Shown here: positions 1 through 36,707 of the stretch, piece after piece
Position numbering within the stretch: the first letter of the stretch is position 1
Layout: every line of letters starts with the position of its first letter
IMG/VR virus record: IMGVR_UViG_2698536471_000008
Length of the DNA stretch: 36,707 nucleotides
From: a virus
Lineage: Duplodnaviria; Heunggongvirae; Uroviricota; Caudoviricetes
Strand: one strand, 5' to 3'
Notes under the pieces: generated by a model
Told to the model about the DNA's origin: nothing
Databases searched by the model: none
The model's input: the letters and a program-made list of their open reading frames with translations, nothing else
Program-made: the position numbers and the translations under genes

Positions 1-7
1 CAGAGCC

Positions 8-33
8 TTCCCCCAAACCAACGTTTTAGTCTT
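8..33. other. cix-like 26-bp crossover site for the Cin invertase (gix/hix family)
   Basis: TTCCCCCAAACCAACGTTTTAGTCTT has the AAACC-NN-(C/G)GTTT core and imperfect dyad typical of hix/gix/cix sites as I recall them; lies about 55 bp upstream of cin. Confidence 0.5.
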
Positions 34-87
34 AATCCCTACCTATACCAACGATGTATTTTTAACTAAACAAAGAGGTTGTTTTTC

Positions 88-660
88 ATGCAAATTGGCT
101 ACATTCGTGTGTCAACAAATGACCAAAACACAGATTTACAAAGAAATGCACTGAACTGCGCAGGATGTGAACTGATTTTTGAAGATAAAATAAGCGGAAC
201 AAAGTCAGCCAGACCAGGCTTGAAAAAGCTGCTCAGAACGTTATCAGAAGGAGATACGCTGGTTGTCTGGAAGCTGGATAGGCTTGGCAGAAGTATGAAA
301 CACCTTATCACGCTTATAGAGGAGTTGCGGGAAAAAGGTGTTAATTTCCGTAGTCTGACAGACAGTATTGACACATCAACACCCATGGGGCGTTTCTTTT
401 TTCACGTCATGGGGGCTTTAGCAGAAATGGAACGTGAATTAATTGTTGAGAGAACACTGGCCGGACTGGCAGCTGCACGCGAACAGGGACGCATTGGCGG
501 ACGTCGCCCGAAGTTGACAAAAGAACAACATGAGCAAATAGCGAGGTTGATCGAAAATGGCTACAGCAGGAAACAGTTGGCAATTATTTACGATATCGGT
601 GTATCGACGATTTATCGTTATCATCCTGTAGAGAAGCGCCAAACTCAATCTGAGCTGTAA
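88..660 (+). CDS. cin: Serine-type DNA invertase Cin (Hin/Gin/Cin family)
   Basis: N-terminal GYIRVSTNDQNTDLQ catalytic motif and C-terminal HTH; RBS AAGAGG at 73-78 then ATG at 88 (the track start at 79 is an upstream TTG). Confidence 0.9.
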   Translation: MQIGYIRVSTNDQNTDLQRNALNCAGCELIFEDKISGTKSARPGLKKLLRTLSEGDTLVVWKLDRLGRSMKHLITLIEELREKGVNFRSLTDSIDTSTPMGRFFFHVMGALAEMERELIVERTLAGLAAAREQGRIGGRRPKLTKEQHEQIARLIENGYSRKQLAIIYDIGVSTIYRYHPVEKRQTQSEL

Positions 661-1095
661 TTCTAATGCCGCGTCGGTGTAATTTATCTTGATAGAATAG
701 GTACATTTATCGCGCGGCACATCAATTCGATGTATCTAGCGCCTGCTGACCGCTAATGAAAACTGTCCTCGAAATGTTGTCCCTAGCCCGAGACTAGGGT
801 ATCACCTCTGGAAAGCATACGCAGAACCTTTTTTAACCCAGGGTGCCCAGCCTTTTTGCTGCTCGCCTTATTCGCAAAAATTAGCTCACATCCTGCGCTT
901 TCAAGTGCTTTTCACTGCATAGCTGTGTTTTGTTCATTTGTCTATATGCGTACATAGCCTATTAGCATATTTTCTGCCCACTATCGTTATTTATTGCAAG
1001 CTACAGGTTTTAATTAACAAAACCAGTGTGTGTGGAAATCACAAAGTGCATACCGTTCTCAGATGTTGTTCAACTTACTGTTGTATAGGTAAAAA

Positions 1096-1359
1096 ATGAC
1101 ATTTTATGTACATATCGTGATGTTATCCCTTCTTGGTGGGGTGTATTCGTATTTGAGTGGGCTATGTGAAAACCGTTACGAGTCTTCATGCAAGAAATTG
1201 CTGGCCGAATGTATTTCCGCCGTACTTGCTGGCTTTATTGGCATGTATCTCGCGGAATATAAGGATATGAATGAAAGCCTTCAGAGCTGCATGGTTCTTA
1301 TTTTCAGCGCCAATAGCAGGCTTATTATTGAAGGTTCCAAAAGTCGGTTGAATAGGTAA
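1096..1359 (+). CDS. Small membrane protein, possibly holin-like (two hydrophobic segments)
   Basis: 87-aa ORF with AGGT 7 nt upstream of ATG; hydrophobic stretches VHIVMLSLLGGVYSYL and LLAECISAVLAGFIGMYLA; first ORF of the operon after a 435-bp leader. Confidence 0.4.
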   Translation: MTFYVHIVMLSLLGGVYSYLSGLCENRYESSCKKLLAECISAVLAGFIGMYLAEYKDMNESLQSCMVLIFSANSRLIIEGSKSRLNR

Positions 1360-1433
1360 GTCTCTTATGCAACATAACCGGTTGAGAAGTTACTTTGCAT
1401 ACCATTACCTCCTGACAACGTAGGAGGGAACTT

Positions 1434-1763
1434 GTGCTTGACACACAGGAATTAGCTCCAGTTGCTATTGCGCTCCTGCTTTCAGTAATTGGTGGGATAG
1501 GCACGTTCCTGATGGATGTCCGAGACGGTCGCCAGTCTGGCAATTTGTTGGGATTGGTTACGGAGATCTTTGTTGCAGTGACAGCTGGCGCGGTGGCGTA
1601 CCTATTGGGGCAACACGAGGGCTGGGAGTTATCAATTACGTACTTAATGGTAACGATAGCCAGCAATAACGGTCATGAGGTGATTTCAGGGATGAAACGA
1701 GTGAATATCGATAGCATTCTGAATGTTCTTACAAGTTTGGTGAAAAAGGGAGGCGGGAAATGA
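1434..1763 (+). CDS. Holin-like membrane protein (LydA-type by position)
   Basis: GTG start 5 nt after strong SD AGGAGGG (1422-1428); two or three predicted TM segments; stop overlaps next start (ATGA at 1760). Confidence 0.5.
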   Translation: MLDTQELAPVAIALLLSVIGGIGTFLMDVRDGRQSGNLLGLVTEIFVAVTAGAVAYLLGQHEGWELSITYLMVTIASNNGHEVISGMKRVNIDSILNVLTSLVKKGGGK

Positions 1764-2203
1764 TTGGCTGGGGTGTATGCGTTCTTGCGTTAGCCTTAGC
1801 CGATCGCTATTTGCTAAAACGCAAGGACATCACGCATTTAGAACTTGGTGATGTGGAAATTAAACCGGGTTTCATCCGGGTGCCGTTCAAATACCGGTCT
1901 AAATTCCCGTTTTTGCGCGGCGCAACGGTCAGATATTGGATCCGCGATGTTCAGAAGCCGACGACAGTGATTGAAGGCGAACAACGTTGTCTGACGTCGG
2001 CTGAACAGGGCGAAAACAGTGAATGGTTGTACATACCCACTGAATATATGGGTAAAGGAGAGCGACTGTGGCATTTCAACGTCATGGTTACGCATGGCGA
2101 CTCGTTCATTAACCCGTTGTATCGGATTTTCCCTGTTACTCAGCAAATCCGCAGAAGTTACGTAATAAATCTCGCACAGGATGTGTCAGATGACGAAAAA
2201 TAA
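1760..2203 (+). CDS. LydB-like protein (holin antagonist by position)
   Basis: 147-aa ORF translationally coupled to the holin-like ORF; named by synteny with the P1 lyd/darA operon only. Confidence 0.45.
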   Translation: MIGWGVCVLALALADRYLLKRKDITHLELGDVEIKPGFIRVPFKYRSKFPFLRGATVRYWIRDVQKPTTVIEGEQRCLTSAEQGENSEWLYIPTEYMGKGERLWHFNVMVTHGDSFINPLYRIFPVTQQIRRSYVINLAQDVSDDEK

Positions 2204-2792
2204 GTATGCAACGGTCGATTTTGACCAGGTTAATGAAAAGGGGCTGAAATCCCTTATCGCGGCGATCAATAAAACCGGTGTTACGGTAATTGAGGTTGAC
2301 TCCAGCAACCGCGCAACAACGAAAGATGGCGTTAAAGTTAAAACCGCAAAGCTGGTTCTTAACGACGGACAAATTCTTGCCATACAGGTAAACGATACTG
2401 GCGATATATCGTCTGTGAGGCTGAATGGAAAAGCTATTCCTAACGCTCAGTCGCCGGATATCAAGACGCTTGGTACCGTCATGGGGCAAGCGGCCCGCAA
2501 AAACTCCGCAAAATTCCAGAAATCACTGATCGCCAAAGCGAAACGTGTTGCCAATCCGGTAGACAAGAAACCGGCAGTAAAATCCAACTTTCAGCGCCTG
2601 CAAGAGGCAAAACAGCGGAATGCTCAGGTGGTTGCCGCTTATAAATCAGCGCAGAACTCGGTGTCTTTCAATCAACAGCAGATCACTGATTTGCGGGCGA
2701 AGCTGGATAAGGAGACAGGCCGACTCAATAACGAAAAGGCCCGAAATGGCGAACTCAAACGCCGTCTTAAGCAACTGAAAGCAGGAAATTAA
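2190..2792 (+). CDS. Hdf-like head-associated protein (by position upstream of darA)
   Basis: ORF track gives 2181; the ATG at 2190 has AGGA 8 nt upstream and is the more likely start; coiled-coil-rich C-terminus; stop TAA at 2790-2792 immediately before darA. Confidence 0.45.
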   Translation: MTKNKYATVDFDQVNEKGLKSLIAAINKTGVTVIEVDSSNRATTKDGVKVKTAKLVLNDGQILAIQVNDTGDISSVRLNGKAIPNAQSPDIKTLGTVMGQAARKNSAKFQKSLIAKAKRVANPVDKKPAVKSNFQRLQEAKQRNAQVVAAYKSAQNSVSFNQQQITDLRAKLDKETGRLNNEKARNGELKRRLKQLKAGN

Positions 2793-2793
2793 C

Positions 2794-4749
2794 ATGGAAC
2801 AGTTCAATATCAATAAAGGGGTGACGATCAAGCCTGGGCTTGACGTGCTTCCCCCGCCAGTGACTGATGATGAATATCGCGCATTAATGGCCGGTGAGGA
2901 CCGCTATCTGATGACGGAATCCAACACCCTGGAGGAAATCGAGGCTACGTTCTTCTATGACACGCCGATCCACTGGTGTGCTACGGATTTACTGGAGGCG
3001 ATTAGTTCTACTCGTTTGCAGTTACACCGGACCATGCAGGCATTTGTCCGGGCATTGAACCAGAAGCTGAATGGTACCGGAATCTCTGCGGGGAGTGATA
3101 AAACGGGGGATGTGGCCCAGAGCGGCGCGCGCTCGATCGGCGGTGCTGAAATTGGCCGGGCACGTAACGTTAACGGGCTGCCGGTCCTGCCAGCCATTAT
3201 TCCGCTCAGTGATGGTCAGACTATCAGCATTCTGTTTCATAGCCCGACAGCGGAAAACCGGATCACCAATAGCGATACGCTGGTTGCTTTCCAGTTCTTA
3301 CTGAATAAAAAAGACGTTACTCACACCGTTGCTCCGATGAGTGGACGTGATATGACGCTGGCGCAGGTCACCATGAAACTTGCCAACCTTGCAGAGAAAA
3401 ACTCGGCAAAATTTCAGCGTGCGCAGAAGAAGAAAAAAGCCCTTGTTGATGAAATAACCCAACTACAGGCTGACAGTGACCAGAAAGAGGATGCCATGAG
3501 CGACCTCGTGGATCAGGTGGCAGCGGTAGAAGGGCAGAAGGTAGATCTGGAGCAGAAAATTAACGCTGTTGCATCGGAAGCGGATTCTCTTTATGAAGAG
3601 AATGAGCGTTTGCAGACGGAGATTGATCAGCTCAATCGCACTGGTGGGCGCGATACCATTGCTCCAGCGGGGATGACTGGTGGGCGCGATACCATTGCTC
3701 CAGCGGGGATGACTGGTGGGCTCTCTCGCGCGCTGACGGATCGCCTTGCCAGTATCAAAAATCGTATGCATATGGACGGGGAAGTGACGCTCAGTAATGG
3801 TGCATCAATGAAGCAATTCATTGGGGGCGGCGAAGGGTATATCCAGTTAACCGATCCGGATGGCAGCGTATACATGATCAAGGCTAAATCCATACAGGGT
3901 GTGGACATGGCAGATGCGATCGGCAAGCTGTTTAAAGCCTATAAAGCGGGTAATGTATCGGAATACCTGGTCCAACCAGAAGAACATAAACCGGAAAACG
4001 TCGAACCTGAACCAGCGGAGGATACCGGTAGCTCTTCGCCTGAACCAGAAGTCTCTGTAGGTGCATATCGATATGCCCTGCAAATGCGTCCGGCGGCCCC
4101 TGGCGCAATACCTGAAGGTAACAAAGCAATTCTGCCGCGCCCTGATGAAGGTGACCCGTATTATGAATATGCACGCTACGGCATTGCTACTTACGATACC
4201 CCGCTTTCTGATCAGCAAATGAGTGAGTACGACCTGAAGTTATTGCCTCGCGAGGATTCTTTCGACTTCCTGGCGAAGACACTTACTAATGGTCCGTTTG
4301 GCAAATATGCACAAAAAGCTCTGGAGCTGGCCACCAGCTCACCAGACGAGTTCCGCGTAATGCTGAAAACTCAGTTTCAAAAAACTTTCCCCAATATTGC
4401 GTTTCCTGGGGGCGCTGGCACCGAGAAAATGGTGCAGAGCATGATCAATGCATTGCAGGCCGAAGTCGGTGAGATTACTCAGCCAGAACCGGCCCCGGCA
4501 CAGCCTGATGAAACGGTTAGCGAAGCAGATGCAGAGGCTAATAAAGCCATTGAATATCTCAATAACGTGATGGATATGCAAAGCACTGACATGGCGGAGA
4601 TCCGTAACGCTCGGGGCAATGTCCGGGAAGCGATTGCAGCCCTTCAGGCTGCCGGACGTTTTGAGGAAAACGAAGAGCTGGTTAACGGCGCAGCTCGCCA
4701 CCTGGCTGATCTGTTGGTAGCAATCCAGAAAGCGGGGGTAGCGGCATGA
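2794..4749 (+). CDS. darA: DarA antirestriction / head-internal protein
   Basis: 651-aa ORF in the position and approximate size of P1 DarA (639 aa as I recall), with SD AGGAAA upstream; length difference matches the 12-aa in-frame duplication. Confidence 0.7.
   Translation: MEQFNINKGVTIKPGLDVLPPPVTDDEYRALMAGEDRYLMTESNTLEEIEATFFYDTPIHWCATDLLEAISSTRLQLHRTMQAFVRALNQKLNGTGISAGSDKTGDVAQSGARSIGGAEIGRARNVNGLPVLPAIIPLSDGQTISILFHSPTAENRITNSDTLVAFQFLLNKKDVTHTVAPMSGRDMTLAQVTMKLANLAEKNSAKFQRAQKKKKALVDEITQLQADSDQKEDAMSDLVDQVAAVEGQKVDLEQKINAVASEADSLYEENERLQTEIDQLNRTGGRDTIAPAGMTGGRDTIAPAGMTGGLSRALTDRLASIKNRMHMDGEVTLSNGASMKQFIGGGEGYIQLTDPDGSVYMIKAKSIQGVDMADAIGKLFKAYKAGNVSEYLVQPEEHKPENVEPEPAEDTGSSSPEPEVSVGAYRYALQMRPAAPGAIPEGNKAILPRPDEGDPYYEYARYGIATYDTPLSDQQMSEYDLKLLPREDSFDFLAKTLTNGPFGKYAQKALELATSSPDEFRVMLKTQFQKTFPNIAFPGGAGTEKMVQSMINALQAEVGEITQPEPAPAQPDETVSEADAEANKAIEYLNNVMDMQSTDMAEIRNARGNVREAIAALQAAGRFEENEELVNGAARHLADLLVAIQKAGVAA
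3641..3720 (+). repeat. Perfect 36-bp tandem direct repeat (2.2 copies) inside darA, encoding a duplicated TGGRDTIAPAGM block
   Basis: 3641-3676 and 3677-3712 are identical (CTGGTGGGCGCGATACCATTGCTCCAGCGGGGATGA), followed by a partial third copy. Confidence 0.9.
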
Positions 4750-5111
4750 CACTATCAGCTATTGAGTTAATGGATCTCAGCGATAAGTTGGATGCTCTGA
4801 TGTCCAAAGCGGCTACCGCGAGTGGCATGGAGTTGCTGGATATCAGCGATGAAATTGACCAGATCATGCAACAGATGGGGTACGGTGTGTCCGGCGGCAG
4901 TAGTGGCGAGGAAAAACAACCTTCGGTACATGATGGTGTGCCAAAACTGGTTGCTGATTTCCTGGCTGATAAATTCGTCGATCAGAGCACCGATGCATTT
5001 ATCGGTACCTTGCAGGATTTGAGTCAATATGTTGGCACATACATCGACCTGGACCAGGTTAAACAGCACACGGCGGCATGGATAGCCGCCAACATTAAAG
5101 AGGCAGCATAA
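4746..5111 (+). CDS. DdrA-like protein (by position)
   Basis: 121-aa ORF whose ATG overlaps the darA stop (ATGA at 4746-4749); acidic protein; named by synteny. Confidence 0.45.
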   Translation: MTLSAIELMDLSDKLDALMSKAATASGMELLDISDEIDQIMQQMGYGVSGGSSGEEKQPSVHDGVPKLVADFLADKFVDQSTDAFIGTLQDLSQYVGTYIDLDQVKQHTAAWIAANIKEAA

Positions 5112-5123
5112 GGCGTAACAGGG

Positions 5124-8111
5124 ATGAGCTTAAGCGATCAGGTGGTGATGGCCACCAGCATAGAAACGCTGATCGAGCTGCTAAAAAACCTGCCCGATTA
5201 CGGGCGGGTTTCGTATGTGGTGACAGCGAAGGGAGACGAGGTAAAAACAGCGTTTGATATCGTCGATGCCTCAGCTCTTTTGGTATCCAATACTCTGGAT
5301 GGGAAAATTAATCCAGACTATCCCCAGGAACTTCAGCCGCGCGACCGGACCCGCGCATCCAGCCTTCTTCAGGTCAACCAGATATCCAAAGATTTGCGGC
5401 CTGCTCAGCTTACTGATTCCGGTTTATCCAGCCATGGTGCGCCGATAATTGGTGAGGACAATGCCGTTGAGTCAGGTAATGGACGGACCATGGGGATCAT
5501 CAAAGCCTATCAGGACGGCAATGCGGATCGGTATCGTGAGTACCTGATTGATCATGCGACCGAATTCGGCATACGACCTGAAAAGGTTGAATCAATGACG
5601 GCTCCGGTACTGGTGCGCCGCCGGTTAACCAAGGTTGACCGCGTTCAGTTTGCCAAGGACTCAAATATTTCTGATCTTCAGGAAATGGCAGCCAGTGAAA
5701 AGGCTTTTGTTGATGCCGACAGCATAACACCGGCGATGATGGCGCTTTTTAACCCGTCAGAAAGCGGAGATCTGCTTAGCCGCAGTAATGACGCGTTTAT
5801 TCGCGGATTTATGACGCAAGTTGGTGCCACACAGGCGGCTGGCCTTGTAACGGAAGATGGGCGACCAACGCGGCAACTTGTTGACCGTATACAAAACGCG
5901 ATCTTTGCCAAGGCATATAAGGATGCGCGCCTGGTAAGGATGGTTGCAGAAGAACCTGATCCGGATATGCGTAATGTTCTGACGGCGCTTAATGCGGCAG
6001 CCAATGATTTTGTCCAGATGCAGGCTTTATCAGGAGAAGCGCACAAGCAGGCTGTGACAACTATTGTTGATGGCATTGAGACAGCGGATAGCCTCGATAA
6101 AAAGGCGCTGGCGGCATTGAAAGATGCGGTAGACCTGGTAAGGCAATCGAAGGAGTCAGGCCAGCATATTACCGATGTTATTGCTCAGGGGGATATGTTC
6201 AGCGAAACGGCCCCGGAAGTGAAAGCACTCGCGTTGTTCATCGTCGCGAATAACCGTAGCGCGAAGCGTATGGCCACCGCCTTTAAGTTGATGGCTCAAC
6301 GTATCAATGATGAGTTACAGCACCAGGGCCAGGCGCTGGGGGATATGTTTGGCGGTGGTGATGTGTCGTTACAGGATATCCTTCGCCAGGTGTCTCAGGA
6401 ACTGGAAAACGAAGGCATGCAAGGGATATCCGGCGGTCTTTTCGAGTCCGTTTCCGGCGGTAGTTACAATGGTGTTGCTCCATATACCAGTTTGCTATTA
6501 CATCGGGCATCCGGCATCAAAGACATTATTCATCTGATCAGGCTGCTTTCCCGTACAGATCCCCAGGATGAACAGCTTGTACAAGTGCTTGCGCATTTTG
6601 TTCGAATGCCTGTTGCCGACGTGAAAAAATGGTGCCGATTATTCGGTATCAGCAATTCGTTACTTCGCGGCTTGTTAAATCACGCATCCTCCCTTGGGCG
6701 CGATGGCTTTGACGAGATAGCGCAGGCGATAAAAAACGGAGATATGCCACCAGCTATTGACTGGTTTTCCATTCGCCCAACCAGGGTGAAAGCATTCCTT
6801 AGCGCGGCGCATTCGGCATCACCATTGGCAGAAATGGTTCAGAGGTTGTCGCTCATATTCACAGACCATACCGCGTTGGGTGATCTGACTCTGGACGAGA
6901 TGAAAGAAGCCTCCATTCAGTGGGCCGATCAACAAAATGAGGTTAACTATGACTTCTTGCCAGCATTCAGGAAGGCCGTTAGTAAAGCTGATGATGCCCG
7001 TGGAATTCTGAGGGCATTTAAGGCATTGCAAAGTCAGGTTAATAAACATGTCGGTGATATCGATGGGGTAACGGCGGAAGGCAGGGATATCCTTAAAGAG
7101 CACGGCATAACGCCAGAGTTTATTGATGAGATCAGGACTGATATGCAGCGTGAGGTCGTATCGTCCCTGCAAATCGTAGCCAGAGCGTTGGCGGATGCTA
7201 ATCCGAAGAGTGCGGCCATTGTTAACCGTGTTATTGGTGATATTGAAGCATCGGAGGGCATGGGGGCGCTGAAACTCTTCCTTTCGCGAGCGTTTAATCC
7301 TAACGGCAATATTCTCCCCGGCATTATTGGTGAGGCTAAAAAGTATGTCAGCGAAGAAGAACTTGAGCATCTTGACCAACTACTTAAGCGATTCTCATAT
7401 AATCCGCAGACACGCTGGCAAATGAATCAGCGAAGTATGGGTTCGGTCCACGAGAAAGTGTTATCTGCCATGAACAGTGCGATCGCAAACTCATGCGTAT
7501 CTGAAGAAAAAGCTCTTGAGTGGGCCGACTCTTTTATCACAGAAGAAGTGGAAGAAGCCCGCGCTGGACAGAATGGTGGGATAGACCTGCGCAAGGAACT
7601 TGCTGATATTTATCACCTGACCGGCGGGAAAATATCGACCTTATCAAAGGTAGTTCACCACCAGGGAAGGGCATATGCAAATCTAAATGGTGTTGTTGCT
7701 GTCAATTTGAACGATGAAAATGCAAGTGCACTGTGGCACGAGCTGGGTCATCATCTTGAGTACAGTAACCCTGGTTTGTTAGAGAAAGCCCGGTCATTCC
7801 TGAAGGCCAATGTTGAAGGGGATAAGCCATCTTTCGTCAATATCGGTGGGCGTGGCAAGCCTGAATGGTGCTTCAGATCTCGATTGAGTAATATTTATAT
7901 GGCGAAGGTATACCCGCCAGCCTCAGTAAGTAACACCGGGAAAATTCGGCAGAAATCACCGACTATTTCCAAAACGTCAGCAACGGAAGTATTCTCTATG
8001 GCTCTTCAGTTGTATCATGACAAAGAGGCCGCTGCCGCATCACTGATGAATGGTGACGGATTGCTGGAACTGTTATTAGGTGTGGCAAAGGAGCTAAATA
8101 ATGCAGATTAA
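5124..8111 (+). CDS. DdrB-like large protein (995 aa) with an HEXXH motif
   Basis: Long ORF downstream of darA/ddrA; contains WHELGHHLE (nt 7737-7751), a zinc-metallopeptidase-type HEXXH signature. Confidence 0.55.
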   Translation: MSLSDQVVMATSIETLIELLKNLPDYGRVSYVVTAKGDEVKTAFDIVDASALLVSNTLDGKINPDYPQELQPRDRTRASSLLQVNQISKDLRPAQLTDSGLSSHGAPIIGEDNAVESGNGRTMGIIKAYQDGNADRYREYLIDHATEFGIRPEKVESMTAPVLVRRRLTKVDRVQFAKDSNISDLQEMAASEKAFVDADSITPAMMALFNPSESGDLLSRSNDAFIRGFMTQVGATQAAGLVTEDGRPTRQLVDRIQNAIFAKAYKDARLVRMVAEEPDPDMRNVLTALNAAANDFVQMQALSGEAHKQAVTTIVDGIETADSLDKKALAALKDAVDLVRQSKESGQHITDVIAQGDMFSETAPEVKALALFIVANNRSAKRMATAFKLMAQRINDELQHQGQALGDMFGGGDVSLQDILRQVSQELENEGMQGISGGLFESVSGGSYNGVAPYTSLLLHRASGIKDIIHLIRLLSRTDPQDEQLVQVLAHFVRMPVADVKKWCRLFGISNSLLRGLLNHASSLGRDGFDEIAQAIKNGDMPPAIDWFSIRPTRVKAFLSAAHSASPLAEMVQRLSLIFTDHTALGDLTLDEMKEASIQWADQQNEVNYDFLPAFRKAVSKADDARGILRAFKALQSQVNKHVGDIDGVTAEGRDILKEHGITPEFIDEIRTDMQREVVSSLQIVARALADANPKSAAIVNRVIGDIEASEGMGALKLFLSRAFNPNGNILPGIIGEAKKYVSEEELEHLDQLLKRFSYNPQTRWQMNQRSMGSVHEKVLSAMNSAIANSCVSEEKALEWADSFITEEVEEARAGQNGGIDLRKELADIYHLTGGKISTLSKVVHHQGRAYANLNGVVAVNLNDENASALWHELGHHLEYSNPGLLEKARSFLKANVEGDKPSFVNIGGRGKPEWCFRSRLSNIYMAKVYPPASVSNTGKIRQKSPTISKTSATEVFSMALQLYHDKEAAAASLMNGDGLLELLLGVAKELNNAD

Positions 8112-8412
8112 AATCGCAGCGCCATTAGGTGGAGATGCCATTATCGAATTTGATGATAATGAAGAAGTTTCCGGGCGTTTAAGCATTATCTCCGGTGACA
8201 TTACCGAGGACATGATCGCTGAAGCCATAGCTGGGGCAAATCCCAATAGCTATATGGGATTCGTTAACACCCTTGATGCTCCCGCAAGTGATGTTCTCCG
8301 AACGCTGCATCTTTACGCTGGCTGGTTTGTTGATTGGCCAGCAGTAGATGGTGGCGATGAGGACGACGACGACGATGATTTTGGTGATCATGTAGACCAG
8401 ATCGTATATTGA
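8101..8412 (+). CDS. Small acidic protein (hxr position), last gene of the plus-strand operon
   Basis: 103-aa ORF overlapping the end of the DdrB-like gene; C-terminal poly-Asp tract (DEDDDDDD); followed by a terminator. Confidence 0.5.
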   Translation: MQIKIAAPLGGDAIIEFDDNEEVSGRLSIISGDITEDMIAEAIAGANPNSYMGFVNTLDAPASDVLRTLHLYAGWFVDWPAVDGGDEDDDDDDFGDHVDQIVY

Positions 8413-8414
8413 AG

Positions 8415-8440
8415 AAATCCCGCCAATTGGCGGGATTTTT
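8415..8440. terminator. Bidirectional intrinsic terminator between convergent operons
   Basis: AAATCCCGCC-AATT-GGCGGGATTT hairpin followed by T-run on the plus strand and a U-rich tail on the minus strand. Confidence 0.6.
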
Positions 8441-8443
8441 ACC

Positions 8444-9538
8444 TCACGAGAAACTCTTTTCTGATGTCAGCCAACAGTGCTCGTGCATATCTCTTGGTGG
8501 TTTTTCGACAAATGCCTCTTCAGCCACATCCTGCCAGGGGATTTGTTTAGCCCATTCAGTTATAGCGTTATGGTTTGCCGAGAATAACGGTATTGTATAG
8601 GCCTTCAGCCAGTCTAATGTGTTGGAGTTGTGTTTTTGAGCGTGATGTTTCGCATGGTGTTTGGCGATCACGATCGTAGGCACTACCCATTTACTACCGT
8701 CAGTCATTGTGAAGTGCATATTACGGGGAACAGATGACTTTTCCATCAACTCCCGAATCCCGGGGAATTTCCCCAAGATCAATCGGCGATATTCATCGCT
8801 ATTGCGCCCACCAAACTCTTTGGCTTTGAATTCAAGATATGCTTCAGAAACGAGAGGTGAATCCTCTGTGTTTAGAGTTATCGCCGTGAAAAAACCAGCA
8901 GGATTGTTTTTACTATGGGCCAACCGGTGATGCGAATCATAAAAGTACCCTTTCTCGCGTTCCGATGGTTTCGACAGCAACAGCAGGCGCGAGTCATAAT
9001 TGGTTAAATTGCCAGTTATCACTGCATGAGCGCGATCGCTGATTTCCGCCGAGTTAATAACGATGAAAAGATCGTGCGGTCCAGTAAAACCAGCCAGAGA
9101 CTCTTCGTTATTCAGACAATAGGTTATATAGACGCATCCCCATGTTTCACTGATATGCACCAACCCTTTGTCAGGGTGTATTCTGAAATAATTGCCAAGA
9201 AAAGGGTGTTTTTGGGTAACTCGCTCCCAATAACGGAACATATAGTCAATTATTGTTTTTCGACAATCGTTAATCGCAGGAGAAACAACCACTGTACGGG
9301 AACACGAATACAGTATTGTTTGCAGGATGCTAATCACTGCCACAATAGAGGTTTCCCCAATACCATGTGGTGTGGTGGCAGTGATTTTGGCTCCGGTGTT
9401 CTTTATCGCGTTAATAATTTTTGCTTGATGAGGTGTTAACTCAATATCAAGCAACTCTTTTGCTGCCAGTTCCCAATTGTCTTTATACCGTTCTATCAGT
9501 GCTAACCAGGCAGATTCATTCTGTATACGATTAATCAC
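8444..9538 (-). CDS. PacB paralog: terminase-large-subunit ATPase-like protein with degenerate Walker A/B and no nuclease domain
   Basis: Clear similarity to the in-window PacB across its N-terminal ~270 aa, including an identical [11 protein letters not shown] block; Walker A GHGTGKS is replaced by PHGIGET and Walker B IIDEASG by IVINSAE; ends at 364 aa with an unrelated C-terminal tail. Confidence 0.75.
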   Translation of the reverse strand: MINRIQNESAWLALIERYKDNWELAAKELLDIELTPHQAKIINAIKNTGAKITATTPHGIGETSIVAVISILQTILYSCSRTVVVSPAINDCRKTIIDYMFRYWERVTQKHPFLGNYFRIHPDKGLVHISETWGCVYITYCLNNEESLAGFTGPHDLFIVINSAEISDRAHAVITGNLTNYDSRLLLLSKPSEREKGYFYDSHHRLAHSKNNPAGFFTAITLNTEDSPLVSEAYLEFKAKEFGGRNSDEYRRLILGKFPGIRELMEKSSVPRNMHFTMTDGSKWVVPTIVIAKHHAKHHAQKHNSNTLDWLKAYTIPLFSANHNAITEWAKQIPWQDVAEEAFVEKPPRDMHEHCWLTSEKSFS

Positions 9539-10439
9539 TTTCCACCTCTTCCGTGGTGTTTTCTTGCAGTTCTGTTAATGCAGCACGACATAGGTTCCGG
9601 GCATTGGCTATAGCCACACTTTTGACTTCATCCGTCATCGTGCAGGTAATGTACTGATCGAGTTCTTCAGCGCGGATGATGCTTTTGCCAATCAGAAACT
9701 GTATTTGCCATAGCAGATCGGCATCCATAATCAGAATTTCTGCCGGGCCTTCAGGGCCAGCCGGGAAGGAAACATAAGACTGTTTGCCCAGGCCGACAAC
9801 TCGACAACTTGCTTCAAGAATTGCGCGCTTGAGGTCTGACTTTATAACGGAAACAGGTTGATTTTCACCAGTGATTACGCCGTTGACATGGAAAGGCATG
9901 TAGCTTGAAATACGCTCTACTTTCCACACGCCAGCAAGCGATCCTTCATGCAGTACAATGGGGGTAACCGCGAGTTTCATCTCACCATATAACTGCTGGC
10001 AGATAGCTGGATTGCTGAATACATCTAAAGGCTCACATTCAAACAGCGGCGCAATCTGCATGAGGTCCATCATGGTCATCCCTGGGGTACGAGCAGTAAT
10101 GAATTTGCGCATACCAGTATCCATTGCGCTCCAGATTGCTACACCATGCTTTTTGCTCACTTCTTCAGTAAAGCCAAGGTGGCACATGATGGTTTTTTCG
10201 ATAGCCAGATCAGAGATAGAAACCTTTTCGCCAGGTACTCCATCATTATTGATGGTCACTTCGACACTCTGGCCATTACGTAGGCGGTATTGAATGGTTT
10301 TAGTATTTTGTGCTGTCATAGTCTTTTCTCTGCTTAAAAACTGATGTATTGCGTCTTCAGGTGGGTTAGGAATGTTTTCCCACCAGCGAAAGCAATATCT
10401 CGTGGTGTTCTGTTCGTTAAAAACGCGTGCCATTGCCAA
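9531..10439 (-). CDS. Hypothetical protein, upstream partner of the PacB paralog (N-terminus uncertain)
   Basis: ORF overlaps the downstream gene by 8 nt; an internal ATG at 10319 preceded by GAGAAAAG is a plausible alternative start (262 aa). Confidence 0.6.
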   Translation of the reverse strand: MAMARVFNEQNTTRYCFRWWENIPNPPEDAIHQFLSREKTMTAQNTKTIQYRLRNGQSVEVTINNDGVPGEKVSISDLAIEKTIMCHLGFTEEVSKKHGVAIWSAMDTGMRKFITARTPGMTMMDLMQIAPLFECEPLDVFSNPAICQQLYGEMKLAVTPIVLHEGSLAGVWKVERISSYMPFHVNGVITGENQPVSVIKSDLKRAILEASCRVVGLGKQSYVSFPAGPEGPAEILIMDADLLWQIQFLIGKSIIRAEELDQYITCTMTDEVKSVAIANARNLCRAALTELQENTTEEVESD

Positions 10440-10521
10440 CTTTGGCGTTTTTTAGCGAGTTCGTGCTTTTGTTGGCGTTTGGACCACCGCTTTTCTTTCA
10501 GTCGTTTTTTACTCATAAACT

Positions 10522-11010
10522 CTAAAACGGAATATCGTCTTCAAAGTCCATTGGAGGTTCGTTATTGGCGCTGCTCTGAGGTTTGCCGCCACCGCTGTAT
10601 TGCTGGTGGTTTTGAGGTTGGTTTGACTGCCCCCAGCCATTTGAGGACTGTGAATCGTCGCGGCGAGTGCCGATCATTTGCATGGTGCCGCCCTGGCTGA
10701 CGATAATTTCCGTCGTGTAACGTTCTACACCGGCGTCATCAGTCCACTTACGGGTTTTAAGTTTCCCTTCGATGTAGACCTGAGAACCTTTTCGTAAATA
10801 CTCACTCGCAATTTCAGCAAGTTTTCCGAACAAAACGACTTTATGCCATTCTGTTTGCTCTTTCTGTTGGCCCGTTTGCTTATCGCGCCATGATTCATTC
10901 GTTGCGATGCTGAGTCTTCCGACTGCGCCGCCATTTGGTATATACCTGATCTCCGGGTCTTGCCCCAGGGTACCAATCAGGATGACTTTGTTTACACCGC
11001 GTTGTGCCAC
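10522..11010 (-). CDS. ssb: Single-stranded DNA-binding protein
   Basis: OB-fold SSB N-terminal region, Gly/Gln-rich linker and canonical acidic C-terminal tail DDIPF; apparent GTG start. Confidence 0.9.
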
Positions 11011-11029
11011 TTTTCTTACCTAATAAAAT

Positions 11030-11046
11030 AAATTAATTAGAGCAAT
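11030..11046. promoter_or_regulatory. C1 repressor operator in the ssb-lyz divergent intergenic region
   Basis: AAATTAATTAGAGCAAT matches the reverse complement of the recalled P1 operator consensus ATTGCTCTAATAAATTT at 16 of 17 positions. Confidence 0.6.
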
Positions 11047-11179
11047 AATGTATATCTTTGAAACGTGGCTAACAAGTGATTTGCATTATCCTGTGCCTTC
11101 TAAAGGGATCGAGTCAGTCGGTATTGGCTGTGAATGAGTGTTTGTCCTGGAGCGTAAAAAATTCGCTTATGAGGTCTTT

Positions 11180-11737
11180 ATGAAGGGAAAAACAGCCGCA
11201 GGAGGCGGTGCAATTTGCGCTATCGCGGTGATGATTACCATCGTGATGGGTAATGGCAATGTGCGAACCAACCAGGCGGGGCTTGATCTGATTGGTAACG
11301 CTGAAGGTTGCCGACGTGATCCATACATGTGCCCGGCGGGGGTATGGACTGACGGGATCGGTAATACACACGGGGTAACGCCGGGTGTGCGAAAAACCGA
11401 CCAGCAAATCGCCGCTGATTGGGAAAAGAATATCCTGATCGCTGAACGCTGTATTAATCAGCACTTCCGGGGCAAAGACATGCCCGATAATGCCTTCAGT
11501 GCAATGACAAGCGCGGCATTCAATATGGGATGCAATAGCTTACGGACCTACTACAGCAAAGCGCGAGGCATGCGAGTAGAAACGTCCATCCACAAGTGGG
11601 CGCAGAAAGGGGAATGGGTGAATATGTGTAACCATCTCCCTGATTTCGTGAACAGTAACGGCGTGCCCCTGCGAGGTTTAAAGATTCGCCGTGAAAAAGA
11701 ACGCCAGCTTTGCCTGACGGGGCTTGTCAATGAATAA
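11180..11737 (+). CDS. lyz: SAR-type endolysin (lysozyme)
   Basis: 185-aa product starting MKGKTAAGGGAICAIAVMITIVMG (N-terminal signal-anchor-release segment) followed by a lysozyme-like domain; RBS GAGG 5 nt upstream of the ATG at 11180 (the track ORF starts further upstream). Confidence 0.85.
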   Translation: MKGKTAAGGGAICAIAVMITIVMGNGNVRTNQAGLDLIGNAEGCRRDPYMCPAGVWTDGIGNTHGVTPGVRKTDQQIAADWEKNILIAERCINQHFRGKDMPDNAFSAMTSAAFNMGCNSLRTYYSKARGMRVETSIHKWAQKGEWVNMCNHLPDFVNSNGVPLRGLKIRREKERQLCLTGLVNE

Positions 11738-11984
11738 ACTCCGGCAGCTCCGCCGACTTTCGACAATGAAGTTATCGCTGGCGGCGATAGTTTTTGACTC
11801 GATTTTCATGGCGGTATATGTGCTCAATGAGACGTGGCCACTGGAACCGCTATTGTATGCCGGGCTTCGGCTGTGCCTGACATTTTTGAGCATGGCTGCG
11901 AGATTGATGCAGCAGAAAGAAACCGCTTCAGATTGTCCACGCCGCGCGGTGCGCAAATATATGGCACGAAGGCGAAGGCGATAA
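11730..11984 (+). CDS. Small membrane protein overlapping the lyz stop (possible lysis accessory or spanin-like)
   Basis: ATG embedded in the lyz stop region (caATGaaTAA); one TM segment and an Arg-rich C-terminus; followed by a strong terminator. Confidence 0.45.
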   Translation: MNKLRQLRRLSTMKLSLAAIVFDSIFMAVYVLNETWPLEPLLYAGLRLCLTFLSMAARLMQQKETASDCPRRAVRKYMARRRRR

Positions 11985-11997
11985 TAGTTAACGAGAA

Positions 11998-12025
11998 CCC
12001 CGGCAGCTGCCGGGGTTATTTTTGG
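11998..12025 (+). terminator. Rho-independent terminator
   Basis: Perfect palindrome CCCCGGCAGCTGCCGGGG followed by TTATTTTT. Confidence 0.7.
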
Positions 12026-12028
12026 TGG

Positions 12029-14759
<2,731 letters not shown>

Positions 14760-14826
14760 TTAATTAGAATAATTCGCATCGTGTTTGAACGGAAATTTAA
14801 CACTAGTCACTTGTTAAGGATTACCA

Positions 14827-17800
14827 ATGAACAAGCTATCTATGGGGGTGTTTCGCTGTTCAAGTGTCAGCGAAATATTGAAATACATTAGGGCAATAAC
14901 ATCTCACCGAGCGCCGATTAAATACGGCGTGGAAAAGGTGGAAGGCAAAAGCTATGACCGACTGCGCCGTGAGGCGAATCAGAAGGCGATAGATTTGCTT
15001 AATTCGCTGGTGGACGGCGCGACACTGACAGATGAACAGCGCCAGATCCTGGCTGGGTACACCGGTGAAGGCGGCATTGGCGGGTCCGTCTCCGAATATT
15101 ACACACCAAAGCCGATCGCTGAAGGTGTCTGGGAGATCATGAAGCTCTACGGCGCGGACGTAGGTAACACTCTGGAACCATCGGCGGGAACCGGCGTTTT
15201 TAATGAGACAAAACCGGTTGGTACGGTGATGACCGCGACTGAGATCAGCAGTGTTTCCGGTCGTATAAACCAGCTGTTGCACCCGGAAGACAGCGTACAG
15301 ATTTCTCCGTTCGAACAACTGGCTGTAAGCACGCCTAACGATTCATTCGACCATGTTGTGGGTAACGTTCCGTTCGGTGGTCGTGATAACACACGCAACA
15401 TCGATAAGCCTTACGCAGAAGAAACGGACATGGGTTCTTACTTCATGCTCCGCATGCTGGACAAGATAAAGCCAGGCGGATTCATGTGCGTGATTGTGCC
15501 GCCGTCCATTGTTTCAGGTTCAAACATGAAGCGGTTACGCCTGCGCCTATCACGGAAAGCTGAATTTCTTGGTGCCCACCGCTTGCCTACCGGTACTTTT
15601 GACGCAAACGGGACCAGTACAGTTGTTGATGTGGTGCTGATGCGCAAACATCCGGCAGAGATGGCTGAGAAAATCCCCCTGGTGGATGAAAGCACTCTCG
15701 AATCGGCAAATGTGCTTTGGCCAACGTTTATTTCTGGCAAGTGGTTTGAAAAGGACGGCCGCCGGTTTGTTCATGGCACCCAGGAAAAGGGCTTCCAGGG
15801 GCGTATTGAGGTTCGTGCCGACGGTCAGATTGATAACCAGGCTCTTAAAGCGAAGCTGATTCATCGTTTCGAAAGCCGTATCGACTGGTCTTTGCTCGAT
15901 ATGGCTGAACCGTCACCGACCGCAGACGTTGTTGGTGAAGGGGAAATGCGCCTGATTAATGGCGTATGGCAAAAATATGCTGGTGGTCGCTGGATTGAAG
16001 CTGATGCCGGGAAGGAACTTAAGATCGATGCTGCCAGTTATGGCGCGGATAGCTGGGAGGCTCTTCAGCGTAACCTGACTACAACAGAAGGCCGTCTCGG
16101 CATGACATTTACCCAGATGGCAAATGTCCGCGATAAGTACACCACATCAATCAGCGACGATATGGTGCAGCTGGTGGACTGGATTAACAGCCAGCCTGAA
16201 AAATACCGTGAACGCTTGTATCGCGGGGCGATGATTGGCCGGATGTTAATTGAATATCAGGACATGAAGGCCGCCGGGCATAGTGCTGAACAAATCGAAC
16301 AGCAGCGCCTTTCTCTGGTATCCCGTTTGCAGGCAGAGATTGACCGTTTTGGTAACCCCGGTCGCGGTCCGATAGCGAAATTGTCGGGGAGCGGTGCGCG
16401 CGCTTGGTTTGCTTTCCGTGGTGCAATTAAGCTGGATGGCACTATTTCTGACGAGCTGACAGGGAAGCTGGTTACGCATGATTCCAGCGCAAGTTATGAC
16501 TCCACCAGCTATCAGGACACCCTGCGTTATCTCTATAGCGATCTCACCCGCGATCCAATCCAGCTCGATGATTTCCGCCTTGCGTTTACCGGCGAACTGC
16601 CAGCCAGTGATGAAGAGTTGCTTAATTTATTGGCCAGCACCCCTGGTATTGCGGTTTCACCGTATGGCGGGATTGTTCCGTTCGCCCGCGCCACCAGCGG
16701 CGACATTAACGAGATAGTGGCTCCAAAACAGGAATTCCTCGCCACACTCCCCGACGGTCCAGTAAAGAACAACGTCCTTAATCAGCTGGCAGCTATCGAA
16801 GAGAAGCGCATCAAGACGCCAGCAGAGAATATCCGGTTTAAGCTCAATAGCCGTTGGTTCGACCGTTCCGTCATTCTGGAATTTTTGCAGGAAAACGGCT
16901 ATCCGGATCTGCGCTATGTGCAGTCAGTGCAGCTGGAAGGCGACGAAATGGTTTCTGACACCTATCACGGTGGTGATGGTCTGTTCGTCGGGCACCGATA
17001 CGGTGTCGTCCAGCGCAAGGATAAAGAAACAGGTGAGATTCGCTACGAGTGGGACCGTAAATCAGGTGAAAACGCGACCGGGTTCCCGGCACAGCTGGAA
17101 AAGTATCTCAATGGTGCGCGTATCGGTGGCAAAGATAGCGCGACGGCGAACGGCTACCGCGAGCAGATGGCACTGCTTGAGGACCAGTTCAATAAGTGGA
17201 TCAAGACGCACGATCGCTACGATGAGCTGGTTGCCAAATACAACGATGTGTTCAATAGCAATATCCCGTATGAACACTCTGGCGATCCGCTTGGGTTGAA
17301 GGGATTAAGCGGTAAGCGCCAGCCATTTGATTACCAGAATAGCGAGGTGCGCCGACTGTCCGAAGATGGGCGCGGCATCCTGGGCTTCGGCACCGGGCTG
17401 GGTAAAACCACGACCGCGCTGGCGCTTGAGGCGTTCAACTATGAGAACGGTCGCTCCACCCGTACTGCGTATGTAGTGCCTAAATCAGTGCTGGAAAACT
17501 GGTATTACGAAGCAAAAGAATTCCTGAGTGAAGAGGCATTCAGTAACTACCTGTTCGTCGGTCTTGATGTGCTGATGGATGGCGATCAGATTCGCCAGGT
17601 GCAGGTGCTCGATGAGAACGGTAAACCTGTTCTTGGTACTGATGGCACTCCAGTTATGCGCGATGCTCTTAAGCTGGCAGATGAAGCCACTATCACGGCG
17701 CGGATGAACGCGATCCCGCACTCAAATTACCGTGCAGTCGTGTTTACCAAAGAACAATACGCCCGCATTCCGCTACGTGATGACACCGTAGATGAGCATG

Positions 17801-20800
17801 CACAGGATATGCTTTATGACTTCGTTGCCGCCGGACGCGTAGCCAGCGCAATGGACTCCGACTCCCACCGCAAAGAGGCCGCGCGTCGCCGGGTATTGTC
17901 GGAGTATTCAGATACCGGCACCGAAAAAGCAGAGAAGTATCCGTACTTTGAGGATATGGGCTTCGATAGTGTGATCGCTGACGAAGGTCACAACTACCGC
18001 AATAGCTATAAAAATGGTCGCGAAGCGTCACAACTGGCCTATCTGCCCACCAGCGCGGTGGCGCAATCGGCGCGAGATATGGCAATTAAAAACGCGTACC
18101 TGATGAAAAAGAATGGTGGGCGCGGGCCGGTTCTCCTGACTGCAACGCCAGTCGTTAACACCCCGATCGATGCATACAACATGCTTTCTCATGTTCTGCC
18201 GAAGGAATACTGGCAGAACATGGGGATCTACGGTCCTGATGACTTCGTTAAATTCTTCGGCAAGACCAGGCTGGAAACGGTACAGAAAATTAGCGGTGAA
18301 GTTGAAGAAAAAATGGCGCTGGTGGGCTTTGAAAACCTTGATGCGCTGCGCGGTATATTCCATCGCTGGGTAACGCTTAAAACGGCGGAAGACGTTAAGG
18401 ATACCGTGGAGATCCCGGAGCTGGACGAACACCAGCAGGATGCACCACTTACTGAAGAACAACTGGCGGCGTATGAAGAATTGCGTCAGCAGGCGGAAGC
18501 GGCGGCCAAAGCCAACAATGGCGTAACGACCTCGGTCAATGAAGACGGCGTGATTGAGCACGAGAAAGCCCGTCCGATCTTCTCAATAATCAGGGATATG
18601 GACCGCGTATGTACTGACATGGACCTGTACTATCGCCGGATCACCTATCGTTTCCTGCCGGAGTACGCCGATGCGGTGCAGCAGCTGGCGGACAGTTTGC
18701 CTAAACAAGCCACCAGCGAAGACGACGACAGTGATGATTCAATCACGCAGCAATCGCAATACTCCCTGATAGATAAGGGCGAGTTTATTCAGTTGCAGGT
18801 TCCGGAAGCGTTCGAGCAGGAAGTGAATAAGCGCCTGGCCAGGTTTGGCATTGACGAACAGACCGTAACTCACCCCGTTACGCCCAAATACGCGAAGCTG
18901 ATTGCCACGCTGAAGGAGTTTTTCCCGGAAGGTAAGCAAATCATCTTCACCGATGAAAAAACGCAGCACCAGAAGCTCAAGCGCATTATCTGCAATGCTC
19001 TTAACCTTGAACCTTCAAAGGTGGGGATACTGAATGCTCAGACGGTTGCCGAGGCAGGTAAAACCGGTAAGAAACTGAAAGCGGTTAAACCGCCGAAAGA
19101 GTTACCGGATGAACCAACAGATGCACAGATAGCGAAATACAACGAGCAAATGGCTCTGTATGACGCCTATATCGCGCAGCAAAATGAAATGTCGTTGGGC
19201 GGTCTGGAAAAGATTGCAGCCGACTTCCAGGAGGGCCGGACTCCGATCATCATCTGCAACAAAAAGGCAGAGGTGGGTATCAACCTGCATCGAGGAACGA
19301 CTGACATCCATCATCTGACGTTGCCATGGACTCCAGCCAGTATTGCGCAACGAAACGGTCGCGGTGCCCGAGTTGGCTCCAACCGTGCAAGCGTTCGCGT
19401 TCACTACTACTGCGGCAAGGGGTCTTTCGATGAATACCGACTGAAGACGCTGAAGCGTAAAGCAGGCTGGATCTCCGATATCCTCCGTTCAGATAAGTCA
19501 GAAATGGAGAACGCCGACGCCAACGATATGATCGAAATGCAGATGTATACCGCGAAGGATGACGGCGAACGTCTGGCAATGATGCAGGTTCAAATGGATA
19601 AGGCGAAAGCTGCGAAACGCGCTCGCCAGAAAGAACAGGCTACTATCGACCTTCAGAACTACATCAAGGCGCAGCACGCAGCTGGTGAGGATGTGGAGGT
19701 ACTTACCGCTGAATTGGAGCGAAGCAAAGCGGAACTTGAAAAGACCACCGCCGACGTCGCCAAATTCAAACAGGCGGTAATGGCCAAAGCAGCTGATAAC
19801 GCAGACTGGAAAGCCCGCTGGGGTAGCGTCCATCACACAGACCGTATGTTGTTAGCACAGTATCGCGCGTCGTTGAAAAGCGCCATTCAGCGCAAGGCTA
19901 ATATCTCTCAGGCCATCTCCCGCTATGAGAAATTATTGAACCGTACTCAGAAGGCCGCGACGGATATCAAACGCCTGCGCCCGCTGGTGGAGGATGCAAT
20001 AAATAAAGGCATTCTGGATGTTGATCCTGATCTGGTTAACCATGCGAATGAGTTCCTTGTTATCGGCGATCGCTCATGGCGTGTAGGCCAATACTATGAT
20101 TGTGCCGGTGATATCGTTCGCATTAAGTCGCTGGACTTCGACAGCCAGCGCGCAGACGTGGAGATCATCTTTACCTTCAAAGGCACCAAATCGGGTAACT
20201 GGGATGTGAAGACGCTGGATAAACAGGTTGATGTAACTCCCGATGAAGATGCTGTTATGCAGAAAATCAGTGGTGGCGTCTCCATCGCCGGGATTAACGA
20301 CATCGTTTCCTGTGACGATTTCTACCGTTTCCAGCAGCGCGGCATGATCAAAATCACTGACTCATACGGCGTTCAGACTACAGAGTCAGGCTATAGCATT
20401 GATTTTGTTGGTACCTATACGGACCCACTGAAGCATGCGGTTTACCCGGATCGCCGTGACAGCGCGCTGAAGTCGTCAATTGCAAAATGGGTGCTTGGTA
20501 TGATGTCGGAAGGGAATAACCGCCAGATCCGTTCGGCAGAAACATTCCTGGTTGAACTGTTTGGCTCCAATTATGGCGATGTAATCGCGTCATACGGAGA
20601 TACGCTATCCCCTGAAGCAATTCAGGAGAAAATAGCGGATGCGATCGCCAGAATGCCGGAAAAAACAAGCCAGGGGGCTACTCGTAACGGGGATTCTGAA
20701 CTTGAAGTCACCAATGCCATTTTCGGTACCAATGAGTTCCGGGCGTCAGATTATGAGATCACCACAGCACAGTTTGGCACCATTGGCATTTACAGCAATA

Positions 20801-21594
20801 AAGACGAGATCAAGCAGACAATGGACGCAGCAAGCGCGCGCATTGCAGCAGAACGGAAAGCCAATCTGAATCATGCAGTCGCCGCGCTGACTCAATCGTG
20901 GGTAACAGCAATCAGGGAGGCCGCCACCACAGGGAAAATCACACCGGCAATTGCGGATGTCGTAAACGACGGCTCTAAATTTATGGATGCCTATCAAATG
21001 GATGCGGTGCAGTTGCCATCAGCCTATGGGCAACTCAGCTATCGCATGACCTACAACCTGGTATCAATGTTTACCGACCTTGCCATCCTTGGGCTGGTGG
21101 ACCTTAACGAGGTTACGCCGGAATTGCTCAGCATGCGCAAGAATCATGTGGAGATATTGCACAGAATTAACACGGTACTTGCCGGGCGCACCGATGAAGA
21201 GAAACAGGCAGACGCTGATCGGATAAACCTGGCCCTTGGCAACATCACGGAGGAAGAAATTGCCGCCAGAAACGAGAAACAAGAAGAGTTATCATCAATA
21301 CAGGGTGATGCCACCAGCATAGCTCAGTCTCTTGGTCTGAATTATCGCGTATCCACCGCCGACCTGAAGATGATGTACGCACCAAAATTCGCCGCTGGCG
21401 AGGTATTTGGGCTTCAGGATGCCTCCGGCATGAAAGGGGTTCTTTTCCGTGCGAAAGACGCAATCAAGGCGAAATTCGGCGCTCGCTGGTTGCCAGCGAA
21501 GGCGAAGAACAGCGACTTCCCAGGTAACTGGTGGATTATCGAGACAAAACACAACGTGGCGGACGTTCTGGCCGTCATCCAACAATACGCATAA
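14827..21594 (+). CDS. darB: DarB antirestriction protein: N-terminal N6-adenine methyltransferase-like domain fused to an SF2 helicase
   Basis: 2255 aa; AdoMet motif EPSAGTGVF (nt 15178-15204), NVPF motif IV (15364-15375), Walker A GFGTGLGKTT (17383-17409), DEGH motif II (17980-17991), QRNGRGAR motif VI; size and position match P1 DarB. Confidence 0.85.
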   Translation: MNKLSMGVFRCSSVSEILKYIRAITSHRAPIKYGVEKVEGKSYDRLRREANQKAIDLLNSLVDGATLTDEQRQILAGYTGEGGIGGSVSEYYTPKPIAEGVWEIMKLYGADVGNTLEPSAGTGVFNETKPVGTVMTATEISSVSGRINQLLHPEDSVQISPFEQLAVSTPNDSFDHVVGNVPFGGRDNTRNIDKPYAEETDMGSYFMLRMLDKIKPGGFMCVIVPPSIVSGSNMKRLRLRLSRKAEFLGAHRLPTGTFDANGTSTVVDVVLMRKHPAEMAEKIPLVDESTLESANVLWPTFISGKWFEKDGRRFVHGTQEKGFQGRIEVRADGQIDNQALKAKLIHRFESRIDWSLLDMAEPSPTADVVGEGEMRLINGVWQKYAGGRWIEADAGKELKIDAASYGADSWEALQRNLTTTEGRLGMTFTQMANVRDKYTTSISDDMVQLVDWINSQPEKYRERLYRGAMIGRMLIEYQDMKAAGHSAEQIEQQRLSLVSRLQAEIDRFGNPGRGPIAKLSGSGARAWFAFRGAIKLDGTISDELTGKLVTHDSSASYDSTSYQDTLRYLYSDLTRDPIQLDDFRLAFTGELPASDEELLNLLASTPGIAVSPYGGIVPFARATSGDINEIVAPKQEFLATLPDGPVKNNVLNQLAAIEEKRIKTPAENIRFKLNSRWFDRSVILEFLQENGYPDLRYVQSVQLEGDEMVSDTYHGGDGLFVGHRYGVVQRKDKETGEIRYEWDRKSGENATGFPAQLEKYLNGARIGGKDSATANGYREQMALLEDQFNKWIKTHDRYDELVAKYNDVFNSNIPYEHSGDPLGLKGLSGKRQPFDYQNSEVRRLSEDGRGILGFGTGLGKTTTALALEAFNYENGRSTRTAYVVPKSVLENWYYEAKEFLSEEAFSNYLFVGLDVLMDGDQIRQVQVLDENGKPVLGTDGTPVMRDALKLADEATITARMNAIPHSNYRAVVFTKEQYARIPLRDDTVDEHAQDMLYDFVAAGRVASAMDSDSHRKEAARRRVLSEYSDTGTEKAEKYPYFEDMGFDSVIADEGHNYRNSYKNGREASQLAYLPTSAVAQSARDMAIKNAYLMKKNGGRGPVLLTATPVVNTPIDAYNMLSHVLPKEYWQNMGIYGPDDFVKFFGKTRLETVQKISGEVEEKMALVGFENLDALRGIFHRWVTLKTAEDVKDTVEIPELDEHQQDAPLTEEQLAAYEELRQQAEAAAKANNGVTTSVNEDGVIEHEKARPIFSIIRDMDRVCTDMDLYYRRITYRFLPEYADAVQQLADSLPKQATSEDDDSDDSITQQSQYSLIDKGEFIQLQVPEAFEQEVNKRLARFGIDEQTVTHPVTPKYAKLIATLKEFFPEGKQIIFTDEKTQHQKLKRIICNALNLEPSKVGILNAQTVAEAGKTGKKLKAVKPPKELPDEPTDAQIAKYNEQMALYDAYIAQQNEMSLGGLEKIAADFQEGRTPIIICNKKAEVGINLHRGTTDIHHLTLPWTPASIAQRNGRGARVGSNRASVRVHYYCGKGSFDEYRLKTLKRKAGWISDILRSDKSEMENADANDMIEMQMYTAKDDGERLAMMQVQMDKAKAAKRARQKEQATIDLQNYIKAQHAAGEDVEVLTAELERSKAELEKTTADVAKFKQAVMAKAADNADWKARWGSVHHTDRMLLAQYRASLKSAIQRKANISQAISRYEKLLNRTQKAATDIKRLRPLVEDAINKGILDVDPDLVNHANEFLVIGDRSWRVGQYYDCAGDIVRIKSLDFDSQRADVEIIFTFKGTKSGNWDVKTLDKQVDVTPDEDAVMQKISGGVSIAGINDIVSCDDFYRFQQRGMIKITDSYGVQTTESGYSIDFVGTYTDPLKHAVYPDRRDSALKSSIAKWVLGMMSEGNNRQIRSAETFLVELFGSNYGDVIASYGDTLSPEAIQEKIADAIARMPEKTSQGATRNGDSELEVTNAIFGTNEFRASDYEITTAQFGTIGIYSNKDEIKQTMDAASARIAAERKANLNHAVAALTQSWVTAIREAATTGKITPAIADVVNDGSKFMDAYQMDAVQLPSAYGQLSYRMTYNLVSMFTDLAILGLVDLNEVTPELLSMRKNHVEILHRINTVLAGRTDEEKQADADRINLALGNITEEEIAARNEKQEELSSIQGDATSIAQSLGLNYRVSTADLKMMYAPKFAAGEVFGLQDASGMKGVLFRAKDAIKAKFGARWLPAKAKNSDFPGNWWIIETKHNVADVLAVIQQYA

Positions 21595-21627
21595 CAGGAG
21601 CGCCCGGTTCGCCGGGCGTCGCATAAT

Positions 21628-22068
21628 ATGGCCACACTATCTGATACAATAAAACCGAATAAAACATATCTTGAGGCGGTACTCCGTACAGCGTTGTTAG
21701 GAAAGACAGAAGACGAATACGTTGATTTCTTCCTGTCAGGGCTACGCGGGCGATTACTGAAAAATCCCCGCCTGTACCGCAGCTATGGTCCATACTGGCC
21801 GGAAATTAAAAAATTATTACTGGAGCGCGGTTATGGTAATTTCGGTCGTCTCGTTGACCGTGACGTTCGCAAAATTTACCGTTATGACCGCCCGGCGCTA
21901 ACACTCATAGCCGCGACGCTCTACAGCCAGGAGCGTTTTGATAATGGTCAGATATACTCAGCCTGGCATTTACTGCCAGTGCCTGAAGAAGTTGACGACC
22001 AGGACTATGAGTTTGAGTCTTACGATTTGGAAGTTGAAGCCTTGGCACAGGCTGGAGAGAAAACTTGA
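21628..22068 (+). CDS. Ulx-like protein (by position downstream of darB)
   Basis: 146-aa ORF; start preceded by an SD-hairpin arrangement; 4-nt overlap with the next ORF. Confidence 0.5.
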   Translation: MATLSDTIKPNKTYLEAVLRTALLGKTEDEYVDFFLSGLRGRLLKNPRLYRSYGPYWPEIKKLLLERGYGNFGRLVDRDVRKIYRYDRPALTLIAATLYSQERFDNGQIYSAWHLLPVPEEVDDQDYEFESYDLEVEALAQAGEKT

Positions 22069-22313
22069 AAAAGCGATACTACACAGTAAAGCATGGGACG
22101 CTACGAGCATTACAAGAGTTTGCTGATAAGCATAACGTTGAGGTGCGCAGGGAAGGGGGAAGTAAAGCTCTGCGCATGTACCGCCCGGACGGGAAATGGC
22201 GGACGGTGGTCGATTTCAAAACTAACAGTGTTCCCCAGGGCGTCCGCGATCGGGCATTCGAAGAATGGGAGCAGATCATCATAGATAACGCATTGCTCCT
22301 GAATGCAGATTGA
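22065..22313 (+). CDS. lxc: Lxc/Bof-like C1 co-repressor (82 aa, by position and size)
   Basis: 82-aa basic ORF translationally coupled to the preceding gene; P1 Lxc/Bof is about this size as I recall. Confidence 0.55.
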   Translation: MKKRYYTVKHGTLRALQEFADKHNVEVRREGGSKALRMYRPDGKWRTVVDFKTNSVPQGVRDRAFEEWEQIIIDNALLLNAD

Positions 22314-22349
22314 CAATTTTGCCCGGAATTACCGGGCAAAATTAAGCAA

Positions 22350-23486
22350 CTATCCTTCGTTACGAAGATGCTTATCTAAGAATTTTGTAAACTGGTTTGT
22401 TGAGCCAAAATAGTTGGGGTAGGCTTTTTTTAGTGACTTAATGTTATCTGTAGCAACGAGAACAGATATCAATACATTAGGATTAGAATCGTCTTTATTT
22501 AAGGCCTCAAGGGCTTCATCTGCTTCTTTTGTTTTAAATGCGCGAACAGACACTAGGAACATTTTTTTGTTTTTTGTATTGGGCTTGTTTTCTGCATTTC
22601 TCATTGTTACTAAGTAATGCCCCTTATGATTTTTTGGCAACTTCTTAATCAAATTCGCGTCAGAAGTTAAATTTAAGGCGATGGTGTATGTGCTTAGTTT
22701 CCTCCGTACAGATAAAGTCCGTTCCAGCTCTTTAAGCTCGCCTTCATACTGAGATACAACTAGCTCATCAAGAGTGCAGGCTTTTTCGTCGTGCGCTACA
22801 AGACATCCGGCTAGATAGAAAAATCGTCTCCATTCTGGATGCCCTTCACTTGAAGTTTTCAGCTTGATACCTTCAAGGGTATCAATTATTTCAAGGCTAG
22901 TAGCCCAAGCATGCTGCAATTGAGTTCTTAACTGTATCTCAATCTTTGTTTTTCGCCACGGATATTGATCCTCTTTCTGATCGAAGCAACTGTATGCAAG
23001 GTGGATTCCACTATAGCCGCTGTCTTTGGGAGTAAGATAATCATACTCTTTAACAATCCTATGAACAGATTTGCTTTTTAAAAGACGTTCCTTTAGCTGT
23101 ATCAACTGGTCTAAGTTTCTGACAATGGCCCTACATCCGCCAACGTCCTGCATCCGTGTTAATTTAATTGCATTGCTAGTTCTGCCTCCATCAAGACTAG
23201 GACGCTCTAGTTTATCTATTATGGTAGAAAGTCGCTTAAGTCTTCTTGCAACGAGAATCTTTTTGTCCTTGTCAACCTTAGCAGCTGCTCTTGCTAAATG
23301 ATTTTTCATGAGCATTAATGGATAAAGATGCAGCTCACGGAAATTTTGTATCATTTCAATAGATTGCTGCCTTTCTTCGTCACTACACCCGTGCCTTATC
23401 AATTGAGCAGCCCTATCAATTTGAGATTTTGAATATTTCAACTTGCATTTTTGACTTTGATAAACTTCATTCCCCATTGCTTTCAT
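22350..23486 (-). CDS. RelA/SpoT-family (toxSAS) nucleotidyltransferase with C-terminal extension; CapRel-type fused toxin-antitoxin candidate
   Basis: Synthetase-domain signatures in order: RRLKRLSTIIDK, DVGGCRAIV, YSGIHL, EIQLRTQLQHAWA; about 150 aa of C-terminal extension; visibly AT-rich single gene occupying the P1 res/mod position. Confidence 0.75.
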   Translation of the reverse strand: MKAMGNEVYQSQKCKLKYSKSQIDRAAQLIRHGCSDEERQQSIEMIQNFRELHLYPLMLMKNHLARAAAKVDKDKKILVARRLKRLSTIIDKLERPSLDGGRTSNAIKLTRMQDVGGCRAIVRNLDQLIQLKERLLKSKSVHRIVKEYDYLTPKDSGYSGIHLAYSCFDQKEDQYPWRKTKIEIQLRTQLQHAWATSLEIIDTLEGIKLKTSSEGHPEWRRFFYLAGCLVAHDEKACTLDELVVSQYEGELKELERTLSVRRKLSTYTIALNLTSDANLIKKLPKNHKGHYLVTMRNAENKPNTKNKKMFLVSVRAFKTKEADEALEALNKDDSNPNVLISVLVATDNIKSLKKAYPNYFGSTNQFTKFLDKHLRNEG

Positions 23487-23579
23487 CCATTTTAAATGAT
23501 TTACATGCTGTTACATCTAATGATAAAGCGGTTAGAAAATCAATGGAGAATGTAACCACAAAATTACTGTATGTAATTG

Positions 23580-24221
23580 TTAAAAATAATTATGCTTGCC
23601 TGTTAATACCCCTTTCGGCACTTTTTTTTGTTCCAGTATCTGGGTGCCCAGAATTATGTTAATCAGTGGACTTAGTAACGATGGTTCTTGGCGGGCCTCA
23701 ACTTCTCCAGCCATTGCCCTGATGTAGTCGGCGCTGGCAACGTTGTTGTATTCCGTCGCAAAGCAACATAGTAACGTCAGAACATGCTCTGTCGTTATTT
23801 CGCTCCAGTTGATGTTGAAAAATTCATCGCCTTTTTTATCGTGTTCGGAATCGAAGATGCTTTGGTGGAGAATGTATTTGCCGGATTCCTTGCGCGGTAA
23901 CTTGATTGCTTTCTGGCGTTCCAGCTCCTTGTAAATCTGCATTGCTTCAATCAGTACCGGCCTGCCGTTCATGAAGGGATCGCGCAACCTTACACGCTGG
24001 CCAACTCGACCAGTAATAAAGCTGTTTTCCTCTTCCACCAGCACGATAAAACCCTTTTCCTCTTTTTCTCGCAATTCGCGCAGCAGCTGGAGTTCCATAT
24101 CGCGGCGGCGTTCAGGGTAGCTGGTCCGCTCAGCCATTATCAGCTCGTTATTGATCCATGCAGCAGTCATTGACGCCGGTTTGCCGACGCTCATCGAAAC
24201 AACGCATATTTTCTTATCCAT
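23580..24221 (-). CDS. mat: Mat-like particle maturation protein (by position)
   Basis: Start taken as the ATG at 24221 (MDKKICV) with GGGGG SD 4 nt upstream; the longer track ORF to 24368 runs through the promoter region and has an implausible N-terminus. Confidence 0.5.
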   Translation of the reverse strand: MDKKICVVSMSVGKPASMTAAWINNELIMAERTSYPERRRDMELQLLRELREKEEKGFIVLVEEENSFITGRVGQRVRLRDPFMNGRPVLIEAMQIYKELERQKAIKLPRKESGKYILHQSIFDSEHDKKGDEFFNINWSEITTEHVLTLLCCFATEYNNVASADYIRAMAGEVEARQEPSLLSPLINIILGTQILEQKKVPKGVLTGKHNYF

Positions 24222-24410
24222 AGCGCCCCCTACAAAAAAGAAAAGCCACCAGCGGCGGCTTAGCAATACAACTGAAGGTAGCGCCCGGTACTCAGACTGT
24301 GCCGTCCATGGAATATTTGAAAAGGGATCCATCCGTACCGGGCATGTGATGATTCTGACTGAAGTCACTTGTCAGTTGTCAATCATTTATCATTAAAAAT
24401 AATATATTTA

Positions 24411-24971
24411 TTAGTGCATGATGTTTGCCATCTCATAGGCGTCAGCCAGTAACTCCATCTCTGACTTGTTCAGCAGGGTGAATTCTTTCTTGCCTCCAAC
24501 CACACCATCGGCATGAACAGGGACCAGCCAGGGGTATTTTGCTCTTACTTCAGCCGGTGCTGCATGCTGGTGGTGCCATCTACAAAGTGGCAATTGCTTT
24601 TTATGACAACCCGGCGCGGTACGACCGGCGATATGGTGCAGAGACACCTCATTAGATATTACTCCATGCATATAGCAGGCAATGCAGGGGAGAGTGCCAA
24701 GAGCATTGGCGATGCGCCGTTCCTCCGCCGTTGGTGTTCTCCCCTTCAAGCCACGAGATTTTATTTTTACCGCGCTTTTCCGCGTTTTGCTGGCTGGTGG
24801 GCGCTCTTTCTGTTTAGCGATACGGCGGTCGATAGTATCCCGCATTTTCTGATATTGAGATTCTCGCCAGACCGGATCAGCCAACTTCTCCCGTTGCCGA
24901 GCGATCGCTCGTTCTCTGGCTGCCTTCTGCCACTTGCGGCACTGTTCAATTTTTTGTTCGATTGTTTTCAT
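24411..24971 (-). CDS. ref: Ref recombination-enhancement HNH-type endonuclease
   Basis: 186-aa product with Cys/His-rich HNH-like core (CIACYMHG...SLHHIAG...CRWHHQH); size matches P1 Ref; C1 operator upstream. Confidence 0.85.
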   Translation of the reverse strand: MKTIEQKIEQCRKWQKAARERAIARQREKLADPVWRESQYQKMRDTIDRRIAKQKERPPASKTRKSAVKIKSRGLKGRTPTAEERRIANALGTLPCIACYMHGVISNEVSLHHIAGRTAPGCHKKQLPLCRWHHQHAAPAEVRAKYPWLVPVHADGVVGGKKEFTLLNKSEMELLADAYEMANIMH

Positions 24972-24977
24972 ATGGTC

Positions 24978-25004
24978 AAAAAAAAGGCGGCCTAATGGCC
25001 GCCT
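24978..25004 (-). terminator. Intrinsic terminator-like hairpin plus U8 tract on the ref-sense strand, ending 6 nt before the ref start codon
   Basis: On the minus strand: AGGCGGCC-ATTA-GGCCGCCT followed by TTTTTTTT, then GACCAT and ATG. Confidence 0.55.
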
Positions 25005-25043
25005 ATGATGTCAAGGAGTGAAGTAATGGCAACGTCTTCGTAG

Positions 25044-25087
25044 TTGACAAAAACTGCGACTCAATTATAGCAACCAATTAGAGCAAT
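25044..25087. promoter_or_regulatory. Divergent promoter region with C1 operator (Op2-like) upstream of ref
   Basis: Operator match ATTAGAGCAAT at 25077-25087; minus-strand TATAAT at 25064-25069; plus-strand TTGACA at 25044-25049. Confidence 0.55.
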
Positions 25088-25192
25088 TAAAGTTGTTTAT
25101 TTATCGCAAATCACATTTTTTCACTTCAGTACCTGTGTGCTATACTCCTTCTTGATTGATTGGATGCGGAATACAAACCCGCTCTTTTGTGC

Positions 25193-25219
25193 AGCCTGGC
25201 TCCTTGCCAGGCTTTTTTT
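25193..25219 (+). terminator. Plus-strand rho-independent terminator with no plus-strand gene upstream
   Basis: AGCCTGGC-TCCTT-GCCAGGCT followed by TTTTTTT; on the minus strand the same hairpin has no U-tract. Confidence 0.65.
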
Positions 25220-25529
25220 ATTTCATCATGGAAGCTGTTAACGCTTTGGACCTTGCTGAACTGATTGAGAGGGCTTTGTCAACGTGCCCCAAAAATTCGC
25301 CAAACTCAGACATCACTTTAGCAAAACCGCGCCGTGCTTCTTCCTCGGTGGCATTCATCACGAAATGTTCAGCACCACGCATACTTTTGACAGGGAACGC
25401 AACGGATATTGAATCAATATCAGGCATTCTATCGCTCAGCTTTACAGTGACAATGACGGCTGGCGACTGAATATTAGTGCTTACAGACAGCACTACATAT
25501 TTTCCGTCGATGTTGAAATCCTTTCTCAT
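25218..25529 (-). CDS. Cra-like protein (cre-adjacent, by position)
   Basis: 103-aa ORF downstream of cre with GGTGA SD 3-4 nt before the ATG; C1 operator-like site immediately upstream. Confidence 0.5.
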   Translation of the reverse strand: MRKDFNIDGKYVVLSVSTNIQSPAVIVTVKLSDRMPDIDSISVAFPVKSMRGAEHFVMNATEEEARRGFAKVMSEFGEFLGHVDKALSISSARSKALTASMMK

Positions 25530-25545
25530 ATGTCACCATAAATAT

Positions 25546-25562
25546 CAAAGAATTAGAGCAAT
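25546..25562. promoter_or_regulatory. C1 operator-like site between cre and the cra-like gene
   Basis: ATTAGAGCAAT core at 25552-25562 (reverse complement ATTGCTCTAAT). Confidence 0.55.
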
Positions 25563-25579
25563 CATTTACGCGTTAATGG

Positions 25580-26611
25580 CTAATCGCCATCTTCCAGCAG
25601 GCGCACCATTGCCCCTGTTTCACTATCCAGGTTACGGATATAGTTCATGACAATATTTACGTTGGTCCAGCCACCAGCTTGCATGATCTCCGGTATTGAA
25701 ACTCCGGCGCGGGCCATATCTCGCGCGGCTCCGACACGGGCACTGTGTCCAGACCAGGCCAGGTATCTCTGCCCAGAGTCATCCTTAGCGCCGTAAATCA
25801 ATCGATGAGTTGCTTCAAAAATCCCTTCCAGAGCGCGAGTTGATAGCTGGCTGGTGGCAGATGGCGCGGCAACACCATTTTTTCTGACACGGCAAAACAG
25901 GTAGTTATTCGGATCATCAGCCACACCAGAGACAGAAATCCATCGCTCGACCAGTTTAGTTACCCCCAGGCTAAGTGCCTTCTCTACACCTGCGGTGCTA
26001 ACCAGCGTTTTCGTTCTGCCAATATGGATTAACATTCTCCCACCGTCAGTACGTGAGATATCTTTAACCCTGATCCTGGCAATTTCGGCTATACGTAACA
26101 GGGTGTTATAAGCAATCCCCAGAAATGCCAGATTCCGTATATCCTGGCAGCGATCGCTATTTTCCATGAGTGAACGAACCTGGTCGAAATCAGTGCGTTC
26201 GAACGCCAATGCCTGTTTTGCACGTTCACCGGCATCAACGTTTTCTTTTCGAATCCGCCGCATAACCAGTGAAACAGCATTGCTGTCACTTGGTCGTGGC
26301 AGCCCGGACCGACGATGAAGCATGTTTAGCTGGCCCAAATGTTGCTGGATAGTTTTTACTGCCAGACCGCGCGCCTGAAGATATAGAAGATAATCGCGAA
26401 CATCTTCAGGTTCTGCGGGAAACCATTTCCGGTTATTCAACTTGCACCATGCCGCCCACGACCGGCAAACGGACAGAAGCATTTTCCAGGTATGCTCAGA
26501 AAACGCCTGGCGATCCCTGAACATGTCCATCAGGTTCTTGCGAACCTCATCACTCGTTGCATCGACCGGTAATGCAGGCAAATTTTGGTGTACGGTCAGT
26601 AAATTGGACAT
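25580..26611 (-). CDS. cre: Cre tyrosine recombinase
   Basis: 343-aa product beginning MSNLLTVHQNLPALPVDATSDEVRKNLMDMFRDRQAFSEHTWKMLLSVCRSWAAWCKLNNRKWFPAEPEDVRDYLLYLQARGLAVKTIQQHL and ending GWTNVNIVMNYIRNLDSETGAMVRLLEDGD, recognised as Cre; loxP lies 419 bp upstream. Confidence 0.97.
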   Translation of the reverse strand: MSNLLTVHQNLPALPVDATSDEVRKNLMDMFRDRQAFSEHTWKMLLSVCRSWAAWCKLNNRKWFPAEPEDVRDYLLYLQARGLAVKTIQQHLGQLNMLHRRSGLPRPSDSNAVSLVMRRIRKENVDAGERAKQALAFERTDFDQVRSLMENSDRCQDIRNLAFLGIAYNTLLRIAEIARIRVKDISRTDGGRMLIHIGRTKTLVSTAGVEKALSLGVTKLVERWISVSGVADDPNNYLFCRVRKNGVAAPSATSQLSTRALEGIFEATHRLIYGAKDDSGQRYLAWSGHSARVGAARDMARAGVSIPEIMQAGGWTNVNIVMNYIRNLDSETGAMVRLLEDGD

Positions 26612-27029
26612 TTAACACTCAGATAATGGTTTTAAGTAAAGTGTACAGGATCGGCTCTGCCTTTACCTGTTTATGGTTCTCGTCATAGAAACGCCAGCGA
26701 CCGCGCGTGCGTTCTATTTTCTCTTCACCGCGCGATAATGACAGTTGACAACTATCACGATCAAACCCTTTTGCCCGCCAGTAACCACGGTTTTTCTCAA
26801 GCTCAAGATGAGTGGACACTTTAGCAGCTGAATATCCCATTTTTCACCTCTGATTGATTGGTGGTGCTAAGTGCGCTACGCGAAATCTGGAGCACTAACA
26901 CTGCCAACATTTCGCAGATTTTACGTAGCGCAACCTTGATCAAATGATCAAGTGATCACTATTTGACCTGATAAGGTATTGAACTGTATGGATTTACAGG
27001 TAAATTGATCATGTTCAATAACCCTTAAG

Positions 27030-27063
27030 ATAACTTCGTATAATGTATGCTATACGAAGTTAT
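27030..27063. other. loxP site (Cre target)
   Basis: Exact ATAACTTCGTATA-ATGTATGC-TATACGAAGTTAT. Confidence 0.97.
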
Positions 27064-27106
27064 TAGGTCCGAAGAGGAGTTTACGTCCAGCTGCGCATAA
27101 AAATCA

Positions 27107-27123
27107 AGAATTATTAGAGCAAT
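27107..27123. promoter_or_regulatory. C1 operator (Op99-type, reverse orientation)
   Basis: ATTAGAGCAAT core at 27113-27123 with adjacent AAATTTT. Confidence 0.6.
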
Positions 27124-27183
27124 AAATTTTGAGAGAAAAATCCCACTCCACCAGCCAAAAACTGGATTGTTTTTCATTGTTGT

Positions 27184-27210
27184 TTGACAATTGCTCTAAT
27201 AAATTATAGT
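27184..27210 (+). promoter_or_regulatory. Promoter with overlapping C1 operator driving the imc-coi-c1 region (P99-like)
   Basis: TTGACA (27184-27189) followed by ATTGCTCTAATAAATTA (27190-27206, 16 of 17 to consensus) and TATAGT at 27205-27210. Confidence 0.6.
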
Positions 27211-27444
27211 TTTGCCGCCGTTTCGTAATACGACTTTGGATTCACTATTTAATGTGTCTTCAGCGTTGTAGAGCGGCTCAGAAGGAAATGAGCAAACAGG
27301 GAAACCTTATACAACGGCATTACAGCTATGCATTGCTCATCTTACACACAGCGCAATGTTGTTAGATTACCCCAGCATGGATCATGGGTGAAACAGTAGG
27401 TCAGAGCTTCAGGCTCTGTGTTGTCAATACAGTGAGGCATAATT

Positions 27445-27654
27445 ATGGCTTTCATTCCACCAACCATCGACGACGTTAGACATTGCTCTAACGCTTTATC
27501 TGTAGACCCTGCCGAAACCGACGCTGCCCGCGCCATTGCTGAACACTACTCAAAGATATCCAATCAGGAGTACCGCATCACCCAAGACGACCTGGATGAT
27601 CTCACTGACACAATCGAATATCTCATGGCCACTAACCAGCCAGACTCACAATAA
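27445..27654 (+). CDS. coi: Coi, C1 inactivator
   Basis: 69-aa product MAFIPPTIDDVRHCSNALS..., recognised as P1 Coi; immediately upstream of c1. Confidence 0.85.
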   Translation: MAFIPPTIDDVRHCSNALSVDPAETDAARAIAEHYSKISNQEYRITQDDLDDLTDTIEYLMATNQPDSQ

Positions 27655-27764
27655 ATGCACTAATAAATCTATTATTTTCGTTGGATCCTTCTATAATGGT
27701 GGCCAACAACTCCCAGTGTAATCCGCTGTGAGTTGTTGGCCATGTCAATTCTGGAGGAGGATCA

Positions 27765-28616
27765 ATGATAAATTATGTCTACGGCGAACAACTGTACCAG
27801 GAGTTCGTCAGCTTCAGGGATCTCTTTCTAAAAAAAGCTGTTGCACGCGCCCAACACGTTGATGCCGCCAGCGACGGTCGTCCTGTACGCCCGGTTGTCG
27901 TTCTGCCGTTCAAAGAAACGGACAGCATTCAGGCTGAAATTGATAAATGGACTTTAATGGCGCGAGAACTGGAACAGTACCCAGACCTCAATATCCCAAA
28001 GACTATTTTATATCCAGTGCCTAACATCCTTCGCGGTGTGCGTAAGGTTACAACTTATCAGACAGAAGCTGTGAACAGCGTCAACATGACCGCTGGCCGC
28101 ATTATTCATCTGATTGATAAGGACATTCGCATCCAGAAAAGCGCGGGGATCAATGAGCACAGTGCGAAATACATAGAGAACCTGGAAGCAACAAAAGAGC
28201 TAATGAAGCAGTACCCGGAGGATGAAAAATTCCGTATGCGTGTACACGGCTTTAGCGAAACAATGCTGCGCGTCCATTACATTTCCAGTAGCCCTAACTA
28301 CAATGATGGTAAATCAGTTAGTTACCATGTGCCGCTGTGTGGTGTGTTTATCTGCGATGAAACTCTCCGTGATGGAATCATCATCAACGGTGAATTCGAG
28401 AAAGCAAAATTTAGCCTTTATGACTCTATAGAACCGATCATCTGCGACCGCTGGCCGCAGGCAAAAATATATCGCCTGGCAGATATTGAAAATGTAAAAA
28501 AACAAATTGCCATCACTCGCGAAGAGAAAAAGGTCAAATCAGCCGCATCAGTTACGCGCAGCCGTAAAACTAAGAAGGGGCAGCCAGTAAACGACAACCC
28601 CGAAAGCGCGCAATAG
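27765..28616 (+). CDS. c1: C1 immunity repressor
   Basis: 283-aa product MINYVYGEQLYQEFVSFRDLFLKKAV..., recognised as P1 C1; strong SD GGAGGAGG; operators of matching consensus are scattered through the window. Confidence 0.9.
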   Translation: MINYVYGEQLYQEFVSFRDLFLKKAVARAQHVDAASDGRPVRPVVVLPFKETDSIQAEIDKWTLMARELEQYPDLNIPKTILYPVPNILRGVRKVTTYQTEAVNSVNMTAGRIIHLIDKDIRIQKSAGINEHSAKYIENLEATKELMKQYPEDEKFRMRVHGFSETMLRVHYISSSPNYNDGKSVSYHVPLCGVFICDETLRDGIIINGEFEKAKFSLYDSIEPIICDRWPQAKIYRLADIENVKKQIAITREEKKVKSAASVTRSRKTKKGQPVNDNPESAQ

Positions 28617-28640
28617 TTTCTATCCGGCATGGTTAATGAG

Positions 28641-30125
28641 TTATTCATTAAGCCATGCCAGAGCTTCATCAACCTGCGCTTCGTCTTCGACGCTAAGCAC
28701 TTCATCCTGGGGAACATAGTTCGCCAACATAGCGAAACAATATGTATCCCAATGGTCCGGTGAGTGCAGGTTGAGTTTTTTCTTCATATCTTCCTTTGAC
28801 ATCACCTTCCATTGACCTGCGGAATTTATCCCTACCGGTATCTTTGATGCTTCCTCTATAGTCGCAGCCCCCTTATCAAGCCTCATACGCCCTGATTTTA
28901 CAGCTTCTGCCGCCTGAATATTCGCGAAAGCGCGCATATCGAAATAAAGGCTTTTATCTTCACGGCTGTGCATCTTTTTACCCCAGCGGATACGCTGGAC
29001 GGTAATGCCATAGCGTTCGTACATTAGATCAGCCGTCGATTTCCCCAAGCCATCGCCATCAATAGCTATGGTTATGTTCGGGAACCGTTCTGGGTTACAT
29101 TCTGCGAAAATCTTGGCGGCTAACTGCGTTTCTGTAACGTCTGTGTATTCCAGCATACGATAGTTGATTACACGGCGTTTATTTCGCTGGCCGGACACCA
29201 TCATGATATTAATAACGGACTTATCTCGTCCTGTGCCACCAGCAACGTCAACACATGCAACCCAGCCCCATCCTTTGGCAATCTTGACCTTTCGCCGCGT
29301 CGCCCGCTCAACCTCATCACGACCAAGAAGAAAGCCATCTTGAGATTTGGGAAATTCACCACGTACTTTGATCATGTACATGGGGTTATCACGACCGCCA
29401 TACTCCGCAAGTTTTGCTCGTATAAATTTTGCATCTACAAGCGGAGATTCTTCACTATTCAGTATTATCGCAGTAAACAATCCATCAGGATTTCCCGGGC
29501 GAATAGCTAGTCTGTGGTGTGAATCGTAGAAATAGCCTGAAGGTCGCGTAGGCTGGGAAAGAAGCAGAATACGGTTATCCTTACCGGTCAGCGCACCTGT
29601 TATCACACTGAATGCTTTATCACTCACACCCGACGCTTCGTCGATGATATACAAGAGATGATCGGCGTGTTCACCAGCCAACGCCTCCTCATTCCCGGGG
29701 CGACAGGACTTTATCAATATTGTCCAAACACCCTTGCCAGTCACCTCAAAAAAAGACGTTTCTGTAAGAATGAAATACTTCGACAACCACGGGAATCTGC
29801 TAACAGCAGTAGCCCAATTGCTCTTTATGTATTTGAAAATACCATCAAGGACTTGCTGTCTTTTGTTAGCGACCAGAATGACGCGAGCGCCGGGGAAAAA
29901 CATGATGAAGAGTATTGCAATGATACTCGTCATATCCGATTTACCAGTACCATGGCCGGAGGTCACACTTGTCCAACTGCCGTCCTGCTGCGTGGACTCA
30001 ATGATCTCATCCTGCTGCCAGGTTGGTGTCTTCCCAAACAACACATCAGCGGCCGCAATCCAGTCATAACGATATAGCGCCACAAGCTCGCGCCAACGTG
30101 GGTCCGTTACGCAACTTCTGGCCAT
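28641..30125 (-). CDS. pacB: Terminase (pacase) large subunit PacB
   Basis: 494 aa; Walker A GHGTGKS, Walker [12 protein letters not shown]-terminal nuclease-like region; adjacent to pacA. Confidence 0.9.
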
Positions 30126-31318
30126 TAATCATCATCCCCGTACAGTTTGCGGGTAACTTCTTCGTCTTCCTCCTCGTCTTCGTCCAGATCCTGTTCAAGC
30201 CATGCTTCGTTTGATATGCCTTCCGCATCGACATCACCATAACCACCTGTATCGACGATATCGGCAATTTCTTCTCTACGATGCTCAATCCACAATGCGG
30301 CATCAGCGCGGCGGCTGGCGGCCCGTTCTCGCGCGATTTTATCCAGATCTTCAAGTGATGGAGCGCCAGATGCTGTTTGGTTTTCCTCATCATCGGTATT
30401 GGTCTTAGGAGCACGCAGATCGGCTTTGATTTGCTCCAGCATCAGGGGAGGCACTTTTCCTCCATGCGCCTCGATGAATTCAGCCGCTTCCAGCACTGAC
30501 CAGTTATTTTCACGCTTTCGTTCGTATGCCAGCTTAACAATGCCAGCTTGCCCCATAGATAAAGCGTGCTTTTCCGCCTCCCGGCTTTCTTTTCGATAGT
30601 TATTCCGGATGCTGTAAATGGTGTTGATCAGGCTGCTTATCTGCGCGGAACAGCTGTTTAGCATGCTCGCGATACGGTATTCAGGCGGAGTACCTTCATC
30701 ATCGTCTTTTTGCTGATCGCGCATTTCCTGCACCAGGCGAATACACGTATCCCTGGCGTTCTCCAGCATAAGGAGATGAGAAAGAGACTTTTCAAGAAGA
30801 GTGGTTTCCAGAACATCGGCCCCGGACCGACGCAACATAGCGCGCGCGGCCTTCCGCGCTTCAACGTTATCTATCAGGTAATCGCCAGCTTCGAATTCAA
30901 AGCGTTCACCATCATCATCCAGGGTGTCGCGTTCCAGGCGATCACGTAAGGTACGGTGGGCGCGGGTGATCACGTCATGATCATCAGAACGATCATTTAT
31001 GCGCTTATTTTGGCGCTTAGCGTTCTCGACTGCGGCACTGACAACAGCATTAACTCTTTGTTTTTCAGCCATTTCAGCCACAATGTGATCACATGCACGT
31101 TGATCATTAGCGTGATCAATGATCATGCTTTTTAGAGGCTTCCTGACTGGCTTATTTGGCTTGCGGCTGTCCGCTGTCCTGGTGTCTTCTTTGAAGGCAC
31201 GGAGATAACGACGTGCGGTATTAGGGTTAAGATTAAACTCGGCGGCATACTGTGCGATGGTGTAACCACCATCTCGCGCCAGGCGAGCAAAATTCTTCTT
31301 GTGATCGTCCCAGGTCAC
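30125..31318 (-). CDS. pacA: Terminase small / pac-recognition subunit PacA
   Basis: 397 aa with acidic C-terminal tail; contains the TGATCA pac elements inside its coding sequence as in P1. Confidence 0.9.
30967..31125. other. pac packaging site: seven TGATCA/CGATCA hexamers (3 + 4) flanking the cleavage region
   Basis: Hexamers at 30967-30972, 30978-30983, 30990-30995 and 31086-31091, 31101-31106, 31113-31118, 31120-31125; each carries a GATC Dam site. Confidence 0.75.
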
Positions 31319-31404
31319 TTATGCTTCCTTTCGTATAAAACTCTTTTTGACGCGAGGGTAACGAAAGTCACATGTCAAAAGGCCCGGAACGGGCAAGCAA
31401 TCAA

Positions 31405-31857
31405 TCAGATACGTGCGGATGTGGCATTACCGTAATGACGGTGCTGACGGACCACCTTATTGAAAAGTTGACGCGCCATCACCCAAGGCTGGTGCTCCCG
31501 GCGTTCCTTTTCGTCCTGCGTCATATAGAGTTCGTTCTGGAGTTTTTCATCAAACCGGCGCGGAGCGCGGCTGCGGCGAAAGAATTCAGGATTCAGAGAG
31601 TGGATCTGAAATCTACGTGGGCGTGTACTGTCATCAATCAAAACAGACGAATACTTAGACACAGCGATAGCCTTTAAGCGCAGATAAACATCGCGCTTAT
31701 CGACATCCAGATGCGGGTATTCCTTTTCAAGAATTGCTGCGAGTTCTTTCGCTGATAGAAGAGATTTAGTGCGGATCATGTAATCCGCAATCTCGTACGA
31801 TGTTATTCGTGAGTGATTTATTTCCATGAAGTGGCGTCCCTGCCAGTTAAGTAACAT
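31405..31857 (-). CDS. lpa: Lpa late promoter activator (by position and size)
   Basis: 150-aa ORF between pacA and a C1 operator; AGGTGA SD 5 nt before the ATG. Confidence 0.6.
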   Translation of the reverse strand: MLLNWQGRHFMEINHSRITSYEIADYMIRTKSLLSAKELAAILEKEYPHLDVDKRDVYLRLKAIAVSKYSSVLIDDSTRPRRFQIHSLNPEFFRRSRAPRRFDEKLQNELYMTQDEKERREHQPWVMARQLFNKVVRQHRHYGNATSARI

Positions 31858-31927
31858 CCTGTCACCTACTGATTAGCCCATGTCAACTAATCAACGTCGA
31901 ATATAATACCCTCGATTAAAGAAATAG

Positions 31928-31944
31928 CAATACATTAGAGCAAT
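31928..31944. promoter_or_regulatory. C1 operator upstream of lpa (Op88-like)
   Basis: Minus-strand ATTGCTCTAATGTATTG, 14 of 17 to consensus. Confidence 0.6.
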
Positions 31945-31945
31945 T

Positions 31946-32989
31946 TTATCTAACGCTCGACGAATGACTTGTGATAGCGCCGACTCCAAGAGCGTAATCA
32001 AAGAACAATCGTTGATGCATCGCCAGCCTACCGTGCGTCTTCTCCCAATTATCGCGGTCACGCTCAATATCACGCTGGCATGACTGGCACAGAGGAATAG
32101 CATAAATGTCATGCGCGCATAATCGACTATGACGAACGATATAAGGCGTAATGTGAGCGCCAGCTCCCGCAGCTCCACAGCCACAGCATGGACGGGAAGC
32201 CACAAAGTCCATGTACTCGGGCAATTTTAGCGATTGAAGTTTTGGTATTTTGAAATGCGCCATACCTGGGTCGGAGTCAACATCCACAGGGCATACTTTT
32301 GCACGCATCGGCGCGGCGCGTTCTTCCATCATCTGAACATATGCTGTAGCGCGATCGTCATACGGGCGAATATCCGCCTCTTTCAGAGGTCCGCTATCCT
32401 GCGGAGTAGCCTTCATCTTATTTATTGATATGCGGCAGACTTCTTCCGGCATCAGGTGCATCATGTTGCGCATGAAAGCCCACCAGCACAGCTCCTGAAT
32501 ACTTAAATCATGGCTATTTGAAAGGCCCATTTCCTGACGGGCGACATCCAGTATCCAGTTAACGCGATTATTGTGCAGCGTTTCTTTCAGCTCATTAAAA
32601 CCACGCATCCGGTAATGGTTATCGTGATGCCAGCACAACAACACCGCGCTATTGTCTCGTTCAGCGTGGACAATATGGTTGTCACACCAACTACGATCTG
32701 CGGCCTGGCATTGACCCTCTTTCCTACGCAACCACGCCACCAGCGAGTCAATTCCACCAATACGGCGAAACAGTTCATCGCTGTTAAAAAACGGCTGCAA
32801 CGCCTCATTTGTTGCCATGGTTTGCTCGGTAACAACGAGGCCGTCTTCCATGTGCTCGATTAACTCACGCGGCACCGGCTCCATAATAAATTTACGGCCA
32901 GCCTCCACCAGCTTTCTGACCTCCTGATCCACTTTGAACGTGGCGAGGCCAAGCTCTTTCTGTACAAAGGGAGTAATTATGGCTTTCAC
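31946..32989 (-). CDS. Hypothetical protein with Cys/His-rich C-terminus (PdcB position)
   Basis: 347-aa ORF downstream of doc; C-terminal CCGCG...H...C...H...CQSCQ cluster suggests metal binding. Confidence 0.45.
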
Positions 32990-33016
32990 ATCACACCTTT
33001 AATCACTGATTGGGCT

Positions 33017-33196
33017 TTATCTGCTGCCCGGCATTCTCTGTTTAAGCACAACCATTTCCTGACGGCATAACACAGCAATAGCGGTCCTGACTCCAATTTG
33101 CTTACCGACCAGGTATTGCTTTACCTTGCGGCGGCTCACGCCATCAAGAAGCATCTTTAACGCTTCACGGGACAACTTGTTGTATTTACGTGCCAT
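33017..33196 (-). CDS. Small basic HTH-like protein (PdcA position)
   Basis: ATG at 33196 lies 4 nt after the doc stop with GGAG upstream; 59 aa; the track start at 33217 overlaps doc. Confidence 0.4.
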   Translation of the reverse strand: MARKYNKLSREALKMLLDGVSRRKVKQYLVGKQIGVRTAIAVLCRQEMVVLKQRMPGSR

Positions 33197-33200
33197 TAAT

Positions 33201-33581
33201 CTACTCCGCAGAACCATACAATCTACGTAACGTGTCGGCGACAGAAGATACAGATATCTCGCCAGTCGCAGCGCCTACGGTAAGGTCTGCCAGTTCAGGT
33301 GAATCAAATACCTGCACCCCGTTACGGCGTAGAAATAGCAGCGCACTGTTTAGCGCGGTACGCTTATTGGCATCATTGAATATATGCCCTCTCGCTGTAG
33401 CCACCAGGTAGGTGGCGGAGACTTCGAAAAGGTCGGTGATCTCTTCGTAGGCAACTCTGGCCTGAACTCTCCCGATAATGGCCTCTGCCCTACCCGGATC
33501 AGACATTCCCGGCAGGCCGCCGTAGCGGCTTATATTCGCATCATGAAGCGCAACAAGTTCTTCCGGTGATATATGTCTCAT
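33201..33581 (-). CDS. doc: Doc toxin (Fic-fold kinase)
   Basis: 126 aa with Fic motif HIFNDANKR; start overlaps the phd stop (TGATG). Confidence 0.9.
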
Positions 33582-33802
33582 TATCGGTTAACCAGTTCCT
33601 TGTTGGTGGAGTCCAGGGTGTCAAACAGGGATGCAAATTCAGCATCCAGCGCCGCTTTTTTGTAGGCTTCGAAAGTAGCCTTGCTGACAATTACTGCTGG
33701 CTCACGGCCTCTGCGGGTGATTTCAACCTCTTCCCCGGCTTCAACATTGTTGAGCACTTCAGAAAGGTTGCCACGCGCGGTACGGAAGTTAATGGATTGC
33801 AT
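33581..33802 (-). CDS. phd: Phd antitoxin
   Basis: 73-aa product [49 protein letters not shown]...; classic phd-doc arrangement. Confidence 0.9.
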
Positions 33803-33874
33803 AAACACCTCGTGTACTCGTTATGTGTACACAATTATAAACTTCACAGGCATAAAGCACCAGCACTTTGCAGC

Positions 33875-34264
33875 TTAAATAACCGGACAATCATCAAATT
33901 CCCCACTTCGGGCATCATTGATGACATGAGTGATCACACCAAAAACAGCATTACTGCCCGTGTATCCATCGTCATCTACTGGTAACGCCTCTTTCTTCCC
34001 GGTGCTTAAGTCCTCCAGGTGCTGGCGCGGATACTTCCTGTATCTCTTTATGCGATATTCACCCTCCATAGCGCACACAAGCAGAGAACCATCAACCGGA
34101 GTAAGCGAGGAATCAACCACCAGCAAAGCACCCTGCAATATTCCCTCACGGTGATGGCTATCAGCTGCCCGCATGAAGTAGGTCGCTGAAGGATGTCTAA
34201 TTATCTGCTGATCAAGAGAAATTCGGCTTTCAACATAATCCGCCGCAGGAGAAGGGAAGCCCAT
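33875..34264 (-). CDS. humD: HumD, UmuD'-like SOS mutagenesis protein
   Basis: 129-aa LexA/UmuD-type C-terminal-domain-like protein; perfect LexA box just upstream. Confidence 0.75.
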   Translation of the reverse strand: MGFPSPAADYVESRISLDQQIIRHPSATYFMRAADSHHREGILQGALLVVDSSLTPVDGSLLVCAMEGEYRIKRYRKYPRQHLEDLSTGKKEALPVDDDGYTGSNAVFGVITHVINDARSGEFDDCPVI

Positions 34265-34282
34265 AGCGTTTTACCTCAATGA

Positions 34283-34302
34283 TACTGTTTATTCATACAG
34301 TA
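34283..34302. promoter_or_regulatory. LexA (SOS) box upstream of humD
   Basis: TACTGTTTATTCATACAGTA fits CTGT-N8-ACAG perfectly. Confidence 0.7.
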
Positions 34303-34387
34303 TACATTGAAAAGGCATAGTTTGTGAAAGCGGGGTTTGTAGGCGCGCCACGCTGGGGGCTAATCACATTTCTCCCCCATCTTGCCG

Positions 34388-34639
34388 TTATTTTTTTGGT
34401 GCATCCTCGTTCTGATACACCGGATCGCTCCCTTTTGGCAACTGGAGGCTTAACTGCCGGTAGTGCCGTAGCCGTTCCATGAAATAGGCGCGCAGGTTTT
34501 CCGGTTGCTCACGGGCCACCTGCTCTGCAATCACAGGTATATTCAGCCGTTCTTTGTAAGCAACGCCGCTGGCGGCAAGGTCTACGTTCACCTTGTCTCG
34601 CTCTTCCTGGCTTTTAGCTGCTATATTTCGATCTGACAC
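34388..34639 (-). CDS. hot: Hot, homolog of DNA polymerase III theta subunit
   Basis: 83-aa product with [33 protein letters not shown], closely resembling E. coli HolE (theta) as I recall it. Confidence 0.8.
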
Positions 34640-35006
34640 AAGAAACCTCCAGGAGTTAGTGGATCAGGCACATGCACAATAACGTTCTCAATGTTAGCCG
34701 TTCAATTCAGACAATCAGAGACTGCACCAGTGTGGTGGCATCAATCCCATTGCGGAACAGCATAGACGAACTGCAAATTCGTGTATTGAATCCGAATCAG
34801 GCTAATAAGCAATTGCGCTTTATTTTGACGCTGAAAAGTGAAACAGAGGGGATAAAGCACAGCGTAAAAGTGTTTTCTGAGGCCATTCTGCTTAATGGGA
34901 AGCTCCGGCATCTGGTAAGGCCAGAACGTCAATATCCTGACGTCCTGGCGCGTGAAAAAGACCTTCTTTCTGAAGTTCAGGATAGGGTGATCGATTTCGT
35001 CAAATG

Positions 35007-35291
35007 CTATCCCCTGCATTGAGGGCAGGTGTTCCCTTCCGCAAAGTAGGGAAAATTGCTATCAAGTTCATCACACCATCTGCGATGGTCGTAGCACCAA
35101 AACGCCTCCCACGGTGCACGGAAATACTTCATCCACCAGGACACTCGATCAGGTATATCTGCTGGTGGCAGTTCTTCTGGCAATAATTTGCCTGATAATT
35201 CCCTTTCCGCCCGCGACAGCATTTTTTTGAGGCTCGCGTTCTCTTTTTCAAGCTCATCTACGCGCACCTGTAATTCAGCTTTCGTTGGCAT
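35007..35291 (-). CDS. Hypothetical coiled-coil protein with C-terminal CPQC zinc-ribbon-like motif
   Basis: ATG at 35291 with GAGGTGG upstream, overlapping the end of the preceding gene; the longer track ORF to 35372 is less likely. Confidence 0.4.
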   Translation of the reverse strand: MPTKAELQVRVDELEKENASLKKMLSRAERELSGKLLPEELPPADIPDRVSWWMKYFRAPWEAFWCYDHRRWCDELDSNFPYFAEGNTCPQCRG

Positions 35292-35910
35292 GGTCCACCT
35301 CATGCTTTTCAGCCACCAGCGGCAATAAAGCCCTGGCCATCTTATGAACCAATAGTGCATCAATAATGCCAAGCGTATGCCCCGGCTTAATGTTTAATGC
35401 CGCCTCAAGGTGACACCTTTCCAGGTCACTTTTCTCGGCTTGTTTATGATGATCTGGTGTAATAACGTCGCCCAAAACACGGCTAATTCTTTCTCGTAAT
35501 TGCTGGGTGCCAGCACACTTGATCGCTGTATCGTGGAGACGGTTAACCAGTTCGCGATAAACATGCGGCTTAATGCGGATACGTTCACCGGTGACGCCCT
35601 TTCCTGGCGCTGGCACCGAACTATCCGGAATATCCGGATAGTTGCCAGCCTCGTAAGCTACCCACAGCCAGTGCATGAATGTTTCAGTGGACACACAACC
35701 ACAGTCCACATCGATTTTTCCGCGTTGCTGTTCCAGCCAATGCTCAAAATTCAATCTACACGTATTACTTTCATGTTGCTCTTTTTGTCTCAAGGCCAGC
35801 ATCTGCTGGGCTATTTCCAATACTTCATCTGCCGTATATCCAGCACCGTGACCATACATTTCGATACGGGAAATAATCTCTGATATGCGCTCTTCAGTGA
35901 TTCTGGTCAT
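35275..35910 (-). CDS. Hypothetical protein
   Basis: ATGA overlap with the stop of the upstream membrane-protein gene suggests the start at 35910; the track start at 35925 is also possible. Confidence 0.5.
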   Translation of the reverse strand: MTRITEERISEIISRIEMYGHGAGYTADEVLEIAQQMLALRQKEQHESNTCRLNFEHWLEQQRGKIDVDCGCVSTETFMHWLWVAYEAGNYPDIPDSSVPAPGKGVTGERIRIKPHVYRELVNRLHDTAIKCAGTQQLRERISRVLGDVITPDHHKQAEKSDLERCHLEAALNIKPGHTLGIIDALLVHKMARALLPLVAEKHEVDHANES

Positions 35911-36281
35911 TTCTTTTTGCGCCATTTCTTTTCACATTCCTTAGTCCATTTTTCAATGTTCATTTTGGCAATATCAGTCATTCCATCACCTAAGAAATAC
36001 TTTTTCCGGTACGTCTTGCACTGAAACCACACTACAACAGCCACCAGCCAGAAAATAAAAGGCCATACGGCAATACCAACTCCAGCCGCGATAAAGCCCA
36101 ATATCCATAAATGAAGCTCTCCAACTTCTGTTTCCGGCAATATTCTTAAAGAATTAAACAGCAGGCTGAACGAATGGTCGTATGCATTGGCAGTATAAGA
36201 CATGCAATCCATATAATTAAAGTCATAGCCTGCGGCTGCCGCCCATAATGGGCGGTCAAGAAAATGTTTTAGTGTCATCAT
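35907..36281 (-). CDS. Hypothetical membrane protein
   Basis: Long hydrophobic segment LHLWILGFIAAGVGIAVWPFIFWLVAVVVWF and Lys-rich C-terminus. Confidence 0.5.
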   Translation of the reverse strand: MMTLKHFLDRPLWAAAAGYDFNYMDCMSYTANAYDHSFSLLFNSLRILPETEVGELHLWILGFIAAGVGIAVWPFIFWLVAVVVWFQCKTYRKKYFLGDGMTDIAKMNIEKWTKECEKKWRKKK

Positions 36282-36287
36282 ATTAAT

Positions 36288-36581
36288 TTAAGGTTCAGAC
36301 CAGTTATCTTCAATAGCAATGCTTAATCTTTGTAGCCATTCTGCTAATTTCAGCATTGCTTCTCTTTCGCTTAAACCACACGGAAAATCATCAAGCGATA
36401 TTGTTGGCTTGAAGTTTCCCAAATTATCCATTTCAACGGTCAGATTTTGCTCCAGAACGGTATTTCTTACGCGGCTATTGTGCCGAAGCAAATATACTGA
36501 ACGTGATTTATTGGTTTTGTGGTCGAACGTATATTCGGTAAGTATCATCTGACTTCCGCCATGATTATTACCGCGCCACAT
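36288..36581 (-). CDS. Hypothetical protein
   Basis: 97-aa ORF co-oriented with and tightly spaced to the downstream genes. Confidence 0.45.
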   Translation of the reverse strand: MWRGNNHGGSQMILTEYTFDHKTNKSRSVYLLRHNSRVRNTVLEQNLTVEMDNLGNFKPTISLDDFPCGLSEREAMLKLAEWLQRLSIAIEDNWSEP

Positions 36582-36707
36582 AATTACTCCGTGTTAATTG
36601 AAATTTAGCTATTAATCTTCACTTTTATCGCGAACACCTTTACCGGTTTATCACCGAAGTGTGGATGTGTGATTGTTTTTATTTCATATCCGTCATACGG
36701 GACATCA

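Follow-up and report, generated by a model that had tools for sequence, protein, structure and literature searches.

The ssb-isaA-PT locus

The stretch of DNA analyzed here (the window) comprises 36,707 nucleotides of a P1-like phage. On its minus strand it encodes a 364-residue pseudo-terminase, for which we use the label PT. The PT gene follows ssb and isaA, ~20 kb from pacA and pacB, and hence does not lie beside the small terminase gene in the packaging module. The relevant features of the window are:

11030–11046, minus strand: C1 operator-like site ATTGCTCTAATTAATTT upstream of ssb, with one mismatch; corresponds to Ossb/Op21 of P1
10522–11010, minus strand: ssb, first gene of the putative operon (ORF list; position as P1 ssb)
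9531–10319, minus strand: isaA, 262 residues from the ATG at 10319 (the mechanically called ORF extends to a TTG at 10439); product 93% identical to P1 IsaA
9531–9548, minus strand: overlap of the isaA stop and the PT start, GTGATTAA (9531–9538, 8 nt), with the Shine-Dalgarno sequence GAGGTGG (9542–9548), both read from the sequence
8444–9538, minus strand: PT gene, with a GTG start at 9538 and the stop codon at 8444–8446 (ORF list)
8415–8438, not assigned to a strand: G+C-rich hairpin where hxr and PT converge (folding energy −20.7 kcal/mol, z −5.2)
28641–30125, minus strand: pacB, functional large terminase and source paralog of PT (494 residues, intact GHGTGKS and IIDEASG)

The ORF upstream of PT, for which the sequence-only reading had recognized no similarity, is isaA: its product is 93% identical to P1 IsaA over 304 residues and has the same synteny, downstream of ssb. 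The phrog_2326 profile covers residues 44–302 of the long form of this ORF, and annotated IsaA homologs of 260–264 residues begin at an ATG equivalent to that at 10319. The same reading had proposed that this ORF overlaps PT by 8 nt, that it is the partner of PT, and that both genes lie downstream of ssb under a C1 operator. All three proposals held. The length of the isaA/PT overlap is 8, 11, and 14 nt in three subfamilies from P1-like and D6-like elements; the overlapping sequence differs, but the overlap is kept. IsaA homologs with 43–48% identity are encoded directly upstream of PT in D6-like phage-plasmids, and isaA directly precedes PT in 27 of the 29 IMG/VR loci with full-length PT. The gene isaA therefore behaves as a translationally coupled upstream partner of PT. 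The association is not exclusive, since isaA is elsewhere found on its own or combined with isaB or a HipA-like kinase, and a JK004-like phage has PT without IsaA. An interpretation of IsaA as a mere conserved neighbor, based on its occurrence alone, was revised because the overlap is conserved in D6-like lineages. CRISPRi in P1 showed neither ssb nor isaA to be essential (PMC10695390); with PT, the orphan P1 gene isaA gains a partner and a context.

The C1-operator pattern matched seven sites in the window, compared to 0.14 expected, and the P1 annotation places Ossb at the site equivalent to that upstream of ssb. A simple promoter scan of positions 8300–11200 returned no minus-strand promoter; the same scan also missed the annotated ssb promoters. 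At the other end of the locus, none of 200 shuffled sequences was as stable as the 8415–8438 hairpin, which is likely a bidirectional terminator. From this arrangement we infer an ssb-isaA-PT operon.

PT is a paralog of the PacB ATPase domain

The following parts of PT were delimited:

8753–9538, minus strand: residues 1–262, degenerate ATPase-fold domain of TerL/PacB type (hhalign, AF2, Foldseek)
9347–9370, minus strand: residues 57–64, degenerate Walker A motif PHGIGETS, with Glu62 at the position of the PacB lysine
9053–9070, minus strand: residues 157–162, degenerate Walker B motif LFIVIN, with Ile161 at the aspartate position and Asn162 at the catalytic glutamate position
8918–8950, minus strand: residues 197–207, block of 11 residues identical to PacB residues 193–203 (BLASTP)
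8447–8752, minus strand: residues 263–364, C-terminal tail domain in place of the nuclease domain, belonging to an unnamed phage domain family of ~95 residues

The PacB of the window was assigned to phrog_2, terminase large subunit (E 1.7e-44). PT is 35% identical to this PacB over 284 residues (BLASTP, E 1e-51), with PT residues 11–285 paired with PacB residues 11–289. The similarity thus extends far beyond the identical 11-residue block, whose F-Y-D-S-H-H core is invariant across the PT family. Profile comparison of the PT family with a TerL family gave an hhalign probability of 99.94% (E 4e-37), with the alignment confined to residues 1–260. The AF2 model of PT (pLDDT 93.6, pTM 0.88) had its best Foldseek matches among the TerL ATPase domains of Sf6 gp2, P74-26, T4 gp17, and D6E. 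Homology to PacB, including the identical block, and an ATPase fold with a disrupted P-loop had been expected from the sequence alone, and these alignments and the model bear out both. PT thus shares with TerL/PacB homology across the entire ATPase domain and the predicted fold of the solved TerL ATPase domains. It differs in that it lacks the Walker A lysine, the Walker B acidic pair, and the RNase-H-like nuclease domain, ends in an unrelated C-terminal domain, and has its gene in an early accessory operon and not beside pacA.

Pfam and NCBIfam scans of PT and IsaA returned no matches, and sequence searches of the PDB with the PT, tail, and IsaA profiles returned nothing useful. A word-indexed protein search returned three proteins with PT alone and four with the tail alone. 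PT copies with 96–99% identity are present in P1-like phages and plasmids.

The Walker motifs of PT are degenerate across the family

The sequence SGHGTGKS of PacB pairs with TPHGIGET in PT, and the Walker B segment of PT reads DLFIVINSAE, with the PacB aspartate replaced by Ile161 and the glutamate by Asn162. The losses of the Walker A lysine and of both Walker B acidic residues, which had been deduced from a single alignment, agree across pairwise, MAFFT, and profile-profile alignments; none of these places an intact lysine or acidic pair in the motifs. All 118 related terminases (118/118) retain GK[S/T/D] and [D/E]E, and the deviation occurs only in PT and its orthologs. The Walker A segment is GETS in the window and GRPQ, GQKT, GHKS, or GTKT in the other PT subfamilies. 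The Walker B aspartate is gone in all five subfamilies, where its position is occupied by I (window), V, T, M, or L, while the glutamate position in the other four subfamilies holds D, E, D, or N. Dead Walker motifs are therefore a trait of the PT family, across subfamilies down to 37% identity.

The Walker residues vary among the PT orthologs, while 35–54% of the other positions are conserved; therefore, the motif sites in PT are no longer constrained. A C-motif-like LLLSxP[ST] and Arg81 are retained. In three of the subfamilies some residual nucleotide binding may persist, because their Lys-Ser/Thr is kept but shifted by one residue. Without the Walker A lysine and the Walker B acidic pair PT is predicted not to hydrolyze ATP, and without a nuclease domain it is predicted not to cut DNA. 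In sequence terms PT is therefore a pseudoenzyme.

The tail of PT is an autonomous phage domain

PT is 130 residues shorter than PacB, and its last ~100 residues could not be aligned with the nuclease domain. The description of this segment as an unrelated tail needs amendment: the shortfall of ~130 residues and the missing nuclease domain were correct, but the tail belongs to a widespread family of autonomous domains. It matched the C-terminus of phrog_17928 (E 3.6e-15) and carries, over the whole domain, the conserved pattern D-G-S-x-W...P...I-A...T-x-P-L-F...W-A...W. The alignment to TerL ends at PT residue 260, and the segment that follows is a helix-rich domain of ~95 residues, for which no nuclease match was found. 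The tail is an autonomous domain, and with it the anatomy of PT, i.e., a dead, nuclease-less paralog of the PacB ATPase fused to an autonomous tail, can be stated with high confidence.

The tail profile matched 244 clusters at E below 1e-10. The family as a whole is widespread (about 800 clusters) and consists mainly of stand-alone, acidic early-phage proteins, whereas PT joins this domain to a dead TerL ATPase domain. The family has no Pfam entry and no solved relative. Its stand-alone members are strongly acidic (median pI 4.3), whereas the tail of the window PT is neutral and His-rich. PT thereby draws attention to a large family of small, acidic proteins of early phage genes that has no name and is a good candidate for a host-takeover or anti-defense function. 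The Cronobacter phage JK004 keeps only the tail, as gp35, which shares 76.5% identity with the JK004-like PT tail and has the same genomic position. Therefore, the tail and not the TerL-like domain may carry the function. A split of PT into JK004 gp34 and gp35 was considered and rejected, as gp34 is not similar to PT and the match is limited to gp35 and the tail.

The tail could make PT an accessory of replication or recombination that binds SSB, a DnaB-type helicase, or a recombinase, or that inhibits a host nuclease; DNA binding or bulk would then come from the dead TerL domain. PT follows ssb in P1-like, dUTPase in D6-like, and dnaB in JK004-like elements, and the tail-only homologs in JK004 follow dnaB. 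Xanthomonas CP2-like phages encode the tail as part of a fusion with a DUF1351-like protein, beside recombinase, exonuclease, and SSB genes, and another tail homolog is encoded near an SSB gene. The acidity of the stand-alone family also resembles that of many phage inhibitors of DNA-binding host enzymes. However, adjacency is weak evidence here, because early phage regions mix DNA-metabolism genes with unrelated small accessory genes. The tail of the window PT is not itself acidic, and its fold matches point to no DNA or SSB binder. We therefore consider this role unlikely.

PT and isaB are alternative cargo in one slot

PT lies between isaA and hxr, a position that in P1 is occupied by isaB and IS1. 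Window positions 8411–9529 have no counterpart in P1, and P1 IsaB (YP_006489) has no significant similarity to PT (best BLASTP segment E 0.05 over 57 residues). The observation that the locus contains no IS1 proved correct, as the entire window is free of both IS1 and isaB sequence. In contrast, the suggestion that the locus is the intact form of P1 isaA/isaB had to be abandoned, because IsaB is unrelated to PT and the uninterrupted P1 allele is isaA-isaB. This IS1-free form is found in plasmid NZ_CP116167. For the same reasons (no similarity, and an existing IS1-free isaA-isaB allele), IsaB was rejected as a PT fragment left by IS1 insertion. When plasmids were searched with the isaB-IS1 segment of P1, IS1 copies dominated the matches, and seven P1-type arrangements were counted.

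The locus thus shares IsaA and the slot with the P1 IsaA/IsaB locus (RD-2, or region 2), a recognized variable region of P1-like phage-plasmids (PMC6906374, PMC9603915). The slot downstream of isaA also holds other cargo, e.g., a HipA-like kinase. PT and isaB are alternative cargo in this one slot, and the absence of PT from the reference P1 genome is due solely to the presence of another cargo gene, isaB.

PT is an accessory gene under purifying selection

PT was found in 118 of 509 P1-like plasmids and, among 5426 complete E. coli genomes, in 100. All E. coli copies (101/101) were full length, and the frame was intact across five subfamilies down to 37% identity. The dN/dS of PT was 0.2–0.6, well below 1 in both domains, compared to about 0.1 for the neighboring genes. 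PT is therefore an intact accessory gene under purifying selection and not a decaying pseudogene. If PT were a relic without function, left by duplication or recombination of a terminase gene, the lost catalytic residues and a dN/dS above that of the neighbors would fit. However, the intact frames, the dN/dS values, the confident AF2 model, and the conserved start/stop coupling to isaA all speak against a relic. The conservation data largely refute this explanation, and we regard it as very improbable.

In a neighbor-joining tree, the PT clade was sister to the PacB clade of P1-, D6-, and JK004-like phages and evolved faster. PT goes back to an ancient duplication of the PacB ATPase half, which took place in the ancestor of the P1-, D6-, and JK004-like phage-plasmids.

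PT could be a packaging regulator or adaptor. The retained PacB surfaces would bind PacA, pac DNA, or PacB, and the dead subunit would modulate the timing or frequency of pac cleavage and the start of headful packaging, e.g., by sequestering PacA or capping PacB rings. PT is indeed related most closely to PacBs from its own phage group; conservation with PacB is highest in the first 50 residues and in the block of residues 186–260, and the C-motif-like segment and Arg81 are kept. Nevertheless, PT is missing in about three quarters of the P1-like plasmids and in P1 and D6, all of which package normally. Packaging is a late function, but the operon of PT is early, C1-controlled, and distant from pacA/pacB. 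In addition, PT evolves faster than PacB, its presence is uncorrelated with the PacB type, and a poison subunit would damage its own phage. A regulatory role in packaging is therefore doubtful.

PT as a candidate terminase mimic

Large terminases are regarded as single-copy, invariant hallmark enzymes of phages, and their ATPase domain is therefore targeted by the immune sensors Avs1-3 and Upx. A conserved dead copy of the TerL ATPase is unexpected in such a well-studied phage group, and a conserved, selected copy of this kind is undescribed in the literature searched.

A dead terminase copy could be directed against other phages, as a dominant-negative or decoy subunit that poisons the packaging motor when related phages or satellites co-infect the cell or already reside in it. 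Inactive subunits are a classic way to make a ring ATPase fail in a dominant-negative manner, and the gene occupies a variable accessory slot of a prophage-plasmid. However, with its C1 operator PT should be off in the lysogen, when exclusion is needed, and with only 35–40% identity to any PacB its co-assembly with foreign terminases is unlikely. PADLOC returned no match for PT, IsaA, or IsaB. A weapon of this kind is improbable.

The mechanism that we prefer, although tentatively, is that IsaA and PT form a counter-defense module in which PT is a non-catalytic mimic of PacB. The ssb promoter, which C1 represses, would drive the production of both proteins, so that they appear early in the lytic cycle and are not made in the lysogen. 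As PT is catalytically dead and would appear early with IsaA, it would act by binding and not by catalysis. PT would structurally mimic the PacB ATPase domain without the ATP-bound active site that is read by Avs2/Avs3-type sensors. It could thus occupy or divert a host factor that recognizes the terminase ATPase domain, before the late appearance of PacB. In a more specific form, which we hold to be rather unlikely, IsaA-PT would be an early dead mimic that binds Avs1-3/Upx-like receptors non-productively or shields PacB, with the fused ~95-residue domain as the inhibitor module itself. If the mimic reading is true, the loss of the ATP site would be adaptive, because the feature that is read by the sensors is removed.

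The isolated TerL ATPase domain suffices to activate EcAvs2 and Upx, and Avs2 touches the ATP bound in the terminase active site (PMC13601566). T4 vs.8, an uncharacterized TerL-ATPase paralog with intact Walker motifs, also activates EcAvs2 (PMC13601566). Like PT, vs.8 is an extra phage TerL ATPase domain without a nuclease, encoded among early/accessory genes. In contrast to PT, it has 219 residues, a canonical Walker A (GRQSGKS) and Walker B (IIDEP), and no tail domain. BLASTP of PT against vs.8 gave only a 25-residue match (E 0.027), i.e., no detectable sequence similarity. The two proteins therefore originated independently from different terminases, and their likeness is architectural only.

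Against a counter-defense role, a binder of Avs sensors would more simply be expected to trigger than to block them, and no published terminase decoy was found in the literature searched. PADLOC and NCBIfam gave no hit, the JK004-like lineage has PT without IsaA, and JK004 itself has the tail alone. The evidence from neighboring genes is weak, as these genes also lie among the DNA-metabolism genes ssb, dUTPase, and dnaB. PT offers a concrete and cheap way to test whether terminase mimics serve phages against terminase-sensing immunity or in the tuning of packaging. In favor of counter-defense, besides the variable slot and its alternative cargo, are two further features of the neighborhood. 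A Tad2-like gene (PF11195, E 1.6e-22 and 5.9e-23) immediately precedes isaA in two P1-like loci with PT and in every D6-like one that was checked; Tad2 (Thoeris anti-defense 2, PF11195/DUF2829) is a genomic neighbor only and is related to neither PT nor IsaA in sequence or fold. On the other side, the Dar anti-restriction operon (ddrB-hxr) converges on PT.

PT combines a dead terminase ATPase fold with an extra C-terminal domain

The window sequence is that of a P1-like phage-plasmid (Punavirus). Over the 3 kb that surround the pseudo-terminase gene (PT), several 'P1' isolates and phage vB_EcoM-813R1 showed 96-99% identity, whereas reference P1 covered only 63% of this region. The genes considered here are:

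10522-11010, minus strand: ssb, first in the minus-strand order ssb, isaA ORF, PT
9531-10439 or 9531-10319, minus strand: isaA ORF (302 or 262 aa)
8444-9538, minus strand: PT ORF (364 aa)
28641-30125: pacB (494 aa)

PacB, the large terminase of the window, and PacA are encoded ~20 kb from PT, which is convergent with hxr/ddrB of the Dar anti-restriction operon. PT and PacB were 35% identical over 284 aa (BLASTP, E 1e-51), including an 11-residue identical block. The profile of the PT family matched that of 21 terminases with 99.94% probability (E 4e-37) in a profile-profile alignment that was confined to PT residues 1-260. This confirms the paralogy proposed by the sequence-only reading. The AlphaFold2 model of PT (98 input sequences) reached a pLDDT of 93.6 and a pTM of 0.88, and its closest matches in the PDB were ATPase domains of large terminases, from Sf6, P74-26, T4, and D6E. 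The last ~100 residues did not align with the nuclease domain, as had been noted.

In all alignments, PHGIGET of PT lay opposite the PacB Walker A motif GHGTGKS, replacing Lys with Glu62, and IVINSAE lay opposite the Walker B motif IIDEASG, replacing Asp with Ile161 and Glu with Asn162. The losses first read from the sequence alone were therefore reproduced throughout. Both GK[S/T/D] and [D/E]E were kept in 118/118 related terminases gathered by profile search; PT and its orthologs alone deviated, and the P-loop of the window PT contains no basic residue at all. Because PT lacks catalytic residues and nuclease, it can act only through binding. Four of the five defining terminase features are absent, so the name 'terminase large subunit', given to the gene in GenBank (MH422554, 16006-17100; MH445380, 116879-117970), does not fit PT and is misleading, as PT has neither catalytic motifs nor a nuclease domain.

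The tail (PT residues 263-364) matched the C-terminus of phrog_17928 and is a member of a large, unnamed family of early-phage proteins of ~95 aa. No Pfam model, PHROG of its own, or solved relative by sequence was found for this family, which includes the following loci:

8447-8752, minus strand: tail of the window PT
4010-4306 of L003 (Cronobacter phage JK004)
1885-3300 of L004 (Xanthomonas phage Tenjo)
5592-5897 of comparison locus L008

With the tail profile, 1.8 billion cluster representatives (50% identity clusters) were searched exhaustively by HMMER, which returned 800 clusters at E <=1e-3 and 244 at <=1e-10. Nearly all matches were stand-alone proteins of ~100 aa, with the PT architecture in only one representative; DUF1351, Lar_restr_allev, Phage_gp49_66, and PP-binding were occasional fusion partners. 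The family consensus is MPDGSxWxVPVxxIAxxRAxYYA...EDTxPLF...EIxDWAxNNMNWxDV...GWxNG. The stand-alone homologs are strongly acidic, with a median pI of 4.3 and a net charge of -10, unlike the window tail, which is neutral and His-rich. Two proteins, P0128 (2693 aa) and P0191 (1983 aa), each gave 13-18 short matches to the middle of the profile, which may be an artefact of low complexity or the mark of a repeat protein.

The clearest evidence of tail autonomy comes from two phages with ~77% DNA identity. In the JK004-like contig L037 (6583-9062), a DnaB-like helicase gene is followed directly by PT; in JK004 (L003 2369-4306), dnaB is followed by an unrelated 96-aa gene and then by the tail-only gene gp35, whose product shares 76.5% identity with the tail of the L037 PT. 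These data show that PT carries a TerL ATPase fold without catalytic residues or nuclease, together with an autonomous extra domain. This anatomy is firmly supported, and it is surprising in a group of model phages.

The stand-alone tail homologs sit in arrays of small early-phage ORFs. A role in replication or recombination, or as a nuclease inhibitor, would be borne mainly by the tail, and we consider it unlikely. In Tenjo, the 471-aa protein encoded at 1885-3300 joins a DUF1351-like N-terminal part to the tail domain, and its gene is directly followed by genes for recombinase, exonuclease, and SSB. The Pfam scan gave no support for its DUF820 label in the record.

PT is a probable old duplicate that is still maintained

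Full-length PT relatives were found by the IMG/VR scan in three lineages, namely P1-like phages (91-100% identity), D6-like phage-plasmids (48-53%, three subtypes, with PacB 56% identical to that of the window), and the JK004-like phage L037 (37%). The Walker motifs are broken in every subfamily, each in its own way, as expected for sites freed from constraint: Walker A reads GETS, GRPQ, GQKT, GHKS, or GTKT, Walker B has I, V, T, M, or L in place of Asp, and the Glu position holds N, D, E, D, or N. Three subfamilies keep a Lys-Ser/Thr shifted by one residue and may retain some nucleotide binding.

A rough NJ tree of the ATPase domains placed the PTs and the PacBs of this phage group in sister clades. 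This topology, together with identities of 35-54% among PTs vs 59-81% among PacBs, argues for a single old duplication, after which PT evolved faster. The gene is nevertheless maintained. Among P1-like copies, dN/dS was 0.2-0.6 in both domains vs ~0.1 for isaA and ssb. PT occurred in 100/5426 complete E. coli genomes, where 101/101 copies were full length and 99 were on plasmids, and in 118/509 P1-like plasmids. Given this conservation, it is extremely improbable that PT is a relic.

PT is coupled to isaA in a putative early operon

The upstream ORF, for which the sequence-only reading could recognize no similarity, is an overlapping partner of PT and encodes IsaA, 93% identical to P1 IsaA. 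The mechanical ORF (9531-10439, minus strand) starts at TTG and encodes 302 aa, and the P1 annotation gives 320 aa. The likely start is ATG 10319 (262 aa), judging from homologs, the PHROG profile, and the insertion point of a Tad2-like gene. The 8-nt overlap with PT was found as described, along with the Shine-Dalgarno sequence GAGGTGG. In 27/29 IMG/VR loci with full-length PT, isaA is directly upstream; of the two others, one is at a contig end and one is L037. Three subfamilies with only 43-53% protein identity retain the isaA-stop/PT-start overlap, as GTGATTAA, ATGGCGACTAA, and ATGCTGACGCCTAA. Such retention is the signature of translational coupling, from which we infer stoichiometric co-production of IsaA and PT. 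Adjacency and the kept overlap argue that IsaA is more than a bystander. PT is accessory, under selection, and coupled to isaA.

A Tad2-like gene (PF11195, the Thoeris anti-defence 2 domain) was the immediate upstream neighbour of isaA in every D6-like PT locus checked and in two of the P1-like ones. In SJ46-type P1-like plasmids, it is inserted between ssb and isaA. These positions make the Tad2-like gene, isaA, and PT a recurring cluster. The gene also directly precedes isaA in D6 itself and in D6-like phage-plasmids. Examples are:

2031-2708, minus strand: comparison locus L005
6779-7219, plus strand: comparison locus L027
2560-3000, plus strand: comparison locus L013

The proposed C1 operator over ssb, isaA, and PT was borne out by a one-mismatch match at 11030-11046 upstream of ssb, where P1 annotates P1ssb/P2ssb/Ossb. 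A stable hairpin lies between the convergent PT and hxr genes, and these two appear to be the only regulatory elements identifiable for ssb-isaA-PT. By analogy with P1, the operon should be shut off in the lysogen, with early expression after induction or infection. The window holds seven C1-operator matches (<=3 mismatches) vs 0.14 expected by chance:

11030-11046
14881-14897
27107-27123
27190-27206
27654-27670
29413-29429
31928-31944

Possible function of PT

PT falls among the known extra phage paralogs of the TerL ATPase domain and among pseudoenzymes. Its nearest analogue is T4 vs.8, likewise an extra ATPase-domain paralog, which differs in having intact Walker motifs, lacks a tail, and is not similar to PT in sequence. 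Full-text literature searches turned up neither a dead terminase paralog nor a terminase decoy.

Activation of EcAvs2 and Upx needs no more of the terminase than its ATPase domain; EcAvs2 touches the ATP and Mg2+ of the terminase active site via a bridging ATP, and T4 vs.8 activates EcAvs2 (PMC13601566). These findings make terminase-sensing immune receptors an attractive partner class. In our preferred, still tentative reading, PT would be a terminase ATPase mimic without an ATP site, produced before PacB, that diverts or blocks receptors such as those of the EcAvs2/Upx type; its encoding beside Tad2-like and Dar genes would provide a counter-defence context. Against this reading, PT binding would be expected to activate rather than block the sensor, and DNA-metabolism neighbours are equally frequent. 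Regulation of packaging by action on PacA/PacB is doubtful in view of the patchy distribution of PT and its place in an early operon. A dominant-negative weapon against other phages is very unlikely under C1 control.

The isaA-hxr slot carries alternative genes

Reference P1 matched the window up to 9530, the last base before the isaA stop, and leftwards from 8410. In the interval, P1 carries isaB and IS1 in place of PT; neither sequence occurs anywhere in the window, consistent with the reported absence of IS1. IsaB showed no significant similarity to PT, and an isaA-isaB plasmid without IS1 exists (L099), which is the uninterrupted P1 allele. Contrary to the tentative suggestion of the sequence-only reading, the locus is therefore not the intact form of P1 isaA/isaB; PT and isaB are rather alternative cargo of the same slot. 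The isaA-hxr site was previously described as variable region RD-2 or region 2 (PMC6906374, PMC9603915). Elsewhere, the slot is empty or holds an HTH+HipA_C kinase that is annotated YjjJ. Variants in P1-like plasmids are:

2571-4189 of L099
1242-2546 of L006
1255-2043 of L007

Follow-up and report, generated by a model that had tools for sequence, protein, structure and literature searches.

In phage P1, the slot between the backbone genes lxc and mat holds the type III restriction-modification genes res and mod together with IS5. We asked what occupies this slot in a P1-like stretch of viral DNA of 36,707 nt (IMG/VR record IMGVR_UViG_2698536471_000008; "the window" below means this whole stretch) and what it does for its carrier. 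A first-pass annotation, made from the sequence, had noted a single minus-strand gene for a RelA/SpoT-type synthetase-like protein between lxc and mat, and this is what we found. The slot and its flanks contain the following features:

22065..22313, plus strand: lxc (modulator of the C1 repressor), a backbone gene annotated as lxc in P1, SJ46, and RCS47
22315..22343, no strand: stable hairpin of 29 nt with 12-bp arms and a 5-nt loop, the inverted repeat being 100% complementary
22350..23477, minus strand: capRel coding sequence, 375 aa plus stop (RefSeq protein WP_000526244.1)
23478..23579, minus strand: intergenic region between mat and capRel, candidate capRel promoter (102 nt, AT-rich, alignable to an SJ46 fragment)
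23580..24221, minus strand: mat (maturation control, from annotation), a backbone gene upstream of and co-directional with capRel

The longest open reading frame in the slot runs from 22350 to 23486 on the minus strand and has 378 codons, as first annotated, and all four motifs quoted from it (RRLKRLSTIIDK, DVGGCRAIV, YSGIHL, and EIQLRTQLQHAWA) are present in its translation. The true start is probably the second in-frame ATG, at 23477, giving 375 aa; the upstream ATG at 23486 would add MKA and is probably not used. We prefer 23477 because RefSeq uses it, judging by the coding sequence coordinates on a plasmid 98-99% identical to the window, and because homologues outside P1-like elements, which all have ATGGG(G/A)AATGAA in common at this start, lack an in-frame ATG 9 nt upstream. 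A candidate ribosome-binding site, GGATGA, lies 6-11 nt ahead of the 23477 ATG. The check for RNA genes around the cassette was based on Rfam and ARAGORN, which found no structured RNA or tRNA in the whole window. The window is 98.2-99.5% identical to plasmid p266917_2_02 and differs from it at 34.3-35.3 kb, and we therefore rejected the idea that the two are the same element.

Database searches placed the protein in the CapRel family. The HMM search matched aa 82-196 of the 378-aa ORF to Pfam RelA_SpoT (PF04607; 3e-12, 47.2 bits against a cut-off of 27), in line with the synthetase-like signatures read earlier from the sequence, and the PADLOC defense candidate PDC-S33 matched at full length (6.7e-86, aa 14-374). 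The matches in the PDB were 7ZTB ("Salmonella tRNA pyrophosphokinase CapRel", E 5e-185) and 9ERV (CapRel bound to Bas11 Gp54, E 2.5e-184), and these alignments span residues 4-374 of the window protein. They include the C-terminal third, for which a test for an antitoxin-like domain had been suggested. BLASTP against CapRel-SJ46, the founding protein of the fused CapRel type (Zhang et al. 2022, PMC9712102), gave 275 identical residues of 371 (74%). SJ46 is a Salmonella phage of the P1 type (Punavirus) that carries CapRel in the same lxc-mat slot, and the first-pass annotation had rightly traced the founding protein to such a phage. No separate antitoxin gene adjoins capRel; its neighbors are the P1 backbone genes lxc and mat, at distances of 36 and 102 nt. 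We put the probability at roughly 90% that the gene encodes a functional fused CapRel, that is, a single-polypeptide toxin-antitoxin which would serve as defense cargo of a P1-like phage-plasmid and protect the lysogen against other phages.

Since the CapRel family and its presence on P1-like elements have already been published, the window allele is no new kind of system, a caveat that the first-pass annotation had made and that holds. The allele itself is not among the four CapRel proteins tested by Zhang et al. (SJ46, Ebc, Kp, and EcHT; PMC9712102), and a full-text literature search for WP_000526244 returned no mention in the papers searched. We considered whether it might be the tested CapRel-EcHT and rejected this, as its synthetic-gene sequence in the supplement (machine-read text with errors; PMC9712102) is closest to the P0012 lineage, whose identity to the window protein is about 70%.

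Mapping of residues, alignment to CapRel-SJ46 and homologues, and an AlphaFold model (pLDDT 80.8, pTM 0.79) divide the protein into four parts, in the same order as in CapRel-SJ46:

22878..23477, minus strand: toxin part, aa 1-200, an alpha-helical N-terminus and the toxSYNTH core (Pfam, residue mapping)
22632..22877, minus strand: anchor-1 helices alpha7-alpha9, aa ~201-282, joining toxin to sensor (AlphaFold helices, alignment to SJ46)
22443..22631, minus strand: pseudo-zinc-finger sensor/antitoxin, aa 283-345 (AlphaFold strands, alignment)
22353..22442, minus strand: anchor-2 helices, aa 346-375, with the YxxY motif (translation, homologue alignment)

The N-terminal toxSYNTH (RelA/SpoT nucleotidyltransferase) domain is supported by Pfam and by structural matches, to CapRel and then to RelP and RelQ. 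The ATP-stacking residues R79 and R116 and the G-loop tyrosine Y155 (codon 23013-23015, within SGYSG translated from 23007-23021) are invariant in 56 homologues and identical to SJ46 when aligned. The neutralization motif YxxY reads YPNY (aa 353-356, nt 22410-22421), and A352, Y353, P354, N355, and Y356 are likewise invariant in the 56 homologues. In CapRel-SJ46 this element plugs the ATP site in the closed state (PMC9712102). Altogether, 10 of 10 tested positions for catalysis or autoinhibition are the same as in SJ46, namely R79, R116, Y155, Y352, Y355, and the YxxY scaffold residues A77, V338, L339, A341, and A351. The model places anchor-1 helices at 214-230, 238-255, 257-270, and 274-279, and in the sensor strands at 286-294, 307-315, and 335-342 with a helix at 316-330, a beta-beta-alpha-beta arrangement with flanking and terminal helices. 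The translation has no cysteine in aa 283-345, so this zinc-finger-like fold is cysteine-free. The best structural matches of the model were again 9ERV (E 8e-39) and 7ZTB (E 1e-37), with TM scores of 0.67-0.74. Superposition on these open crystal structures aligned 360 columns at a global rmsd of 9-10 Å, which would fit a closed state or another domain arrangement than the open crystal form.

The slot itself behaves as a site of exchange. On the left, P1, RCS47, Ro157c2YLVW, and OP279344 lose their homology to the window at 22311/22313, the lxc stop; on the right, homology resumes for P1 and RCS47 at 23579/23586, the mat stop, and for Ro157c2YLVW and OP279344 only at 23712, inside mat. The limits first drawn for the cassette, 22314-23579, agree with these breaks. 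Slot content varies among P1-like phages, being res, mod, and IS5 in P1, empty in RCS47, a PIN-domain protein in JL22, a DUF2971 protein in MH422554, an AraC-HTH plus EAL pair in two further phages, and one of two capRel alleles in others. This variety bears out the earlier view of a swappable cargo hotspot, with the gene filling the place of the P1 type III restriction-modification genes. A GC check also confirmed that the gene is AT-rich relative to its surroundings, with 38.0% GC in the cassette against 51.6% in the 5 kb to the left and 46.4% in the 5 kb to the right (48.6% in the whole window). The capRel gene is convergent with lxc and co-directional with mat, and upstream of mat the C1 operator Omat of P1 is preserved, as are the sequences of the Pmat/LPmat promoters.

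Both edges of the cassette carry candidate expression signals. The left edge is marked by the hairpin between the convergent stops of lxc (22313) and capRel (22350). It had been described as a 25-bp perfect palindrome, and it is in fact a 12-bp perfect inverted repeat around a 5-nt loop that is not palindromic. Its RNA folds at -18.4 and -21.8 kcal/mol (z -4.4 and -4.2). On both strands a T-run precedes and an A-run follows the GC stem, and a U-tract after the hairpin is absent on either strand. We rejected a canonical intrinsic terminator on account of this order of runs and because the terminator scan did not list the element; it is probably a 3'-end hairpin or a weak two-way terminator, the latter role being uncertain because of the missing U-tract. 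A related hairpin (TTTTGCCCGG...CCGGGCA) occurs in RCS47, where the slot is empty, and in the SJ46 cassette a hairpin of unrelated sequence follows the capRel stop in the same place.

On the other side of the gene, a gene-free AT-rich promoter region had been proposed. The AT-rich 102-nt spacer and its homology to the SJ46 promoter fragment speak for this, while the anatomy needed correction, as the spacer lies downstream of mat and mat is co-directional with capRel. The spacer aligns with a fragment of about 105 nt upstream of the SJ46 gene, with the blocks CCATTGATTT and ATGTAACA conserved. In a promoter-less vector, that "native promoter" fragment (primer TZ-1) sufficed for expression and defense (Zhang et al., PMC9712102). 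We think that the 102-nt spacer is probably capRel's own promoter. Because a consensus scan gave no strong sigma-70 site within it, we assigned only a candidate -35 (TTGATT, 23543-23538) and a weak candidate -10 (TTAGAT, 23520-23515), separated by 17 nt. The only nearby sigma-70 match, at 23662-23635, was set aside, as it falls within mat and beyond the SJ46 fragment shown to suffice. The spacer contains no stable RNA structure or terminator (z -1.2).

How does the cassette relate to that of SJ46, which sits in the same slot in the same orientation? The flanks of the two elements are nearly the same (ulx 100%, lxc 97.6%, and mat 94.4% nucleotide identity; the Lxc proteins are identical), whereas the two capRel genes share only 69% nucleotide identity and their synonymous sites are saturated. 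Such a gene inside flanks of 94-100% identity argues for replacement of the cassette, and the saturation marks the two genes as old, separate alleles. Hence, our comparison points to a cassette of about 1.27 kb, comprising promoter, gene, and hairpin, that would have arrived by recombination in the lxc and mat flanks and not by divergence in place. Divergence is uneven along the protein. The toxin part is 78-79% identical to SJ46 and the sensor segment (SJ46 270-339) 63%, making the sensor the most diverged part, and family-wide it is also the least conserved region. Non-synonymous divergence (dN) is 0.19 overall, with values of 0.14-0.17 for the toxin and 0.28 for the sensor, given per domain as dN only because the synonymous saturation prevents a dN/dS ratio. 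We rejected a mosaic with a sensor taken from another known lineage, as in a per-segment comparison none of the 20 closest homologues exceeded 68% identity in the sensor.

The window allele is widespread. It is present with at least 99% conservation in 83 of 5,426 complete E. coli genomes, and of the 87 copies in these genomes, 83 lie on plasmids. It also occurs in 52 PLSDB plasmids. The SJ46 allele is found in 14 of the same 5,426 genomes, so the window allele is about six times more common. Among 699 genomes with the P1-like ulx-lxc backbone, 83 carry it (∼12%). The closest phage record, vB_EcoM-673R5, is 99.4% identical in DNA. The closest relatives sit in other prophages, adjoining integrases.

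Three other readings of the gene deserve consideration, each of which we regard as highly improbable. The product could be a nucleotide-alarmone synthetase that makes (p)ppGpp or (pp)pApp and acts by nucleotide depletion or signaling, in the manner of RelQ/RelP, FaRel, or the PANGU effector Pag1B. In its favor, the models hit in Pfam and NCBIfam are generic ones, RelA/SpoT and YjbM GTP diphosphokinase, and RelP and RelQ are the next structural matches after CapRel. However, the score for the YjbM model (NF053588) is 35.5 bits where the equivalog cut-off is 320, the structures of small alarmone synthetases rank behind those of CapRel (E ∼1e-6), and identity to RelP/RelQ is about 20%, compared with 74% overall and 78-79% in the toxin part to CapRel-SJ46, which pyrophosphorylates tRNA (PMC9712102). 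The window protein also exceeds a stand-alone small alarmone synthetase (∼210 aa) by about 175 C-terminal residues. An equally slight chance attaches to a plasmid-addiction module that stabilizes the P1-like plasmid prophage by post-segregational killing and has no role in phage defense. A toxin-antitoxin on a low-copy plasmid prophage, with nearly all E. coli copies on plasmids, would suit such a function, but toxin and antitoxin are one polypeptide here, so that the differential decay required for addiction is impossible without processing, and CapRel-Ebc reportedly undergoes no proteolytic processing in the course of infection (PMC13423816). Moreover, the window already has the P1 addiction pair phd-doc at 33201-33802, and in sister phages the slot holds restriction-modification genes and other defense candidates. 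Least probable of all is a decaying or inactive CapRel remnant. The gene is annotated as two separate coding sequences in vB_EcoM-673R5, but darB is split in that record too, which points to sequencing errors. Against decay, the window ORF is intact with every critical residue present, the full-length plasmid copies listed have 99.5-100% protein identity to the window protein, and non-synonymous changes are far fewer than synonymous ones, which have reached saturation. A functional fused CapRel remains our reading of the gene.

What such a CapRel would sense is a more evenly balanced question. Family and enzymology could be as proposed and the trigger nonetheless a non-capsid one, either another phage protein or a complex of phage and host proteins, as for CapRel-Ebc with T7 Gp0.4 and FtsZ; we give this somewhat less than even odds. 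The low identity of the sensor segment to SJ46 favors it, as does the beta6-beta7 loop, which touches the capsid A-domain in the SJ46 model and is here replaced and one residue longer (AENKPNTKNKKM versus AITK-NGKDTGK in SJ46); this loop and helix alpha10 are largely replaced. For aa 270-345, no partner above 68% identity was found among the 20 closest homologues. Precedents exist as well, in that CapRel proteins 70% identical overall have unrelated triggers (PMC13423816) and CapRel-SJ46 itself senses two unrelated proteins (PMC11578894). On the other hand, L280 and L307, which SJ46 needs to sense the capsid, are kept here, the window protein agrees with SJ46 at 8 of the 11 known trigger-contact positions (the exceptions being K269N, S279K, and R314K), and C-terminal identity to SJ46 is 65% here compared with 47% for Ebc. 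In helix alpha9 (SJ46 270-279), with which CapRel-SJ46 touches the Bas11 trigger Gp54 (PMC11578894), 8 of 10 residues match, K269N lying just before the helix. We expect from these comparisons that the phage range of the window allele would overlap with, yet differ from, that of CapRel-SJ46.

By homology to CapRel-SJ46 (PMC9712102, PMC11578894), we infer the following course of events. In the lysogen, a promoter of its own within the 102-nt spacer would drive low, constitutive expression of capRel, the neighboring mat promoter being repressed by C1. The resting protein would be closed, with the YxxY element between R79 and R116 blocking ATP binding. A protein of an infecting phage would bind the pseudo-zinc-finger and the anchors and keep the sensor off the active site. 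The freed enzyme would then move pyrophosphate from ATP to tRNA 3' CCA ends, an activity that the identity of the toxin part to SJ46 makes likely, whereupon translation would halt and infection abort. For SJ46 and Ebc, the N-terminal fragment was toxic, the C-terminal fragment rescued in trans, and toxicity was lost with Y155A (PMC9712102, PMC13423816).

CapRel is one of few bacterial immune proteins whose sensing of phage proteins is understood at the atomic level, an insight gained entirely from the SJ46 allele and a handful of relatives on chromosomes or in prophages. The window allele is a natural comparison partner for SJ46, with a 63% identical sensor and unchanged catalytic and autoinhibitory machinery, and exchange of the about 40 differing sensor residues could reveal how trigger specificity evolves. 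The generic name "RelA/SpoT domain-containing protein", now given to the product in over 80 complete E. coli genomes, could give way to "CapRel-type fused toxin-antitoxin, anti-phage". Going further, we tentatively suggest, thinking it rather doubtful as a whole, that at least two CapRel alleles of ancient divergence are maintained by P1-like phage-plasmids at one hotspot; that the sensor of the commoner allele recognizes a trigger new for any CapRel, from a different capsid lineage or a non-capsid protein; that frequency-dependent selection by different phage populations preserves both; and that the carrier must prevent activation of the toxin by its own late proteins.

Among known systems, CapRel-EcHT (E. 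coli HT2012018), CapRel-Ebc (Enterobacter chengduensis), and CapRel-Kp (Klebsiella pneumoniae) belong to the same family and are fused single genes, but they are different alleles, and in each of them the C-terminal domain determines the range of phages defended against (PMC9712102, PMC13423816). The upstream region of EcHT matches that of P0005, which is located next to an integrase gene and within a few kb of a phage tape-measure gene and is not part of a P1-like element; the Ebc trigger mentioned above is not a capsid protein. The two-gene toxSAS systems PhRel/ATphRel of mycobacteriophage Phrann, a prophage-borne defense, and FaRel2/ATfaRel2 have the same toxSYNTH fold and block translation by tRNA CCA pyrophosphorylation (PMC9712102). 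Their antitoxin is a separate protein, whereas that of the window capRel is fused in cis with no second gene, and the FaRel2 structure 8PU3 matches our model weakly (E 4e-3). Finally, the EcoP1I type III restriction-modification system of P1 occupies the same lxc-mat slot and has the same purpose of protecting the lysogen, with unrelated proteins and an unrelated mechanism (DNA cleavage with self-methylation). The EcoP1I block spans about 6.2 kb including IS5 and runs in the lxc direction, while the capRel cassette has 1.27 kb and runs in the mat direction.

The capRel gene of the window lies between lxc and mat, in the arrangement listed here.

14827-21594, plus strand: darB, intact, 2,255 aa; ulx comes next, and both are upstream of lxc
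22065-22313, plus strand: lxc, left neighbour of capRel
22350..23486, minus strand: capRel open reading frame (ORF), 378 aa, in whose translation the four motifs quoted by the first-pass annotation all occur
23580-24221, minus strand: mat, right neighbour of capRel; ref, c8 and cre lie beyond it
33201-33802, minus strand: phd-doc, the classical P1 addiction module (Phd/YefM antitoxin, death-on-curing toxin)

Judged by the neighbours lxc and mat together with ulx, darB, ref, c8 and cre, the window is a P1-like phage-plasmid. Along most of its length it shares 98.2-99.5% identity with p266917_2_02, an E. coli IncY plasmid of 97 kb. The stretch at 34312-35310, near hot (a DNA polymerase III theta homologue) and humD-like genes, matches this plasmid with only 85% identity over 243 bp and an offset of ~630-1,000 bp, and looks like a second variable locus. 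With darB intact and followed by ulx, the anti-restriction (counter-defence) genes of the element are directly paired with the defence-cargo slot.

In pairwise BLAST comparisons, homology to P1, RCS47, Ro157c2YLVW and OP279344 ended at 22311-22313; it picked up again at 23579-23586 for P1 and RCS47, and only at 23712, within mat, for Ro157c2YLVW and OP279344. The limits proposed by the first-pass annotation, 22314-23579, match these breaks and delimit the variable cassette well. A GC profile also bore out its description of the gene as AT-rich relative to the flanks, with 38.0% in the cassette, 51.6% in the left 5 kb and 46.4% in the right 5 kb (whole window, 48.6%). capRel is transcribed in the direction of mat and converges with lxc, whereas res and mod of P1 have the direction of lxc. 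With gaps of only 36 nt to lxc and 102 nt to mat, a separate antitoxin gene would not fit beside capRel. The 378-aa gene described before is this ORF, but it is probably shorter: the RefSeq start of WP_000526244.1 is the second in-frame ATG, at 23477, which gives 375 aa. The sequence ATGGG(G/A)AATGAA at this ATG is common to relatives outside P1-like elements, which lack the in-frame ATG 9 nt upstream, and the crystallised SJ46 protein has the same start.

The protein matched Pfam RelA_SpoT (3e-12, over the curated cut-off), so that the proposed RelA/SpoT nucleotidyltransferase domain is present, and the PADLOC defence candidate PDC-S33 over its full length (6.7e-86). The best matches among PDB sequences were 7ZTB and 9ERV, the CapRel of Salmonella phage SJ46 (E values of 5e-185 and 2.5e-184, residues 4-374), followed by RelP and RelQ at about 1e-8 to 1e-4. 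BLASTP aligned it to CapRel-SJ46 with 275 of 371 residues identical (74%; 78-79% in the toxin part) and one single-residue gap. SJ46, a Punavirus, also carries its capRel between lxc and mat, oriented as in the window; this agrees with the first-pass annotation, which named a P1-like Salmonella phage as the source of the founding CapRel.

In fused CapRel proteins, the toxSYNTH domain contains the G-loop tyrosine Y155 together with two ATP-stacking arginines, R79 and R116; the C-terminal antitoxin consists of a cysteine-free zinc-finger-like domain between anchor helices, and in the closed state a YxxY motif (Y352, Y355) plugs the ATP site; substitution at the interface residues A77, V338, L339, A341 and A351 causes constitutive toxicity (PMC9712102, Zhang et al. 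2022). The window protein has the same residue at all 10 of these catalytic and autoinhibition positions, and R79, R116, Y155 and A-Y-P-N-Y did not vary in a 56-homologue alignment. An AlphaFold model from this alignment (mean pLDDT 80.8, pTM 0.79) had strands at 286-294, 307-315 and 335-342, a helix at 316-330 between strands 2 and 3, and then terminal helices; as modelled, this order is the published pseudo-zinc-finger topology, and the sensor segment contains no cysteine. The suggested C-terminal antitoxin-like domain was thus recovered both in the model and in the alignment to CapRel, which extends to residue 374. Foldseek placed 9ERV and 7ZTB first (E values of 8e-39 and 1e-37, TM 0.67-0.74), well ahead of alarmone synthetases. 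The global rmsd of 9-10 A to the open crystal form over 360 aligned columns would fit an inter-domain arrangement of the model other than the open one; a closed AlphaFold state was reported for SJ46 CapRel (Zhang et al.).

The contents of the slot vary among P1-like phages.

Contents of the lxc-mat slot
P1: res and mod (type III restriction-modification), IS5
SJ46: capRel, SJ46 allele
This window: capRel, second allele
RCS47: empty, 39-bp spacer with hairpin
JL22 (L012:1276-2226, plus strand): 316-aa PIN-domain protein (Pfam PIN_12, 3.6e-18; partial PADLOC PDC-S34)
MH422554 (L013:1267-2307, plus strand): unannotated 346-aa DUF2971 protein (PADLOC PDC-S31, 2e-16)
Ro157c2YLVW (L005:2253-3827) and OP279344 (L006:2253-3878): AraC-type (AraC-HTH) regulator and EAL-domain protein

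The window gene therefore does occupy the site of the P1 type III restriction-modification genes, since res, mod and IS5 lie between mat and lxc in P1. Despite its title, 'P1 del res del mod', the OP279344 record has the AraC-HTH and EAL pair in the slot. The protein's closest relatives outside P1-like elements are encoded on an Atlantibacter chromosome, surrounded by small genes of unknown function, and on two metagenome contigs, beside an integrase gene and no more than a few kb from a phage tape-measure gene. Both the varied slot contents and these surroundings support the picture of swappable cargo.

The "25-bp perfect palindrome" reported at the cassette side is a repeat of a different build: two perfectly complementary 12-bp arms around a 5-nt loop, at 22315-22343. 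As RNA it folds at -18.4 and -21.8 kcal/mol on the two strands (z about -4.3), and it is no textbook terminator because no U-tract follows. An unrelated hairpin occupies this position in the SJ46 cassette, and a related one (TTTTGCCCGG-7 nt-CCGGGCA) in the empty slot of RCS47, within the 39 bp between lxc and mat (L004:2215-2253). The RCS47 hairpin could be an ancestral lxc terminator or a recombination scar.

The P1-like ulx-lxc backbone was present in 699 of 5,426 complete E. coli genomes, and 83 of these 699 carried the window allele at 99% identity or more; 83 of its 87 copies in complete E. coli genomes were on plasmids. The SJ46 allele was found in 14 of the 5,426. In PLSDB, 52 plasmids had the window allele and about 22 fell in a 60-80% identity band, with SJ46-type matches all at 73.8% and no match between the two groups. 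CapRel is reported to be common on P1-like phage-plasmids from E. coli (2025 preprint, 10.1101/2025.09.12.675607); our literature search found no mention of WP_000526244.1. CapRel-EcHT, fourth of the alleles that Zhang et al. tested, is from another lineage.

The P1 operator Omat (about 24390-24405) and the Pmat/LPmat promoter elements are kept upstream of mat, from which mat should be C1-repressed in the lysogen and capRel would need its own promoter. The P1 C1-operator consensus ATTGCTCTAATAAATTT matched seven sites in the window with at most 3 mismatches, with 0.14 expected by chance (11030-11046, 14881-14897, 27107-27123, 27190-27206, 27654-27670, 29413-29429 and 31928-31944), and judged by these sites and Omat the circuit for C1 immunity appears to be intact. 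The 102-nt mat-capRel spacer aligns with the ~105-nt SJ46 fragment that was cloned as 'native promoter' in a promoter-less vector and was enough for defence (Zhang et al.), and the blocks CCATTGATTT and ATGTAACA are conserved between the two. We infer TTGATT and TTAGAT, 17 nt apart, as candidate promoter hexamers; they are weak and were not listed by a promoter consensus scan. On the minus strand, GTTACAT (23553-23547) and ATGTAAC (23516-23510) form a short inverted repeat ~30 nt apart, lying on both sides of the putative -35 and overlapping the -10 candidate; the ATGTAACA block is conserved in SJ46. This repeat might be bound by a regulator, though in AT-rich DNA it could also be a chance occurrence. 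Since RNA folding found no terminator-like structure between mat and capRel, read-through from the late mat promoter is possible during lytic growth.

By homology to CapRel-SJ46, the resting protein would be autoinhibited; a phage protein would bind the sensor and anchors and keep the sensor away from the active site, and the released enzyme would pyrophosphorylate tRNA 3' ends, stopping translation and aborting the infection. Each step was shown for CapRel-SJ46 (PMC9712102, PMC11578894), and the extension to the window protein rests on the 74% overall and 78-79% toxin-part identity. A synthetase that makes alarmones is unlikely, given 74% identity to CapRel-SJ46 against about 20% to RelP and RelQ; the NCBIfam YjbM equivalog scored 35.5 bits, far short of its cut-off of 320, which also rules out a housekeeping small alarmone synthetase. 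Plasmid addiction is unlikely as well: toxin and antitoxin are in one polypeptide, and the element already has another toxin-antitoxin, phd-doc, to stabilise the plasmid. The intact ORF, the conserved residues and the near-identical copies in many genomes exclude decay of the gene. In a 99.4% identical phage record, vB_EcoM-673R5 (ON470615.2, L001:3777-4876), the annotation splits capRel into two CDS and darB into three; because darB is split as well, the broken capRel is probably due to frameshift sequencing errors of the record and not a real pseudogene.

Overall, the observation of the first-pass annotation is confirmed and its interpretation supported: on sequence grounds the gene is a new and common member of the well-described CapRel family in a known kind of location, and so, as anticipated, belongs to a described family. 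Its DNA is 68.6% identical to the SJ46 gene with synonymous sites saturated, whereas the flanks are far closer (ulx 100%, lxc 97.6%, mat 94.4%), which argues that the alleles are much older than the backbones carrying them. These comparisons indicate replacement of the cassette through recombination in the flanks, not divergence in place.

In the sensor the non-synonymous divergence from SJ46 is 0.28, compared with 0.14-0.17 in the toxin part, and protein identity drops from 77% (SJ46 residues 1-269) to 63% (270-339), with a replaced beta6-beta7 loop one residue longer than in SJ46. In SJ46, L280 and L307 were shown to contribute to sensing of the SECphi27 capsid protein, and K269, L270, D273, N275, L276, K278, S279, R314 and K316 to that of Bas11 Gp54; 8 of these 11 positions are identical in the window protein, the changes being K269N, S279K and R314K. 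Among the 20 closest homologues obtained by searching 5.8 billion clustered proteins, the top one was 78% identical overall and none exceeded 68% in residues 270-345. A trigger other than a capsid protein is the one live alternative, and it concerns the trigger only. [quoted passage not shown] The window allele is of value mainly for natural comparison with the SJ46 allele and for an upgraded annotation.

What the first reader, a model, noticed from the sequence alone, without database searches (positions are those of the whole stretch)
25118..25219. Candidate small RNA between ref and cra: extended -10 promoter followed about 65 nt later by a canonical plus-strand terminator
The hairpin AGCCTGGC-TCCTT-GCCAGGCT plus T7 at 25193-25219 is a textbook intrinsic terminator on the plus strand. 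The nearest upstream plus-strand gene is more than 2.8 kb away, beyond several minus-strand genes, so it terminates nothing annotated. Upstream on the same strand is TGcTATACT (extended -10, 25138-25146) with a weak -35 (TTTTCA near 25118), and further up a perfect TTGACA (25044-25049) next to a C1 operator. This predicts a short plus-strand transcript of about 65 nt (or about 140 nt from the upstream promoter), antisense to the 3' end of the cra message and possibly C1-controlled. The 104-aa plus ORF in the track here runs through the terminator and is probably not real.
Basis: inference. Interest (0 to 1): 0.45.

Follow-up and report, generated by a model that had tools for sequence, protein, structure and literature searches.

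The report
Candidate small RNA gene in phage P1
Just downstream of the P1 c8 gene, on the opposite strand, a good promoter and a textbook terminator bracket a very conserved stretch of about 65 bases that looks like an undescribed small regulatory RNA carried by about one in nine complete E. coli genomes, but there is no evidence yet that it is transcribed.

Summary
The plus strand carries TTTTCA-17-TGcTATACT (25118-25146). An 8-bp hairpin (25193-25213, -15.6 kcal/mol) plus T7 follows. The window is a P1-like phage-plasmid, reverse-complemented. The neighbouring gene is c8, not cra.

The same sequence occurs in P1, P7 and 615 of 5,426 complete E. coli genomes. It is not annotated anywhere and matches no Rfam family. 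The stretch from the -10 to the terminator is the least variable non-coding DNA in the locus (diversity 0.0135, against 0.068 at cre four-fold sites and 0.11-0.13 in other spacers).

My best reading (about 0.5) is an independently transcribed RNA of about 60-67 nt with Hfq-type architecture. It would be fully complementary to the c8 3'UTR. A weaker lead is that its 5' end pairs with CCAAUCAAUC next to the cra ribosome-binding site.

Cautions:
- There is no expression data and no significant covariation.
- Low diversity runs 48 nt past the terminator into c8, and flanking alleles reassort across the block.
- In relatives where a plus-strand KilAC gene replaces ref, this terminator would simply end that gene's transcript.
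- The 104-aa plus ORF is not real.

The parts
25118..25123 (+). Weak -35-like hexamer TTTTCA, 17 nt upstream of the -10.
   Evidence: Found by the promoter scan. It varies among relatives and is lost in two transposon-insertion variants (L040, L074) and altered in pESBL_CTXM55. That pattern fits a promoter driven mainly by its extended -10.
25138..25146 (+). Extended -10 element TGcTATACT.
   Evidence: TATACT is invariant in all 60 distinct relatives that cover it. The TG is changed to TA in 2 of them. The left edge of the low-diversity block lies about 5-8 nt upstream of it.
25154..25220 (+). Predicted small RNA of about 60-67 nt. The start at G25154 is inferred from the -10 position and the 3' end lies in the T-run. 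This corresponds to complement(1827..1894) of P1 AF234172/NC_005856.
   Evidence: Fold energy is -23.2 kcal/mol, z = -3.7. Nucleotide diversity is 0.0093 with 10 of 67 sites variable. There is no Rfam family match. No feature is annotated here in the P1 or P7 records or in RefSeq E. coli plasmids.
25154..25163 (+). Single-stranded 5' end GAUUGAUUGG, a candidate seed.
   Evidence: Unpaired probability is 0.66-0.99 for the first 8 nt. Positions 1-9 are invariant in all variants.
25166..25182 (+). Small internal stem-loop, GCGG / 9-nt loop / CCGC.
   Evidence: Present in the minimum-energy and centroid folds. The pairs are mostly invariant, with one G-U and one broken case.
25183..25192 (+). U-rich linker UCUUUUGUGC. 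Its first three bases (UCU) form the weak lower pairs of the internal stem in the minimum-energy fold. UUUUGUG (25186-25192) is single-stranded, just upstream of the terminator.
   Evidence: Unpaired probability is 0.73-0.95 for RNA positions 33-39 and only 0.06-0.14 for positions 30-32. An Hfq-module-like arrangement is inferred from established knowledge of sRNA architecture.
25193..25219 (+). Intrinsic terminator: 8-bp stem, 5-nt loop UCCUU, T7 tail.
   Evidence: The stem is invariant except for one C-to-T change at 25200 (pNDM-M121). That change gives U-G on the plus strand but A.C on the minus strand. The T-run is at least 6 long in 90 of 91 relatives.
Its stop codon overlaps the T-run, and its 3'UTR is the complement of the predicted RNA.
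   Evidence: The next minus-strand terminator is at 25004-24985, so c8 transcripts should cross the whole block.
25221..25268 (.). The last 16 codons of c8. The low-diversity block extends through them, which the RNA model does not explain.
   Evidence: Diversity is 0.022. Four-fold sites here are at 0.029 (n=8), against 0.20 in the rest of c8.
26852..26861 (-). CCAATCAATC, 12-21 nt upstream of the cra start codon and directly 5' of its SD. It is a candidate trans target of the 5' seed. This is a lead only.
   Evidence: The 10-bp duplex is about -15 kcal/mol and the site is accessible. It is conserved wherever cra is present, but no compensatory changes were seen.
24985..25092 (-). Context: divergent minus-strand unit. 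It comprises P2ref (TGCTATAAT, 25072-25064), the C1 operator Oref (25074-25090), the ref leader and the attenuator hairpin plus U8 (25004-24985).
   Evidence: P1 annotation, scans and fold.

Best explanation
The block from 25138 to 25220 is an independent small transcription unit on the strand opposite to cre-c8-ref. A sigma-70 promoter that relies on an extended -10 (TGcTATACT) starts transcription at about 25153-25154. The strong intrinsic terminator ends it at about 25219-25220. The product is a non-coding RNA of about 60-67 nt.

The RNA has the build of an enterobacterial base-pairing sRNA. It has a free 5' end (GAUUGAUUGG), a small internal hairpin, a U-rich single-stranded stretch, and a GC-rich terminator hairpin with a tail of at least 6 U.

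No minus-strand terminator follows c8 until 25004-24985. The RNA is therefore fully complementary to the 3'UTR of cre-c8 transcripts. The mechanism I consider most likely is cis-antisense pairing with that 3'UTR. The double-stranded RNA would be processed and separate the c8 message from read-through into the ref control region, in the manner of GadY on gadX-gadW.

A second, weaker possibility is trans action of the 5' seed on CCAAUCAAUC sites that abut ribosome-binding sites. One site is at cra in the window. Another is in P1, at a small hydrophobic ORF upstream of pmgT.

Shown here: the signals, their strand specificity, their conservation, and the absence of coding potential. Inferred: transcription, the exact ends, Hfq binding and both modes of action.
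For: - Promoter and terminator lie on the same strand with sensible spacing. The terminator works on the plus strand only.
- The sequence is identical in P1 and P7 apart from T-run length.
- In about 60 distinct relatives TATACT is invariant and the terminator stem is invariant. The RNA body is at 0.0093 diversity, against 0.068 at cre four-fold sites (Mann-Whitney p = 0.002), 0.175 at c8 four-fold sites and 0.11-0.13 in neighbouring spacers.
- The left edge of conservation coincides with the extended -10. Two independent Tn3-family insertions (25129/30 and 25133) remove the -35 but leave the -10 and RNA intact.
- The only stem substitution seen gives a G-U pair on the plus-strand RNA but a mismatch on the minus strand.
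- Plus-strand ORFs crossing the terminator are frame-shifted by T-run polymorphism, so the constraint is not coding.
- The fold has a z-score of -3.7, with a free 5' end and a U-rich linker.
- The seed complement occurs 5 times in P1, in the top 0.06% of 10-mers. Three copies are at or near translation starts.
- The block is present in 615 of 5,426 complete E. coli genomes at 95% identity or more.
Against: - No transcript evidence of any kind was available.
- Covariation is not above shuffled controls. There is one compensatory pair, and the G10-C31 pair is broken in 5 of 13 variants.
- Extended -10-like motifs are common by chance. The chance of one lying upstream of a given terminator is about 0.03.
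- Low diversity continues 48 nt beyond the terminator into c8, which the RNA model does not explain.
- Allele classes on the two flanks reassort freely. The block is therefore also a recombination junction, and homogenisation could account for part of its uniformity.
- The c8 family is narrow (82% identity or more), so there is no deep comparative test.
- Target prediction against 92 P1 translation-start regions was not better than shuffles (11 of 100 as good).
- The seed finding is post hoc and has no compensatory support.
- One natural plasmid has lost the block together with c8, so it is dispensable.
Confidence: 0.5

Rival explanations
1. The terminator is an insulator, not the end of a dedicated gene. 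It stops plus-strand transcripts that come out of the hypervariable region next to c8 (ref/mat/res-mod or their replacements). Antisense transcription therefore does not run into c8 and cre. On this view the extended -10 upstream is incidental.
For: - In about 13 of 60 distinct relatives ref is replaced by a plus-strand KilAC antirepressor gene. That gene ends at the 24985-25004 hairpin, which has no U-tract on the plus strand. The 25193 terminator is then the first proper terminator downstream of that gene.
- In the window a 10/12 plus-strand promoter-like site lies at 24376-24403. Its +1 region is covered by the P1 operator Omat. It would give an antisense-ref transcript that reaches this terminator.
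- The c8-mat junction is a published insertion and recombination hot spot (PMC6906374). Four Tn3-family insertions were seen here.
Against: - An insulator needs only the hairpin and T-run (27 nt). In fact the 55 nt upstream, including the -10, are equally invariant.
- In P1 itself and in this window no annotated plus-strand gene lies within 3 kb.
- The two roles are not mutually exclusive.
Confidence: 0.25
2. The conserved block acts on the minus strand or at the DNA level. One version is that the hairpin is a 3' stabiliser or processing site of the cre-c8 mRNA. Another is that the 135-bp block (25134-25268) is simply a conserved linker where recombination exchanges c8 alleles and variable-region cassettes. 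The plus-strand signals would then be by-products.
For: - Low diversity spans 25134-25268 and is not bounded by the terminator.
- Flank allele classes reassort across it.
- The palindrome folds equally well on the minus strand (-15.0 kcal/mol) and sits 5 nt after the c8 stop.
- There is no significant covariation.
Against: - A 7-8 T run placed exactly 3' of the stem on the plus strand, with none on the minus strand, is not needed for a stabiliser.
- The T-run stays at 6 or more despite frequent length changes.
- The single stem substitution preserves pairing only on the plus strand.
- A mere recombination linker does not predict the left boundary falling at the -10.
Confidence: 0.15
3. One reading: a C1-repressed transcript of about 140 nt from the upstream TTGACA (25044-25049), ending at the same terminator.
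For: TTGACA is perfect and conserved. The Oref operator lies just downstream of it.
Against: - There is no usable -10 at 16-18 nt. The candidates TATAGC, ATAGCA and TAGCAA all lack the final T, and the scan did not report the site.
- TTGACA is the complement of part of the ref leader transcribed from P2ref, which explains its conservation.
- Oref is oriented for, and overlaps, the minus-strand P2ref.
Confidence: 0.05

Closest known systems
GadY of E. coli (a cis-encoded sRNA antisense to the gadX 3'UTR / gadX-gadW spacer)
   Same: Both are short RNAs with their own promoter and intrinsic terminator. Both are encoded opposite the region just downstream of a stop codon and are fully complementary to the mRNA 3'UTR or intercistronic region. 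This comparison rests on established knowledge of GadY.
   Different: There is no sequence or family relationship. The Rfam GadY model scores 13.4 bits against a gathering score of 45. Expression, processing and Hfq binding are untested here.
P1/P7 c4 antisense RNA (immI), the only regulatory RNA described for P1
   Same: Both are phage P1-encoded small base-pairing RNAs that would act on phage messages.
   Different: c4 is processed from the 5' part of the mRNA it regulates, on the same strand, and lies in immI. This candidate would be a free-standing convergent unit next to c8. No Rfam family, including any for c4, reaches threshold in this window. immI is not in the window.
Hfq-dependent trans-acting sRNAs of enterobacteria and their prophages (for example DicF, and the EHEC prophage sRNAs AgvB/AsxR)
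   Same: The architecture matches: a free conserved 5' seed, a U-rich stretch before a GC-rich terminator hairpin, and a tail of at least 6 U. It is carried on a mobile element.
   Different: No Hfq or target data exist. The seed-target match to cra is only 10 nt, is post hoc and lacks compensatory support.
Insulating or shared terminators at convergent gene junctions
   Same: It is a strong terminator placed exactly at the 3' end of a convergent gene. In some relatives it serves a real plus-strand gene.
   Different: It is unidirectional, not bidirectional. It is preceded by a conserved promoter-like element and a conserved 40-nt body, which an insulator does not need.

Membership tests
Intrinsic (Rho-independent) terminator, plus strand | GC-rich stem of at least 5-8 bp with a loop of 3-8 nt | tested here: met
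   The stem has 8 pairs, 6 of them G-C, with a 5-nt loop and an energy of -15.6 kcal/mol.
Intrinsic (Rho-independent) terminator, plus strand | U-tract immediately 3' of the stem on the transcribed strand | tested here: met
   T7 in the window. T-run length is 5-9 in 91 relatives, and at least 6 in 90 of them. The minus strand has GCACAAAAGAG instead.
Intrinsic (Rho-independent) terminator, plus strand | Termination demonstrated in vivo or in vitro | not testable with these tools
   This needs Term-seq or a read-through reporter.
Sigma-70 extended -10 promoter | TGn directly upstream of a -10 hexamer that keeps A at position 2 and T at position 6 | tested here: met
   TGcTATACT at 25138-25146. 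The hexamer is invariant in relatives.
Sigma-70 extended -10 promoter | Transcription initiates 6-8 nt downstream | not testable with these tools
   No TSS data were found in the searchable literature.
Any curated RNA family (Rfam 15, 4,227 models) | Score at or above the family's gathering threshold | tested here: not met
   There were 0 hits in the whole window at gathering thresholds. The permissive scan gave only sub-threshold, terminator-driven hits: SorX 22.6 against 46.6, GadY 13.4 against 45.
Hfq-dependent base-pairing sRNA | Terminator hairpin with a tail of at least 6 U, preceded by a single-stranded U/A-rich stretch | tested here: met
Hfq-dependent base-pairing sRNA | Conserved, accessible seed with complementary sites in target translation-start regions | tested here: inconclusive
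   The 5' 10-mer is conserved and unpaired. Its complement abuts the SD of cra and of a small ORF upstream of pmgT. However, the global target scan is not better than shuffles and there is no compensatory variation.
Hfq-dependent base-pairing sRNA | Binds Hfq, with Hfq-dependent stability or regulation | not testable with these tools
   This needs Hfq co-IP, CLIP or RIL-seq in a P1 lysogen.
Cis-antisense RNA overlapping an mRNA 3'UTR (GadY-like) | The sense transcript actually extends across the antisense gene | tested here: inconclusive
   No minus-strand intrinsic terminator lies between the c8 stop (25218) and 25004-24985, so read-through is expected. It has not been shown.
Structured RNA supported by covariation | Compensatory base changes above background | tested here: not met
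   One pair has a double change, and 320-327 of 500 shuffles do as well. The sequences are too similar for a real test.
Type I toxin-antitoxin or small protein gene | A conserved small ORF with start, stop and a maintained frame | tested here: not met
   Plus-strand ORFs (34, 34 and 104 aa) run through the terminator. T-run indels shift the frame, and the 104-aa ORF is intact in only 25 of 91 relatives. The minus-strand AAGGAG has no start codon 5-10 nt downstream.
C1 operator | At most 3-4 mismatches to ATTGCTCTAATAAATTT within or overlapping the promoter | tested here: not met
   No match with 3 or fewer mismatches lies in 25100-25220. The nearest operator, Oref, lies at -80 to -64.

The most novel reading that the evidence does not exclude
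P1-like phage-plasmids, present in about 11% of complete E. coli genomes, would encode a previously unnoticed, constitutively made Hfq-type sRNA. It would have two modes of action. In cis it would trim cre-c8 transcripts. In trans its 10-nt 5' seed would repress translation of cra (the first gene of the Dam-regulated cra-cre transcript) and of a hidden 28-aa hydrophobic ORF in the C1-controlled pmgT leader. That would link plasmid maintenance by Cre to late and lytic functions. It might also reach host mRNAs.
Probability: 0.1. Interest if true: 0.65.

Novelty: new member of a known kind. Interest (0 to 1): 0.4.

Why it matters
P1 is one of the most thoroughly annotated phages. Its Cre-lox region is a universal tool, and the only regulatory RNA known in P1 is c4. 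A second, unannotated small RNA gene beside cre-c8 would add a post-transcriptional layer to the control of c8, cre or ref. It would sit in every Cre-containing P1 fragment that extends past c8, and it would be carried by about one in nine sequenced E. coli strains. It is also cheap to test, with one Northern blot or a re-mapping of existing stranded P1 RNA-seq data. If it is only an insulating terminator at a recombination junction, it is an ordinary feature.

Tried and rejected
- Rfam at gathering thresholds on the whole window and at permissive E-values on 24950-25350 gave nothing real.
- Literature searches for a P1 sRNA, TSS map or antisense RNA in this region found nothing. The two key papers, Lobocka 2004 and Windle 1988, are not held.
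- I looked for deeper homologues to obtain covariation. The c8 family is confined to P1-like elements at 82% identity or more. Genome and viral scans gave only close relatives. Covariation counts equal the shuffled controls.
- A duplex scan against 92 P1 translation-start regions had ban as best hit at -32.8 kcal/mol, against a shuffled best of -29.7 +/- 2.5. That is not significant, and the duplexes contained long loops.
- Coding readings of the plus ORFs were rejected because of T-run frameshifts.
- A minus-strand small ORF after AAGGAG was rejected because there is no start codon.
- A C1 operator inside the block was rejected.
- I asked whether the block occurs without c8. In MH445380 c8 is merely split by a Tn1721-like insertion at 25243, so this is not informative.
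- Transposon insertions avoid 25134-25220, but with only 4 events this is not significant.

Full report
**Identity of the locus**

The window is a P1-like phage-plasmid in reverse orientation relative to the P1 map. The stretch 24900-25650 is 96.5% identical to P1 and 95% identical to P7.

The richly annotated P1 record AF234172 fixes the minus-strand gene order:
- cra: 26619-26840
- cre: 25580-26611
- c8: 25218-25529
- ref: 24411-24971
- mat: 23580-24368

It has no Pfam domain, falls in PHROG 1968 of unknown function, and belongs to a family confined to P1-like elements at 82% identity or more.

The P1 record places the ref control elements in the spacer on the minus strand. P2ref, with a perfect extended -10, lies at window 25072-25064. 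The C1 operator Oref lies at 25074-25090. P1ref lies at 25032-25005. The record lists no promoter, terminator or RNA on the other strand, and neither does the P7 record.

**Check of the observation**

The hairpin energy is -15.6 kcal/mol. On the minus strand the palindrome is preceded by A7 and followed by GCACAAAAGAG. As an intrinsic terminator it is therefore specific to the plus strand. It is one of only three strong terminator-like sites in 19.7 kb.

The promoter-like match alone is weak evidence. TGnTATAAT with at most one mismatch occurs 22 times in the window, against 31 expected. One such motif within about 80 nt upstream of a given terminator has a chance probability of about 0.03.

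**Comparative evidence**

I collected 80 viral-contig loci, 3 genome loci and several plasmids.

- From 25136 to 25220 the sequence is almost invariant. TATACT never changes, the TG changes in 2 of 60 distinct sequences, and the terminator stem is fixed.
- Diversity is 0.0135 for 25134-25220 and 0.0093 for the predicted RNA. The comparison values are 0.068 at cre four-fold degenerate sites (Mann-Whitney p = 0.002), 0.175 at c8 four-fold sites and 0.11-0.13 in the other spacers.
- The left boundary of the conserved block lies just upstream of the extended -10. Two independent Tn3-family insertions (L074 at 25129/30, L040 at 25133) remove the -35 and leave the rest intact.
- The single stem substitution found (C25200 to T, pNDM-M121) keeps a U-G pair on the plus-strand RNA but gives A.C on the minus strand.
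- The block occurs in 615 of 5,426 complete E. coli genomes, always at 95% identity or more. No ncRNA is annotated there.

**Limits of that evidence**

- Covariation is no better than shuffled controls, because the family is too young.
- Low diversity does not stop at the terminator. It continues through the last 16 codons of c8, to about 25268. Four-fold sites there are at 0.029 (n=8), against 0.20 in the rest of c8.
- Allele classes of the left flank (ref leader) and the right flank (c8 body) reassort freely. The block is therefore also a recombination junction, and homogenisation may contribute to its uniformity.
- One Salmonella plasmid has a clean deletion of about 25118-25516, which removes the block and c8 together. 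The unit is dispensable.

**What the RNA would look like**

A start at G25154 would give a 67-nt RNA. It folds at -23.2 kcal/mol (z = -3.7) into four parts: a free 5' end GAUUGAUU, a small GCGG/CCGC hairpin, a single-stranded UUUUGUG stretch and the terminator. From established knowledge of enterobacterial sRNAs, this matches the usual Hfq-binding layout.

It is non-coding. The plus-strand ORFs (34, 34 and 104 aa) all run through the terminator. T-run length varies from 5 to 9 among relatives, and the 104-aa ORF is intact in only 25 of 91.

No Rfam family matches at threshold. The permissive scan gives only terminator-driven hits below threshold.

**How it might work**

No minus-strand terminator lies between the c8 stop and the ref attenuator at 25004-24985. 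Transcripts of cre-c8 should therefore cross the block, and the RNA would be perfectly complementary to their 3'UTR. It overlaps the coding sequence only at the stop codon. Cis-antisense pairing with processing of the duplex, as for GadY on gadX-gadW, is therefore the mechanism I rank first. This is inference.

A second lead concerns the 5' 10-mer, which is complementary to CCAATCAATC.
- The complement sits 12-21 nt upstream of the cra start, directly before its SD (window 26852-26861).
- In P1 it also sits directly before the SD of an unannotated 28-aa hydrophobic ORF in the C1-controlled pmgT leader. A third copy is at codons 7-10 of pmgS.
- The 10-mer occurs five times in P1, which places it in the top 0.06% of 10-mers.
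- The seed duplex is about -15 kcal/mol and both partners are accessible.

This lead is post hoc. A scan of 92 P1 translation-start regions was not better than shuffles. Variants of the seed and of the cra site show no compensation. Host targets could not be examined.

**Rival readings**

1. *Insulator.* In about 13 of 60 distinct relatives ref is replaced by a plus-strand KilAC antirepressor gene. That gene ends at the 24985-25004 hairpin, which lacks a plus-strand U-tract, so the 25193 terminator is the first real terminator for it. In the window a 10/12 plus-strand promoter-like site at 24376-24403 has its +1 region covered by the operator Omat. It could send an antisense-ref transcript to the same terminator. 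The c8-mat junction is a published hot spot for insertions (PMC6906374). Against this reading, an insulator does not explain the invariance of the -10 and of the 40-nt body.
2. *Minus-strand stabiliser or recombination linker.* This explains the extension of conservation into c8 and the reassortment. It does not explain the one-sided U-tract or the left boundary.

**Verdict**

I give about 0.5 to a real small RNA of about 65 nt. About 0.25 goes to a terminator that mainly insulates c8-cre from plus-strand transcription. About 0.15 goes to a minus-strand or DNA-level role.

If real, it is a new member of a known kind: a mobile-element-encoded base-pairing RNA, in a classical phage where only c4 RNA is known. 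Nothing in the searchable literature or databases describes it. Two older papers that could bear on it could not be read.

Noticed in passing
window 24985-25092 (minus strand): The ref leader unit starts at the C1-controlled P2ref (perfect extended -10 TGCTATAAT) and runs to a strong terminator hairpin plus U8 only 13 nt before the ref ATG. P1ref would start inside that hairpin. The promoter-operator-terminator unit is retained in relatives where ref itself is replaced by a convergent KilAC antirepressor gene (L087-L089). It may therefore be a stand-alone C1-controlled RNA of about 80 nt, or an attenuator (compare the title of Windle et al. 1988).
   Followed up: partly
window 24376-24419 (plus strand): A promoter-like site TTGTCA-16-AATAAT (10/12) lies back-to-back with Pmat. 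The annotated P1 operator Omat covers its predicted +1 region. This suggests a C1-repressed transcript antisense to ref, which would end at the 25193 terminator.
   Followed up: partly
window 25553-25569 (minus strand), cre-c8 spacer: An operator-like sequence ATTGCTCTAATTCTTTG matches the C1 operator consensus at 13 of 17 positions and lies just upstream of c8. It is not annotated in P1, where it reads ATTGCTATAATTATTTG.
   Followed up: no
window 25221-25268: The last 16 codons of c8 are nearly invariant even at four-fold sites (0.029, against 0.20 in the rest of c8). The low-diversity block therefore overshoots the terminator by 48 nt. This is unexplained.
   Followed up: partly
window 22350-23486 (minus strand): A 378-aa ORF with a RelA_SpoT nucleotidyltransferase domain (Pfam E = 3e-12, PHROG 4773) occupies the position where P1 has the res-mod restriction cassette. 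It may be a defence or toxin cargo gene in the known variable region RD-1.
   Followed up: partly
L022, L040, L074 (viral contigs) and MH445380.1/MH422554.1; window equivalents 25025, 25133, 25129/30 and 25243: Four independent Tn3-family transposon ends lie within about 220 bp around the block, and P7 carries Tn3 in the 3' end of ref. This is an insertion hot spot. None of the insertions interrupts 25134-25220.
   Followed up: partly
L086 (Salmonella plasmid pCFSAN058545_02), equivalent to window about 25118-25516: A natural clean deletion removes the candidate RNA gene and c8 together and joins the ref control region to the first codons of c8.
   Followed up: yes
L095 640-780 (P1 AF234172, about 84,339-84,479; outside the window): An unannotated 28-aa hydrophobic ORF (MNTAFKIIMAAIYFWLFSITFGGIVAHG) with a good SD lies in the C1-controlled pmgT leader, after a hairpin. 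Its SD is preceded by CCAATCAATCA, the same motif found upstream of the cra SD and complementary to the 5' end of the candidate RNA.
   Followed up: partly
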